Virus record (IMG/VR): IMGVR_UViG_3300022752_000083
Location: 1-56,808 of that record
Strand: one strand, 5' to 3'
From: a virus
Taxonomy: Duplodnaviria > Caudoviricetes
DNA length: 56,808 bases
This document shows positions 1 through 56,808 of this stretch, in pieces (position 1 is the stretch's first letter; each line of letters opens with the position of its first letter). Both the position numbers and the translations under genes were made by a program. The notes under the pieces were generated by a model that was given only the letters and a program-made list of their open reading frames with translations, was not told the origin of the DNA and ran no database searches.

Positions 1-6
1 TATCCT
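1..6 (+). promoter_or_regulatory. candidate -10 hexamer (TATCCT) of tail operon
   Basis: TAnnnT with a 6-nt gap to G13, the first base of a hairpin; same spacing as the leaderless promoters in this window; -35 lies outside the window. Confidence 0.4.
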
Positions 7-12
7 AGAAGT

Positions 13-128
13 GTAGGTATCCGTGCGGAGCCTACCCGGTTCGCCGGTTTTGCGCCTCTTTAGGGGATTTTGCGGAATGAATGCTGTATCAGTACTTGCC
101 ATGCCTACGTCGCATGCGCCCATTCCGC
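13..128 (+). ncRNA. putative structured 5' leader RNA
   Basis: stems 13-35, 36-47 (CCGG-TTCG-CCGG), 55-66, and 72-79/121-128 (perfect 8 bp) enclosing hairpins 82-94 and 100-116; ends just before SD GAGGTG 131-136. Confidence 0.5.
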
Positions 129-141
129 TTGAGGTGACCCA

Positions 142-441
142 ATGAGTATCGCAAAGTTTATCCACAATCTTAAGCACCAGACTGCTCAGGAACTGACGTC
201 TGAGTTGCGCAACCGCGCTTTGTCAAGTGGCTGGGACAAAGATGTTGTCAACAACATTCGCGTCGAGTACAAAGACCAGAAGATGGGCGTACACGTTCAC
301 CCCGATTACGCCGAGCAAGCTTTCAAGCATGAGTTTGGGCACGGGGATAACCGACCTACTGCTGTCATTCGCAAGTTGAACAATGACCGCGAGGCATCCA
401 GACGAGTTGTTAGTCGCGCACTTCGGGGAGGAAAGAAATGA
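142..441 (+). CDS. hypothetical virion morphogenesis (neck/tail completion-like) protein
   Basis: SD GAGGTG; ATGA overlap with next gene; position upstream of tail genes. Confidence 0.6.
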   Translation: MSIAKFIHNLKHQTAQELTSELRNRALSSGWDKDVVNNIRVEYKDQKMGVHVHPDYAEQAFKHEFGHGDNRPTAVIRKLNNDREASRRVVSRALRGGKK

Positions 442-1088
442 CATTCCTTCTTTCTGAGGACAAAGCGTTGCGTGAAAAACTTCAAGGCATGACGGTTGAA
501 GACCAAAAGTCCAACGGGGAAGTTGCCACACGAACTGTGGGCGTATGGTACGGACAACCGGACCAAGAAATCCGTAACCAGTCTTATCCATACATCACGA
601 TTGACATGATTGATGTTCAGCGGGATACATCTCGGGAACACCGAGGACTGACGTCTGCTTCGTACATTCCTCACACACCGTCTTCCCCATCTGTAGTTGG
701 GTTTATTACCAATCTTCCTATCCCGGTAAGCATTGATTATCAAATTACTAGCTATGCTCGTCACCCCCGTCATGACCGAGCAATTGTTGCTCAGTTGCTC
801 ACGACTAAGTTCCCCCTCAGATTTGGCTACCTTGAAACGGATGATGGAACTATCCGCCGATTGGATGTCATGGATGTCACAAAGCGTGACGTCACCGAAC
901 AAGCAAAACGCTTGTACGTAAATGCAATAACAGTACGGGTCTCCTCGGAGGTCGTGCAAGGAAAACTAACAGAACTTTACGAAGTTCTATCGGTCAAAAT
1001 CAATACCCCACCTTTGGTTGTGGAACAGGGAGGGCGTCCAAGCGACCCCTACTTTACTCCAGTTCCAAACTTTACTATTACGCAATAA
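438..1088 (+). CDS. tail terminator/completion protein (Pvc16/DUF4255-like)
   Basis: YPYITID and P.PVSIDYQITSY motifs; immediately upstream of sheath. Confidence 0.55.
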   Translation: MTFLLSEDKALREKLQGMTVEDQKSNGEVATRTVGVWYGQPDQEIRNQSYPYITIDMIDVQRDTSREHRGLTSASYIPHTPSSPSVVGFITNLPIPVSIDYQITSYARHPRHDRAIVAQLLTTKFPLRFGYLETDDGTIRRLDVMDVTKRDVTEQAKRLYVNAITVRVSSEVVQGKLTELYEVLSVKINTPPLVVEQGGRPSDPYFTPVPNFTITQ

Positions 1089-1126
1089 TTTGTTCCCCCC
1101 AGAATAAAAATCTAACCTAAGGAGAA

Positions 1127-2695
1127 ATGATGGCTTACGGTCGTCCCGGCGTTTATGTATCAGAACGCCTTCTTCCTGCGCCCATTACTGCGGCTGGTGG
1201 AACCGAGGCTATCGGTTGCGCTGTCGGACAATTCGCGCAGGGTCCAGTTACCCCGGTTCTCGTGAACTCGTGGTATCAATTTACCCAAGTATTTGGTGGG
1301 TACAATGCCGCTTACCCCGCTACGTTTGGCGTTGGACTGTTCTTTAAGAGCGGTGGCTCGCAACTTTATGTTCAGCGGGTACTAAACAGTAACGCTGTAA
1401 AAGCAACGGTTTCTATTCCGGCAAGCACCAGCACACAGCAAACTCCGGTAAACCTTGGAACTATCACTGCTCTTGACCCCGGAACTGCTGGCAATGACCT
1501 CCGCGTTGTATTCACGTCGTCAAACCAAGGTGACAACTATTACAACATGCTTGTTTACAAGGAAACTATCTCTGGTTCTACTACCAGTTCAAATATTACG
1601 GATGACGTCCTTGTTGAGCAGTTTAATAACGTTGTGTTCAATGATGTGAACTCTGGAGACTACATTGTTACTGCGGTAAACCTTCAGTCACAATATGTTT
1701 CAGTAGCCATTACTGACACGACGCACCTTTTGCACCCCACGGCGCAAGACCCCACGAGTAGTACCCCCACGGTTCTTGTTCTTTCCACAGGAGCTAACGG
1801 TACGACTCCGGTTGCTGCTGACTATGTTTCGTCGCTTGCAAACCTCAATACCATTGAGACCCCCCTTGTTATTTTTGCTCCGGAATTGTTCCGAAGCATT
1901 GCCTCGGGGTATAACACGGTCCACGACGGTCTTACCGCTTGGGCAGAGGCTCACAATGGATTTGCCGTTTTGGAGACTGCACCGGACTTAGCTGTCGGTA
2001 CTAGCTCTACTTCAGGAACCGCGTTGGCTTATGCAGAAGGATTGCAGAACTCCAGCTACGCCGCTGTTTACTACCCGAACATCTACATTGCTGACCCGTT
2101 GGGGCGTAATGCTGGTTCGATTCGTAAATGCGGTCCTGCTGGTGCTGTTGCTGGTCTTTACTTGTCAACTGACCGAGACTTTGGTCCGTTCAAGTCTCCT
2201 GCTGGTCTTCGTGCCGAGCTTGGCGGAGTTGTTACGACGGAACGTCGTCTCAGCGATAACGACCTTGACTTGCTAAACTCTGCTTCCTCTCCAATTAACG
2301 CAATCCGCGATATTCCGGGTGCGGGAGTTGTGGTCATGGGTGCTCGCACCCTGAAGCAGGATGGTACGGCTAACCGATACGTTTCGATGCGTCGTTCGCT
2401 CATCTACTTGAAGCAAAGCCTTAAAGAGATTACGCGTTTTGCGTTGTTTGAAAACAACGACGAGCGTCTCTGGTCGCAGATTCGTACGGCAATCTCGGTG
2501 TTCTTGAACACGTACAGCAACAACGGCGGTCTTGCAGGTACGACGCCGGACGAGGCTTACTACGTCAAGTGTGACTCTGAGAACAACCCGTTCGAAACCA
2601 TCGCCAATGGCGAGGTACACATTGAGGTCGGTGTCTCGCTTGAGTACCCGGCTGAATTCGTAGTCATCACGCTCAGCCAAAAGACTGCAAACTAA
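1127..2695 (+). CDS. contractile tail sheath protein
   Basis: N-terminal RPGVYVSE; C-terminal GARTL, YVSMRR, FENNDERLW, YYVKCD.ENN, PAEFVVI sheath motifs. Confidence 0.95.
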   Translation: MMAYGRPGVYVSERLLPAPITAAGGTEAIGCAVGQFAQGPVTPVLVNSWYQFTQVFGGYNAAYPATFGVGLFFKSGGSQLYVQRVLNSNAVKATVSIPASTSTQQTPVNLGTITALDPGTAGNDLRVVFTSSNQGDNYYNMLVYKETISGSTTSSNITDDVLVEQFNNVVFNDVNSGDYIVTAVNLQSQYVSVAITDTTHLLHPTAQDPTSSTPTVLVLSTGANGTTPVAADYVSSLANLNTIETPLVIFAPELFRSIASGYNTVHDGLTAWAEAHNGFAVLETAPDLAVGTSSTSGTALAYAEGLQNSSYAAVYYPNIYIADPLGRNAGSIRKCGPAGAVAGLYLSTDRDFGPFKSPAGLRAELGGVVTTERRLSDNDLDLLNSASSPINAIRDIPGAGVVVMGARTLKQDGTANRYVSMRRSLIYLKQSLKEITRFALFENNDERLWSQIRTAISVFLNTYSNNGGLAGTTPDEAYYVKCDSENNPFETIANGEVHIEVGVSLEYPAEFVVITLSQKTAN

Positions 2696-2714
2696 CCGAA
2701 GGAGATAACAGATA

Positions 2715-3392
2715 ATGCCAACCATTATCAACAACCGGTCTAATCTTACGACCGACCCGATTAGGAACTTTCGGTTCCTAGTCTTGTTCAAGCCGTTTGA
2801 CCCTACGGTGCTTGACTTCCGCATGGGGGGCAACGCGCTTGGGTTCACCTCTGTTACGGGTCTCGGTGTCACCACCGACAGCATCCCGTACCGTGAGGGT
2901 GGCTACAACACCACTGTTCACCAGATTCCGGGTCAGACCACGTTCTCTCCGGTTCAGTTCCAGCGCGGAGTCACTCTTGGCACCACGCAGAACTGGGATT
3001 GGATGCGTCGCCTGTTCCGCACGGTTCAGTCTTCAGGAAGCAGTGGTACTCTGTCGGACTTCCGTTGTGACATTGAGATTCAGGTTCTTAGCCACCCTAT
3101 TGCTGGTGCTAACCCTGCTGACCCAACACAAACAACGAGTGCCGACCACGTTGCAATGCGGTTCAACATTTACAATGCGTGGGTTACCTCCGTGGCGTAC
3201 TCTGACTTGAACGCAGGTGACAATGCTCTGTTCGTTGAGCAGATGAACATTGTTCACGAAGGCTTCGATGTCAACTGGGCACCGTCGCTGACTGAAAGCG
3301 CACCGAACTTCGATGCCGCTTCTACCACAGCCGGTACCAAGGCTGCCACTGCCAAGGCAAAGAAGACTCTTCGCCCGCAGGTCATTCGGTAA
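2715..3392 (+). CDS. tail tube protein (T4 gp19/Afp1-like)
   Basis: DPIRNFRF, GF..V.GL, YREGG, IPGQ..F....RG, DLNAG motifs. Confidence 0.9.
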   Translation: MPTIINNRSNLTTDPIRNFRFLVLFKPFDPTVLDFRMGGNALGFTSVTGLGVTTDSIPYREGGYNTTVHQIPGQTTFSPVQFQRGVTLGTTQNWDWMRRLFRTVQSSGSSGTLSDFRCDIEIQVLSHPIAGANPADPTQTTSADHVAMRFNIYNAWVTSVAYSDLNAGDNALFVEQMNIVHEGFDVNWAPSLTESAPNFDAASTTAGTKAATAKAKKTLRPQVIR

Positions 3393-3415
3393 ATAACTAA
3401 CACAGGAGTATAACT

Positions 3416-4237
3416 ATGGAATCCAACACGATTAACGCCAGTGCCAACCCCGGTTTGGCAAACGAGCTTATTACCAAAGCTCTGGCAGACGTAGAAGAAA
3501 TCGAAACATCAACTGAAGTACCTGTAATCCTTCCTTCGGATACTTTGGTTGACCTCCCCGCTGGGTATATCACGCCTGACGGGGAGGTCGCCAAAACCGC
3601 CGAAGTACGTGAACTTACAGGCAAAGATGAGGAAGCAATTTCTCGGGCAACGACTCTGGGGCGGATGTTCAACATCATCCTTAGTCGTGGAGTCGTATCT
3701 GTAGGAGGAGTTCCTGTTACAGAAAAGATGCTTGACGAGATGTTTGCGGGAGACCGTGATGCATTGTTGTTGGGCATTTATCGGGCTACGTTCGGAAACC
3801 CTTCCGAGATGAAGGCATACTGCGGTGGCTGTGAAGACCTCAAGGATGTACTTGTGGATTTGAACACAGACATCAAAGTTAAACCTTTGATTGACCCAAT
3901 TGAGGAACGAGCATTCACCGTAGAAGGAGCCAATCACGAGTACACCGTGATTCTTCCTACAGGAGTTGTTCAGCGAGAATTGAACAATGCTATGGAAAAG
4001 ACAATTCCAGAGCTAACCTCGATTCTTCTTGAGAACACAGTTACCGCTATTGACGGAAACCCTGTGTACAACAAAGTTCAGACTCAGAACATCGGCATCA
4101 AGGACCGCAGAGCGATTAGTGAAGCTATTGCAGAACGCGCACCCGGTCCCAAGTTCGAAGACATCACAGTTACTTGCCCCGACTGTGAGTCTGAGGTGGT
4201 GGTGCCGATTAATCTCGGCGCTTTGTTTCAATTCTAA
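3416..4237 (+). CDS. tail/baseplate assembly chaperone (T4 gp26-like, CxxC zinc motifs)
   Basis: VRELTGKDEE, GDRD.LL, CGGC and CPDC; lies between tube and tape measure. Confidence 0.7.
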   Translation: MESNTINASANPGLANELITKALADVEEIETSTEVPVILPSDTLVDLPAGYITPDGEVAKTAEVRELTGKDEEAISRATTLGRMFNIILSRGVVSVGGVPVTEKMLDEMFAGDRDALLLGIYRATFGNPSEMKAYCGGCEDLKDVLVDLNTDIKVKPLIDPIEERAFTVEGANHEYTVILPTGVVQRELNNAMEKTIPELTSILLENTVTAIDGNPVYNKVQTQNIGIKDRRAISEAIAERAPGPKFEDITVTCPDCESEVVVPINLGALFQF

Positions 4238-4259
4238 TCTTTCTAACTACGGAGTCCTC

Positions 4260-4388
4260 TTGACCGAATGGATTGCCTTGACTAGGGCATTCACTGGGTG
4301 GACTCTGTCTGAAATACGCGACCTCTCATACCGAGAGCGAAAGAACTGGCTAGAAGTTGCCAATAGCTATGGACAGGTAGGTGCCTAA
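4260..4388 (+). CDS. small tail assembly chaperone partner (gp51/gpT-like), TTG start or frameshift extension
   Basis: GWTLSEIRDLSYRERKNWL motif typical of second chaperone ORFs; GGAG 5 nt before TTG; stop overlaps TMP start. Confidence 0.6.
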   Translation: MTEWIALTRAFTGWTLSEIRDLSYRERKNWLEVANSYGQVGA

Positions 4389-7042
4389 TGAGTGACGGCA
4401 ATGAACTCGATGAGACCCTACAAGAATTAAAGGCTTTTGAATCTGGGGTTAAATCTGCTACCGGTGCTCTTGATGGATTTGCAAAATCTGCCAAGGGTGC
4501 TAGTGGTGGCACTTTTACTGGTTCAGGAGCCGTGGATTCTGGTCGCAATGGTCTTGCTGACTTCACTATTGCGCCTAGAGGGGACGGTTCAGGTCCGGGC
4601 ATGAACATGCCCAGTATTGGCAAACGACTGGGTCTTGGAACATTTGGAGTTCTTGCAAGCGCCATTCCTACCGGAATTGACGCCATGTACAAGGGAATGC
4701 CCGATGTACAGCAGACAATTGACCGAGCTACGCACTACTACAACGCGGGTATTTACGGCGGAATGGCTGGCGGCAGCAGTCGGATGCAAGCCGCCACCTT
4801 TAGTGCCATGCGAGGCGGGATTACGTCACTGGGTAGCGATGCTCGGGTGGCGGAGTACCTTCAAAGCCGAGGCATGACCCAATCCAAGAGTAACTATCTT
4901 GGGACTGTCTCTGCCGTAAGTAACGCGGCTAAGTACCTGAACATGAGCAACGAGCGTTCTGCCGTAGCTCTTGAAGGCTTGACTAGCGGTAAAACGTCTA
5001 GTGACCTTCTTCGTAACCTTGGCATCTACACCTCAGACCCTCGAAGCGGTCAGGCAAAAAGTCAGAGCCAAATATTTGGTGAGATTGCAAACCGATTAAC
5101 TGCTGGGCAATCTATGGCTACAGTAGACCAAGTTAATGAATCGTTTCGTCGAGGTAAGCTCGGAGCTTCATTGTCTGGTCTTGGGCTTAGCGAAGACCAG
5201 CAAAACATGATGCATATGTACATGGTCGCTCGTGCTCAGGGTGTAAACCTTGACTTGACTAACCAGAAACAAATGGACGCGTTTGCAAAAAAGAACGGTC
5301 TTAACCCAGCGTCTACCGGATATCAAAGCCTTACTTACGACACCAAGGCAATGAATGACGCTCAGCAAAACTACATTAAAGCAACTAAAGATGCTTTGCC
5401 TATAATTAAAGCTTTGAGTGATGCAGCGGGGGCAGCAGCATCCACTCTTCCGGGATACACCAAAGCATTTAGTGCAGCAATTCAAGGAAGCACCGCTGGA
5501 GCTGCGGCTTTCCAAGCTGCTGAAAGCATGGTTACCACCGCTTTGACCGCTTTGGCTGGTGGACTGGGGAGCCTGTTTGGTGGCATGGGCGTAGGTGGCG
5601 TAGGCGGTGGAGGCGGTGGAGGCGGTGGAGGCGGCGGTAAACCTGCTGGAAAATTTGGCAAGTTCATGAGTGTCGCTGGAAAAGTTGGCGGTGCCGCAGG
5701 AATTGTCGGAGGTGCGGCAAGCGCGATTGGTACCGGGATGATGGTTGCCAATAACGCTGACCAAGCAACTGTTACTGGGCAATCTATGCGCGGAATCAGC
5801 CGTCAGGACGCTGACCAAATGGCGTCTGCTGCTGCTTGGTCAAACGCTCTTTCAGGAGCCGGTTCCGGTGCCCTGAGTGGACTTAGCATAGGCGCAGGAA
5901 TTGGAACGTTATTTGACGCGTTTACTTTTGGTACGGGTACTTTAATTGGCGCTGGAATTGGGGCAGTCGCGGGTGGTCTTGCTGGGGGTATTTCTAGTTG
6001 GTTTTCAACGTATAACAACACTATGGCTGGTGCCGGTTACGGAGGTACCAATAGCACTATTAACGCCCAAGGTCCTACAGGAACTGGTCAACAAAATACA
6101 GTTAAGTTTACTTGGCCCGCAGGTAATGCCTCACTTGTTAGTGATGGGTTTGGTCCCCGTGTTCCCCCTAAGCCCGGAGCGTCTTCTTATCACCAAGGTA
6201 TCGACATCAGCGTAGGAATGGGTACGCCCATTATGGCTTCGGCTGATGGTGAGGTTATTCAGTCGGGCAACAACGGTGGTTACGGAAACTGTGTTCAGAT
6301 TAAACATGCCAACGGGTACGTAACGCTATATGGTCACCAGTCGCGTATTGCTACTTCTATGGGTAAAAAAGTTGTTCAAGGTCAAGTAATTGGGTATGTA
6401 GGTAGCACTGGTACTTCGACGGGTGCTCACCTTCACTTTGGTGTTAAAGACGCCTCTGGAAGGTTTATCGACCCAATGAAGGTCCTTAATGGAACTGCTA
6501 GCGCAACCTACGGCTCGCAGAGCAGTGCTAGTGCGTCTGGAAGCTCTTCCCCGGCTTCGGATATGGCGGGAATCAGCGACTCACGAGCCAAGGCTGGAAT
6601 TATGACGGTGTCTAGTTACCGTGGTGCAGAAGTTGGCGGTGGGGGTGCCAACAGTGGGTTCAAAGCTATGGCTATGGGGTCAAACTCCCAGACCAAGGGG
6701 AACATGGCTCTAGGAACGGGTGCAAGTGGGAAAAATAACTTGACCAGTAGCTCTATGGGGATTTACTTGCCCGGTGCTCGTCGAGCTAAAACTGGTGACC
6801 CGTATGTGGCAAACGACGGTCCCGTTAACGTTCACTCAGGTGAAGCTATTCTTACCGCAGAGCAAGCCGAGGTTTGGCGTACAGCGCTAAAGCAGGGTGG
6901 TCTTGGTAAAGGTGGAGGGAACAATGTCACTATCAACCTCAGCATTGCACAGGCTTCCGAAACCGAAGCTCGTCGTTTTGCAACCATTGTGAAAGACATG
7001 CTTGAAAAAGACACGATGATTAAGAACATGGGGATGAAATAA
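4388..7042 (+). CDS. tape measure protein with M23 peptidase domain
   Basis: long Ala/Gly-rich helical protein after chaperones; HQGID, YGH and HLHF M23 zinc motifs. Confidence 0.85.
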   Translation: MSDGNELDETLQELKAFESGVKSATGALDGFAKSAKGASGGTFTGSGAVDSGRNGLADFTIAPRGDGSGPGMNMPSIGKRLGLGTFGVLASAIPTGIDAMYKGMPDVQQTIDRATHYYNAGIYGGMAGGSSRMQAATFSAMRGGITSLGSDARVAEYLQSRGMTQSKSNYLGTVSAVSNAAKYLNMSNERSAVALEGLTSGKTSSDLLRNLGIYTSDPRSGQAKSQSQIFGEIANRLTAGQSMATVDQVNESFRRGKLGASLSGLGLSEDQQNMMHMYMVARAQGVNLDLTNQKQMDAFAKKNGLNPASTGYQSLTYDTKAMNDAQQNYIKATKDALPIIKALSDAAGAAASTLPGYTKAFSAAIQGSTAGAAAFQAAESMVTTALTALAGGLGSLFGGMGVGGVGGGGGGGGGGGGKPAGKFGKFMSVAGKVGGAAGIVGGAASAIGTGMMVANNADQATVTGQSMRGISRQDADQMASAAAWSNALSGAGSGALSGLSIGAGIGTLFDAFTFGTGTLIGAGIGAVAGGLAGGISSWFSTYNNTMAGAGYGGTNSTINAQGPTGTGQQNTVKFTWPAGNASLVSDGFGPRVPPKPGASSYHQGIDISVGMGTPIMASADGEVIQSGNNGGYGNCVQIKHANGYVTLYGHQSRIATSMGKKVVQGQVIGYVGSTGTSTGAHLHFGVKDASGRFIDPMKVLNGTASATYGSQSSASASGSSSPASDMAGISDSRAKAGIMTVSSYRGAEVGGGGANSGFKAMAMGSNSQTKGNMALGTGASGKNNLTSSSMGIYLPGARRAKTGDPYVANDGPVNVHSGEAILTAEQAEVWRTALKQGGLGKGGGNNVTINLSIAQASETEARRFATIVKDMLEKDTMIKNMGMK
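5588..5638 (+). repeat. Gly-coding microsatellite (includes GGCGGTGGA x3)
   Basis: poly-Gly tract inside TMP read directly. Confidence 0.7.
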
Positions 7043-8109
7043 TGGCGGAATCTAAATACAACGTAAGTTCTCTTTACAAAAATATTTTACCAAAACCGGG
7101 TAACCCGTTATTTCTTCCAGATAAGAGAACAAAAGCAATTATTGCTGCACAAAAAAAACAAGCTGCTAAAAATATAGTTGTAGCACCACGATATATTGCT
7201 CAACATGGTAGCCCAGACGCAGAAGAGCGCAAAGCTGAATTACACGCTGCGGGGGTCTACGACAACCCACCATCTCCCCCGCCTCAACTTGATTATTCTG
7301 GCAAAGGATTTCAGTACAATGTAGGGTGTGTTACTGATGCGTACTTTAGCCCCAAAGCATCGTTTCACAACTTGTTGTCAAAGGATGCTTCTGGGTCTAT
7401 TCAGGATAGACCTGTAAAAGTCACTTCTTCATCAGAACTTTGGAGTGCTGCCGGTAAGACTAAGGGGATGATTAGTTTATTCATCCCACCCAATCCAAGC
7501 ACAACGATGGACGCCATCACTCCTGCCGAGGGAAGTAATCTCAAGCCTTCTCAGTGGGAACAGTACGCTTTTCAATTCCATTACAACCCAACAAGTATCA
7601 GCATGACTTATTCGGGAACACCAGCTATTGACATCGGGTTGAGTGCTTCAGGTAATGACCCGTTTAATCTATTGGGAAGTGCTGGCAGCCAAAGTGTTGT
7701 TGACTTCGACCTCGTACTAAACCGTGTTGCCGATTTCAAATACTACAACGCAGATGGCACCATCAAATCTCAATACAAAACAAAAAACATTTACTCTCCT
7801 CGTATGCCCAAAGATATTACTGAGGAAAAGGAAATATATAACAAAGGAACTATGTACGATGTAGAGTTCTTGCTTTCTACTGTCATTGGTTTTAAATCTG
7901 ATACGTCTCTTAGAGGAACTACCGCTGACTTGGGATGGCTTACAGGTCGTCCTGTAAAACTAAGTCTGGGTAAGTCTCTAAAGTACGTTGGAACTATCGA
8001 TGGCTTTAGTGTTAACCACACAATGTTTGATGTTCGTATGGTTCCAATCTTTAGTACGGTAAAAATATCGTTCAAGCGTATCCCCGACTTTACTGGATTG
8101 GTGGCGTAA
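7042..8109 (+). CDS. tube initiator/baseplate tube-like protein (Pvc7/gp48-like)
   Basis: FQFHYNPTSISM and G.I.GFSVNHTMFD.RMVP motifs; follows TMP. Confidence 0.65.
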   Translation: MAESKYNVSSLYKNILPKPGNPLFLPDKRTKAIIAAQKKQAAKNIVVAPRYIAQHGSPDAEERKAELHAAGVYDNPPSPPPQLDYSGKGFQYNVGCVTDAYFSPKASFHNLLSKDASGSIQDRPVKVTSSSELWSAAGKTKGMISLFIPPNPSTTMDAITPAEGSNLKPSQWEQYAFQFHYNPTSISMTYSGTPAIDIGLSASGNDPFNLLGSAGSQSVVDFDLVLNRVADFKYYNADGTIKSQYKTKNIYSPRMPKDITEEKEIYNKGTMYDVEFLLSTVIGFKSDTSLRGTTADLGWLTGRPVKLSLGKSLKYVGTIDGFSVNHTMFDVRMVPIFSTVKISFKRIPDFTGLVA

Positions 8110-8387
8110 TGATTTACACAGATAGCCGTTATTCCAACGGAAAGCTGTACTCTGCGTGGAACAACCGTAAATTTGATACGGATGTTTTTGTATCTCGGGA
8201 ATTCCCTAGCGGACGCGCAGAGTACTTCATGTACACATGGAGAGAATCTGACCGAATAGACCTTGTTGCTAACCGGTTTTTTAAAACCCCAGCAGTGTGG
8301 TGGAAAATTATGGACTACAATCCAGAGATTGGAAATCCATTTCAAATCCCTGTGGGTACGGTCATTAGGATTCCTCATGTCCGTTAG
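8109..8387 (+). CDS. LysM/tail-X baseplate protein
   Basis: DRIDLVA.RF...WWKIMDYNP...P..IPVG..IRIP. Confidence 0.8.
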   Translation: MIYTDSRYSNGKLYSAWNNRKFDTDVFVSREFPSGRAEYFMYTWRESDRIDLVANRFFKTPAVWWKIMDYNPEIGNPFQIPVGTVIRIPHVR

Positions 8388-9687
8388 TAAAACCTACAAT
8401 GAAAGCAATTCAAATAACCCTGTAATGAAAAATCGCAGGGGTACAACTTTTCGCATCACCTTTCCCACTATGCCTTCTTTAACAAGAGAGCCACGTCGGG
8501 TTGACTTGCACCAATCTCAGTACCACCATGATGTACTAATCATTTCATTTATGACCACTGGTCTTAACTGGTTTGAAGATATCCCCACGGGGTTACCTGT
8601 TCGTTTTTCTTGGACTCAAATTGGTATTACTAAAGATTGGTATGGGTACGTTTCTTTTGTATCCCGAACCAATGCGTCTCAACAAAAAGAACAGACAATG
8701 GAAGTCCACTGTGTCGGCTCCTCTTTTCCCTTGAAAGAACGGGCTAACCGGGTCTTTACCAACTCAACGATTCCCGAAGCTGCTGCAACTATTGCTAGGG
8801 AATTAAACTTAAGCTTTATTGGGGATAGTCACCCTCGACGTTTTCCGCAACTTACAATGGCTGGTCACTCGTATTGGGAATGGTTGGCAGAACAAGCAAA
8901 GCGCATTGGTTTTGTTCTTCGAGTAGACGGTTCAAATCTTTATTTCCGTCAGCTTGACAAGCATGTTGATTCAAAGATTACAAATGTACCCGTACTTTAT
9001 GCTGGAGACACTCCTTCTCTTTACAAGAACAACTTTATTGAAAAGACACTTGACAAGTTCGTGGTTCTTCGTGGGGATTACATTGAATCTGGTGACAACA
9101 TGCGGACTGAAAAAGTCGCTGGTGGTGTGGACATCAATACCTCGGAGGCGTTTTCTAGCAGTAACACCCCCACCAATGTTGGGGATAACCTACGCACTAA
9201 TTTGAGTGACGTATTGTTCTCTGAATACCGTTCCGACCAAGTAAACACCGTGATGTCGGATGCGGACCTTGTATCCGAGGGAGCGTCCCATCTTGCGCGG
9301 TTAAGTATGCCCGCTAAAGTTCACGCGCAAGGGGACCCAAGAATGGAACCCCACGCCCCTGTTTACGTAATGGGGACTAGCGAATTAACCGATGGGTATT
9401 GGCTCATCAAAGACATTGTTCACACGTTTAAAAAATACGACGACTATATTGCAACAATGACCATCGTTACGGATGGAACAGGTGTAAACAAGGTCGGAGC
9501 ATTTAGAGGGCGACAATCGCCTACAATGAGTACTGTAAATATAAATAGTCTTATTGAGCAAAGCAGCGGAGTAAACACTTTGAACACACGTTCTAACACG
9601 AGCCTTTCTCAACTTTCACCATCCATTATTCCTTCACAACAAGGGTTTAAAAGAAGCCCTGCCCTATGGGTTACTCGGGGGGTCTAA
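8377..9687 (+). CDS. baseplate hub (gpD/gp27/VgrG N-terminal-like)
   Basis: SYWEWL...AKRIG, QGDPR.. and GYWLI..IVH motifs; start moved to ATG 8377 overlapping LysM gene. Confidence 0.75.
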   Translation: MSVSKTYNESNSNNPVMKNRRGTTFRITFPTMPSLTREPRRVDLHQSQYHHDVLIISFMTTGLNWFEDIPTGLPVRFSWTQIGITKDWYGYVSFVSRTNASQQKEQTMEVHCVGSSFPLKERANRVFTNSTIPEAAATIARELNLSFIGDSHPRRFPQLTMAGHSYWEWLAEQAKRIGFVLRVDGSNLYFRQLDKHVDSKITNVPVLYAGDTPSLYKNNFIEKTLDKFVVLRGDYIESGDNMRTEKVAGGVDINTSEAFSSSNTPTNVGDNLRTNLSDVLFSEYRSDQVNTVMSDADLVSEGASHLARLSMPAKVHAQGDPRMEPHAPVYVMGTSELTDGYWLIKDIVHTFKKYDDYIATMTIVTDGTGVNKVGAFRGRQSPTMSTVNINSLIEQSSGVNTLNTRSNTSLSQLSPSIIPSQQGFKRSPALWVTRGV

Positions 9688-10109
9688 TGTACGACAATCA
9701 ACTAAAAACTTATGAAAGTGCGATTTCTCTTCCGTTTAGGATTACTGCTCAAGGCGGAATCAAGGTTGCGCAAAGTCAGGCTCAAGTTTGGGCTGACCGC
9801 GTCAGGGGTGCTTTAAACACTCGATTTGATGAGCGCGTAATGTTTTCGCGGTTTGGAACACAAATAGCGTCGTATGAGTGGGACACCGTTACAAACATGG
9901 AAGAAGTCATTTTAACTGAAGTCGAGAATATGTTTACAGCTTTTTTCCCCACATTGGTTCTGGACCAAGTAACTGTGGAGCATGATGAGGTAAATAACGT
10001 CGTTGTGGTAGACGTAGAGTACACAACGCCCAACATGGACAAAATTACTACAAACGTTGGATTGGCAGTTGTCGCCGGTAACTTGCCACTATATGAGGAG
10101 CCACGATGA
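9687..10109 (+). CDS. baseplate wedge protein (gp25/gpW-like)
   Basis: ISLPF and T...ERVM...FGT; TAATG coupling. Confidence 0.8.
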   Translation: MYDNQLKTYESAISLPFRITAQGGIKVAQSQAQVWADRVRGALNTRFDERVMFSRFGTQIASYEWDTVTNMEEVILTEVENMFTAFFPTLVLDQVTVEHDEVNNVVVVDVEYTTPNMDKITTNVGLAVVAGNLPLYEEPR

Positions 10110-12169
10110 CAGATATTCCTGCCGCCCCTATTCTTCAAATTCCCGTTATGGTGGATTACACCAACAGGGACTTCTACTCGTTGCGAGACCAACTCATTCA
10201 ACGCGTCAAAGACCGCGTGAATACGGGTACCGGAAATGCATGGTACGGTAATGACCCCGCTGATTTTGGTCTTGCTCTTATTGAGGCGTTTGCTTATATG
10301 GGAGATGTTACTAGCTATTATGTTGACCGCGTGGCAAATGAAAATACCCTGTTCACCGCGTCTCAACGCGATAGCGTTTTAAACCTTGCTTATACATACG
10401 GGTACATCCCTTCCGGGTACAAGCAAGCATCTTGCTCAGTAACTTTTGCCTCTGCTGGTATTGGTTCTGCTTCTGTTCCAGCAGGAACTAAACTTCGTGC
10501 AACCATTACAAAGAACGATGTTGTTGAGCAAGTAATATTTACCACTAGTTCTGTTGCCGACTTTTCCTCATCTACAAAATCTATTTCTTCAATATCTAGC
10601 TCTAGTGGAACGGTTACTTATACTTCAAATGGTCATGGGTTTACTTCCGGTAACTATGTGACGGTTACTGGCTCAACTAACTACAATGTAACTAATGCAG
10701 TTATTACAGGTGTAACTACTAATACTTTTAGCATTTCTAGTTCTTTGACTGGAAGTACTTCTACCGGTACTGCTGTTTCTGCTGCTAAAACCATCTTGGT
10801 AACAGCGACTCACGGAGAAGATGTTTCTACTAGAACGGCAAACGTAGCTTCATCTCCGGATATCTCCGGTGAAAAAATAGGTACATCAGACGGAACTGCA
10901 AGTCAAATTTTTCAACTTAAAGAATCTCAAGTTGTTGATGGAACAATTAAAATCTTTGTTGTCACTGGAACAGGTGCAAGCAAGACCTATGGTCAATGGA
11001 CCGAAGTCATTCATCTTGCTGATTATGGTCCTACTGACTCAGTATTCAAGGTAATTCGTGGAAGCAATAACTCCGTTTTTGTTCAATTTGGTGACGGTGT
11101 TTCCGGAGCTATCCCCAATAATTACTCAACCATTAAAGCACAGTATGTTTTTGGTGGAGGAATTGTAGGCAATGTTCCTGCTGAATCTATTAATGCTTTT
11201 GTAGCTGCGGCTCCAAGCGGCATTACAGTAAGCAATCTTGAACGTGCAACAGGTGGTCTTGACCCCGAGGGTCTTGACGCAATCCGAGTTAATGCCCCTC
11301 AAGCTTTTAGCGCACTTAACCGTGCCGTAAGTCTTACGGACTACGAAGGTTTAACTCTTCAAGTCAGTGGTGCGGGTAAGGCAAATGCTGTGGCTGATGT
11401 ATGGTCTTCCGTAACCGTGTATCTTGCTCCAACAAGCACAGACTCTTCGGATTTGTACCCCGGTAAAAACACAAGTAACACAGCAGTACTTGGTTCGTGG
11501 ACCACACTTCAAACATCCGTGCAAGACGCATTAAAGCCCAAACTACTCATTGGTACCACTCTTACTGTTTCTCCTCCTACTTATACTCCCGTTTATTTAA
11601 CAGTGCAATACAGCAAACAACCTGAAGTAACTGATGCTCAAATTAAAGCTTCTATAAAAGATTACATAAACACGTATTACGGATATGCTTCGAATACTTT
11701 TGCACAGATTATTCACCCTGAGGAAATTGAATTTATTCTTCGGTACGTTCCCGGTCTACTCAATGTCTGGGTTACAGAGCTTCGTCGTGACTCTGCTCCT
11801 TCGGGTGCTCTTGGTACGTTGGTTGGTTCTGCTAGTGAAATATTCGTGTTCAACCCTGACAACATTACTTCTACCCAGAGGAGTACTGATGCCACGCTGT
11901 CATCACTAACAAAGACAGTTGGAACTCTTAGCCCGAGCTTTGTTTCAACTACTTTGAACTACTTGTTGGACATTGGGTCAGCTACGTCTACAGCAATTAC
12001 AGCCGTAGCAAATGCTGCTGGAGCAACCGTTACCGTAAATGGTGGAACAAGCCCCCAAACAATTACCAATAACAGTGTTGGAACTACAGTGAATGTCCCA
12101 GTAGTTGTTACTGCTGCGGATGGTCGTACCCTACAGACATACACGGTAGCTGTTTACAAGTCCGCATAA
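10106..12169 (+). CDS. baseplate J/gp6-like wedge protein with C-terminal beta-sandwich
   Basis: VDYTNRDF, DFGLALIE.FAYMGD, FGDGVSG.IP, GG.DPE, RAVSL.DY. Confidence 0.9.
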   Translation: MTDIPAAPILQIPVMVDYTNRDFYSLRDQLIQRVKDRVNTGTGNAWYGNDPADFGLALIEAFAYMGDVTSYYVDRVANENTLFTASQRDSVLNLAYTYGYIPSGYKQASCSVTFASAGIGSASVPAGTKLRATITKNDVVEQVIFTTSSVADFSSSTKSISSISSSSGTVTYTSNGHGFTSGNYVTVTGSTNYNVTNAVITGVTTNTFSISSSLTGSTSTGTAVSAAKTILVTATHGEDVSTRTANVASSPDISGEKIGTSDGTASQIFQLKESQVVDGTIKIFVVTGTGASKTYGQWTEVIHLADYGPTDSVFKVIRGSNNSVFVQFGDGVSGAIPNNYSTIKAQYVFGGGIVGNVPAESINAFVAAAPSGITVSNLERATGGLDPEGLDAIRVNAPQAFSALNRAVSLTDYEGLTLQVSGAGKANAVADVWSSVTVYLAPTSTDSSDLYPGKNTSNTAVLGSWTTLQTSVQDALKPKLLIGTTLTVSPPTYTPVYLTVQYSKQPEVTDAQIKASIKDYINTYYGYASNTFAQIIHPEEIEFILRYVPGLLNVWVTELRRDSAPSGALGTLVGSASEIFVFNPDNITSTQRSTDATLSSLTKTVGTLSPSFVSTTLNYLLDIGSATSTAITAVANAAGATVTVNGGTSPQTITNNSVGTTVNVPVVVTAADGRTLQTYTVAVYKSA

Positions 12170-14718
12170 TGATTATCGACTCCTACGGTAACCGACGATT
12201 CTTCGGAATCTACCGAGGTGTGGTTCAGGATAACGCTGACCCCCTTGGTAAAGGGCGTGTCAAATTAATGGTTCCGCAGGTACTCTTTGACGCGATGACT
12301 GAGTGGGCGTCTATTCAAGACGCTCACGGTGTTCATGTAGACCCTTTCCAAAATGGGCAAGGTGTATGGGTGCAGTTTGAGGGGGGTGACCCTTCCTTCC
12401 CTGTTGTTGTAGGGGAATTTGGCGGAGACGCTACTAACCTCAATCTGGCATTGAATGACCTTACTGACGTAGACACCACAGGTGTGTACAACGGGCAGAC
12501 AATAATTTACCAAGAGTCAACAAACTCATGGGTACCCGGTGCCGGTTCTGGGGGTGGGTCTCAGGGACCTCAAGGAAGCCAAGGACCGCAGGGTACTCAG
12601 GGTGCTCAAGGACCACAAGGACCACAAGGAACTACTGGGTCGCAAGGTTCGCAAGGACCACAGGGTTCAACCGGAATTCAAGGCACCCAAGGTCCGCAGG
12701 GCACTGCCGGACTTGATGGTGACCGTTACCACACAACGTCCACTACCGCCCACACAATTACCAATAACGGGTCACTGACGTTTTACACGACTGACCTTAA
12801 TCTTGACTACTCGATTCAACAGCACCTCATTATTGCTTATGACGCATCAAATTACATGCATGCTTCGGTTACCTCTTACAACCCTGCTACTGGTCAACTA
12901 GTCGTAAACATTGATAGAAAGACGGGTTCAGGCACGTACTCCTCGTGGGAAATCAACCTCGACGGTGCGGTAGGTACTCAAGGTCCTCAAGGCTCGACTG
13001 GTGCTCAAGGTACCCAAGGTCCGCAAGGCGCACAGGGAGCTACCGGTAGTCAAGGACCTACGGGTCCTCAGGGACCACAAGGCTCAACTGGTGCTCAGGG
13101 AGCAACTGGAAGTCAAGGACCGCAAGGACCCCAAGGTTCTCCGGGAGCACAAGGAGCCACAGGAAGCCAAGGCGCAACTGGTCCTCAAGGTGCTCAGGGT
13201 CCTCAAGGTGTACAAGGTTCAACTGGTCCTCAGGGTTCCTCCGGAGCGCAAGGCGCTACCGGTAGTCAAGGAGCAACAGGACCGCAAGGTACGCAGGGAC
13301 CACAAGGGTCGGCTGGTACTAACGGAACCAATGGAGCTGCTGCAACAATAGCTGTTGGTACTACCACCACTGGTGCTGCCGGTACATCTGCCTCGGTAAC
13401 CAACTCGGGCACATCTTCGGCTGCAACCTTTAACTTCACAATTCCACAAGGTGTACAAGGTGCGCAAGGAGCCACAGGAAGTCAGGGACCGCAGGGTGCA
13501 CAAGGACCGCAGGGTACTCAGGGTACTCAGGGACCTCAAGGTCCGCAGGGGGCTGCCGGAACTAACGGAACTAATGGAACGCAAGGAAGTCAGGGACCGC
13601 AGGGTGCACAAGGACCACAAGGTGCTGCGTCTACAGTTGCTGGTCCTCAAGGAAACCAAGGCGAGTCTTCTGGGTTACAGTTCTATTGGAAATCTGCAAC
13701 AGCAGATGATGTACCTAATGGTTATGTGTATGGAATCACTGCAACAAATGCCACACCACCAACATCTATAAATCAAGTTGCATCTCTTCTTTTTAATGGT
13801 AACGACATATATGGAATGCAACTATATGACTTCATAAATACGTGGGATGACTCTACCTCAACCATAAAAGGCTACATCCATATAAAAAGTAATAGTAATG
13901 CTGATAGTGATTATGCAATATATAAAGTAAATTCGGTTTCAGACTATAATGCAAATAGTGGACCATATAACAGCGTTAACGTTACTTTCATCACAGGTAA
14001 TGGAACAATTTTTAGTCTTGATGAAAGAGTAACAATTGAGTTCTACCGTACTGGAGATAAGGGTTCTCAAGGAACGCAAGGAGCACAAGGAGTACAAGGT
14101 GTGCAAGGAGCCACAGGAAGTCAGGGACCGCAGGGTGCACAAGGACCGCAGGGTACTCAGGGTGCCCAAGGACCTCAAGGTGCTAGCGGTAATGGTCTAG
14201 TACCAATTGTGCCGTCGAGTGTGACTGTTGGTTCGGGTTCTGCGAGTGTTGGAACTAACGGTCTTGTCACGTTTACGAGTGCGTCAAGCGTGCGACTCAA
14301 TGGTGTTTTTAGCGCGACCTACAAGAACTACGTTATTTATTTTTCAGCCCCAATTGGAAATGCAAACAACACACTAGCTAACACAACCCTTGTTCGTTTT
14401 TCTACAAGTGGAACTGTAAACACAACTAGTTCCTATACACATACAGGCGCCTACACACAAGCCGTTGCACTAGCTTCTACAAGCCGAGGCACATCAACAG
14501 GAGCAACTTCTTCGGTTCTAGACTTTCTGCAAGACACCTGCATAACCCTATACGCGCCTTTTGAATCTCGTGGAACATCCGCGACATTTACCAATGCATA
14601 CGCTCAAACAAATATTTTTGGACAATTTGGATTCAACGCCGCAACATCTTTTGACGGTATTCAATTTTTCAACAACACATTTACAGGTACTGTTCAAGTT
14701 TACGGATTGGCTAACTAA
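12169..14718 (+). CDS. gp5/gpV OB-fold spike domain fused to collagen-like fibre
   Basis: YRGVV.DN.DP...GRVK..VP..VWVQFEGGD.SFPV followed by multiple G-X-Q triplet blocks. Confidence 0.85.
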   Translation: MIIDSYGNRRFFGIYRGVVQDNADPLGKGRVKLMVPQVLFDAMTEWASIQDAHGVHVDPFQNGQGVWVQFEGGDPSFPVVVGEFGGDATNLNLALNDLTDVDTTGVYNGQTIIYQESTNSWVPGAGSGGGSQGPQGSQGPQGTQGAQGPQGPQGTTGSQGSQGPQGSTGIQGTQGPQGTAGLDGDRYHTTSTTAHTITNNGSLTFYTTDLNLDYSIQQHLIIAYDASNYMHASVTSYNPATGQLVVNIDRKTGSGTYSSWEINLDGAVGTQGPQGSTGAQGTQGPQGAQGATGSQGPTGPQGPQGSTGAQGATGSQGPQGPQGSPGAQGATGSQGATGPQGAQGPQGVQGSTGPQGSSGAQGATGSQGATGPQGTQGPQGSAGTNGTNGAAATIAVGTTTTGAAGTSASVTNSGTSSAATFNFTIPQGVQGAQGATGSQGPQGAQGPQGTQGTQGPQGPQGAAGTNGTNGTQGSQGPQGAQGPQGAASTVAGPQGNQGESSGLQFYWKSATADDVPNGYVYGITATNATPPTSINQVASLLFNGNDIYGMQLYDFINTWDDSTSTIKGYIHIKSNSNADSDYAIYKVNSVSDYNANSGPYNSVNVTFITGNGTIFSLDERVTIEFYRTGDKGSQGTQGAQGVQGVQGATGSQGPQGAQGPQGTQGAQGPQGASGNGLVPIVPSSVTVGSGSASVGTNGLVTFTSASSVRLNGVFSATYKNYVIYFSAPIGNANNTLANTTLVRFSTSGTVNTTSSYTHTGAYTQAVALASTSRGTSTGATSSVLDFLQDTCITLYAPFESRGTSATFTNAYAQTNIFGQFGFNAATSFDGIQFFNNTFTGTVQVYGLAN
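13464..13524 (+). repeat. 61-bp direct repeat, copy 1
   Basis: identical to 14103-14163. Confidence 0.85.
14103..14163 (+). repeat. 61-bp direct repeat, copy 2
   Basis: identical to 13464-13524. Confidence 0.85.
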
Positions 14719-14942
14719 TGGAAGACATTACACCTGAAGACTCTGCTGCGCCGGTATACCTTGTTCCGCCAACTCAAGAGGAACTAGATGAACTTGCCAC
14801 CTTTGCCGAAGAGCAAAGACTTCTTGAAGCAGAACTGCTTGCTCAAGAGAACATGAGGCAGGAAGCGCGAAATGCTGCTTTGGCTAAATTAACTAAGCTT
14901 GGTCTTACAGAAGAAGAAGCAAAAGCTGTCATAGGTCTGTAG
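14718..14942 (+). CDS. small fibre-associated chaperone-like protein
   Basis: coupled to fibre gene; AL.KL.KLGLTEEEAKA C-terminus. Confidence 0.65.
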   Translation: MEDITPEDSAAPVYLVPPTQEELDELATFAEEQRLLEAELLAQENMRQEARNAALAKLTKLGLTEEEAKAVIGL

Positions 14943-14945
14943 ACT
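14940..14945 (+). promoter_or_regulatory. -10 (TAGACT) of putative leaderless transcript
   Basis: exactly 6 nt before ATG 14952; no SD. Confidence 0.55.
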
Positions 14946-14951
14946 TAGTGC

Positions 14952-15752
14952 ATGATTTCAATAATTACACCGGCATATAATACTCCTCCAGATGTACTTG
15001 CCCGTACATGGGCATCTCTCAAAGCACAGAAATATACTGATTGGGAGTGGGTTGTTTGGGACGACTCCACTAAACCCGAGACGTGGGCACAGCTTTATGG
15101 CTTTGCCTCTGACGAGAGATTCCGACTCGTCACTCATCGTACCCACACTCATTCCGGTTCTATTGGAGAGGTGAAGCGTCGTGGGTTTATGGTTGCCGAA
15201 GGTGACATTTTGGTGGAGCTTGACCACGATGACGAGTTAACCCCAGATGCACTTGAACTGATTGCCAAGGCGTTTGAGGACAAGTCAGTTGGTTTTGTAT
15301 TTTCGGATTGGGTAGAGATTCTTCCCGATGGTCAGTCTGGAAAGTATCCTGACGGTTGGGCGTTTGGATACGGAGAACACTACTGGGATGAGGAGCTTGG
15401 CTTCTGGGGTTCTCGGGTTTCAGAAATTAACGCTACCACTCTGGGGCATATCGTCTCGGCTCCTAATCACGTCCGTGCTTGGCGGGCGTCTGTTTATCGC
15501 GAACTTGGTGGTCACAACCCTAAGCTAGACATTGCTGATGACTACGAACTTGTGGTTCGCACATCGTTGGTCACAAAGTTTGCGCACATCCCCAAGGTTA
15601 TCTACAAACAGCACATCGGTGGTCACACGGCTCAACGCCAAAAGAACGAACGTATTCAAGAACTGGTAGCCAGTATCTCTGCGGAGTATAAAGACCGTCT
15701 GGAAGCCAAGTTCCCTTTGCCCTATATGTCTGAGGATAATCCGTCAAAATAG
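14952..15752 (+). CDS. GT2-family glycosyltransferase
   Basis: ISIITPAYN, WVVWDDS, ELDHDD, ADDYEL motifs. Confidence 0.9.
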   Translation: MISIITPAYNTPPDVLARTWASLKAQKYTDWEWVVWDDSTKPETWAQLYGFASDERFRLVTHRTHTHSGSIGEVKRRGFMVAEGDILVELDHDDELTPDALELIAKAFEDKSVGFVFSDWVEILPDGQSGKYPDGWAFGYGEHYWDEELGFWGSRVSEINATTLGHIVSAPNHVRAWRASVYRELGGHNPKLDIADDYELVVRTSLVTKFAHIPKVIYKQHIGGHTAQRQKNERIQELVASISAEYKDRLEAKFPLPYMSEDNPSK

Positions 15753-15775
15753 AACTAAGACTTTAGGAGGTCGGT

Positions 15776-16216
15776 ATGGCTCAATACCCCGATAATCTTG
15801 CCAACTTTACTTTTGTACAAAACGGTATAGACACGGTTCAAGCTTCACACGTAAACGTTAGTTACCAAGAAATTACGGCAACTCAAACAGAACTTGGCGC
15901 AAATGCTTCTGACCGTTCTGGCTCGTGGTCCTCTACTCCGATGGTTGTTTCTAGCCTTACTTTTTCAGACGTCAAATCGCGCTTGGATAACGTCGAAAAT
16001 GGGGCTTACTACTCTCAGACATATTTGGTAAAGAATAACGGTGGAAGCACCATTACAACTTCTGCTGACAATATCAAGGGTCTTGTAATCAAAGCTTTCT
16101 CTGGCACTCAAAGCGCAAATCTTATGGAGGTTCAAACCTCTGCCGGAAGCGTAATTAGTTACTTTAAGCCAGACGGAACTTTCTACACACCAACTATTGA
16201 CGGCGGAACAGCGTAA
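15776..16216 (+). CDS. hypothetical virion/tail protein
   Basis: SD TAGGAGG; V.ASHVN..Y.EI.A.QTELG motif; tail context. Confidence 0.6.
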   Translation: MAQYPDNLANFTFVQNGIDTVQASHVNVSYQEITATQTELGANASDRSGSWSSTPMVVSSLTFSDVKSRLDNVENGAYYSQTYLVKNNGGSTITTSADNIKGLVIKAFSGTQSANLMEVQTSAGSVISYFKPDGTFYTPTIDGGTA

Positions 16217-16230
16217 CGGAGTAGCCTCTT

Positions 16231-18405
16231 ATGGCTCGGTATAATACCTTTAATTACGGAGACGTAGTCTATTATGGCGCAACAGCCGCTGCGCTTTACT
16301 CGGCAACCCCATTTACAGCAACTCCAATCGACTATGACAAAATAGCGGTTGAATGGGTGATGCCCGGTTCGATTGCAAATTATACGTATAGCCGACTTCG
16401 CTTAGTTCGTAATCAAGATTACCCGTCTGAAACACAAGAAGACGGAATCGTTATATATGACGTAGTAAGCCCATTTACAAACTCTGGTTATGCGTATGGA
16501 GTCGATGGGACTCTTAAAGATGCTGATGGGATTTTGTTCCCTGCTCTTAAACCGGGTAGGTATGTTTACTACTCTATTTGGATTCTAAAAACAACGGATG
16601 GGAATACTTTTTGGGACAAGATTGCAGATACCAGCACGGTACTTGCAAGGTCTCACGACACACTACTTAGCAATACTGACGACTCCGTTTCCCCGGCAGG
16701 ATTGTCAGCAGCAGAGGTAGAAGTTTTACGAACAAACTTAGTTAACAATGCCACAACGCGAACCCAGACTACTCATCAAAAATTCTTAGAACTTCTTCCA
16801 AGGGTATACACTACGGCAAATGAATCTCCGTTGGATATCGTGGATGAAACCTCCGATTTGTCTAGATTCCTCAAGGGATTTACTTACACTCTTGATGAGA
16901 TATTTACTTTTGCGGATTTGCTCTTGCCCACGCGAGACGCCACCAATTACTCGGCTGATTTGCTTCGTGCAAAATCATTTGAGTTGGGGATTACAGCAGA
17001 CAATCAACGTTCGCAAAAAATTCAACAGAAACTTGTTCGTGAGGCTAGGTACATAACCTCTCGCAAGGGAACCGCTCTTGCTCTAGAAACTCTTGCAGAA
17101 TCTATGACTGGATTTAACACAGTTGTTCAATCATTCTCTAATTTAATGTTGTCTGCTCAAGACAGCTCATTCTATAAAGGAATTGGTAACTGGAAGACTG
17201 TTGGCGGTTGCACACTTACTGTTGAAAAAGTCAACACACCTCCTGTAAAAACAGATTTTACACCTGATTTAGATAAAGCAATTGATTTTATATACTCTGG
17301 AAAAGTAGTTACGTCTGCTGCTAATGCCCAAATTACAAATGGAAATTTGTCTCCTATTACTCAGGGAATACCAGTAAAGGCAGGAACTTCCTACACTTTT
17401 TCGGCGTATGTTCAAAACTCAAATTCTGGGACCGTTACCCCAACTATTAGGTGGTATTCCGTTTCTGGAAGTTTTATTAGTTCGTCAACTACCACAGCGT
17501 GGTCAACCTCTTCAAGTTGGGTGAAGAGAACACTTACTGCAACAGCGCCAACCGGAGCTGTTTATGCTAGTACTGAATTAAAGTTCAACTCGTCTAGCCA
17601 AACGTACTACTTGGATATGATGCAGTTTGCCGTTGATAATGCAACTGTGTTTGAAGAAGCTCGCGTAGCTAATGTCCACTTATCTCCTGTAAAGATTAAC
17701 TACATAGTTAATCCGTCATTTGAGTCAAATAAATCCAATTGGACCATAACAGACTCGGGTTCTTCTACAGTTACGGACAGTCCTTCAGATATAGTTGCGG
17801 GAACAAAAAGTCTTTCTGCCACTATCTCTACTACACAAAAGATTGAAACAGTCGTCACTAGTGGTTCCGGGGAACTTGCCATTCCTTCTGTAGTTACCGA
17901 CGAACGCGTCGTGCCTAAGTACGGTGACTATTACACATATTCTTTTTATGCAAAAAAATCAACTTCAGGAACACTTAACGCCACAATTACATTTGCTGTT
18001 ACTTCTGGTTCTCTTTCAAAAAGTGTAAGCAAGTCTATTGCTATCACTAATACTTGGAAACGCTATTCCGTTCAGACATATATTGAATCAGCATATGTTG
18101 CACCTACTTTGACGTTAACTCTTTTGGGTGTTGACTCTGGAGTGATACTTTTTGATGCTGCTCAATTAGAGCGGGCATATTCTCCTACAGATTACTTTGA
18201 TGGCTCTATGTCAATTAATGGTGGAGAGTGGAGTGGTTCTCCCAACGCTTCGGCAACGTATGTTTTCCCAAACAAGAGCACAGTAGTATCTCGGCTTGCA
18301 ACAGATATGCCATCGTATCTTGTATCTGGAACGCCGTACCGAGTAATTACGGATTCTGGAATTGTTACTGGGAATTTGGGTGTTGTGCAGGGATTTGCGC
18401 CATAG
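16231..18405 (+). CDS. tail/baseplate protein (P2 gpI-like core plus carbohydrate-binding-like domains)
   Basis: LLPRVY, RKGT..ALE, NPSFE and YTFSAYV/YSFYAK jelly-roll-like repeats. Confidence 0.7.
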   Translation: MARYNTFNYGDVVYYGATAAALYSATPFTATPIDYDKIAVEWVMPGSIANYTYSRLRLVRNQDYPSETQEDGIVIYDVVSPFTNSGYAYGVDGTLKDADGILFPALKPGRYVYYSIWILKTTDGNTFWDKIADTSTVLARSHDTLLSNTDDSVSPAGLSAAEVEVLRTNLVNNATTRTQTTHQKFLELLPRVYTTANESPLDIVDETSDLSRFLKGFTYTLDEIFTFADLLLPTRDATNYSADLLRAKSFELGITADNQRSQKIQQKLVREARYITSRKGTALALETLAESMTGFNTVVQSFSNLMLSAQDSSFYKGIGNWKTVGGCTLTVEKVNTPPVKTDFTPDLDKAIDFIYSGKVVTSAANAQITNGNLSPITQGIPVKAGTSYTFSAYVQNSNSGTVTPTIRWYSVSGSFISSSTTTAWSTSSSWVKRTLTATAPTGAVYASTELKFNSSSQTYYLDMMQFAVDNATVFEEARVANVHLSPVKINYIVNPSFESNKSNWTITDSGSSTVTDSPSDIVAGTKSLSATISTTQKIETVVTSGSGELAIPSVVTDERVVPKYGDYYTYSFYAKKSTSGTLNATITFAVTSGSLSKSVSKSIAITNTWKRYSVQTYIESAYVAPTLTLTLLGVDSGVILFDAAQLERAYSPTDYFDGSMSINGGEWSGSPNASATYVFPNKSTVVSRLATDMPSYLVSGTPYRVITDSGIVTGNLGVVQGFAP

Positions 18406-18408
18406 AAT
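18403..18408 (+). promoter_or_regulatory. -10 (TAGAAT) of putative leaderless transcript
   Basis: 6 nt before ATG 18415; no SD. Confidence 0.55.
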
Positions 18409-18414
18409 AACCGT

Positions 18415-18687
18415 ATGGAACTATTAATCGTTGTAATCATTGCGGGCATGGCATCTGGATTCTGTGCCGAACTCATTTCTTTTTTCATAGAACGGTTCAC
18501 CATTCTTGATGAAAGACTGACTAAGCAAATCGTCTTAGCCCCATTTGGAGCACTTTTCTCTTGGCTTCTTGGTGCTCAGGGTTGGGATATCCTTGTTGCG
18601 GGTCTTGCTTCTGCTTTCTTTAACTTGCTCATCATGTACTACATGACGCGCCCAATGACGATTCAACAACTCACTACGCGTCGATAA
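18415..18687 (+). CDS. small membrane protein, holin-like
   Basis: about 3 hydrophobic segments, basic C-terminus, end of tail module. Confidence 0.55.
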   Translation: MELLIVVIIAGMASGFCAELISFFIERFTILDERLTKQIVLAPFGALFSWLLGAQGWDILVAGLASAFFNLLIMYYMTRPMTIQQLTTRR

Positions 18688-18689
18688 GG

Positions 18690-18698
18690 TGGTATATT
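18690..18698 (+). promoter_or_regulatory. extended -10 (TGgTATATT) of replication operon
   Basis: TGn-TAnnnT in the short intergenic gap before the initiator. Confidence 0.45.
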
Positions 18699-18723
18699 CG
18701 ATTCCCTACGAACAGAGGGAACT

Positions 18724-19761
18724 ATGAATTTACCACCAGAAATATTTGACTCCAAGCTAACATCCTCGGAGTTCAAAACCATCATTGCGATGTATCATCT
18801 GGCAAGCCCTGAGGGGCTGGTTGACGTGTCTAAAGATGAGTTAACCATCCTAACTGGGTACAGTGCTGAAACTTTGCGACGCTCATTCAGGGGTCTGGAG
18901 AACGCCGGGTTATTGGAGACCCAGAGAACAAAACGCAATCTTGGAAAGTGGTCTCGGAACATTTACCACCTCGTTTCACCATCACACAATTCTGTGGAAA
19001 CAGGGGTTTTACCATCACACATTTCCGAGGATTTTACCCCTCAACCATCACCCATTTTGGTGGAAATCGCAGGTATACCATCACACAATTCTGTGTGGTC
19101 AACAGCTAGTAGTAATAGTAATAGTAGTAAAACTACCAAATTAAATACTTCGTATTTAATTGGGGACGCGTCCGTCCCCACAAAGGAGGTCATTGTGGAG
19201 AAGTGGAGACCTCGTGGTGAAGACACTGCGGGAGATGACGAGATTGGCGGAGTAGGTCTTTTTGAAGATGAGGCTCTCCGGAAACAACCCCAAGCCAAGA
19301 TTGACAAACGGGATGTCCGTACGCGTTGGAAGCGTCCAGAAGACGAGTGGACCCCCGGCGATGTTGCTGCGGAGTTCTCTTACCGGCTTTCAATGCACTA
19401 CCCCATGACCCCCGCGTTAGTGAACACCAAAGACATTCGTGGTGCGCTATCCCGGTGGCGGAAGCAGTACGGAATCACTCCGCAAATCGAGATGGAAATC
19501 ATGCGGATGTTTTTTGAAGACGAGCGAAACTTCCGAGATGCCGACAAGAAAGCCTCACAGGTTCACACGTGGTATTTGCACATGTTCAAGACCCACATGC
19601 AAAGTGCTTTTGACCGACTTGGCATTGAGTACGAGAAAGACACGCCTACCCAAGAGGTCACAGACGTGTTGTATGCTTCGGACGGCAGGACGTTCGAGAA
19701 TAACATTGCTGGGCGTTCTGCACTGAAGAACTACGAGGAAAGGATTTCCAAGAATGCTTGA
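18724..19761 (+). CDS. replication initiator (N-terminal winged HTH)
   Basis: wHTH (EL..LTGYS.ETLRR....LE..GLL), internal iterons, followed by DnaC-like ATPase. Confidence 0.75.
   Translation: MNLPPEIFDSKLTSSEFKTIIAMYHLASPEGLVDVSKDELTILTGYSAETLRRSFRGLENAGLLETQRTKRNLGKWSRNIYHLVSPSHNSVETGVLPSHISEDFTPQPSPILVEIAGIPSHNSVWSTASSNSNSSKTTKLNTSYLIGDASVPTKEVIVEKWRPRGEDTAGDDEIGGVGLFEDEALRKQPQAKIDKRDVRTRWKRPEDEWTPGDVAAEFSYRLSMHYPMTPALVNTKDIRGALSRWRKQYGITPQIEMEIMRMFFEDERNFRDADKKASQVHTWYLHMFKTHMQSAFDRLGIEYEKDTPTQEVTDVLYASDGRTFENNIAGRSALKNYEERISKNA
18978..19180 (+). repeat. putative replication origin: four 20-bp iterons, AT-rich tract and two hairpins
   Basis: ACCATCAC-N12 at 18978, 19011, 19044, 19077 (33-bp period); TAG/TAA-repeat tract 19107-19132; inverted repeats 19139-19161 and 19161-19180. 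Confidence 0.8.
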
Positions 19762-20473
19762 CATGCGAACAATCGGTCTCAACAAGGAGCACTGGTTGAC
19801 AAAAATGTCGAACATTCCTACGCGCTACCTGCGCTGGGATTTTGACAACATTCGGGAAAGTCAGGGGAAACTCCCAATTGAACTTGAGGACTGGTTCCAT
19901 GACCTCATGGAGGGCAAAGTAATTCTTAACGTCGGTGGTCTCGGCACTACTGGAGTTGGCGTTTTGCTTGAGGGACCTCCGGGACGAGGTAAAACCACAC
20001 ACGCCGTAGCATCTTTGATTGAGTTTGTAAAGAACCTTCCCGAAGACACAGACCAAGCATCCAAGATTCTCCACATTCCTCGTTCGGCGTATGGTCGAAA
20101 TATGCGACCTGTTTACTACCTGACATTTACTGACTTGCTTTACCGCAAGAAGGCACTGTTTGACGCTGACATGGACGACCGTAAACGTTTGCAAGAAGAG
20201 ATGGACGGGTTCCACGGTAGAGCCAAAGAAGACACGCTCAATGTTCGTTTACTAGTTTTAGATGACCTTGGAAAAGAGTACGGCTCTGAGTACGACAAGT
20301 TCACTTTTGATGACATTCTTCGGACTCGTTACGACAAGGGTCTTCCAACAATCCTGACTACCAACGTTTCGCGCGAGACGTGGAAGGAAGTTTACTCAGA
20401 AGCAATGGAGTCTTTCGCACATGAAGCCTTTCGACGCGTTAGACTAGATGGAAAGGACTTGCGTAAAAACTGA
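19754..20473 (+). CDS. DnaC/IstB-like AAA+ helicase loader
   Basis: GPPGRGKT, LLVLDDLGKE, R....PTILTTN. Confidence 0.85.
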   Translation: MLDMRTIGLNKEHWLTKMSNIPTRYLRWDFDNIRESQGKLPIELEDWFHDLMEGKVILNVGGLGTTGVGVLLEGPPGRGKTTHAVASLIEFVKNLPEDTDQASKILHIPRSAYGRNMRPVYYLTFTDLLYRKKALFDADMDDRKRLQEEMDGFHGRAKEDTLNVRLLVLDDLGKEYGSEYDKFTFDDILRTRYDKGLPTILTTNVSRETWKEVYSEAMESFAHEAFRRVRLDGKDLRKN

Positions 20474-20778
20474 TGAGAGAGGCTAAGCCCATGGCAGAAT
20501 GGCGTTCCCTTCAGTTTTTTTTGTCTGATGATGGGGTACACGAAGTTCAAGCCAACCCCGATAACTACAAACAACTAAAGTGTGATTGCCACGTGTATAA
20601 AAGTGGTAAACGCTGTGCGCATGTGCGGTACGTACGAGACCAAATTACGTCTAAAAATGGTTCTTACAGCATTACCATTCCTGAGCACATTAGCGATGAA
20701 GATATTCAGCGGGCTTCAGAGAGCGCGGATTCTTTTCGTAATTTACTAATTCACAATGCTCGCATAGAGGTTATTTAA
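20473..20778 (+). CDS. SWIM zinc-finger protein
   Basis: CDC-x8-CAH motif. Confidence 0.65.
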   Translation: MREAKPMAEWRSLQFFLSDDGVHEVQANPDNYKQLKCDCHVYKSGKRCAHVRYVRDQITSKNGSYSITIPEHISDEDIQRASESADSFRNLLIHNARIEVI

Positions 20779-21197
20779 TGTTACGCGGGGATATCTCCAA
20801 CGAAACTCCGCCAAGAATAATAGTTAACATTGACGCGGTAGTATCCTCTGATGTTCAAGAAGAAAAGAAACTAATTGGTGCAAATAAGGTCTCAAGAAAC
20901 GTCGTGGGTCTTAATAACCCCGCCCTGTCCTTGCTGTGGAACAAGTCCTATCAATTTGGATTATCGGTAGAACTCGCGGCATTTGAGTCTGAGTTATGGA
21001 CCCAAAAACACTTAGACAACTTAATGGCGAGGTTAGACAGCAGGGGCGGAAACCCATTTAATTATGCAGAACTTTACCCGACCATTGATGACTTTATTGG
21101 CGAGTTGCCTTATAGGACTAACCTCAAAGGTGTGGTAGACATAGTGGAGCGTGTTGCACGCTATGGTTCATGGGGTATTGAACTACAAAATTTATAG
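20778..21197 (+). CDS. hypothetical protein, degenerate HAD-like fold
   Basis: IIVNIDAVV resembles hhhDxDG; coupled gene. Confidence 0.5.
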   Translation: MLRGDISNETPPRIIVNIDAVVSSDVQEEKKLIGANKVSRNVVGLNNPALSLLWNKSYQFGLSVELAAFESELWTQKHLDNLMARLDSRGGNPFNYAELYPTIDDFIGELPYRTNLKGVVDIVERVARYGSWGIELQNL

Positions 21198-21218
21198 GTT
21201 TAAAACAAGGGAACAAAT

Positions 21219-22469
21219 ATGGCACACGATAACGAATACAGGTTAATCAGTAAAGTAATCACAGACCGGAACATCATTCCGGTAATTGAAGTGGGGATTC
21301 GGGATGACTGGATTGTTGACCCCGACCTTCGTCGTATATGGAAGTTTGTCCGAGAGCATTACGCCAAATACCGTGAAGTACCGACCTATACAGCGGTAAA
21401 GGATAACTTCCCCAACTTCACAGCACTCAATGTTGAGGACACGATTGACTATCTCATTGACCAGATGGTCGCTTTCCGCCGTCGTACTTTGGTTAATCAA
21501 GGTGTCGCTCAGGCTGTTGCCGAGATGCAACAAAATAACTTTGAGTCCGCTCTTTCTGAGATGTCGCGCACTATCTCTGTTGTTAATGAGCAAGGCATCG
21601 TTGGAACCCAACACGTTGACTTAACCAAAGACCCTGAGTCTCGTTTTCTTCACTATGAGGAAATGCAGAACAACGAGTTTCTTGGCATTCCTACTGGTTT
21701 TGCTGCTATTGACGAAGCTACCGCAGGGCTTCAAGGTGGACAGTTAATTACCGTTATTGCTCCTCCCAAAACTGGTAAATCGCAAATTGCTTTGCAGATG
21801 GCTATCAACACTCACGCCATTGGTAAAGTACCAATGTTTCAAAGTTTTGAGATGAACAACGCAGAGCAGACCCAACGTCACGACGCTATGCGGGCACATC
21901 TCTCACACAAGGACTTGCGTCTCGGTAAGTTGTCGGAGAGCGAAGAGAATCGGTATCGAAACATGCTTATCCAAATGGCAGACGCACCTCCATTTCATTT
22001 GGTTGATGCCGTTAACGGTTTGACGATTGACGCACTCGTGGCTAAGGCTGAGCAACTAAAGCCAGACATTATGTTTATTGACGGTGTGTACCTCATGCTG
22101 GACCAAGTAACGGGTGACTCCAACACTCCTCAAGCATTGACCAACATTACCCGTGGTCTCAAGCGAGTAGCACAGAGCATGGACATCCCAGTCGTTATTA
22201 CAACTCAGACCTTGCTGTGGAAAATGCGCAACGGCAAAGTTACCGCAGACTCAATTGGTTATTCGTCTTCCTTCTTCCAAGACTCCGATGTCATTCTTGG
22301 TCTTGAGCCAGTAGACGGCGATGAAGAGGTTCGACTTCTGAAAGTTGTGCAATCTCGAAACGCTCCTCCAGAGGAAACTTCCATTACATGGCGGTGGGAT
22401 ATAGGATGCTTCCATGATGAAAGCAAGAAGTTTGAATGCAAATACTGCACACCTTGGATTCAGCAATGA
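21219..22469 (+). CDS. dnaB: DnaB-like replicative helicase
   Basis: GIPTGF..ID, APPKTGKS, SFEM, FIDG.YL, QDSD, SRN. Confidence 0.9.
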   Translation: MAHDNEYRLISKVITDRNIIPVIEVGIRDDWIVDPDLRRIWKFVREHYAKYREVPTYTAVKDNFPNFTALNVEDTIDYLIDQMVAFRRRTLVNQGVAQAVAEMQQNNFESALSEMSRTISVVNEQGIVGTQHVDLTKDPESRFLHYEEMQNNEFLGIPTGFAAIDEATAGLQGGQLITVIAPPKTGKSQIALQMAINTHAIGKVPMFQSFEMNNAEQTQRHDAMRAHLSHKDLRLGKLSESEENRYRNMLIQMADAPPFHLVDAVNGLTIDALVAKAEQLKPDIMFIDGVYLMLDQVTGDSNTPQALTNITRGLKRVAQSMDIPVVITTQTLLWKMRNGKVTADSIGYSSSFFQDSDVILGLEPVDGDEEVRLLKVVQSRNAPPEETSITWRWDIGCFHDESKKFECKYCTPWIQQ

Positions 22470-23446
22470 TTGACATTGACATTGAAGAAGTCCTCATTCG
22501 TCTGGGCATTGATTTTGAAGAAAAAGGCAATGAAGCCCTAGGTCTTTGCCCCATGCACAAGGCTCGTACGGGCAAGGATGACCACTCACCGTCATGGTGG
22601 ATAAACCTTGATACCGGACAGCACATCTGTTTCTCCTGTCAATACAAGGGGAATGTTCTCCAGTTAATCTGTGATATCGAAGAGTTTTACGTAAAGAACT
22701 GGGGAGACACTTACAGTTATGATTACCAAGCCGCAAAACGTTGGCTAGCAGAACTTGGAGATATTTCCCCTGAAAGACTTGCGGAAATGCTGGCTGCTAT
22801 TCCACGGCGAATTGAGGAGACTCCCAAACCACTTGAAGTATCAGAGGCACATCTTGCGGTTTTTGTTTCCCCTCCTGATGACAAACTTCAAGAACGTAAC
22901 CTTTCCCGCGAGTCGGTTGAGGCATACAACATCCTGTGGGATGAGCGCAGGAAAGCGTGGGTTTTACCCTTCTATGACCCTTACACTAAAAAGCTATTAG
23001 GTTGGCAGGAAAAGGGGACCGTAGAACGGACCTTTATGAATAGACCAGCAGGGCTTCCTCGGTCCAAGACTCTATTTGGTTTTGGGCAAATGCAAGACAG
23101 TGTTGTTTACCTTGTGGAGTCTCCACTAGACTGCGCACGATTACACACCGCAGGATTCCCCGGAGCAGTAGCAATCTGTGGGTCGTCTATCAGCGAGACC
23201 CAACTTCGCATCATTCGCTATGCTGACCGTGTAATTGCTGCTTTTGACAACCCCAAAATAGACTCTGCTGGAAAGAAGGTTTCTAGTGAGTTGAGGCAAC
23301 AAGCAATCGTATACGGAATCAACTTGTCATTCTTTAACTACGGTGACACGGGCAAGAAAGACCCCGGAGATATGACCGACAATGAGATAGCATGGGGTAT
23401 ACAGAACTCTACCTCAAGCCTCCTAGGAGAACGCGCGTATGTTTAA
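22466..23446 (+). CDS. dnaG: DnaG-like primase (CHC2 zinc finger + TOPRIM)
   Basis: CPMH...CFSC, VESPLD, FDN.....AG, KDPGD; ATG 22466 overlaps DnaB stop. Confidence 0.9.
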   Translation: MIDIDIEEVLIRLGIDFEEKGNEALGLCPMHKARTGKDDHSPSWWINLDTGQHICFSCQYKGNVLQLICDIEEFYVKNWGDTYSYDYQAAKRWLAELGDISPERLAEMLAAIPRRIEETPKPLEVSEAHLAVFVSPPDDKLQERNLSRESVEAYNILWDERRKAWVLPFYDPYTKKLLGWQEKGTVERTFMNRPAGLPRSKTLFGFGQMQDSVVYLVESPLDCARLHTAGFPGAVAICGSSISETQLRIIRYADRVIAAFDNPKIDSAGKKVSSELRQQAIVYGINLSFFNYGDTGKKDPGDMTDNEIAWGIQNSTSSLLGERAYV

Positions 23447-25010
23447 GGGTTCTCTTCTTCCTTATCAGGTAGAAGCTGTGGACGCTATGGTGGATAAAAA
23501 GAAACTCCTCATGGCGTATGAGATGGGTCTCGGTAAAACACCGAGCACCATCGCAGCAATCGAAACATTACGAGAAGCCGGTGAGGTCACCTCCCCGGTT
23601 CTTGTGCTTTGTCTTGCTAGTTTGAAGTACCAGTGGCAAAAAGAAATTAACAAGTTCAGCGACCAAACTGCACTTGTAATTGATGGTACTCCCAAGCAAA
23701 GAAATATGTCTTACGAGACATATTTGGATTACAACTACATCATTATGAATTACGAGCAGGTGGTAAATGACTGGGACATTATTCGCACTAAAAGTTTTTC
23801 TGCAATCATTTGCGACGAAGCCACAGCAATCAAAGGATTCCGAGCAAAAAGAGCAAAAAAAGTAAAAGAACTTTCTAAATCAATTCCCATTAGATATGCG
23901 CTTACTGGTACCCCCATCGAAAATGGACGACCAGAAGAAATTTACTCCATCATGGAGTTTGTAAATCGTGAGGTACTCGGTCGTTTTGACCTATTCGACA
24001 AAACTTTCATTGTTCGCAATTACTTTGGTGGAGTTTTGCGCTACCGCAATTTGCCCACTCTCTACTCCACGCTGGCAGACCATACTGCCCGAAAGTCACA
24101 AAAAGACGAGGATGTAGCACCGTTTCTGCCAGACGCAGTTTACCGTGAGCCTTTACTAGTTAACTTTGATACAAAAACTAAAGCACTGTACAACTACATT
24201 GCTACCGATTTGCACTCCCTGCTCTTAGATGCCAGCCAATTGTTTGGAGCATCGTTCAGCATTGCTTCGCACTACGGTCAGTCGCAGGGACCCAATGACC
24301 CTGCGACTGAGATGCGGGGTAAGATTATGTCTCGCATCACTGCGCTTCGCATGCTGTGTTCACATCCTGACCTGCTCAAAGAGAGTTACGAAAATTTTTC
24401 GGCTCAACAGGGAAAAGGAAGTGCTTTTGTGCATTCCCTCGGAGAGGAAGGTTTATTAGAAGGTGTTGATAAAACCCCAAAGCTTGACGCTGTTGTTTCA
24501 TACTTGAGTGAGCACCTAGACATTGATGAGTCGTACAAAGCCGTTGTGTTCTCAAGTTATCTTGGCTCAGTTGACCACATCGTCAATCGTCTAGGTGCAA
24601 AGAATTTTAAAGCCCTCCCCTATACCGGGAAAATGAACGCCAAAGAAAAAGAAGCCAACAAGGTTTCCTTTCAAACCTCGACCGACATCCGCGTACTTGT
24701 AAGCAGTGACGCTGGAGGGTACGGAGTTGACTTGCCCCAAGCAAACTTGCTTATCAATTACGACCAGCCTTGGTCCTCCGGGCTTTCAGTTCAGCGTAAC
24801 GGTCGCATCAAGCGCACAAGCTCCACGTGGCAAACAGTGACTATTCAAGACTTTCTTATCAATGGCTCTATTGAGCAACGTCAGTACGACATGCTTCAGC
24901 AAAAGATGAGTGTCGCAGGGGCAGTGTTAGATGGAGAAGGTATAAACTCTGACGGAGGGGTTGACCTCACTGTTGGAAGTTTGATAAATTTCCTATCATC
25001 ACGAATTTAA
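23439..25010 (+). CDS. SNF2-family helicase
   Basis: MGLGKT, DEAT, LTGTPIEN, GVDL, QRNGRI.R. Confidence 0.9.
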   Translation: MFKGSLLPYQVEAVDAMVDKKKLLMAYEMGLGKTPSTIAAIETLREAGEVTSPVLVLCLASLKYQWQKEINKFSDQTALVIDGTPKQRNMSYETYLDYNYIIMNYEQVVNDWDIIRTKSFSAIICDEATAIKGFRAKRAKKVKELSKSIPIRYALTGTPIENGRPEEIYSIMEFVNREVLGRFDLFDKTFIVRNYFGGVLRYRNLPTLYSTLADHTARKSQKDEDVAPFLPDAVYREPLLVNFDTKTKALYNYIATDLHSLLLDASQLFGASFSIASHYGQSQGPNDPATEMRGKIMSRITALRMLCSHPDLLKESYENFSAQQGKGSAFVHSLGEEGLLEGVDKTPKLDAVVSYLSEHLDIDESYKAVVFSSYLGSVDHIVNRLGAKNFKALPYTGKMNAKEKEANKVSFQTSTDIRVLVSSDAGGYGVDLPQANLLINYDQPWSSGLSVQRNGRIKRTSSTWQTVTIQDFLINGSIEQRQYDMLQQKMSVAGAVLDGEGINSDGGVDLTVGSLINFLSSRI

Positions 25011-25020
25011 AGGACATAAC

Positions 25021-25464
25021 ATGGCACAGATTATCCCCGAAGAGGAAACACGGTTTGTTGACCCCAACAGCCTTGAAGCACAGGTGCGTGAATACGCAAA
25101 GCTTAAGGCTTCTATGAACTTCATGGAAACTCGACAAAAAGAACTGCGTGACCTGTTGTTTGCCAAGATTGAGCAAGAAGGTTACGAAGACGACAAAGGC
25201 AATATTATCCTCGACCTTCCTCAGTCTATTGAGGGTATTAGTGCACTTCAAAAAACTGCTCGAATTACTCCCTACCTTGATGACACCGTTGCAGACCGCA
25301 TTATTGAAGAAAAGGGCATTGGTGATGACGTGTACAAAATGGTTCGAGTAATCGACGAGGGTGCTCTCATGTCTCAACTTTACGAGGGTAAGTTGACTGA
25401 GGATGAAATTGACGAAATGTTCCCCAAGAAAACCATTTGGGCTTTGACTACCAAGAAGGGATAG
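25021..25464 (+). CDS. hypothetical phage protein
   Basis: SD AAAGGA; coiled-coil N-terminus; clean ORF. Confidence 0.7.
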   Translation: MAQIIPEEETRFVDPNSLEAQVREYAKLKASMNFMETRQKELRDLLFAKIEQEGYEDDKGNIILDLPQSIEGISALQKTARITPYLDDTVADRIIEEKGIGDDVYKMVRVIDEGALMSQLYEGKLTEDEIDEMFPKKTIWALTTKKG

Positions 25465-25465
25465 C

Positions 25466-25954
25466 ATGCCCGGAATGCGTAGTGAAGAAGACATTCTTCG
25501 CGCTTTTGAAGGTCTAGATAAAGTTCCCGGCTCCAAGAAACCCCGTAGGGATACCACCCCTGTTGCTGACCGGCGACGAGCAAAAGCCCTTGGAGAATCA
25601 AACGGGTGGGACAGTAATCCCATCATTAAACACATGCAAGGCGTTCCTATAGAGGTCTTTACTATTAGCGCATTAGCAGATGCTCTGGAGAAAAAAGTAG
25701 TTACAATTAGGCTTTGGGAAAAGAAGGGGTACATCCCCATCGCTCCCTATCGTTTGCGGTCTAAAACCTTGAACGGTAACAAAGTCAACGGTAACCGAGT
25801 GTATACTCGGGAACTGATTGAAATAGCAATTGAGGAATTTGGCAAGCGAGGACTTCTTGGTTCTGCGCGTGTCGAATGGAATCAATTGGGTGACCTAACA
25901 TCTATACTTGTAAATAGATGGAAAGAAGCCATCAACCAAAAGCCGAGTGCGTAA
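25466..25954 (+). CDS. MerR-like HTH DNA-binding protein
   Basis: FTISALA.AL....TIRLWEKKGYIP...R.YT. Confidence 0.7.
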   Translation: MPGMRSEEDILRAFEGLDKVPGSKKPRRDTTPVADRRRAKALGESNGWDSNPIIKHMQGVPIEVFTISALADALEKKVVTIRLWEKKGYIPIAPYRLRSKTLNGNKVNGNRVYTRELIEIAIEEFGKRGLLGSARVEWNQLGDLTSILVNRWKEAINQKPSA

Positions 25955-25972
25955 GTACTCATTACCGAAAGT

Positions 25973-26644
25973 ATGCCGATTATGCAATTGCCAAACATTG
26001 ATGCCGATGATTACGACATCCCAGCAGTTCTTGCTGAGGATTCGCCTACCGCTACACCTAAGTACGGAACTTCCGTACAGTCTGGTTGGGGAACCGCGCC
26101 TGTTAACAAGGACAAGAAGTACCCTACCGCTTTCAAATTCGGTCCTCAGACTCAAGTAGTCGCCTTTTTTGAGGACGCGCCGTTTGCTAACTACAAGCAG
26201 CACTGGATTGACCGTTCCGCAGGAAAGCGTTCTTTTGTCTGCGCACTTCCCGGACAGCCCTGCCCGTTGTGTGACAAGCCAGTCAGCAACGTACCTGCAC
26301 AGAAGTATGACTTCAACGTCGTAGTTCTTACAGACGAAGAGTGGGAAGTCAAGATTTTGACTGCCGGTGCCAGTTTTGGACGAGACTTGCAGACAGCTAA
26401 TGAAGACCCGATGCGTGGTCCTTTGACCAAGTCATTTTGGGCAATCTCTCGGCAGGGAATGGGTCCCACCACGCGCTTCTCCCTTGAGCGTGTTCGTCCC
26501 CGTGACCTAGCCGAAGAGTGGAAAATCGACCCTGACAAGGTTGCTGAGTTCATGGCAACCGCTACTCCGTACACAACTGACACAGTTTACGTTTCCCCCT
26601 ACGAGGAACTGGTCAAGCTTGCGGAGTCTTTCGGGGCTGCGTAA
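25973..26644 (+). CDS. gp32-like single-stranded DNA-binding protein
   Basis: QHWI...SFVC....CPLC zinc motif; ISR.G.G..T; upstream of polymerase. Confidence 0.65.
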   Translation: MPIMQLPNIDADDYDIPAVLAEDSPTATPKYGTSVQSGWGTAPVNKDKKYPTAFKFGPQTQVVAFFEDAPFANYKQHWIDRSAGKRSFVCALPGQPCPLCDKPVSNVPAQKYDFNVVVLTDEEWEVKILTAGASFGRDLQTANEDPMRGPLTKSFWAISRQGMGPTTRFSLERVRPRDLAEEWKIDPDKVAEFMATATPYTTDTVYVSPYEELVKLAESFGAA

Positions 26645-26652
26645 CCACTCAT

Positions 26653-26705
26653 AGAACGGGGGCTGAGGTGGCTTTCTATCCTTTCTACACCTCAGCCCCC
26701 TTCTT
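26653..26705 (+). ncRNA. 13-bp GC hairpin with anti-SD-like 17-nt loop (terminator and/or regulatory RNA)
   Basis: GGGGGCTGAGGTG 26658-26670 / CACCTCAGCCCCC 26688-26700; loop GCTTTCTATCCTTTCTA. Confidence 0.65.
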
Positions 26706-26749
26706 AATTGGTGGGTAAGTAAAGGAAAACTTTAACAAGGGACAATAAA

Positions 26750-28753
26750 ATGAACATTATTACTACAAGGGAACAACTAGAAGAGTTTGTACAGGCGTAC
26801 AGCAAGGTAGAAGCTTTTGCTTATGACTGCGAAACTATTGGGGAAAACCGAGTCAATACCATCATCAATGATGTCTGCTGGTTATCTTTTGCCATTGATG
26901 ACAGAGTTGACGTAATCCCCATGGGTCATCCGAATGGGGAGTTTGAGTTTTGGACCAAACCGCTTCTTATCTCGGGCAAACGTCGAGTCGCAGAAGGTAA
27001 GTCCCTTAGTGATACTCATTTTTCCAAAAACTCTAAACTATGGATTCCCCAGTTTACAGACCCGCCAGAGCAATTGACTCCAGCAGAGGTATTTTCTGCA
27101 ATCAAGCCCATTATGTTTGGACCCGCATTGAAGGTCGGTCACAACTTGAAGTTTGACCTGAAGTCTGTGGCTAAATATTACAAGACCACTATCCCTAGCG
27201 GTCCGTACTTTGACACAATGATGGCTTCGTTTATCATTGATAACCGTAACCGTCATAAGCTGAGCCTACTCTATTGCGTAGAAAGAGAACTGAAGGTCAA
27301 GATTGAGAAAGGTGTTGGAGAAGACATCTCACAGCATTCCTTTGCAGACGTGGCGAAATACGCAGGTATTGACGCGGATGTAACGTGGAAACTTTACAAG
27401 GCTCTTGCACCTAAACTGCAAGACAACTTGAGTAAAGTTTGGAAACTAGAGATGGATTGTCTCCCCGCACTTTGCGACATGGAACTTGCCGGGGCGGTCA
27501 TTGACCTTGACCAACTTAAAGTTCTTGACGAGCAACTTTCGCACGACAAGCTTGAAGCAGAGAAACGTGTGTACAGGTTGGCTGGTGAAACGTTCAGCAT
27601 CAACTCCGTACCCGTAAAGCAAGAGCTATTATTTGCAAAGCGCGAGGGGGCTAAAGCACCCAGAATTCGTCCAAATCCAGCACTAAAAATTGCTCTTACC
27701 CCCAAAGGTCAAGAGGCACGGGCAGCAAACGCCCCAATTCTTCCGCATCACTACTCTGTTAGCGCAGAGGCATTGGAAATGTACCGGGGTCAGGATGAGT
27801 TGGTGGACGCCCTGCTGGATTACCAAGACCTCAACAAGATTATGACCACGTATGTTACCCCCTACGCTGGAGGGGAAGTAAAGCGTGTAAATAAAGGTAA
27901 AGAACGACTTATTGACAAAAAGAGTCTACTTATTAAAGGTCGCGTGCACACAGACTTTAAAGCCCACGGTGCCGAGACTGGTCGTTTGTCTTCCGCTAAT
28001 CCTAACTTGCAGAACATCCCGTCATCGGGAGAGTACGGAAAGCTTATTCGCAATCTTTTTGTTGCTCAGCCGGGGTACAAGTTAGTTGTAGCAGACTACT
28101 CTCAGATTGAGCCACGAATTATTGCTTCGTTTTCAAACGACCCCGTTATGACAGAGACCTACCGAACGGGCGGGGACATCTACACGGCTATTGGTGACAC
28201 TATGGGTGTTGACCGTAAAGCAGGTAAGGTTTTAGTTCTCGCCATCTCGTACGGAGTGGGACCGGACAAGATTGCCTCCAGCATTGGGTGCTCAGTAAAA
28301 GAAGCCCGAGAACTTCTTGCCAATTTTGAGGCTGCATTTTCCTCGGTCACTAAGTACAAGGGCGAGGTAGTTCGTCTTGCTCGACAAACAAAACCAGTGC
28401 CGTATGTGGAGACTATCTTTGGACGTCGGAGATACTTACCAGACCTTTTGAGTCAAGAACAAGGTTTCCTTTCCAGAGCAGAGCGTCAAGCATTTAACAC
28501 TGTTATACAAGGTTCTGCTGCGGATGTTATGAAGTTGGCTATAGTTCGCGCCCACTCCTGCTTTATCGATGAACCAGACATTAATGTGGTGCTCACGGTG
28601 CACGACGAACTAGTCACCATGTGCCCTGAAGACCGAGCAGACGAGACCGTAGAAGCAATTCGCGTGTCGATGGAAGGCATCAAACTAAAGCAGATTACAA
28701 TACCTCTTGTGGCTGGAATTACCGTAGTTGATAAATGGGGCGAAGCAAAATGA
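26750..28753 (+). CDS. polA: family A DNA polymerase with 3'-5' exonuclease
   Basis: YDCET, HNLKFD, TGRLSS.NPNLQNIP, ADYSQIE.R, R.AFNTVIQGSAAD, VHDE. Confidence 0.95.
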   Translation: MNIITTREQLEEFVQAYSKVEAFAYDCETIGENRVNTIINDVCWLSFAIDDRVDVIPMGHPNGEFEFWTKPLLISGKRRVAEGKSLSDTHFSKNSKLWIPQFTDPPEQLTPAEVFSAIKPIMFGPALKVGHNLKFDLKSVAKYYKTTIPSGPYFDTMMASFIIDNRNRHKLSLLYCVERELKVKIEKGVGEDISQHSFADVAKYAGIDADVTWKLYKALAPKLQDNLSKVWKLEMDCLPALCDMELAGAVIDLDQLKVLDEQLSHDKLEAEKRVYRLAGETFSINSVPVKQELLFAKREGAKAPRIRPNPALKIALTPKGQEARAANAPILPHHYSVSAEALEMYRGQDELVDALLDYQDLNKIMTTYVTPYAGGEVKRVNKGKERLIDKKSLLIKGRVHTDFKAHGAETGRLSSANPNLQNIPSSGEYGKLIRNLFVAQPGYKLVVADYSQIEPRIIASFSNDPVMTETYRTGGDIYTAIGDTMGVDRKAGKVLVLAISYGVGPDKIASSIGCSVKEARELLANFEAAFSSVTKYKGEVVRLARQTKPVPYVETIFGRRRYLPDLLSQEQGFLSRAERQAFNTVIQGSAADVMKLAIVRAHSCFIDEPDINVVLTVHDELVTMCPEDRADETVEAIRVSMEGIKLKQITIPLVAGITVVDKWGEAK

Positions 28754-29187
28754 CGTTTCGTCGTAAACGTTTTCGTCCCGAAGAAATGTCTCTTCCAGAA
28801 TTAACCGCAAGAATTAGAGAGTTTATTTACGATTCTCAACTCCCGGAAGCAAATGAAGTAGTTGCGTATTTAGGTATGCCCGAGATTAGTGAAGAAGTTT
28901 TAGAGAAAGAATACGAAGAAAGCGAAAATCGAGTATCTGAAATATCTCACTTAATTCCCTTGCTGTACGCTTTTGCCCACACTATGGCAGAAGGAATCAC
29001 AGAGTATCAAAAAGCAGATGTAGATGACGAAGATATTCTGCCAGCTTCCGCATGGATAATGACTCGCAAAGTTTTTACGCAAGTTTCCGTCAGCACCTTG
29101 GTTGGTGCATTATCTCAGCTTGTTGACTTAGGAATAATAAAAATTGTAAACAGAAAAGGACATTGGTATGACATCTTCAAACGTTGA
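28750..29187 (+). CDS. hypothetical protein
   Basis: ATGA overlap with polA. Confidence 0.65.
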   Translation: MTFRRKRFRPEEMSLPELTARIREFIYDSQLPEANEVVAYLGMPEISEEVLEKEYEESENRVSEISHLIPLLYAFAHTMAEGITEYQKADVDDEDILPASAWIMTRKVFTQVSVSTLVGALSQLVDLGIIKIVNRKGHWYDIFKR

Positions 29188-29437
29188 ACTTCCTCATGAG
29201 GTTCTCGACAAAGCTCTTGACAAGCTTCGTGAATGGAAAGAGCACCACCCAACTATGGTGATGTACTCTGAGGCAAAAGTTCTCTACCGAACAGTTCCTT
29301 GGCTCATTGATTTGTTGGAACTTGGTAAAAAGTTTCTTGACTCTTCAGCTCTTATGGAAGACGGTTCTCTTGACCCTGACGATGTATACGCTTGCCGAGA
29401 GTTCATTGGCTTGGCAAATGCAATCTTGGAGGACTAA
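29168..29437 (+). CDS. hypothetical protein
   Basis: SD AAAGGA; tight packing. Confidence 0.6.
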   Translation: MTSSNVELPHEVLDKALDKLREWKEHHPTMVMYSEAKVLYRTVPWLIDLLELGKKFLDSSALMEDGSLDPDDVYACREFIGLANAILED

Positions 29438-29658
29438 TGCGTGAGGAACACATCAAAATGCAAGAGTACTCAATTGAGTACGCGCAAGCTCACCCCGCAA
29501 AGTGGTGGAGAGCACGTACTTATGTCATTATTGAGGCTCCCTCAGACGATGACGTAATTGCTGCATCAGATACTTTATTTTCTGACTGGAGTGTCGTTTC
29601 TATTACGACTACCGGAGACAATAACATGAAGAGAGTAGTTTGGAGCATTTATGAATAA
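29437..29658 (+). CDS. hypothetical protein
   Basis: SD GGAGG, TAATG coupling. Confidence 0.6.
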   Translation: MREEHIKMQEYSIEYAQAHPAKWWRARTYVIIEAPSDDDVIAASDTLFSDWSVVSITTTGDNNMKRVVWSIYE

Positions 29659-30028
29659 CGCTGACTGGTGGGCAAAGAAGCTTGCTCAAAACACGCCACA
29701 GGCTCCCCCACGTTCGGACGGAGTTCTCCCCGCACCACCTAGCCAACAGCCATTGGCTCCCATGCCTAATTTTCAACCTCAAACAACTACGAGAGCGCAA
29801 AGTGTTAATCAAACTGCTTCGTGTCCCGACTGTGGGTCTGGCAACTTTATGTCGGTTTCTAATGCTGCCCCCCGTTGTTTTGATTGTGGATATCCCCTTG
29901 AGCAGTCTGGTTCTCGGTACGGTTCTTTGGCGGGTGCTCACGTAGAGGGTTCAACAAAGATTTCCACCGGCAACGACCCCACAAATAACTGGAACCCCCA
30001 AGGAATAATTGGAAGGATTAGCGACTAA
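29651..30028 (+). CDS. zinc-ribbon protein
   Basis: CPDCGS...CFDCGYP. Confidence 0.7.
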   Translation: MNNADWWAKKLAQNTPQAPPRSDGVLPAPPSQQPLAPMPNFQPQTTTRAQSVNQTASCPDCGSGNFMSVSNAAPRCFDCGYPLEQSGSRYGSLAGAHVEGSTKISTGNDPTNNWNPQGIIGRISD

Positions 30029-30429
30029 TGAGTAAAGCATTTACTAACTTTGACCGCAAGTACAAGCAAGGTGAGATTGCCGAAAAACAACTTGATGCTA
30101 TTTTTCATGGCGAAGTCACTATTGAACTAAAGAGCGACCAAAAGTGGATTAATACAGGCAATCTTTTTGTAGAGGTCTCGTGCTACAAAGCCAGCAAAGG
30201 CGGTTGGGTCCCCTCGGGTATCTACGAGCCAGACATGGAAGTGGACTTGTTCTGGTATGAGTTCTCCGGAATTCACCTCGCAGCACCGCCTGAATGCTGG
30301 CGGTACGCCGTAGAAACCCAAGGAGTTGCCGTACCCGGTGGTGACGAATCCAACCCTTCTAGAGGCGTACTTCTTCACACCATTAACTTGTTTACCGCCT
30401 TTAGAGAATGGGCAAAAGATAACCGATGA
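30028..30429 (+). CDS. PD-(D/E)XK-like nuclease-fold protein
   Basis: GE..E, IELKSD....TGNLFVE, PSGI. Confidence 0.55.
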   Translation: MSKAFTNFDRKYKQGEIAEKQLDAIFHGEVTIELKSDQKWINTGNLFVEVSCYKASKGGWVPSGIYEPDMEVDLFWYEFSGIHLAAPPECWRYAVETQGVAVPGGDESNPSRGVLLHTINLFTAFREWAKDNR

Positions 30430-31484
30430 CAATTAGCCCAGAAGCCAAAAAGATTATTGCTTCTATCAATAAGAAATTTGGTGAGAACGTAGTAGTCATT
30501 GGCGAGGACATTCGCCCCGGATTGGTCTCCAAGATTACGACTGGCTCCACAACGTTTGACTACATTCTTGGTGGTGGGTTCCCAGCTAATCAATGGAACG
30601 AACTTATTGGTGAAGCCAGCCACGGCAAAACTGCCGTTGCCCTCAAGTGCATTGCGGCAAATCAGGCGGTCAATCCAGAGCATGTCACCGTGTGGGTGGC
30701 TGCTGAGCAATGGGTTCCTGAGTACGCAGACATGTGTGGCGTCGATACTAGCCGTGTAATTGTCGTTGAAACCAACGTGATGGAAGAGGCGTACCAAGCC
30801 GTTCTTGACTTTGCTGAATCCAAGTCCATTGACGCTATTGTCATTGACTCACTCCCCGCCCTTGTGCCGTCCCCAGAGATGGACAAGAACATGGATGAAC
30901 TTACCGTGGGTCGTGGTGCCATGATTACCAACAAGTTCTTTCGCAAGGCAGGGGCTGCAATGAAGCGTAGCCTTGTCGAGGACGAGCGACCAATTCTGGG
31001 TCTGGTAATTAATCAGTACCGCATGAAGATTGGCGTGATGCATGGGGACCCTCGCACCACCCCCGGTGGAGAAGGTAAGAACTACGCATTCTTTACCCGT
31101 AGTGAGATTCGTCGTGATGAGTGGATTGAGGCTGGCTCTGGGGTTAACAAGTCCCGAGTTGGTCAACGCATCAAAATTCGTACGATTAAAAACAAAGTTG
31201 CTCCACCACAGCGTGTAGCCTACATCGACTTTTACTTTTCCGACCACGGCATGTACGAAGCTGGTGACTACGATTTTGCTAAGGAAGTCGCAGCAATGGC
31301 AATCGTCAAGGAGATTGTAGACCGTAAGGGTGGCTGGATTTACTACGGAGAACGCAAGTGGCAGGGTCAAGAAGCCCTTATTGCGTCTATCCGAGAAGAA
31401 GTTGACTTCATGGAAGAACTTCGTGAAAAAGTATTGACTACGCCAGATTCAATCATAGGAGCAATCAATGAACAGTCAGAGTAA
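30426..31484 (+). CDS. recA: RecA recombinase
   Basis: ITTGS..FD.ILGGG, GEASHGKT, IVIDSLPALVP, INQYR.KIG, TTPGG, KNKVAPP. Confidence 0.95.
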   Translation: MTISPEAKKIIASINKKFGENVVVIGEDIRPGLVSKITTGSTTFDYILGGGFPANQWNELIGEASHGKTAVALKCIAANQAVNPEHVTVWVAAEQWVPEYADMCGVDTSRVIVVETNVMEEAYQAVLDFAESKSIDAIVIDSLPALVPSPEMDKNMDELTVGRGAMITNKFFRKAGAAMKRSLVEDERPILGLVINQYRMKIGVMHGDPRTTPGGEGKNYAFFTRSEIRRDEWIEAGSGVNKSRVGQRIKIRTIKNKVAPPQRVAYIDFYFSDHGMYEAGDYDFAKEVAAMAIVKEIVDRKGGWIYYGERKWQGQEALIASIREEVDFMEELREKVLTTPDSIIGAINEQSE

Positions 31485-31710
31485 GTTCGTTATTAAAGAC
31501 ACCGCTTGGGCGCACTACATCTCCGCAGAGCTATCAGAATACATGGAGAATTGCGCTGCTTTAATCTTTGATGACCCCGCACCCGACTTCACCACCTTGT
31601 CTGGTGTAGATTACTGTGGCTGTGAAGTATGCGATTCTCGGGAAATACTCCACTTTCTCATTCCTCGAATTCTTGACGCCTATAAAGAAGGCAAGGTGGA
31701 CTTTGCGTAG
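31468..31710 (+). CDS. hypothetical protein (CxCxxC)
   Basis: SD AGGAG; YCGCEVC. Confidence 0.6.
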   Translation: MNSQSKFVIKDTAWAHYISAELSEYMENCAALIFDDPAPDFTTLSGVDYCGCEVCDSREILHFLIPRILDAYKEGKVDFA

Positions 31711-32017
31711 CGAGGGACAAAAGCAGAGTCAGGCGCACGAAAAGCGTATTGCCAAGGCAATTGGGGGCAGCACAACCGCTGCCTCTGGTGCTTTCTGGTC
31801 TCGTAAGGGAGACGTAAGAAACGCTGACTTGCTTATTGAACACAAGTGGACCGGCAAAAAAACCAAGACCATTAGTTCGGCAGAGCTAAAAAAGATTACC
31901 AATGAAGCAATCATGGATGGTCGCCTTCCCGTATTTGGCATCCACCTTGACGGCGAAGACTACGTAATTCTTCTTGAGACCGACTTCCTAGAGATGTGGG
32001 AAAAGAATGCGGGATGA
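31703..32017 (+). CDS. Hjc-like Holliday junction resolvase (PD-(D/E)XK)
   Basis: HEKR.A..IGG...ASGA...KGDV....LIEHK; TTG start. Confidence 0.7.
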   Translation: MRSEGQKQSQAHEKRIAKAIGGSTTAASGAFWSRKGDVRNADLLIEHKWTGKKTKTISSAELKKITNEAIMDGRLPVFGIHLDGEDYVILLETDFLEMWEKNAG

Positions 32018-32321
32018 ATCATGGCGTGAACAAGCTCGGTGTAGAGGGGAAGACACCGAGCTATTCTTCCCACCCCGTGATAAAGACAAATACAAGTCAA
32101 TTGCAGACCAAGCAAAAGTTTACTGTTTTGGGGTAAATGGCAAGACACCGTGCCCAGTCCTAAACGAGTGTCTGTGGTATGCGATAGACTCCGATGAAGT
32201 GCACGGAATCTGGGGAGGAATGAGTCATAGAGAACGAAACGCCTTGGTTAGAAAATGGCGGAGACTTTACAAAAACAAAATGACTCTTGAAGAATACGTG
32301 CTAAATGAAAGGACCGTCTAA
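32007..32321 (+). CDS. whiB: WhiB-family transcription factor
   Basis: W..QA.C....ELFFP, C......CPV..ECL.YA, GIWGG.S..ER. Confidence 0.9.
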   Translation: MRDESWREQARCRGEDTELFFPPRDKDKYKSIADQAKVYCFGVNGKTPCPVLNECLWYAIDSDEVHGIWGGMSHRERNALVRKWRRLYKNKMTLEEYVLNERTV

Positions 32322-33190
32322 TGTCTATTAAAGACCCTGCACTAAAAGCTTATTTAAATGCAAAGAAACCTTCTAGTCGTCTAATTGGAGATGTAGAACG
32401 CTACTTACTTTTGCGTCCACCCGGAGACCGTTCCACTACAGTTCTTCATCCATCAGAGATTATTAAAAAAGATTGGTGTTTGAGGGAATCTTGGTTTTTA
32501 TTAAGTGGGTATGAAAAGTTTGCCGAAACTCCCAGTCTTAAACTTCAGTCTATCTTTGATGAAGGTCATGCCATCCATACTAAGTGGCAACGTTGGTTCC
32601 AAGACATGGGTGTTCTTCACGGTCAGTTCCGGTGTCAAGTCTGTAACGAAACTACGTGGGGTACTTCCCCCGAGGTGTGCAGTAAATGTACATCTTATGG
32701 TCATAACAACCTCCATTACGAAGAGGTTACGTTGCGAGACGACGATTTGCGCATCAAGGGTCACACCGATGGTTGGATTAAAGGTATTGGTAATGATTGT
32801 CTGATTGAAATTAAGTCAATTGGACCCGGAACACTGCGTTTTGAAGCTCCTACTCAAATGTACGAGGCATACGGAGACTTCATGAAAGCGTGGACAAAGG
32901 TTACTCAACCTTTCCAGTCCCATGTTCTACAAGGTCAAATGTATCTTGAGTTAATGAAGCGCATGGGGAATCCAATTGATGAGATTGTTTTTATTTACGA
33001 ACTTAAAGCAGACCAGTCCTACAAAGAGTTTTCGGTCAAGGCTGACTACCGATTTGTTGAAAAGATTTTTGACAATGCACGGACTGTCGTAGACGCTGTT
33101 GAGGCGGGAACTCCCCTAGCTTGTAATGTAAATGAAAGTGGGTCATGCAAAAAGTGTGCCCCCTATAAGGAGAAACAGGATGCAAATTAA
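32321..33190 (+). CDS. Cas4-like/RecB-family exonuclease
   Basis: HPSE...C, G..IH, GHTDG...IEIKS, Q.Q.Y, C-terminal C..C. Confidence 0.75.
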   Translation: MSIKDPALKAYLNAKKPSSRLIGDVERYLLLRPPGDRSTTVLHPSEIIKKDWCLRESWFLLSGYEKFAETPSLKLQSIFDEGHAIHTKWQRWFQDMGVLHGQFRCQVCNETTWGTSPEVCSKCTSYGHNNLHYEEVTLRDDDLRIKGHTDGWIKGIGNDCLIEIKSIGPGTLRFEAPTQMYEAYGDFMKAWTKVTQPFQSHVLQGQMYLELMKRMGNPIDEIVFIYELKADQSYKEFSVKADYRFVEKIFDNARTVVDAVEAGTPLACNVNESGSCKKCAPYKEKQDAN

Positions 33191-33647
33191 TATGGACGCT
33201 ATTCAAAAGTTTAATCAGTTGGGGTTCAAGTTTGAAGAACCCAAACTTGGTCAAGTAACAATGCCCGCCGACATCACTGAGTTAACCAGCGACCAACTAG
33301 CCGCTAAATTTACGGCGCTAACAGCATGGGCAGATTACATTGCCTCCAAACTAACCTTGGCAATTCTGGAGGAACGTCAGGCACAGAAGTTGCTGGATTT
33401 TGAGGAAAGCAAGCTTCTCGTCACTCGCATGGGAGCCTCGGTTCGAGGAGAACGAGTTACCACTGTTAAAGCACAAATCAGCATTGATGAAAATATTCAA
33501 GCTCTTTCTCAGGATTACGAGAATAAGTACGCATACCGCAAGATGTTAGAGATGCTATTCACCAATCATGAGCGTGATATCTCACTTATTTCACGAGAAA
33601 TTACTCGTCGTTCTAATGAAAATAGGTTCACTAGGAAAGAATTCTGA
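33180..33647 (+). CDS. coiled-coil protein, possible UvsY-like recombination mediator
   Basis: helical; ISREITRR end; recombination context. Confidence 0.5.
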   Translation: MQINMDAIQKFNQLGFKFEEPKLGQVTMPADITELTSDQLAAKFTALTAWADYIASKLTLAILEERQAQKLLDFEESKLLVTRMGASVRGERVTTVKAQISIDENIQALSQDYENKYAYRKMLEMLFTNHERDISLISREITRRSNENRFTRKEF

Positions 33648-33856
33648 TGAAAGAATCCGTAAATCCAAAACATTATTTTCACCCCAGTGGTATTGAGGCA
33701 ATTCAAATAACAAAGTTTGAAACGTTTCTTCGTGGAAACATTTTGAAGTACATTCTTCGCGCCCCGTATAAGGGCGAAGAACTTCAGGACCTATTAAAAG
33801 CACAGCAATACTTGGAATGGGAAATAGAGCGCGTTAAAGGAAAAACAAATGAGTAA
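33647..33856 (+). CDS. DUF3310 (T7 gp1.7-like) protein
   Basis: VNPKHY...GIEAI...F.RGN.LKY..RA..KG...QDL.KA..YL. Confidence 0.85.
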   Translation: MKESVNPKHYFHPSGIEAIQITKFETFLRGNILKYILRAPYKGEELQDLLKAQQYLEWEIERVKGKTNE

Positions 33857-34115
33857 AGAATTATCACGTCGCCGTGAAGTGCGTAGTGAACATAATGACG
33901 CTAGATGGTGGTACCACTGCGACGTCCATGATTGGTCGTATGAAGAATCCACCCCAGAGGACGTGTGTCCCGTATGTTTGGGGGAATCAAGTGAGCGCAA
34001 ACGCATCGTTGCTCTACTGGAAACACTTAAGTGTAAGTGCGACGATGACTGTGACATGATAGAAAGTCCTTTTCACATCCTCATCCCATTTCTGAAGGGC
34101 GAAGTTGATGCGTGA
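33849..34115 (+). CDS. small ERxRI-family protein
   Basis: ERKRIVALLE...LKGEVDA. Confidence 0.65.
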   Translation: MSKELSRRREVRSEHNDARWWYHCDVHDWSYEESTPEDVCPVCLGESSERKRIVALLETLKCKCDDDCDMIESPFHILIPFLKGEVDA

Positions 34116-34350
34116 CTCATTTACTCCTGAAGAAGTAGACCGAATTGAAGACAAAGCCTATGAAGTAGGCGTCGGCATTGGGGCAAGCCAAGAGCGTGAG
34201 CGCATCAAAGTAAATATTGAAAAACGTATCGAAGAATTGTCTTCATGCAATAAAGACGACGACTGTGCAAAGATTGCAGACTACATAGAGTCTTATCTAC
34301 CAGAGTGGCTTGAGTCAGTTGTTGCAGATATCAAGGGAGAGAACGAATGA
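34108..34350 (+). CDS. small ERxRI-family protein
   Basis: ERERIKVNIE...IKGENE. Confidence 0.65.
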   Translation: MRDSFTPEEVDRIEDKAYEVGVGIGASQERERIKVNIEKRIEELSSCNKDDDCAKIADYIESYLPEWLESVVADIKGENE

Positions 34351-34910
34351 GCCAAAAATATGATGTGGTTTTATGTGACCCGCCTTGGTCATACTATGGG
34401 CAACAAGACAAGTGGGGTGCTGCCGCAAAGTTTTACCCAACAATGAGCGACGATGATTTGCGCAACTTTCCTATCAAAGACTTTTTGAATGACACAGGCG
34501 TTGTTTTTATGTGGGCAACATCCCCCCGCTTAGACTTTGCTATTGAACTACTAACACATTGGGGGCTACACTACAGGGGGGTTGCTTTTGTATGGGTAAA
34601 AACCAAGCAAACCGGGGAACCCATTGGAGCGCAGGGCGTAAGACCGTCGTTTATCAAGCCAACTACTGAGTATGTTATTATTGGTGCTACTTCCGACAAA
34701 GGTCGCGTATTGAAATTGAACGACGAATCAATCCGGCAAGTAATAATGTCTCCCAAGCAAGAACATTCACGCAAGCCGGATGATGTTCACATTGCTATTT
34801 CAAAGATGTATCCCAACGCATCTAAGATAGAGTTGTTCGCTAGGCGACCTTTCGAGGGGTGGGACGTCTGGGGGAATGAAGTGCCGATTATCAAGGGGGA
34901 GACTGAATGA
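34347..34910 (+). CDS. MT-A70-family N6-adenine methyltransferase
   Basis: DPPW, FMWAT, WVK, EHSRKP, IELFARR..GWDVWGNE. Confidence 0.9.
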   Translation: MSQKYDVVLCDPPWSYYGQQDKWGAAAKFYPTMSDDDLRNFPIKDFLNDTGVVFMWATSPRLDFAIELLTHWGLHYRGVAFVWVKTKQTGEPIGAQGVRPSFIKPTTEYVIIGATSDKGRVLKLNDESIRQVIMSPKQEHSRKPDDVHIAISKMYPNASKIELFARRPFEGWDVWGNEVPIIKGETE

Positions 34911-35119
34911 GTAACCCGTGGGAGGCAACCGAATTATTCGATAAGATGCTTGGTGAATATACTGATAATGGGTATCGAATGGGGACGCTTGATGAGCGTG
35001 AGCGTATTATTGCAATTCTAGAACGTGACGCTGACGAATGGTACAGGCTTGGCAATAGGCACACAGGCAACGCAATCAAGCTCGCTATCTGGCTCATCAA
35101 GGGAGAGGATGAATCATGA
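34907..35119 (+). CDS. small ERxRI-family protein
   Basis: ERERIIAILE...IKGEDES. Confidence 0.65.
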   Translation: MSNPWEATELFDKMLGEYTDNGYRMGTLDERERIIAILERDADEWYRLGNRHTGNAIKLAIWLIKGEDES

Positions 35120-35184
35120 CTGCCGTATTAATAGTGGCAATTATCGTCGCTGTTATCATAATTTCTATGGGACAGAACAAGTGA
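35116..35184 (+). CDS. 22-aa single-TM micropeptide
   Basis: MTAVLIVAIIVAVIIISMGQNK; ATGA/GTGA overlaps on both sides. Confidence 0.5.
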   Translation: MTAVLIVAIIVAVIIISMGQNK

Positions 35185-35360
35185 GTGAAAACGACAACAC
35201 TCGCGCATACCGCCAAGGTACGCAGCATGAGCTTGACCGCATCATAAAGTTGCTCAACCATCTTCGTTGCGAGAAACCTCACGATTGCCGAAAGTGGCAT
35301 GACCACTACGCCTACAGCCCCGACGAATTGATTGAGATTCTAAAAGGTGAAGTGGACTAA
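35181..35360 (+). CDS. small ERxRI-family protein
   Basis: GTG start; ELDRIIKLLN...LKGEVD. Confidence 0.6.
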   Translation: MSENDNTRAYRQGTQHELDRIIKLLNHLRCEKPHDCRKWHDHYAYSPDELIEILKGEVD

Positions 35361-35457
35361 GCCGGACCACGAGTTCGAGGCGTGGGCATGGTGGGCAATT
35401 GTTATCATTACAATCCTAGGCTCACCAGTAGCCGTATTTTTTCTAGTAAGAAATTAG
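35347..35457 (+). CDS. 36-aa membrane micropeptide
   Basis: MKWTKPDHEFEAWAWWAIVIITILGSPVAVFFLVRN fills the gap before RuvC. Confidence 0.45.
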   Translation: MKWTKPDHEFEAWAWWAIVIITILGSPVAVFFLVRN

Positions 35458-35464
35458 GTACACA

Positions 35465-36052
35465 ATGGTAGGGAAAGAGAAACACTTCGGCACTGGTCTC
35501 CAGAAAGCCAAAGATATCGCCATTGGTATCGACCAATCCCTTACCGGGTTTGCATTCTCAGCGGTGTCCGTAAACGACCCCAACCTCCACGAAACGTGGG
35601 TATATAAATCGCCATATAACGGGGTACAGCGTTTGTACGATATTTCCCGATGGATGCGTGGGAAGTTTTTAATGTTGTCAGCTCACCGCATCGTAGACAT
35701 CGCTATGGAAGGCACCGTCAATGCGTCATTTTCCGCCAGTGTTCTTGGCGAACTAGCCGCGACCGTAAAACTGACTTTGTGGGTCATGTTTTCAGAAAAT
35801 GAAAAGCTGTTGGCAACCCCACTTCAGATTCCGCCCATGACTCTCAAGAAGTACGCAACAGGAAAAGGCACATCCAAAAAGCAAGAGATGCTGATGCAGA
35901 TTTACAAGCGTTGGCAAATTGAGTTCAACGACGACAACGCAGCGGATGCGTATGCCCTTGCACGTCTCGCAGGTAAGGTCTCAATCGACGCCACAGAACG
36001 CGCGATTGTTGACCAAATACTAGATTCTAAATATAGAGACGCCATTCAATAA
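35465..36052 (+). CDS. RuvC-like resolvase
   Basis: IGIDQSLTG, AMEG, LGEL, P.TLKKYATGKG..KK..M, DN.ADAY.LA. Confidence 0.85.
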   Translation: MVGKEKHFGTGLQKAKDIAIGIDQSLTGFAFSAVSVNDPNLHETWVYKSPYNGVQRLYDISRWMRGKFLMLSAHRIVDIAMEGTVNASFSASVLGELAATVKLTLWVMFSENEKLLATPLQIPPMTLKKYATGKGTSKKQEMLMQIYKRWQIEFNDDNAADAYALARLAGKVSIDATERAIVDQILDSKYRDAIQ

Positions 36053-36107
36053 CTGCTGTACGCTGTATCACGAGGTGGGCACCCCTCACATTTAAGGACT
36101 ACCACTC

Positions 36108-36401
36108 GTGTCAGAAGACGTTGCTGTTTTTTCATCTAAAGAACCGTTTCTCAAAGTAAGCGCTGGTTCAAACCCGCAGTCTGTTGCCTCCGCAATTGCC
36201 TACGCGATTTATGAGAACCATACAGTTAAATTGCGTGCTGTTGGCGCTGGGGCAGTAAACCAAGCGTGTAAAGCCATGGCGATTGCTCGTGGGTACGCAG
36301 CCCCAAGAGGACATGACCTGAATTTTAAGGTTGGTTTTGCCACAATTGAGTCACGTGATGGTCAAATTTCTGCACTTGTTTTTACTGTGACCTCAAGTTA
36401 A
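36108..36401 (+). CDS. spoVS: SpoVS-family (Alba-like) nucleic-acid-binding protein
   Basis: LKVSA.SNP.SVA.AIA...AVGAGAVNQA.KA.AIARGY.AP.G. Confidence 0.85.
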   Translation: MSEDVAVFSSKEPFLKVSAGSNPQSVASAIAYAIYENHTVKLRAVGAGAVNQACKAMAIARGYAAPRGHDLNFKVGFATIESRDGQISALVFTVTSS

Positions 36402-36409
36402 TTTAAGCG

Positions 36410-36429
36410 TACTCTTATTAGTAAGAGTA
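36410..36429. promoter_or_regulatory. perfect inverted repeat overlapping candidate -10 (TACTCT)
   Basis: TACTCTTA-TTAG-TAAGAGTA directly before SD AAGGAG. Confidence 0.45.
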
Positions 36430-36442
36430 TAAGGAGTCTCTC

Positions 36443-36862
36443 ATGGCAAACTGGGCAAGTATCGGTCACGGCATGCGCCGTCGAATGGGCGTTCCTTCCA
36501 ATCACCACGAGTCGGCAGGAAGTCCCATGAACCGCACCCACAAGACCTCGGACGAAGCTATGCAGGACCACGCTGCTGCCAACAGCGCACGTGTTCCAAT
36601 TGGCATGGCAGCTCCCGTTATGCCCACGGCTGGTACTATGATGCCTCGCCACAACACTCAGGCAGGTGACCCCACCAACCCCGGCTCGAAGCAGAACCGC
36701 CAAAACATCGAGCGTATTGGTGCAACCTACCGTGTGACGGCAAACATGGGTGTCCCACTTGACCCCGCAGCAGGACAAACGATGGCAAATGCTCGTATCG
36801 TTCCGTCTATTCAGGGTCGTGTTGCTCCCAACTTTAACGCGAGCATCAGCGAACTGTACTAG
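36443..36862 (+). CDS. hypothetical low-complexity protein
   Basis: SD AAGGAG; Ala/Gly/Asn/Met-rich. Confidence 0.7.
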   Translation: MANWASIGHGMRRRMGVPSNHHESAGSPMNRTHKTSDEAMQDHAAANSARVPIGMAAPVMPTAGTMMPRHNTQAGDPTNPGSKQNRQNIERIGATYRVTANMGVPLDPAAGQTMANARIVPSIQGRVAPNFNASISELY

Positions 36863-36875
36863 GGCGCGATAACCA

Positions 36876-37160
36876 ATGGCTGGTTATGGCGTAGAGGATA
36901 TTCACTCCGCTCTTAAGTCTGTTTCGTCAATTCAAATACCGCCCGCTGACCCCGGAGCGGGGTTTGCTTTGCAACGCGCCGGTCAGCCCGGTGGCGCAAT
37001 GCACGTTGCTCCGCTGGGTGCCGCAAATTACGGTGCAAACCGTTTTACAGCATGGGATACCTCACAGTTTGGCGCAAACCGTGGCGCAGCAAACGTTAGC
37101 GGTTCATTTGTGAACTTTAGCGCAGGTAAGACTCCTTTCCCAAATAATGGAGACACTTAA
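36876..37160 (+). CDS. hypothetical Gly/Ala-rich protein
   Basis: clean ORF coupled to next gene. Confidence 0.6.
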   Translation: MAGYGVEDIHSALKSVSSIQIPPADPGAGFALQRAGQPGGAMHVAPLGAANYGANRFTAWDTSQFGANRGAANVSGSFVNFSAGKTPFPNNGDT

Positions 37161-37693
37161 TGGCTGGTGGCGTTAACAACATGTCACCCAGCCAAAACTG
37201 GCAGTCACTGGGTGGCGGTGGATTTAGTGGGTACAACAACCAAGGCGGTTCCGGTACGCCGGTTGCTCGTAGTGACCTTGACGGCATTCGCATTGGTACT
37301 GGGCGTGTACCATCGGCGGAGTATCCTGACGGCTATCTTGGGACTATACGTTCACGCCGTGATGACCGTCTTCTGGATTCCATTAAGAATCGCGTCGGTC
37401 AAAAGGCGTACCAGCGAGGCGTCCACAAGGGCGAGCGAATTGAGCCTTCATCCTACTTCTGGGCACCAGAGTTTGGCGCACAAGACGGTTTGAAACGTCA
37501 AATGAAAGCTGTCCCCGTTATGAACAACGGTGTTGTGACGTACCAGATTCCTCGATTTACGCAAGACATCCGCCTCACCCCAGCTCCACACCTTGTCAAT
37601 GACGGCAAAGCAAACATGCGTTCCGATTCTCCCGGAACCATCAACGTTCGTCGTGCCGATATGTTGAACTACCTCAAGCCTGTTTGGAGTTAA
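37160..37693 (+). CDS. hypothetical phage protein
   Basis: TAATG coupling; YPDGYLGTI.SRR.DR and YQRGVHKGERI blocks. Confidence 0.7.
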   Translation: MAGGVNNMSPSQNWQSLGGGGFSGYNNQGGSGTPVARSDLDGIRIGTGRVPSAEYPDGYLGTIRSRRDDRLLDSIKNRVGQKAYQRGVHKGERIEPSSYFWAPEFGAQDGLKRQMKAVPVMNNGVVTYQIPRFTQDIRLTPAPHLVNDGKANMRSDSPGTINVRRADMLNYLKPVWS

Positions 37694-37694
37694 T

Positions 37695-38525
37695 GTGGCA
37701 ACCGAACAAACTGAAGATAACGAAGGACCAAAAACTCTGGCGGTACCATCAAGTGCCAACATTAAACTTCGTTCTAGAAAAAAGAACGGACCCCCCATTG
37801 CCGCCACCTCACGCACAGCGGATACTTGCGCTCCAGATTGTCCGTTCCTTGACAAAGGACCGCATAACGACCAAGACGGTGTACCTATTTGTTACGCTAA
37901 TGAACGCACTCGTCGTCCCGCTATTTTTGACGTTGCAGCACGTTTTGGGTTAAAAATTACGCGAGAAGCACTTGATAAAATTCGTGTAGGAACAGCATAC
38001 AAAGCACCTGTAAGACACCTTGTTTCCGGAGACATTGCCGGTCCTGATGATGATTACTTAAAAGAAGCAAACCACTTGCATGAGATTCGGCAAGATTTGG
38101 AAGGATGGGGATACACCCATCATTGGCGGCATATTTCTCCCACTGATGTAAAAGGATGGACGCTAAACGCTTCAACAGAAAGCCCCGCTCAAGCAAAAGA
38201 AGCTATTGGAAAAGGTTGGCAAGTAGTAATTGAGTCTCCAGAAGGAGAAGAACTTGCCGGACAACGAATTGCTGGGCGTAAAGTTGTTGCGTGTCCCAAC
38301 CAATCTACTCATGGTTTGGTTGGGTGCGCAGACTGCACACTTTGTCGAAAAGATACCCCCACTCGCCCCATTGTTGAGTTTACTATCCACGCCCGTTCAA
38401 AAGCCCGAAAAGAACAAGTCAATGATATTGTTCGAGGAATTCGTAACCAAGGACCTGTTGATTTAGGTATGCCTACTATCCGTAAAGCAGACGCGTTTAA
38501 AACAGGGTTTACGGACAGAGGTTAA
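37695..38525 (+). CDS. Cys-rich gp88-like/radical-SAM-like protein
   Basis: TC...CPF...CYA, R.LVSGD, GYTH.W, LNAS.ES, CP...C..C.LC. Confidence 0.6.
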   Translation: MATEQTEDNEGPKTLAVPSSANIKLRSRKKNGPPIAATSRTADTCAPDCPFLDKGPHNDQDGVPICYANERTRRPAIFDVAARFGLKITREALDKIRVGTAYKAPVRHLVSGDIAGPDDDYLKEANHLHEIRQDLEGWGYTHHWRHISPTDVKGWTLNASTESPAQAKEAIGKGWQVVIESPEGEELAGQRIAGRKVVACPNQSTHGLVGCADCTLCRKDTPTRPIVEFTIHARSKARKEQVNDIVRGIRNQGPVDLGMPTIRKADAFKTGFTDRG

Positions 38526-38527
38526 TT

Positions 38528-39040
38528 ATGCCAGAACAAGAAGATTTTAAAGAGCACAAGGAAGACGCTCAAACACGAGCAAAACAAACCTCTGAAAACC
38601 CGAGGTACAGAGGGGATGACGGCTACCTTACTCCTGAATGGTATGCGGAGAAAGCGTTCCCCGAATATCACGAGACGCTAAATTCTACCTTGGCTGCAAA
38701 CTACGCCAACATCAATGACGTTCAACACACCCCAATGCAAGAGTCAGAGTTTAATCAAGTTCATCAACTAATGAGTGTGGGTCAAAACCACGCCTCTAAA
38801 GCGATTTATCACAACTCTAAAGGTAACCACCAAGAAGCACACGCAGCCATGGTTGCCGCTGCCGCATCCTACGACACAGCAGCGAAAATTCTTTATGACG
38901 TGAACACTCGTAACCATGGTTTGGGGAAACTTCCGGGGAATGAACTTGGGTCACTTACTGGTCGGGGAAAAGGGTGGGGAGCAACTATTGCGAACGCTTA
39001 CCGACAAAATTTACAGCGCAGAGGTGTGCAGTTTAGATGA
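38528..39040 (+). CDS. hypothetical protein
   Basis: SD AGAGG; packed ORF. Confidence 0.65.
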   Translation: MPEQEDFKEHKEDAQTRAKQTSENPRYRGDDGYLTPEWYAEKAFPEYHETLNSTLAANYANINDVQHTPMQESEFNQVHQLMSVGQNHASKAIYHNSKGNHQEAHAAMVAAAASYDTAAKILYDVNTRNHGLGKLPGNELGSLTGRGKGWGATIANAYRQNLQRRGVQFR

Positions 39041-39429
39041 CAACTCGATTTGACGGTCAATACGACAAGACTAAGCCGTGGCAAGGAGCGTTTGATTCCA
39101 GTGGAACGGCGAGTAGTCGTTATGCGCCGACTTCTTCCGAGAAGTCATGGTCGTATCTGGGACCGTGGGCATCCAACGAAGAACGTTTGACGCAACAGGC
39201 GTTGGTTGTTGCTTCAATTCCGGGGTACAAGATTCAAGAAATGGTAAGACCCAACCTCCCTCAGATTAGATTGTTTCCCGACCGATTCGGTTACGGAGAG
39301 CGTACACAGCCTGAAATTGACGATGTAGTGAGCATTGACCGAGTTTACACTGAGCCACGAGTTTCGTGGTATTCAGGAGGAGTAGGCTCATACTCCGGTT
39401 CTTCTCGAAACAGTTTGGCAGGTGACTAA
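39037..39429 (+). CDS. hypothetical protein
   Basis: ATGA overlap. Confidence 0.65.
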   Translation: MTTRFDGQYDKTKPWQGAFDSSGTASSRYAPTSSEKSWSYLGPWASNEERLTQQALVVASIPGYKIQEMVRPNLPQIRLFPDRFGYGERTQPEIDDVVSIDRVYTEPRVSWYSGGVGSYSGSSRNSLAGD

Positions 39430-39629
39430 TGGATACAGAGGGTGGCGGATACCCGCTCGAACTTCAGGCACGACAAATCATGGAAAATGCTACTCTATAT
39501 AGAGGGTCAGCTCCGTGCCCACAATGCGGAGTCATTATGAATCCAGTTGAATTTATGATGAGCAAGGGTCTGTGTCCAGAATGTTTAAACAACAAGATGG
39601 CACAACGAGTTAAAGGAAAAATGGCGTAA
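39429..39629 (+). CDS. small zinc-finger protein
   Basis: CPQCG...CPEC. Confidence 0.65.
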   Translation: MDTEGGGYPLELQARQIMENATLYRGSAPCPQCGVIMNPVEFMMSKGLCPECLNNKMAQRVKGKMA

Positions 39630-39889
39630 TGGACAACAACAACCCGCCTAATCGCGCAGCAGGTACTCATCAGAAGTACGTCGAGGCGTTGACTAACCCA
39701 TCATACACCGCTGGTTCTCCTCAAGATATGGCGCAGATTATGGGGTTCATTAATCGAACTCGCCCCTTGGAACACACGTATGATTACTCCGACGTTGACC
39801 CTGAAACGGGAGCGGGTCCGTCCATTCATACAGACGACTGCCCTGCATGCGTAGCCGCCCACAATGCTTCAAAGCCGTACGGAGAATAA
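39629..39889 (+). CDS. hypothetical protein
   Basis: TAATG coupling; PPNRA N-terminus. Confidence 0.6.
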   Translation: MDNNNPPNRAAGTHQKYVEALTNPSYTAGSPQDMAQIMGFINRTRPLEHTYDYSDVDPETGAGPSIHTDDCPACVAAHNASKPYGE

Positions 39890-39891
39890 TC

Positions 39892-40107
39892 ATGGGTGCG
39901 TATGACCCTGTTCCTAATCGCGCAGACGCGTATTACAACAACCATGATTTAGATATCACTGGTATTGATATTAACCAACACATTTATACTCCAAAGAAAA
40001 AGAAAACTACTCCAGAACCAAAGTACCGTGTCAGTGCTGACCCGTCACGGGGTAGGCGCACGTTGCCGTGGGGACAAAACCATAAGACAGGAAATGCCCG
40101 TGACTAA
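39892..40107 (+). CDS. hypothetical basic protein
   Basis: SD GGAG; VPNRA N-terminus. Confidence 0.55.
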   Translation: MGAYDPVPNRADAYYNNHDLDITGIDINQHIYTPKKKKTTPEPKYRVSADPSRGRRTLPWGQNHKTGNARD

Positions 40108-40408
40108 TAGCGAACCAAAGTCCGTATCATCCGGACTCCCATTGCGTCAAGAACTTAAAGAAGCAGGGTTTCTTGAGGATGAAGACGCAGAAAACTATGT
40201 CATACACTACGGGTTGACATCCGACGTACACCCCATGCGCAGTAACTACGGTGGCACTGAGCTTCGTTGGTGTCCCGCACCTCACGGTCAGCCGTCAGAG
40301 TGCGAATCGTGCGGTTGGAATGGTGCTTTTCCATCGAACAACCCCCGAGGCGGTAGTCACGATTGTCCGGGTTGTGGTCGAGAACTAGATTACGAAGGAG
40401 CGTACTAA
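40094..40408 (+). CDS. zinc-ribbon protein
   Basis: CESCG...CPGCG; start adjusted. Confidence 0.55.
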   Translation: MPVTNSEPKSVSSGLPLRQELKEAGFLEDEDAENYVIHYGLTSDVHPMRSNYGGTELRWCPAPHGQPSECESCGWNGAFPSNNPRGGSHDCPGCGRELDYEGAY

Positions 40409-40752
40409 TGAGTGAAACCCCCGGCGAATTGTTCGTCAATCGCAATGTTAGAGACCGACGCTCTCCTAAAGAGATATTGCGTTACCATGTTTCTGGTGCA
40501 ATCGAGCGCGGAGAGAAAGAGCCGATTGTTGGCATTACTGCGGATGACGTAAAAGACGACTATTCAGAAGACGATGAGTTCGATAACACCGATTTGCGCT
40601 ACATGATGAATGAGCACGAAGGCGATGGCGTTATGGTTGGCGGTACCGCAATCTGCGAGACTTGTGGCGCAAAGTTGAACCGCGTCACGGACAAGTGCAA
40701 AGACCCTAACCACAATCGCCCCATTTCAACCAGCCAGCAATCTGGGTATTAG
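40408..40752 (+). CDS. hypothetical protein (CxxC)
   Basis: SD AAGGAG, TAATG coupling. Confidence 0.6.
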   Translation: MSETPGELFVNRNVRDRRSPKEILRYHVSGAIERGEKEPIVGITADDVKDDYSEDDEFDNTDLRYMMNEHEGDGVMVGGTAICETCGAKLNRVTDKCKDPNHNRPISTSQQSGY

Positions 40753-40761
40753 GAAGTAATC

Positions 40762-40989
40762 ATGACTACATTCCACGACCGTCGTAACGGAAGCCACAGC
40801 AACTTGCCCGACGACTACGATGCCCAAGACTTTTTCAGCAGCGCCAAGTGCGACAACTGCGGAGCTACCGGCATGGTGGTCGGTGTTGGTAGCAAAGACT
40901 TGTGCCCAGACTGTGCAAACAAAACCCGAGGCAGCCGCATAAGTGACGACGAAAAGGCAGACCGCAAAACACTCGGTTACGAAGATTAA
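40762..40989 (+). CDS. small zinc-finger protein
   Basis: CDNCG...LCPDC. Confidence 0.6.
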   Translation: MTTFHDRRNGSHSNLPDDYDAQDFFSSAKCDNCGATGMVVGVGSKDLCPDCANKTRGSRISDDEKADRKTLGYED

Positions 40990-40999
40990 GGAAGTAATC

Positions 41000-41209
41000 A
41001 TGGCAGTTAACACTTCGCGTTCGATGAACGCCAGCCTCAACGAAGGCTCGACAGACGGTAAGTACCGTAAGGTACGCCCCAACACCGAAGTCATTCCCGG
41101 TGCTCCCGATGCTACTTTAGAGAACCGCCAGAGCCTGAACCCGTTCTACAACTACGGTTTCGCCACGTCAGAGTACCCGGATTCGGCTAAGGTCAACCCC
41201 GGTAAGTAA
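41000..41209 (+). CDS. small hypothetical protein (possible virion component)
   Basis: SD AAGGA; C/G-ending codon bias like the sheath/tube genes. Confidence 0.65.
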   Translation: MAVNTSRSMNASLNEGSTDGKYRKVRPNTEVIPGAPDATLENRQSLNPFYNYGFATSEYPDSAKVNPGK

Positions 41210-41211
41210 TC

Positions 41212-41967
41212 GTGGGCTACCGTTTCGAAAGCGAAGAAGAGGCAGACCCAGAAGAGCCACCAGCCTCTCTGGGTAACCTCAATCCTAAGCAATTCGAAAA
41301 ACGCCAAGAACTTTTGTCGGAGTTTACTCCGCTTACGCCGGAGATGCAGGTAAACGCTGCCCGCAATCGAGAGACACGGCGAGCAAACAAAGCCGCTCCT
41401 GCCAGAATTAACGAGCACTACCACGTAGGAATCGTAGACCAACAAAGTAAAGACAACTACGAATTGGGTGACGGGAACACCCCGTACAACTTTGAACACA
41501 TTATCCCTGTAGACATTGATGCTGCACAACGTTTGTACCCTCGTGCATCCAAAGAAATGTTGGTTAAAATCGCTCACGCAACAGCTCAGCGCACCGCTAA
41601 AGCTGTTTTAGAGAAACATTTCCAATCAATACCTAAAAAGAACGTAACTACTGCCGAACGCAGCCCCGAAGGGTTTATTACGCACAACACTCGTTTTGGT
41701 GTCGGTGCCCGAGCGGACCTAGAGGCATTTATTACTCACAGGTATCAACTTGAGGGCGACCCTAAGCATGAGGAAGAACCGGGTTCTTTCTACGCAGATT
41801 ACGGCTCTCAAGGTTACGCGCTTTCAGGTTCTACTGCCACTCCAGTTTCTCCCGTTGTTGGACGGTATGTTCAAAGCACCCGTAAAGATGGAAGCAAAAC
41901 CATGCGAGTAAGCGAAGCTACCAGACAACCGGGGCAAATTAATGTTGGAGCAAATCCTTACCGGTAG
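41212..41967 (+). CDS. hypothetical protein
   Basis: GTG start; LNPKQF motif. Confidence 0.65.
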   Translation: MGYRFESEEEADPEEPPASLGNLNPKQFEKRQELLSEFTPLTPEMQVNAARNRETRRANKAAPARINEHYHVGIVDQQSKDNYELGDGNTPYNFEHIIPVDIDAAQRLYPRASKEMLVKIAHATAQRTAKAVLEKHFQSIPKKNVTTAERSPEGFITHNTRFGVGARADLEAFITHRYQLEGDPKHEEEPGSFYADYGSQGYALSGSTATPVSPVVGRYVQSTRKDGSKTMRVSEATRQPGQINVGANPYR

Positions 41968-42016
41968 TTTCAAATATTGCAAATCAGGTGTATGATTCCC
42001 TTAGAAAGGAATCATC

Positions 42017-42577
42017 ATGGCAAATAATACGTGCCCCTATTGCGAGAGCAAGAACTGTCTCCAGAACATTGGGATACTAATAGACTCGGGAACATCGAGT
42101 ACCAACACGTTTGGTCTGACCTATAATTCCGAAGAGGGCATGACTCCCGGAATGTATTGGTCATCAACTGCTTCGGGATTAGCCCAAAGGTTTGCACCTC
42201 CCGGAATACCCGGAGACATTACTTTCTGGAACTTTTTGGGCTGGTGGGTACTTACAACTCCCATTATTGGGTGGATTGCGTTTACTTCGTTTTTTCGAGA
42301 CTGGAATACATGGGAATCATCGGGTAGTGTTTGGATGACATACATTATCTTTGGGATTCCGGTGGGTATGCTGTTTGGTTTAGCGGCTTCTTGGTCAATT
42401 CAAATGTTAATTTTTGCATCCAAGAAAGAGCTGCGGAGACGTTACGGTTGGGGGTATTACTACCTTCGAAACGCTACTTTTTGCATGAGGTGTGGAACCG
42501 CTTTTGACCTGTGGCATTCGGGTTCCCCAGAAGAATTTGTTTCAAAGAAGTTTGACCTGAGCCAGTACGCTCAATGA
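42017..42577 (+). CDS. membrane protein with split Cys motifs
   Basis: own -10 TATGAT 41991-41996 and SD AGAAAGGA; CPYC, 2 TM segments, CMRC. Confidence 0.7.
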   Translation: MANNTCPYCESKNCLQNIGILIDSGTSSTNTFGLTYNSEEGMTPGMYWSSTASGLAQRFAPPGIPGDITFWNFLGWWVLTTPIIGWIAFTSFFRDWNTWESSGSVWMTYIIFGIPVGMLFGLAASWSIQMLIFASKKELRRRYGWGYYYLRNATFCMRCGTAFDLWHSGSPEEFVSKKFDLSQYAQ

Positions 42578-42607
42578 ACTAGGATTACAAACTGTTAGGA
42601 GCACAAT

Positions 42608-43168
42608 ATGGCTGATGTACCACTTCTCGGTAAACGCGAAATGCACGACGGACCGGTTATCCGGCTGTTGTACTGCCTCGTATGCAACACGATGGAAGAA
42701 CTGCCCCCTTTTGAGGGAAAACCGGAGCATGATTATTTGCTTGAAATCTCTGTAGAGAAACACGTGTTTCCGTCTGGAGAACCTCACAAAGGTAAGCTGT
42801 TTATTCTCCCGGTAAAAACATGGGGCAACCCAGCGTACCGCAAAGAGATTATCAATCAACTTAAGGGCGGTGGAGCCGAGGGTCTTGATGCTATGACCCC
42901 CGAGAAGGATTACTACTCCAGCAAAATGCAGTTTGCTGAAGATGCCATGTCGTGTTACGAAAAACACAACAGACCACAAATTGGTTGCAATGATTACAAG
43001 TCCCCCGAGAAACGCCTTTTGCCTAAGACGGCAAAGGAGCGTAAAGATGTAGGCTTGGAGTCTCCGGAGAACGCTCCGGGTCCAAAGGTCTACCTTTGTA
43101 ACTTTTGTCCATTCCATAGCGTTGCCATTACCAACGCCCGTATGAAGCAGGGTCTCTATGACAATTAA
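42608..43168 (+). CDS. Cys-containing hypothetical phage protein
   Basis: SD AGGAG; CLVC, C..H, YLCNFCP. Confidence 0.7.
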   Translation: MADVPLLGKREMHDGPVIRLLYCLVCNTMEELPPFEGKPEHDYLLEISVEKHVFPSGEPHKGKLFILPVKTWGNPAYRKEIINQLKGGGAEGLDAMTPEKDYYSSKMQFAEDAMSCYEKHNRPQIGCNDYKSPEKRLLPKTAKERKDVGLESPENAPGPKVYLCNFCPFHSVAITNARMKQGLYDN

Positions 43169-43433
43169 TTATCAGTACAGCATTACTGTTGACGAAGACG
43201 GCTCGATTAAAATTGACACCAAAGTTCCCGAAGGTGTTGAGGTAAAGAAAGAAGCTGGAATCTTCGACATCATTGATTCCTCACGCAAGTGTGTTGCTGA
43301 CCTTGAACGGTCACTGCTCATAGAAGGAATTACCCAAGCGGTAAACTCCCTCATGCCTACTCCCGAACCAACGGTAGCAGACAAAGTGTCTAACGCCCTT
43401 AAGGAACGAACGGCTACACCCGATACCGAGTAA
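43158..43433 (+). CDS. hypothetical protein
   Basis: overlapping packed ORF. Confidence 0.6.
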   Translation: MTINYQYSITVDEDGSIKIDTKVPEGVEVKKEAGIFDIIDSSRKCVADLERSLLIEGITQAVNSLMPTPEPTVADKVSNALKERTATPDTE

Positions 43434-43450
43434 AGTCAGCATATATGCAC

Positions 43451-43456
43451 TAAACT
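43451..43456 (+). promoter_or_regulatory. -10 (TAAACT) of putative leaderless transcript
   Basis: 6 nt before ATG 43463; no SD. Confidence 0.55.
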
Positions 43457-43462
43457 TTACTT

Positions 43463-44359
43463 ATGGATATAACCGGTTCGCCTACATCGTATTTTAGCGA
43501 GCCGTCAACCCATCTTGACCCCAACTTGTTTGAAGGTCGCCACCTCAAAAGCTGGGCACGACAGGGTATTCAGTCACTGTTGGTTGGCTTTTTAAGCCAT
43601 AAGTACCGTCACCCAGAACTGTGGTCCCACGCATGGCTGGCTGGGTCAGGGGTTTCGTACCAGTGGGAAGCCGCCAGACAGCCCGGAGACCTTGACTGTT
43701 TATTCGGTGTGGACTACATCCAGTTCCGCAAAGCCAACCCAGAATTCACGGGTTTATCAGACCGTGAAATCGCAGAGCAGATTAACGATGATATTCACGA
43801 GGGATTGCACCCCCAGACTGAGAACTGGAACGGTTACGAACTGACGTTCTACGCACTACAAACAGATGATATTCGCACCATCCACCCGTACGCGGCATAT
43901 GATGTTAAATACGATGAGTGGACTGTCATTCCAGACCCAACAGAACGTGCGTCCTACAACCCAGACTGGGAAGAGGTTGTCAACAGCGACCGAGCAAAGA
44001 CACAGCAGGTAGTCACTCGATTCCAAGCTGCGCTTAACGAGTCCGCCACCGCGTACAACGAGGCACTTCGCCGTAACGCAGAGACTCGTTTGGAAGCCGC
44101 GTCTCAGCAAGGTGCAGCACTCTACGACGAGATTCACGGCAACCGCGCTCTGGCGTTCTCAGACACGGGCGAAGGTTATTCAGACTTTAATAACTACAGA
44201 TGGCAAGCAGGAAAACGTGAGGGCACGGTTCAGGTTTTGCGCCAGATTCGCCAACGAGTGGACGCCGTCAAGGAACAGCGAGAGAAGTCCCTGTACGGGG
44301 CTAGTCTACCCGACGCTCATCTAGCACTTCGCACATCCGCACTTTACGGCAGGTCATAA
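43463..44359 (+). CDS. Pol-beta-superfamily nucleotidyltransferase
   Basis: hhAGS-x(12)-GDLDC motif and a later E(LTFY) strand. Confidence 0.7.
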   Translation: MDITGSPTSYFSEPSTHLDPNLFEGRHLKSWARQGIQSLLVGFLSHKYRHPELWSHAWLAGSGVSYQWEAARQPGDLDCLFGVDYIQFRKANPEFTGLSDREIAEQINDDIHEGLHPQTENWNGYELTFYALQTDDIRTIHPYAAYDVKYDEWTVIPDPTERASYNPDWEEVVNSDRAKTQQVVTRFQAALNESATAYNEALRRNAETRLEAASQQGAALYDEIHGNRALAFSDTGEGYSDFNNYRWQAGKREGTVQVLRQIRQRVDAVKEQREKSLYGASLPDAHLALRTSALYGRS

Positions 44360-44856
44360 TGGATATCAGCGCACAGTTTCTCCCGTACAAAAACCCGTGG
44401 ACAGACACATGGCACAAAAACATTGGTGACCCAACTCCCGCTGACCCAGACACCATAGAAACCCCTCACGGGTATTTGACCCATCACCAGTACACAGGTT
44501 CGCTGTTTCATGTAACAGGCAGCAATTACCAAGAGTTGTTTGACAGCGAAGATGCGCATGAGAAAGCCATGTCCCGTTACTTAAGGAGTAAAAGTCCAGA
44601 AGACTACAACGCCGTAGTTGATTTGCACGGTGGCAATGAAGAGTCCGCCCTCAGCGCACTTCGAATTCACAACGGCAGAAGGATTGAGCGCGAACGTCAG
44701 GGTGAAATGCGCGCAGAGTACGGCGCAGGATTCTACACCGACAAAGAATATGTAAACGGTCTAGCAAATGCAGCGTCTGAGTACCCAGAAATTCAACGCC
44801 CAAATACTTTAAAAGTAGTTAGTGCTCGTACGGTACAGAAACGAGAGCTTAAATAA
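44359..44856 (+). CDS. hypothetical protein
   Basis: TAATG coupling; MDISAQF. Confidence 0.65.
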   Translation: MDISAQFLPYKNPWTDTWHKNIGDPTPADPDTIETPHGYLTHHQYTGSLFHVTGSNYQELFDSEDAHEKAMSRYLRSKSPEDYNAVVDLHGGNEESALSALRIHNGRRIERERQGEMRAEYGAGFYTDKEYVNGLANAASEYPEIQRPNTLKVVSARTVQKRELK

Positions 44857-45311
44857 TGAACCCCGAAGATAGCAAGCAGTTTGATGAAATCATGGGCAGA
44901 AACTACACCCCTGAAGAACGCAAAAATTTACACGCTAAGGGTCTAGCAGAACAGATTCACGCAATTGGTGAAAGTTTATTTGGTCCCCCTCTCTCTGATG
45001 AGGAACAAAAATCAGTTAATGACACACGATTTTTGTCTCGTGTACGCAACTTCCCCGAGAATATGCTGAGAAAAGATAAGAACGGGGAAATGGAAGTGTT
45101 CCACAAAGACCCCGATGGCTGGGAGCACACTTGGGGTGGCGGACCCTACATTGAGCACACCCACCCTAGTGGAGCCGAAGCAATTACTAACATTCACGAC
45201 TATTCATTGCGGCACGGAGAACAGCCGTATGAAAAAGGGTTGTTCACTCCTCACGAGTTCCTCCAGCACGTTCAAGACTTTGAGGAACAGAAACAAGATT
45301 ACAAAGACTAG
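44856..45311 (+). CDS. hypothetical protein
   Basis: TAATG coupling; DSKQF. Confidence 0.65.
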   Translation: MNPEDSKQFDEIMGRNYTPEERKNLHAKGLAEQIHAIGESLFGPPLSDEEQKSVNDTRFLSRVRNFPENMLRKDKNGEMEVFHKDPDGWEHTWGGGPYIEHTHPSGAEAITNIHDYSLRHGEQPYEKGLFTPHEFLQHVQDFEEQKQDYKD

Positions 45312-45314
45312 ACT
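45309..45314 (+). promoter_or_regulatory. -10 (TAGACT) of putative leaderless transcript
   Basis: 6 nt before ATG 45321; no SD. Confidence 0.55.
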
Positions 45315-45320
45315 CCCACT

Positions 45321-45806
45321 ATGCAAATACTGGTGCAACTAGACGGCGTTCTGCGGAATTCTGACGACCAAATCATCCCCACGGGGATAATCATGGCGTC
45401 TACATTGACTGTCTATAATCAGTTGACCTATATGTCAACGATGACGAGAGCCGAGACCGAGCGTTGGCTCAACGTAAACAAAATCGTTGACTTCGATAAC
45501 GTAATTGATAACTCTGTGGCTTTGGCTGGGGAAAGTCTGGAAGAGCGACAGATTAACTATGCTCGCTCTCGTGGTGCTATCGACTTGTTCATCACCGGAG
45601 ACCCCCACCTGTGGGCTTACGCTTTTGACCTCGGCATTGCATCCGTGATGTTTGCTCAACCTTCTTACCTGCGACCTGAGTTTCGACCTGATGCTCCTCG
45701 TAAAGTACGTGCATGGTCTGAGATTGAAGAGGCTGTGGAAAAGCAGAACGAGCTTCGGACCACCGACCGTCGCCTTACTCGCACAGAAACTTTAAACTTC
45801 GAGTGA
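45321..45806 (+). CDS. HAD-fold protein lacking the nucleophile Asp
   Basis: ILVQLDGVL (cf. DxDGVL), LFITGDP. Confidence 0.6.
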   Translation: MQILVQLDGVLRNSDDQIIPTGIIMASTLTVYNQLTYMSTMTRAETERWLNVNKIVDFDNVIDNSVALAGESLEERQINYARSRGAIDLFITGDPHLWAYAFDLGIASVMFAQPSYLRPEFRPDAPRKVRAWSEIEEAVEKQNELRTTDRRLTRTETLNFE

Positions 45807-47305
45807 TTATCTTTGGTGGCGTAGAGATTCCAAGTAACCGCACTCTTTTGGAGAGGAGCGGTGTTCAACACGTCATGCTCAACTACTGGGGCTTGCGCAA
45901 ACGTGGGCTTCCCAAAACCAAAGAGTATTTGATTGGTGAGCACTTTTTGCCTGACATGAAAGTGTGGGTAGACTCTGGAGCTGTCCAAGCTGATAAGGCT
46001 AACCTGTCTCGTCAGGAGTTGGAAGACTACGCTGCGGACTACGAGGACTTCATCGCTATCAACTACGACCGCATCGAGGGCTGGGTAGAGTTCGACAGTC
46101 AGGTGCTCGGGCTTCCTGCTATTCAGCAGAACCGAGCTGCCTACGAGAACGACCCCAAGCTCTGGGTAGTCTGGAGAGAGTCCTACGGGCAGATGCTCTT
46201 GCAACGATGGGCTTCTGATTATGCTAACGTTGCTATTCCTTACGAGACTATAGAGTCTGTGACTAACCTTTCTACGGTTACGCGCTCCTTGACTCAGAAG
46301 CATGGTGTTGCTTTCCATGCTCTTGCTACTGCTAAACCTGACAACCTGCGCCAGATTCCATTTGCTACTGCATCTACACTTGCTTGGATTTCCCCCATGC
46401 GTAGAGGCGAAACAATCGTTTGGGATGGCATGAAGCTCATGCGGTATCCAAAAAAGATGAAGGCACAGGCTCGACCAAGATACCGAGCGCAAGTGCTGTC
46501 TGCTGGATTAGACTTTGATTTGTTTGTTGCGGATGACACTTTGGAATCTACACGGGTTGCTATCTGGTCATTTTTACAGTTGGAGAGGTCAATGGATAAA
46601 GATAAACCAGAATTACGCGCTATAAAAGGTGGCAAAGATGACTTGTTATCTGATAACAGTGATGACACCCTATACAGCGGTTTGATGGAATTAGGGGTAG
46701 GGTCTTCTAATAACAGTGGGTCTGAGATGCGGAAACATGAAGCCTCAGAAGTGATTCCCAGAGACCCCTCAGAGGTCACTCCGCTACCTGTTTTCGGGTA
46801 CTCAATGAAGACTATTGTAGACGTAGATGATGCCGGTAACGAGGTGCTTAGAGACGCGCCTGTGGTGCAGTCCAACGGGGTGTCTTTGCGCAACTGCAAC
46901 ACCTGTTTTGTGGCTTCCAATTGCCCTGCTTTCAAGCCTGATACGACCTGTGCCTTTAACCTGCCAGTAGAGGTTCGTACCAAAGAACAATTAAAGGCTC
47001 TTCTTACTGCAATCATTGAAATGCAGGGGCAAAGAGTAGCATTTATGCGCTTCCAAGAGGAATTGAACGGCGGGTATGCTGACCCCAATGTGTCCCAAGA
47101 AATGGATAGATTATTCAAGTTAGTTAAGTCCGTCAAAGAATTAGAAGAGAATAAAGAGTTCATCAGAATCACTGCTGAACGCCAGTCCTCTGGTGGAGTA
47201 TTGAGTGCCATTTTTGGTGATAGGGCTGCTGCTCTGAGAGAGATGGAACAACCTCTAAATGAAGAGCAAACCACTATGGTTATTCGGCAATCCATCGAAA
47301 ACTAG
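45803..47305 (+). CDS. TGT/DpdA-like barrel fused to a Cys4 plus helical C-terminal domain
   Basis: VWVDSGA, FHALAT...L...PF.T.S..W..P.R.G; CNTC....NCP......C. Confidence 0.55.
   Translation: MIIFGGVEIPSNRTLLERSGVQHVMLNYWGLRKRGLPKTKEYLIGEHFLPDMKVWVDSGAVQADKANLSRQELEDYAADYEDFIAINYDRIEGWVEFDSQVLGLPAIQQNRAAYENDPKLWVVWRESYGQMLLQRWASDYANVAIPYETIESVTNLSTVTRSLTQKHGVAFHALATAKPDNLRQIPFATASTLAWISPMRRGETIVWDGMKLMRYPKKMKAQARPRYRAQVLSAGLDFDLFVADDTLESTRVAIWSFLQLERSMDKDKPELRAIKGGKDDLLSDNSDDTLYSGLMELGVGSSNNSGSEMRKHEASEVIPRDPSEVTPLPVFGYSMKTIVDVDDAGNEVLRDAPVVQSNGVSLRNCNTCFVASNCPAFKPDTTCAFNLPVEVRTKEQLKALLTAIIEMQGQRVAFMRFQEELNGGYADPNVSQEMDRLFKLVKSVKELEENKEFIRITAERQSSGGVLSAIFGDRAAALREMEQPLNEEQTTMVIRQSIEN
46641..46660. 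repeat. palindromic 20-mer, copy 1
   Basis: ACTTGTTATCTGATAACAGT. Confidence 0.75.
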
Positions 47306-47320
47306 TTATCTGATAACAGT
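47301..47320. repeat. palindromic 20-mer, copy 2
   Basis: ACTAGTTATCTGATAACAGT, 19/20 identical to copy 1, at the convergence point. Confidence 0.75.
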
Positions 47321-47349
47321 CAACTGCTGTAGATGAAACATGGTAGTCG

Positions 47350-48339
47350 CTATTTTGCGTACTTTTGAAGCAAAGGAAGCGGGTCAACAAACGTTTCACC
47401 GTCTTGGATACCAAAGTGCAAATGCGCCCCAGTTGATAGACCTGTGTTACCGACTAATCCAATCTGCTGACCCATCTGAACTTTGCTTCCTACAGTTAGA
47501 CCAGCCGGTGCTGAACCGTTAATCATGTGCCCGTAGTAAAGATGCCATGTGCCAGCGTCTTGAATAATGACGTGATAGCCAAGTGAGCCTTCATACCCTA
47601 TCCATGTGATTACCCCATCGGTTGCCGAGTATACGGGGCTTCCATATCCGGGGTTGAAGTCAATCCCTTCGTGATAAGTAGAGCACGTTGGGCAAGGGGC
47701 ATCTCGATACCCAAACCCAGAGGATATTGGGGCACTACTTCCCACAGGGTAAACCATCTTTGGAATGTAAATGCCCATTCCACGAGTAGCATCCGGCACG
47801 GGTGAAGACTCTACAACTAAAAATTGAGAGTTTGACTTTATGCTTTCCCAGTCAGAGTTGTAAGCAAAAGCAGGTTGAGACATTGGTGCAGTTGATGAAG
47901 CCAGTACAAGACCCGCAATGATTGCGCTAGTAGAAACTTTGGTTTTGTTTCTTGACTTTACATTTGTTTTGGTTTGAATGATTGGTTTTTGTTCTTCTTC
48001 AGGCAAGTCTGGTGCGGGAATGATTCCATAAATATCTTCCGCCATTAGTTCAACCAACACTTTCATGATGTTGTCGTCTGTAACTTCACGAAAAAACCTT
48101 TTAAGTATTGATACGGCTCTTGCTCGCTCTTCTTCCCGAAGTTTGAATCCTGCTAGGTCGTATCGCTTTAGTACCCCTGCTTGCCATTTTTGTAGACCAA
48201 CTTCATTTCCAACAACTTTTAGGTATTCTCTGCGAGAGCGTTGTAATGCGTATAGCACAGGGTCTGCTTTTGCAGACTTGCTATTGAATTTCCATCTTTG
48301 TTGTAAGACTTCAAGTTCTAGTTGTTGTTTCTTGTTCAT
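47350..48339 (-). CDS. membrane-anchored M23 peptidase
   Basis: N-terminal soluble domain, hydrophobic segment, HEGID, YGH, HLHF. Confidence 0.85.
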   Translation of the reverse strand: MNKKQQLELEVLQQRWKFNSKSAKADPVLYALQRSRREYLKVVGNEVGLQKWQAGVLKRYDLAGFKLREEERARAVSILKRFFREVTDDNIMKVLVELMAEDIYGIIPAPDLPEEEQKPIIQTKTNVKSRNKTKVSTSAIIAGLVLASSTAPMSQPAFAYNSDWESIKSNSQFLVVESSPVPDATRGMGIYIPKMVYPVGSSAPISSGFGYRDAPCPTCSTYHEGIDFNPGYGSPVYSATDGVITWIGYEGSLGYHVIIQDAGTWHLYYGHMINGSAPAGLTVGSKVQMGQQIGLVGNTGLSTGAHLHFGIQDGETFVDPLPLLQKYAK

Positions 48340-48535
48340 TGCGTTCCTTTCTAGTTCTGCGATTCCACTCGAAATGCCACGACTCGATAAGACTGCGACT
48401 CCACAGGGGCTTGTTGCCGATGTAGTGGTCGGGCATTGGAAGGATGCCTCGCTTTTGATAAGTCCAGAGGTGTGGGTAGGGGATATTTGCGTACTCTGCG
48501 ACCTCGTGTGCGGTTAGCCACTCGTTTAACTGCAT
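48311..48535 (-). CDS. AlpA/excisionase-like HTH protein
   Basis: WLT..EVA.Y..I...L.TY..RG.LP.PD..IG..PLW....I..W. Confidence 0.75.
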   Translation of the reverse strand: MQLNEWLTAHEVAEYANIPYPHLWTYQKRGILPMPDHYIGNKPLWSRSLIESWHFEWNRRTRKERNEQETTTRT

Positions 48536-48549
48536 TTGTTAGTGTGTCC

Positions 48550-48822
48550 TTAATTGTCGTGTAAAGCATTGTTAGTCCCCTCTAGCAATCTGTATTGCCT
48601 ATTCCTTTCTTGGCGTAACCCTCTGCGTTCTTGCCTTGTTGTTCCGCCCCATACCCCGTAGTCCTCTGGATACGGTGTTTTTAGTGCCGTTTCAAGACAC
48701 GCTTCTTTTAGTGGGCATTGTCTGCATAATCTCAATGCAAAGTTAAGGGCTGTCGAAGCGAAGTCCACAAAGAATGCGTCAGGGTCAGTTTGGGCGCAGA
48801 GTGCATCTTCCAGATTGTGCAT
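48550..48822 (-). CDS. whiB: WhiB-family transcription factor (second)
   Basis: ALCAQTDPDAFF, CRQCPL..ACL..AL, GVWGGTT..ER. Confidence 0.9.
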   Translation of the reverse strand: MHNLEDALCAQTDPDAFFVDFASTALNFALRLCRQCPLKEACLETALKTPYPEDYGVWGGTTRQERRGLRQERNRQYRLLEGTNNALHDN

Positions 48823-48840
48823 TTATAGTTCCTTTTGATA

Positions 48841-48939
48841 TTACTTAGCATGGCATTCACATTCGCAGATTGTTCCGGGTTGTGAAACGAGTTCGTAGGG
48901 GCATTTGTCGTGAGTGCTAGTCATGCACCAACCAAACAC
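48841..48939 (-). CDS. 32-aa Cys/His-rich micro-protein
   Basis: MFGWCMTSTHDKC...CECECH; fills gap. Confidence 0.5.
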   Translation of the reverse strand: MFGWCMTSTHDKCPYELVSQPGTICECECHAK

Positions 48940-48949
48940 CAATGGTTGC

Positions 48950-49156
48950 TTATTCTTTAACAATGCTCTGTGCCATTCTGATTGCGCTGGAGTAATGCTC
49001 TACAAACCCATCGGATTCCCACTCTTCTGCGCCAATGGCGTCGTTGAGGATGCGAAGTGTGAGTCGTGTGGTAGATGACAAGTCGTGCACACCGTGACAT
49101 TTGATGAGTGTTTGTACTGCCTGACTCATGACTGAAACTGCTTCTTCGTTAGTCAT
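48950..49156 (-). CDS. hypothetical protein
   Basis: start adjusted to MTNEEAV. Confidence 0.55.
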   Translation of the reverse strand: MTNEEAVSVMSQAVQTLIKCHGVHDLSSTTRLTLRILNDAIGAEEWESDGFVEHYSSAIRMAQSIVKE

Positions 49157-49185
49157 TGTTTTATTTTTGGTTGTGTTGGACAAAG

Positions 49186-49329
49186 TTAGATTCTCCATTC
49201 TATGACGATGCTACGGATACTTGACAGGGCTTCGAGAGGGTTGCAGTACCCAGCGTCAAAATCTGCCACGATGTCCTCAATGGCATCCATTGGTGCGGTC
49301 TGTGAGCGTGGGTCAGAGGGTATTATCAT
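49186..49329 (-). CDS. 47-aa hypothetical protein
   Basis: TGATG coupling; fills gap. Confidence 0.45.
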   Translation of the reverse strand: MIIPSDPRSQTAPMDAIEDIVADFDAGYCNPLEALSSIRSIVIEWRI

Positions 49330-49568
49330 CAGTATTCCGACGTGGGGTCGCTGTCGATGTAGTCATCTTCGGAGTAATCCCCTTCTTCTTCGTGGCTCTC
49401 ACCACAGTCGGGACAGTCCCAGACGAAGTTCATGGAGTACCGGCTAAGGCTCACCTCAACGTCGAGAGTGCCATTCCAGCCACAGTCACACTCAAGGTTC
49501 TGTGCCATCTCTTTCTCAGCGTATGCGTCGTTGGGGTTGGTCGATAGCCAAGTATCGTAATCAGACAT
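49329..49568 (-). CDS. acidic zinc-ribbon protein
   Basis: SD GAAAGGA; CDC..CPDC. Confidence 0.65.
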   Translation of the reverse strand: MSDYDTWLSTNPNDAYAEKEMAQNLECDCGWNGTLDVEVSLSRYSMNFVWDCPDCGESHEEEGDYSEDDYIDSDPTSEY

Positions 49569-49589
49569 TGTATTTATCCTTTCAGTAGG

Positions 49590-49727
49590 TTAATTGATTG
49601 GGTCTAAACAGTCTTCGCACATCGTTTCGTTGATGTCTTCGTCCAAAACCACCATGCGGTCTACCGCGCATGACCAGCACACGCCAAGTTCCCATGACTT
49701 GGTTTGATAAAAGTCAATCTTGTTCAT
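49590..49727 (-). CDS. 45-aa zinc-finger micro-protein
   Basis: GVCWSC...CEDC. Confidence 0.5.
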   Translation of the reverse strand: MNKIDFYQTKSWELGVCWSCAVDRMVVLDEDINETMCEDCLDPIN

Positions 49728-49739
49728 TGGAGTTCCGTT

Positions 49740-50078
49740 CTAAATGAATTGTTTTACGAATGCAAGAACGCGGTCGGGCACCGCATCGCCGTAGACCTCT
49801 AGGAAGCCAGCAGGGTCGATAAAGAAGTCCTCGTCACTACCGTACTTGCCCCCCTGCTCGGGGTCGAGACCCAATGTCAATTGGTCAGACTCTTCCAGAG
49901 TGAGTGGCAGTTCGATACCCTCAATCCATTCGCCAGTCTGTAACTGACCATCGTATCCACGCTCAAGGTGGTGGACAAGGATTACCCACTCCGTAGAATC
50001 CTCTGCGTAGTTGTTAAGGTATCCGCCACGGTCATAAACGTTAAGGTCGTAACCTAGTTCATTCTTTGGTATTTCCAT
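49740..50078 (-). CDS. hypothetical acidic protein
   Basis: TGATG coupling; start adjusted. Confidence 0.6.
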   Translation of the reverse strand: MEIPKNELGYDLNVYDRGGYLNNYAEDSTEWVILVHHLERGYDGQLQTGEWIEGIELPLTLEESDQLTLGLDPEQGGKYGSDEDFFIDPAGFLEVYGDAVPDRVLAFVKQFI

Positions 50079-50704
50079 CAGTTGTTCTCCCAAAAGTGTT
50101 CAGTATCCATCCATCCAATGTTACGAAGAACATTGATTACTGTTGTATCTCCAGACAGGTACAGTCCACCTGCTGTATTCGGCTGTACATCTTCAGCACG
50201 TTCCCAACGAATCAGGGTCTTACCAGTTTCGGCAAGGTACACAGTACGTTTCTGAATTTGAGCCATGTACACATCCCCACGCCACCAGTTCGTGAGTTTG
50301 CTGGCGTGGTTGTCTAGTTTGTTGCGGGCGATATCTACGGGGTCTTTGACTGTGTTGTACAACAGTACAACTCCCCATTGACTGTTTAGATACCCATTCA
50401 TTTCGCAAAGGCAAGCCTGAATACCAAGAGATTTAAAGTATTTAAACATACTTTGCTCAAGTTCATCGCTGTGTGCGCCCGTGTAAATGTCTACATCTGC
50501 GTAGTGATTGACAAGCCATTCACTAACTGACTCTGCACCCACAGGGGTGTGATAGATAGGTGTGTTGTCCTCACTCATGGTCAGCGTATGAATACCCACA
50601 CTCTCCCATTCTTCGTATGGGGGATACCATTCGGCATCAGGGTCAATATAGACTGCGACTCGGTAGGTATCCCCCAAAGGGAACGCATAGACTGGCTCAG
50701 ACAT
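50078..50704 (-). CDS. hypothetical protein, paralogue of 54932-55519
   Basis: start MSEPVY; W.RGDVY....KR..Y...W...GGL. Confidence 0.65.
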   Translation of the reverse strand: MSEPVYAFPLGDTYRVAVYIDPDAEWYPPYEEWESVGIHTLTMSEDNTPIYHTPVGAESVSEWLVNHYADVDIYTGAHSDELEQSMFKYFKSLGIQACLCEMNGYLNSQWGVVLLYNTVKDPVDIARNKLDNHASKLTNWWRGDVYMAQIQKRTVYLAETGKTLIRWERAEDVQPNTAGGLYLSGDTTVINVLRNIGWMDTEHFWENN

Positions 50705-50888
50705 TGGTGGTCTCTTGGACACGTTTGGTGATGTCGCAAGCGACGCACAGCGTGTGTTCTTCATTAGGGAGTCCCTCGTGAAAGTCAGAGAGCAACGCGA
50801 TAATTCGTTTACGCTCGGCTTCTTCTCCACTCTCCCAGCCAGCGACAAAGTGTTCTTGCCTAATGATGTGTTCGCTTTTCTCAGCCAT
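50697..50888 (-). CDS. small ERxRI-family protein
   Basis: SD GAAAGGA; ERKRIIALL. Confidence 0.6.
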   Translation of the reverse strand: MAEKSEHIIRQEHFVAGWESGEEAERKRIIALLSDFHEGLPNEEHTLCVACDITKRVQETTNV

Positions 50889-51360
50889 TGTTTTGTTCCT
50901 TTCGTGCGATGATGATGTTTTTCAGGTCGTTACGGTGCTTCATAATGCGTGAAGCAGAGGGGAACATACGACCATTGGAGAGTTCCCACGGTGCATTTTT
51001 GTGAAGCACTCCGTTCTTGACACATTCGTGAACGATTGATTCCAAAGTGTCAAGAGACTCGAAGTAACGTTCTGTTTCTTCGGCTACACACTTGTCTACC
51101 TGCGCCTGAGTTTCATTGATTCCACTCAGTAGGATGACAAATTTGCGTTCCCCCATACGCACAAGAGCGTCACGGAAACTGTTGCGTTTAGAAAGACTGC
51201 GTAACTCGTCTTGGAATTCCCACAGAGCGTCAATGTTGTTAAGCATGGTCTGTGATTCGTCATACGCGGTCTCAAACTCAGACTCAAGAATGAGCAGTTG
51301 TTCTTCGGTGAAGCCGGATGCGTCACGCACGGCTTGCAGTTCGTTGTCAAAAGTTAGCAT
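50881..51360 (-). CDS. hypothetical protein
   Basis: SD AAGGA; helical. Confidence 0.65.
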   Translation of the reverse strand: MLTFDNELQAVRDASGFTEEQLLILESEFETAYDESQTMLNNIDALWEFQDELRSLSKRNSFRDALVRMGERKFVILLSGINETQAQVDKCVAEETERYFESLDTLESIVHECVKNGVLHKNAPWELSNGRMFPSASRIMKHRNDLKNIIIARKEQNNG

Positions 51361-51369
51361 TGGGTGTCC

Positions 51370-51849
51370 TTACCACGAAGCCACATACTCAAAGTCGCAG
51401 TCTGCAAACTTTGGGTTATCGAGAATGGCGGAGACCATGTCCAGCGTGTACTGGATACTCCACCAGTAAGTGTCATCAATGTCGGTAGAGCCAAAGAAGA
51501 ATCCACTAATAGGGGGCAAAATGTCTGGGTTCTTGTCGGCAAGAGCAGACTGGCACAAAGAGACCAATTCATCTAGGTCGGAACGACTGACATAGTATGG
51601 TTGGCAGTTGTCCTCACCCTTGCCTACGGCATTGACAAACCAGTTGTGGATTGCGTTCTGCTTACGCCAATACCCAACTTTAAATGAAAGTTGTACAGAC
51701 GGATAATCGTTCTGAAAGTCGCTACGTTCCATGCCGGTGGCACTTAGAATCGCATCGAATTCGGGAGTGGGCAACGGCACATCCGTTTTCCAGTCGTAGT
51801 CAGTACCTCGCACATATTTGTTGGCGAATAGGTACATATCGAGTCCCAT
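51370..51849 (-). CDS. widespread phage early protein (MGLDMYL...YWRK.NAIH.WF family)
   Basis: recognisable motifs incl. GFFFGS..D..Y and terminal Y.ASW; own promoter and SD. Confidence 0.8.
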   Translation of the reverse strand: MGLDMYLFANKYVRGTDYDWKTDVPLPTPEFDAILSATGMERSDFQNDYPSVQLSFKVGYWRKQNAIHNWFVNAVGKGEDNCQPYYVSRSDLDELVSLCQSALADKNPDILPPISGFFFGSTDIDDTYWWSIQYTLDMVSAILDNPKFADCDFEYVASW

Positions 51850-51883
51850 GATTTGTCCTTTCTATGGGGTTGTTGTTAGTTCC

Positions 51884-51912
51884 AACTTACAGGGTTGTAA
51901 GCAGGGTGTCAA
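51884..51912 (-). promoter_or_regulatory. SigA-type promoter TTGACA-17-TAAGTT with overlapping palindromes
   Basis: -35 at 51907-51912, -10 at 51884-51889; inverted repeats CTTACA-N4-TGTAAG and GTGTC-N2-GACAC. Confidence 0.75.
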
Positions 51913-52019
51913 GACACGCAATCGGGGCAAAGGTAGTTGCCGGTCTCGGGAAAATACTTGAGAATCATGTACTCCTCGCAAGAGTCACAAGTACCACTAA
52001 TCAATGGTTGCTCAGACAT
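51909..52019 (-). CDS. 36-aa zinc-finger micro-protein
   Basis: GTCDSC...LCPDC. Confidence 0.5.
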   Translation of the reverse strand: MSEQPLISGTCDSCEEYMILKYFPETGNYLCPDCVS

Positions 52020-52215
52020 TGTTTGCCTTCTCTTTCACTTTCTTGAGCAGACTGCTCTCGTCGAATCCGTACTGGTCGCACAGACGTGAAACCCACGTTG
52101 TGTATTCTTGCTCGGTCAGACTTCCGTGCGTGTAGATGATTGCTACTGCACCGATGATTTCTTCGTCAGTCATTGAGTAGACCGACGAGTTTTCTTGCTT
52201 ACTCATTGTTGTCAC
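52012..52215 (-). CDS. hypothetical protein
   Basis: packed ORF. Confidence 0.55.
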   Translation of the reverse strand: MTTMSKQENSSVYSMTDEEIIGAVAIIYTHGSLTEQEYTTWVSRLCDQYGFDESSLLKKVKEKANNV

Positions 52216-52376
52216 ACTCCAGTTACATACTGGTCAAGCGTGGATGCGGATGGGTTGTCGAAGTAAAACTTCAGCACACAGGTATCACAGCACTCACTTG
52301 GTCGAACCATGTGAGTCGCGCCACAATCGGGGCATTGATAGTCCTTAGTCAATCCCGATGTTGTACTCGTTGCCAT
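52212..52376 (-). CDS. small zinc-finger protein
   Basis: SD AGAAAGGA; CPDC..CCDTC. Confidence 0.5.
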   Translation of the reverse strand: MATSTTSGLTKDYQCPDCGATHMVRPSECCDTCVLKFYFDNPSASTLDQYVTGV

Positions 52377-52596
52377 TTTCTGATTGTCCTTTCTCAAGAA
52401 TGTCGGTTAGTTGACGGGTAAGGCTAGAGATGTCCTCGGCTAAGTCAAGATTGTTGTCAAGGTAGACCCACTCCTCGTCAACGGTGTCCCAAGTGTCGTG
52501 GGGGTACTTATCCGCAGACTCAAAGTTGTCTACGACAAAAGTTTGGTTTTCGTGGTCGTAGGCGACAACGAAGTAAGTGATTCCGCTACTGGACAT
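52345..52596 (-). CDS. hypothetical acidic protein
   Basis: TAATG coupling, SD GAGG. Confidence 0.6.
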   Translation of the reverse strand: MSSSGITYFVVAYDHENQTFVVDNFESADKYPHDTWDTVDEEWVYLDNNLDLAEDISSLTRQLTDILEKGQSENGNEYNIGID

Positions 52597-52850
52597 TAGA
52601 TAACCTCTCTGTAAATGAATTCGGTGGCGTGGTCGGAGAATGTCAAATGGTTGTGTTGGAACATCAGCGTACCGTTGTCATCACACTCTATGAGGACAGC
52701 AAGACGCATGAGAGCCACAGACAAAGCAGGGTAGGTCTCACTCCACTCATTGATACCGTCTGTGTAACGCAGATTAAACAATGTTCCATTGGGTTCGATG
52801 TAGGCAACGCCTAGACCGAGGTCAAGAGAGATTGGATAGTGTTTAATCAT
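52596..52850 (-). CDS. hypothetical protein
   Basis: SD AAAGGA. Confidence 0.6.
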   Translation of the reverse strand: MIKHYPISLDLGLGVAYIEPNGTLFNLRYTDGINEWSETYPALSVALMRLAVLIECDDNGTLMFQHNHLTFSDHATEFIYREVI

Positions 52851-53013
52851 TGGTTATTTCCTTTGTCAGTTCAGAGTTGATTCGGTCTCTTTGCTCAGGT
52901 GTGAGCGTGTAGTACAGGCGGTAGAGCAGGTGCAACTGTGCGCTTTTTAGGTCGTAGTCTTTGTGGATACCGGCAATCCGGCTAATCCACAGGTTGAGTT
53001 CTGTGTGGCTCAT
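52843..53013 (-). CDS. 56-aa hypothetical protein
   Basis: ATGA coupling; fills gap. Confidence 0.5.
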   Translation of the reverse strand: MSHTELNLWISRIAGIHKDYDLKSAQLHLLYRLYYTLTPEQRDRINSELTKEITND

Positions 53014-53186
53014 GCGAATTCACCGACCTTCGTTACAACAGTCTCCAGAGCGTCAATGCTGTCCATGCCTACGGAGTCGTACACCTGAATCTCTGCCATG
53101 CGTCGTGCTTGCCACTCGTCGTCTGCCACCACATAAGTGACAATGTTTACTAATTCGTAAACGAAACGCACTTCATAATCAATCAT
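53010..53186 (-). CDS. hypothetical protein
   Basis: SD GGGAG; start MIDYEV. Confidence 0.55.
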   Translation of the reverse strand: MIDYEVRFVYELVNIVTYVVADDEWQARRMAEIQVYDSVGMDSIDALETVVTKVGEFA

Positions 53187-53197
53187 TGTCGTTCTCC

Positions 53198-53578
53198 CTA
53201 TGTGATGTTTTCGTAATCGGTCTCGGAACAGTAACGCCATTCTCCGTCTGCTTCATCCTCGATTTGGTCTGTGTATTCGTCAAGGTCAATCTCGTCAGCG
53301 TTGTCAAAGATTGATTGCTCAACCTCAATTGCTACGGTCATCTCTTTGGTGACGCGCACTTCGACGGTCTTGGTGACCATGATTGGCTCGATGAATCCCT
53401 GACGAGCCATTTCACTTAACGTCATACGAATGTCTGTCAGCGAGTGGTGCATACCCTGCGCCAAGTCAATCTTGCCGTCTTTGTGAAGCGTGATAAGGCT
53501 ACTGACCAGTTCGCGTACCCAATCCTCTGTGGGGTAGCGACGGGTCTCAACCTGTGCGTTCATTGCGTTGTATTCCAT
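53198..53578 (-). CDS. hypothetical protein
   Basis: TAATG coupling. Confidence 0.6.
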   Translation of the reverse strand: MEYNAMNAQVETRRYPTEDWVRELVSSLITLHKDGKIDLAQGMHHSLTDIRMTLSEMARQGFIEPIMVTKTVEVRVTKEMTVAIEVEQSIFDNADEIDLDEYTDQIEDEADGEWRYCSETDYENIT

Positions 53579-53952
53579 TAGTGTTTCCCTTTCTTTGGGT
53601 TGGTAATTCCAACTATTACTACGCTAATCGTTCTGACCAGCGAATTCCATTTTCTGCGGTAACGAATTGGTAACGATTCCCTGTGAGTTTCCCGATAATT
53701 AGTCGAGATGAAGTCATTGTGAATACTCTTGCTACCGGCGATGTGCATTGCATTTGGTACGCTCAATTTGCGCGAAGTAAGTGTGATTACTCTTATGTAA
53801 TGAGTCGGTTTATTTGGTCTTACCAATGGCTCAAGAAACTCTGAATGAACATTCTTCTTGCCAACGATTGATTGATAAGTCTCAATAAGTTGAGAGACTG
53901 TTTGACGATTGTCGTCTGTGTATGCAATATGAAACTTACCTACTGGTTTCAT
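53578..53952 (-). CDS. hypothetical basic protein
   Basis: SD AAGGGAG; AT-richer than neighbours. Confidence 0.55.
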   Translation of the reverse strand: MKPVGKFHIAYTDDNRQTVSQLIETYQSIVGKKNVHSEFLEPLVRPNKPTHYIRVITLTSRKLSVPNAMHIAGSKSIHNDFISTNYRETHRESLPIRYRRKWNSLVRTISVVIVGITNPKKGKH

Positions 53953-54080
53953 TAGTTAATCTCCCTTGTCTCGAATTGGTAGACATCTTCGTCGTGCTGT
54001 GGGCAGACCGCGTAATAGCCGTCTGATACTTCGTCGAATACCACAGGCGTGGCGCACCGGCTACATACCGTCGTTGTCAT
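53952..54080 (-). CDS. 42-aa zinc-finger micro-protein
   Basis: CSRC...CPQHDED; coupled on both sides. Confidence 0.55.
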   Translation of the reverse strand: MTTTVCSRCATPVVFDEVSDGYYAVCPQHDEDVYQFETREIN

Positions 54081-54331
54081 TGGTCATCCTCGCATCCGCA
54101 ACTACATCTGTACTCGGTGGCACAGATTAAACAGGCGTTGTCAATGAACGGCTCGACATTCTCGCATGGGGAACAACTAAGCCAGACTAATCCTAAGTTT
54201 TCTTTGGACAGAATCCGGTGAGCAAACTCCTCGACTCCCCATTGCCCAAAGCCTTGATAGATTAGATAACAAAGGTCGTGAACAGAGAGTAGTTGACTAC
54301 TGTCTAGATGTTGAAAGTAGATTGTTTTCAT
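54077..54331 (-). CDS. Cys-rich hypothetical protein
   Basis: CSPC, CLIC, CSCGC. Confidence 0.6.
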   Translation of the reverse strand: MKTIYFQHLDSSQLLSVHDLCYLIYQGFGQWGVEEFAHRILSKENLGLVWLSCSPCENVEPFIDNACLICATEYRCSCGCEDDQ

Positions 54332-54334
54332 TGT

Positions 54335-54541
54335 CTACTCCATTTCCTCTGTGTCTGTGTATTCAAAGTCTTTGTAGACTGAGTACGACAAGACTCCCTC
54401 GACTGATTCGTCTGTCATTTCAAACTCTGGATTGGAAATCAAGAGTGTGTCTGCTATGTCTACTGCCTGTTGTTCATCCTCTGCGGTGACAAAGGCTACT
54501 TTGGCAAGCGTGTAATAAAAAGTGACCTTGTATGTTTTCAT
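54335..54541 (-). CDS. hypothetical protein
   Basis: SD GAGGAG; start MKTYKVTF. Confidence 0.6.
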   Translation of the reverse strand: MKTYKVTFYYTLAKVAFVTAEDEQQAVDIADTLLISNPEFEMTDESVEGVLSYSVYKDFEYTDTEEME

Positions 54542-54849
54542 CGTGAATACTCCTCGTCGAATTGAGATATGAGGGACTCGAATCCCGCATTTGGATTGTA
54601 AGGGTGGGTACTGACCGCTTCGATGAACCGTAGTGAGCATGACTCTGACCACCACTTCTCAAGCCAGCGAAACATTATTTCTGGTGTGGCTTGGTTGTCA
54701 TTGACAGTAATCAGGGTGTCGTAACCATACCCTCGCATGAGCGAGACCTGCTCGTCATCCATGAGTACATAGATTTTGTGACAGGTGTCCCACGCGATAC
54801 CACGCGCGTCAGCGAGCCGTTCTTCGATTAATGTTTCGTTAGTTAGCAT
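54538..54849 (-). CDS. hypothetical phage protein
   Basis: SD GAAAGGA; IAWDTCHKIY and W..SC.LRFI blocks. Confidence 0.7.
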   Translation of the reverse strand: MLTNETLIEERLADARGIAWDTCHKIYVLMDDEQVSLMRGYGYDTLITVNDNQATPEIMFRWLEKWWSESCSLRFIEAVSTHPYNPNAGFESLISQFDEEYSR

Positions 54850-54871
54850 TGTGATTATCCTTTCGTGATAA

Positions 54872-54939
54872 TGCTTTGATAGTGCTTATGCTTGCTAGTG
54901 ATACTGCTTAGTAAGTCTTGCTTGCTCTTGCCTATGCTT
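54872..54939. repeat. cluster of TGCTT (AAGCA) pentamers
   Basis: TGCTT at 54872, 54883, 54889, 54905, 54919, 54935 plus TGCTA/TGCTC variants. Confidence 0.55.
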
Positions 54940-55519
54940 GGCTAGAGTACGCTGGCTTTTTCAGGTCTGTGTGTAAGCCAAAGTAATCTCTGGCTTCGTA
55001 CTCCAATGCTTCGTGAGTGCTGGACATGAGACCGCCAATGGCTTCGTGGCTTACCCAGTCGTATCGCACGTCGTTAGGGTCATCGTCGTTGCGGTAGGTG
55101 ACGCGCTTTTCCAATGACACTAGGTACACTTCTCCTTTGCTGTACGCTTCCCACTCTTGGACATGAGACATTATCCAATCAAGGGCAGGGTTTGTGTTGA
55201 TGTTTGTGCTGGCGGTTGCGTACCAGAGCGATATGCCATACTCGTCATGCAGGATGTAGTACGACTGTCCCTTACGCGCAAAGTGTCGCTCGATTGCTTC
55301 CTCTCGACCATAGCGGTCATTGTTCTCCCAGATGTTATCCAGAGTTTCTCCATCAGGGTCTGCGCCAAACGAAAATTCTTGATAGACGTATGAGTACAGA
55401 CTGTGAATAGATAGGGTCTGGTCATCCCACCACTCGCGTGGGTCTTGCGCGTGATTGTCGTAGTAGTACGCGATTCGCGTAGTTTCGTCAATTAATGTTG
55501 GTTCGTATGCTTCAGACAT
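54932..55519 (-). CDS. hypothetical protein, paralogue of 50078-50704
   Basis: start MSEAYE; KGEVY....KR.TY...W...IGGL. Confidence 0.65.
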   Translation of the reverse strand: MSEAYEPTLIDETTRIAYYYDNHAQDPREWWDDQTLSIHSLYSYVYQEFSFGADPDGETLDNIWENNDRYGREEAIERHFARKGQSYYILHDEYGISLWYATASTNINTNPALDWIMSHVQEWEAYSKGEVYLVSLEKRVTYRNDDDPNDVRYDWVSHEAIGGLMSSTHEALEYEARDYFGLHTDLKKPAYSSQA

Positions 55520-55656
55520 TAGATGGTCTCCGTTTCTTTGATACATTCTGGTTCAGGGTTGAGCGTGGGGATGACTCTGCGCTGTCCACACAGGTCGCAA
55601 GTCATCATCGCCACAGGGTCGCTGTACGCGATAACGCGCCATTCGTGCTTTGACAT
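55519..55656 (-). CDS. 45-aa micro-protein (H..W, CDLC)
   Basis: TAATG coupling on both sides. Confidence 0.5.
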   Translation of the reverse strand: MSKHEWRVIAYSDPVAMMTCDLCGQRRVIPTLNPEPECIKETETI

Positions 55657-55862
55657 TAGATGTCCTCTCTTGGTTCGTTGTTTACCCAGTCACACTCTGG
55701 ACATTGGTAGGTCTCGCCATTGGCGATAGGGTCGCGCCATGTCGTGTCGCACCAGTCACAGGCGTACTGGACTGGATAGCACGATAGGCAATTGTCTGCG
55801 CCACAACCGTAGGTTGACTGTCGTGACTGAAGTTCGATTACTTGCTCTTTGGTGAGTGGCAT
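55656..55862 (-). CDS. Cys-rich zinc-finger protein
   Basis: CG..NCLSC, CDWC, CPEC. Confidence 0.6.
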   Translation of the reverse strand: MPLTKEQVIELQSRQSTYGCGADNCLSCYPVQYACDWCDTTWRDPIANGETYQCPECDWVNNEPREDI

Positions 55863-56056
55863 TATGACTCCAATTCTGGTTGCGACAATTCGTAAACACA
55901 GATTGTCTGGTAGGCAGGTTTCATCTTTTGATTGAGTCGGTCATGATAATCAAGCGCGTCATTGAGCGCGTCTTTGCGACTCTGAGTGTCACTCAGCGCG
56001 TAGTCGAACACTCCATAAACGGAGTGTGGCTCTCTGCTATCCATAACAATAAACAT
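55862..56056 (-). CDS. hypothetical protein
   Basis: SD GAGG. Confidence 0.55.
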   Translation of the reverse strand: MFIVMDSREPHSVYGVFDYALSDTQSRKDALNDALDYHDRLNQKMKPAYQTICVYELSQPELES

Positions 56057-56059
56057 TGA

Positions 56060-56293
56060 TTACACTTCCTCTGGCGTGTAGACGATTACATCGTCGTTGA
56101 TTCGCTCGTCGAACACAGAGATTACTTCCTCTGTCGCTGTGACTTTGACCACGGCGTTAGCAGACTCCATTGTGGCTACTTGACGCTTTGCGTATCGCTC
56201 TAGGTACGACAAATCGTCAGAGTGGTATTTGTAACATTTTCCGCGTAGCGTATCGTCGATTGAGACTGTGTACCTTTTGATTGGTGTTGCCAT
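56060..56293 (-). CDS. hypothetical protein
   Basis: SD GAAAGGA; start MATPIK. Confidence 0.6.
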   Translation of the reverse strand: MATPIKRYTVSIDDTLRGKCYKYHSDDLSYLERYAKRQVATMESANAVVKVTATEEVISVFDERINDDVIVYTPEEV

Positions 56294-56337
56294 GATTATC
56301 CTTTCATGAGTGTTTGATATGGCTTTGGTGTTGCCGT

Positions 56338-56382
56338 GCCTGTGTACTCCACGACGAGTACGCGCCAGCGGTCTGGTCAGGC
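56338..56382 (-). ncRNA. three-way-junction structured element
   Basis: GCCTG/CAGGC closing CCAG-N4-CTGG and GTACTC-N6-GAGTAC. Confidence 0.5.
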
Positions 56383-56390
56383 TTGTCTTG

Positions 56391-56786
56391 TTAGACAGGT
56401 TGTAATTCTTCTTGCCTTGCCAATTCAGATGACGTGTTGCGAGTGTAGGTCGTTGTTCCCCACGATAGGTCATGCCCGATAGCGTCTGCTTCCACTTCCA
56501 CAGTCGTGCCAGACCGTGCTGAGGTTTCCCAGTCGCGGATACGCAACCGACCAACGACAATTACTCTGTCTCCTTTTTGGATTGAGAGTGCGCTGTTGAG
56601 TGCTAGATTGCGGAACATTGAGACCGTGTACCAGTTTGTGTCGGCGTCAACCCAGCGTTGCTGTACGCGGTCATATCGACGTTGTGAACAGGCAAGGCGG
56701 AATGACGTGATGGCGAGACCATCACTAGTTACAATGTGTCGCGGTGTCGTTGCCACCAGACCGGTGAGCGTTACGTTGTCAGTCAT
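56391..56786 (-). CDS. ssb: bacterial-type (actinobacterial) single-stranded DNA-binding protein
   Basis: VTLTG.VAT.P, SFRLA, WYTVS.FR.LA, KGDRV.V.GRLR.RDW, EVEADAIGHDL.WG. Confidence 0.9.
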   Translation of the reverse strand: MTDNVTLTGLVATTPRHIVTSDGLAITSFRLACSQRRYDRVQQRWVDADTNWYTVSMFRNLALNSALSIQKGDRVIVVGRLRIRDWETSARSGTTVEVEADAIGHDLSWGTTTYTRNTSSELARQEELQPV

Positions 56787-56808
56787 TTTATTTCCTCTTT
56801 CTTAGTTG

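Follow-up and report, generated by a model that had tools for sequence, protein, structure and literature searches.

RNA regulation has been little studied in phages of actinobacteria. The described systems that stand closest to the element reported here come from several sources. In phage T4, the gene 32 mRNA is the most stable of the T4 messages, gp32 and gp43 are autogenous translational repressors that act on a structured element and an unstructured region over the ribosome-binding site (RBS), and RegB inactivates early mRNAs at GGAG Shine-Dalgarno (SD) sequences (all according to the accessible part of PMC3014915). In Staphylococcus aureus, icaR's 3' untranslated region (3'UTR) pairs with its own 5'UTR (PMC3868564, in the portion available), and the 6C sRNA of Mycobacterium tuberculosis belongs to the sRNAs of Gram-positives with C-rich loops (PMC6486639, likewise in part). 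In the literature outside subscription journals on anti-SD terminator loops, actinobacterial C-rich loops and freshwater actinophages, as far as these texts are accessible, no description of an element such as the one below was found. In the present study, we analysed the hairpin between ssb and polA in a stretch of phage DNA of 56,808 bases (hereafter the window). The hairpin is conserved, covaries, is specific to one strand and is linked to ssb. With moderate confidence, we take it to be a leaky terminator of the gp32-like ssb cistron that also stabilises the message, and from its features we infer termination, stabilisation and a step-down in expression. The features of the locus are as follows.

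25008..25015, plus strand: RBS of the gene at 25021-25464, TAAAGGAC, candidate partner of the loop in relatives
25946..25961, plus strand: 5' leader hairpin of ssb, GAGUGC-GUAA-GUACUC (-8.4 kcal/mol, z -2.4)
25973..26644, plus strand: gene of the gp32-like single-strand DNA-binding protein (ssb), 223 aa, recognised by Foldseek fold matches
26645..26657, plus strand: C-rich, G-poor 5' flank CCACTCATAGAAC, with a CCACTCA motif that recurs in relatives
26658..26670, plus strand: 5' arm of the hairpin, GGGGGCTGAGGTG, pairing perfectly with 26688-26700
26671..26687, plus strand: pyrimidine-rich loop of 17 nt, GCTTTCTATCCTTTCTA, a tandem of a 9-nt unit that ends in UCCUUUCUA
26688..26700, plus strand: 3' arm of the hairpin, CACCTCAGCCCCC, pairing perfectly with the 5' arm
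26701..26709, plus strand: T-rich tail TTCTTAATT, whose first four bases can pair with AGAA at 26653-56
26739..26744, plus strand: likely polA SD, AAGGGA, 5 nt before the ATG
26750..28753, plus strand: family A DNA polymerase with a 3'-5' exonuclease domain (polA; PF00476 1.8e-85, PF01612 2.3e-17)

The stem begins 13 nt past the TAA of ssb and is a perfect helix of 13 bp with a GC fraction of 0.77, which can be extended by pairing of AGAA (26653-56) with TTCT (26701-04) around a bulged C26657. The spacer of 105 nt folds at a minimum free energy (MFE) of -41 kcal/mol (z -4.63), and none of 200 shuffles was as stable. Among the 11 perfect stems of at least 9 bp in the window, the ssb-polA hairpin is the longest, and no other hairpin of this kind occurs there. 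The loop consists of two copies of the unit SCTTTCTAY (26671-79 and 26680-88), the final letter of the second copy being the first base of the 3' arm. The 5' flank has 46.5% C and 7.5% G, and the tail TTCTTAAT has 5 T in 8. The earlier note on this DNA had described an extendable GC stem, a tandem loop that is unusually large for a terminator and a weak U-tail. Our measurements confirmed the anatomy of the stem and the repeat, and they make the remark on the tail a fair one. The loop of 17 nt is likewise large, since the loops of intrinsic terminators usually have 3-8 nt.

The relatives were collected by a polA-based scan of IMG/VR, which gave 84 matching stretches, and 80 loci with 58-96% amino-acid identity were kept. 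With the window included there are 81 loci. Contig ends truncate seven of them, and the 74 syntenic loci in which the end of ssb and the start of polA are both present hold 49 distinct ssb-polA spacers. A strong hairpin was found in every one of the 49 spacers of these related uncultured actinophages, beginning 9-27 nt past the ssb stop and with stems of 12-20 bp. The covariation alignment was built from 32 of the 49 spacers, with exclusion of 16 rows of a sister clade and the long-branch locus L027. In this alignment, compensatory changes on both sides were seen in 13 of the 14 stem pairs, and the proportion of paired cells was 93.4%, against 75.7% in shuffles (0 of 500 reached the real value) and 42-58% with a slid partner. 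The covariation of the stem, which the earlier note had proposed as a check, is thus present. Furthermore, the 695 base pairs of the 49 spacers include 35 G:U pairs, 0 A:C pairs and 3 mismatches. These numbers indicate that the structure is selected on the plus (sense) strand, which speaks for RNA. Related loci of about 500 kb in total contain 26 perfect GC-rich hairpins of at least 11 bp and 24 of them are the ssb-polA hairpin, which is a singular feature and not one of many terminators. Between the window and its relative L001, the spacer is identical at 100 of 105 positions with 0 differences in the loop, while 105 of 214 four-fold sites of polA differ, and this comparison indicates that selection on the spacer is strong.

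The identity of the first gene deserves comment, because its product of 223 aa has no Pfam or PHROG match. A PDB sequence search with the protein (SSB) and its profile gave chance matches only, and nothing was found by tblastn against cultured phages, by the profile scan of genome contigs or by the DNA search against cultured phages. A structure model, made with 38 homologues (pLDDT 73.5), matched the gp32 core of RB69 and T4 in Foldseek (E 8.6e-5 to 1.6e-3, probability 1.0, TM about 0.5) and the protein annotated as SSB in Streptomyces phage BRock (E 3.4e-12). These fold matches show that the earlier note labelled the gene ssb correctly and that its product is a gp32-type protein. The window also encodes a canonical bacterial-type SSB (56391-56786, minus strand; PF00436, E 3.8e-18), so that the phage has two unrelated SSBs.

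The nearest cultured phages are the Streptomyces phages BRock, GiJojo and pSt2308, with polA 35-36% identical. A strong hairpin lies directly 3' of ssb in all three of them (z -7.1, -6.3 and -4.2, respectively), and the gene that follows ssb is something other than polA in GiJojo (where it is a small ORF) and in pSt2308. The hairpin is tied to ssb and not to polA. The loops in these phages are short or unrelated, with UACAUU in BRock and 12 nt in GiJojo and pSt2308. At the other end of the gene, the tetraloop of the leader hairpin in the window contains the stop codon of the upstream gene and is followed by AUUACCGAAAGU and then the ATG. The ssb leader hairpins of the relatives were parsed by script, and the consensus of the family is GAG(N)GC-GNRA-GC(C)UC, then AYUACCGAAAG, then the start codon. 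A GNRA tetraloop is present in 26 of 36 distinct leaders, and the upper stem covaries (L002-L077; window element 25946-25972). The role of this leader hairpin may be that of a 5' stabiliser or that of an operator for translation of the gp32-like SSB. Should the reading proposed below be true, two conserved RNA hairpins would enclose a gp32-like ssb cistron, from the freshwater actinophages to the Streptomyces phages.

We propose that the hairpin, a plus-strand RNA stem-loop, is the 3'-end element of the ssb message, where it could serve both as a leaky factor-independent terminator and as a barrier to 3' exonucleases. Both functions agree with the site of the hairpin just past a stop codon, with its stable stem, with a tail enriched in T and with the hairpin on the 5' side of the cistron. 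The end of the hairpin is only 17-58 nt (median 21) from the polA ATG, and for this reason polA would be expressed by read-through and termination would be only partial. Together with the small GNRA hairpin of the leader, the 3' hairpin would set the ssb cistron apart, and the stoichiometric SSB would be made in excess of the catalytic PolA downstream. If this reading is true, it describes an ordinary but clean differential expression within a phage replication operon. Like intrinsic terminators and intercistronic stabilisers, the element has a GC-rich stem just past the stop codon (13 bp here, and in the same 12-20 bp range over the 49 relatives) and a T-enriched tail. The number of T after the stem is on average 3.86 of 8 over the 49 spacers, against a background of 25%; at least 5 T in 8 are seen in 17 of 49 spacers, and the sister clade has mostly 2-4. 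Unlike intrinsic terminators, it has a poor U-tract and, in about half of the family, a loop of 12-29 nt. Loops of at least 12 nt, in 26 of 49 spacers, count against the terminator reading, and only 14 of 49 spacers, the window not among them, have loops of at most 7 nt. The setting also differs from that usual for a terminator, as the downstream gene is essential and has no room for a promoter of its own. The promoter and terminator scan, which covered loops of at most 8 nt only, gave counts at chance level. The hairpin may also be likened to T4 gene 32, in that it follows a gp32-like ssb whose T4 counterpart has an exceptionally stable mRNA (PMC3014915, in its accessible part).

The less ordinary part of the element is a large purine-free loop that is kept while synonymous sites are near saturation and that resembles the anti-SD tail of 16S rRNA. 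Across the 49 spacers, loop lengths range from 3 to 29 nt and 79% of all loop bases are pyrimidines. Pyrimidine-rich loops (at least 9 nt and at least 80% C+T) make up 21 of 49, six of them entirely purine-free; short loops of at most 7 nt make up 13; loops with CGGAU, all in the sister clade, make up 9 (8 by motif, and L032, which has a 4-nt loop as parsed, by hand); and 6 are of other types. In the clade of the window, the motif YCC(C)UUUCU stands 1-3 nt before the 3' arm. In eight pairs of loci with a four-fold divergence of 0.48-0.72, mismatches were counted at 11 of 108 positions in the loop, 41 of 224 in the stem and 41 of 160 in the 3' flank. In addition, loop-loop alignments of 20 pairs were compared with composition shuffles, and for 9 of these pairs no more than 13 of 1000 shuffles matched the real score. 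These counts argue that the loop sequence is under purifying selection and is not neutral filler. Such selection is not accounted for by a plain terminator. In a quick tree of polA, the pyrimidine loop needs 7 changes, at least four of which are forced by well-supported branches, so it was lost at least four times, and the short loops are nested within the pyrimidine type. The repeated loss indicates that the loop is dispensable. We regard the pyrimidine loop as an accessory module that is conserved in the clade of the window and lies outside the core function. The check on a conserved loop that the earlier note had proposed gives a mixed result, with the stem in 49 of 49 spacers, the pyrimidine-rich loop in 21 and CGGAU in 8. 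A comparison with Rfam at the gathering score gave 0 matches, 6C included, and at E up to 10 the best score was 18.6 bits (gathering 70), from an unrelated family. The sister clade (L032, L033, L035, L053, L054, L056, L065, L071 and L072; polA 58-60% identical) has the loop motif (U)GCGGAUU and the 5' flank GCGA..GUCCCA, and this hints at a different loop ligand there.

We then consider what the loop may do. Its likeliest activity, which we put forward tentatively, is pairing with the purine-rich ribosome-binding regions of neighbouring replication genes. In the version modelled on the icaR 3'UTR, which is the best lead on the loop but which we regard as rather doubtful, the loop would pair within the operon with the RBS of gene 25021-25464, the second gene upstream of ssb, and perhaps that of polA, and this would damp translation or trigger decay while being compatible with a terminator stem. 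Like the 3'UTR of icaR, the element would be a C/U-rich, anti-SD-like 3' untranslated sequence that could pair with an SD of the same transcript. In icaR the pairing is reportedly done by the anti-SD motif; here the motif lies in a terminal hairpin loop, and the candidate partner is an RBS 1.6 kb upstream on a polycistronic phage message. The RBS of gene 25021 is the best partner of the loop among six neighbouring genes (mean -9.41 kcal/mol, 15 loci), and the loop and RBS of the same phage pair better than those of different phages (9 of 5000 with pyrimidine-rich loops, 7 of 5000 with loops of at least 9 nt). The signal holds over four window sizes (1-9 of 5000) and when single loci are left out (worst 6 of 2000), and the real loops exceed their composition shuffles (-171.0 vs -151.6 +/- 8.5; 15 of 1000). 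Four other neighbouring genes gave p above 0.7, and polA was marginal (97 and 355 of 5000). Matches of 8 bp which include the A-rich spacer past the GGAG were found in L018, L031 and L074. However, reversed loops also score (80 of 5000), which means that composition accounts for part of the signal; the gene-by-set tests numbered twelve, with statistics that ignore kinship; the pair in the window itself is weak (6 bp, -5.6 kcal/mol), and L043 and L022 match poorly. The SD of gene 25021 is the strongest among the local genes in most relatives (UAGGAGG-type), and lineages without the pyrimidine loop retain the same strong SD. Over the RBSs of 15 genomes, with heuristic gene calls, the advantage of own over cross pairs is tiny (0.1-0.4 kcal/mol; permutation p 0.003-0.18 depending on the statistic), and the residual of the window's own genome is unfavourable. 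Covariation between the loop and this RBS is suggestive. To cis control of polA, in which the loop or the C-rich 5' flank pairs with the polA SD, we give very little credence; it covers both a pseudoknot and a masking of the SD that is relieved by the ribosome terminating on ssb. The MFE folds of many spacers do show the 5' flank paired with the polA SD, and pyrimidine-rich loops pair with their own polA SD marginally above cross pairs (166 and 97 of 5000). Nevertheless, the 5' flank pairs no better with its own SD than with others (own -4.42, cross -5.59), and masking by this flank was rejected because own pairs are not above cross pairs. The loop signal falls to 1028 of 5000 in the major clade, an ideal SD is a far better partner for the loops than the polA SD is, and in the window the 5' flank pairs with GGTGG (26711-15) rather than with the SD. 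The AAAGGA at 26721-26, the proposed partner of a pseudoknot, belongs to an insertion that only the window and L001 share. Two other pairings were tried and rejected: kinetic competition by the loop through order-specific pairing to the 5' arm (-328.0 vs -332.4 +/- 9.8 in shuffles), and pairing of the loop with the ssb leader (-81.3 vs -81.7 in shuffles). A larger role was given to the loop in the earlier note, namely that an abundant RNA from the ssb 3' end mimics the anti-SD tail of 16S rRNA and would act in trans on SD-dependent mRNAs, both early phage and host ones, masking them as a global shut-off. We consider this shut-off very unlikely. In the window, 8 sites show a complementarity of 7-9 nt to the loop, and RBSs make up at least 5 of them. 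For the loop of a given phage, about 23% of the RBS regions in the genome of that phage pair with it at -9 kcal/mol or better. With an ideal SD, loops of the family reach -10 to -14.6 kcal/mol, and they match the 16S tail better than shuffles do. Against this, the loop has been lost at least 4 times with other motifs in its place, its likeness to the 16S tail is mostly compositional, and a loop match of 7-9 nt would face competition from the ribosomal tail, which is far more abundant. The division into early and late RBSs on which the shut-off depended is weak, as AAGG-type SDs without GGAG occur in 1 of 16 structural genes and 21 of 68 other genes (Fisher p 0.058), and GAAAGGA-type RBSs also precede plus-strand replication genes, so that the classes overlap. 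The claim of a global trans shut-off RNA is left unsupported.

Two further readings place the function in protein binding or in the DNA itself. As a protein-binding operator, the hairpin with its unstructured loop and A/U-rich 3' flank would nucleate SSB or the polymerase and control translation of the next gene. The autogenous repression by gp32 and gp43 makes this conceivable, and so does the likeness to their operators in T4, where structured RNA also lies beside an unstructured RBS region in the replication genes for SSB and DNA polymerase (PMC3014915, accessible part). From the end of the hairpin to the next start there are 21 nt (median), in a G-poor spacer (G 9% before the SD zone), and the loop sequence is conserved, with a different conserved CGGAU in the sister clade (8 of 49 spacers). 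However, the gp32 operator, as described in that part of the source, is a pseudoknot in the 5' leader with an A/U-rich region over its own RBS, and our element is 3' of ssb and without a pseudoknot. The gp43 operator is a hairpin upstream of the RBS of the polymerase gene and specific to that gene; here the polymerase is of family A and not of family B, and the hairpin stays behind ssb in GiJojo and pSt2308, where another gene than polA comes next. Taken together, an operator is quite improbable. Least credible of all, and given next to no weight by us, is a DNA-level element, that is, a hairpin in single-stranded DNA or a cruciform that serves replication, for example as a priming or loading site. 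It would suit the position inside the replication gene block, and G:T pairs are tolerated in DNA hairpins. The 35 G:U(T) pairs against 0 A:C are nevertheless specific to one strand, the sense strand, and the element is placed exactly in the gap from a stop codon to the following RBS. Its tail is T-rich, and iterons and an AT-rich tract are absent. The reading that we retain is that of a leaky terminator and stabiliser of ssb.

The resemblance to the anti-SD tail needs some qualification. The 16S tail GAUCACCUCCUUUCU is given for several Gram-positives, none of them actinobacterial (PMC6288834, in the part available). At least 6 nt are shared with this tail by 14 of the 49 loops, and the summed longest match of the loops is 214, compared with 196 +/- 6.3 in shuffles (5 of 1000). 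The loop does present a single-stranded C/U-rich motif complementary to SDs, as expected of an anti-SD riboregulator. Of the mimicry claimed in the earlier note, the conserved pyrimidine tract YCC(C)UUUCU that resembles the 16S tail has stood, but the likeness is mostly composition. The eight complementary sites named there as RBSs all exist: TAGAAAGGA at 42002, 48345 and 51856, GAAAGGATA at 49575, 54856 and 56297, and (A)GAAAGGA at 50897 and 52387. At least five are placed as RBSs, since those at 42002, 48345, 49575 and 51856 lie 5-8 nt before called start codons and that at 54856 lies 6 nt before the ATG of ORF 54538-54849. Most of these sites are in the minus-strand block; a gene of the region, 51370-51849, has no relative in five related genomes.

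It is improbable, in our judgement, that the loop is a working mimic of the 16S 3' tail on an abundant stable ssb 3' fragment which acts in trans, by SD masking or as a toxin decoy. For the decoy, mycobacterial MazF-mt11 cuts CACCU (PMC12274833) and RelE1 releases the anti-SD region (PMC12620021), each as given in the accessible part of the source; if true, it would be an RNA-based counter-defence against host toxins that remove the anti-SD tail. In the proposed shut-off role, the hairpin might be compared with T4 RegB as a phage device directed against the SDs of a class of messages, with the difference that RegB is a protein endonuclease and the hairpin is RNA. Like sRNAs of the 6C type, which use C-rich hairpin loops to bind G-rich targets in actinobacteria (PMC6486639, available portion), it has a pyrimidine loop. 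It differs from them in being one hairpin, U-rich too, at an mRNA 3' end rather than in an independent gene, and with no Rfam match. Should the pairing with a specific RBS partner prove true, an anti-SD module in a terminator loop would represent a compact new form of 3'UTR regulation in actinobacterial phages.

The product of gene 25021-25464, the candidate partner, has 147 aa with a helix of 36 residues and is conserved beside the gp32-like SSBs in this phage family. Its fold matches only uncharacterised phage proteins, among them those of Streptomyces phage BRock and Bacillus phages BCD7 and G, plus long-helix matches at Z below 4. Several of these matches are from the same phages as the gp32-like SSBs. 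The window record of 56,808 bases is estimated to be 59% complete and has a GC content of about 47%. It encodes the tail sheath, tube and baseplate, and its replication block contains genes for a DnaC-like loader, DnaB, primase, SNF2 helicase, PolA and a RecA-like protein. Other genes of the window are listed below.

4388-7042, plus strand, and 47350-48339, minus strand: two genes with an M23 peptidase-like domain
32007-32321, plus strand, and 48550-48822, minus strand: two WhiB-family genes (E 2.7e-19 and 1.4e-17)
among 34347-34910, plus strand, and 37695-38525, plus strand: MT-A70 methyltransferase and DUF7227 protein
36108-36401, plus strand: SpoVS-like protein (PF04232, E 6.6e-25)
45803-47305, plus strand: queuine tRNA-ribosyltransferase-like gene (phrog_887, E 9.6e-57)

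The two WhiB genes point to an actinobacterial host, and the runs that contain this DNA are labelled as lake or freshwater metagenomes. One of the M23-domain gene products is a tail or tape-measure-like protein, and the other gene, at the convergent junction 47305/47350, is probably an endolysin. The queuine tRNA-ribosyltransferase-like, MT-A70 and DUF7227 genes suggest functions in DNA modification. In addition, within 26578-26722 the contigs of two sequencing runs, one of RNA and one of unrecorded type, break at or beside the hairpin. The contigs of the two RNA runs cover fragments, one RNA contig ends at 26641, and the gap in the run of unrecorded type (X5) is 26578-26722 itself. These breaks look like an assembly effect of the inverted repeat.
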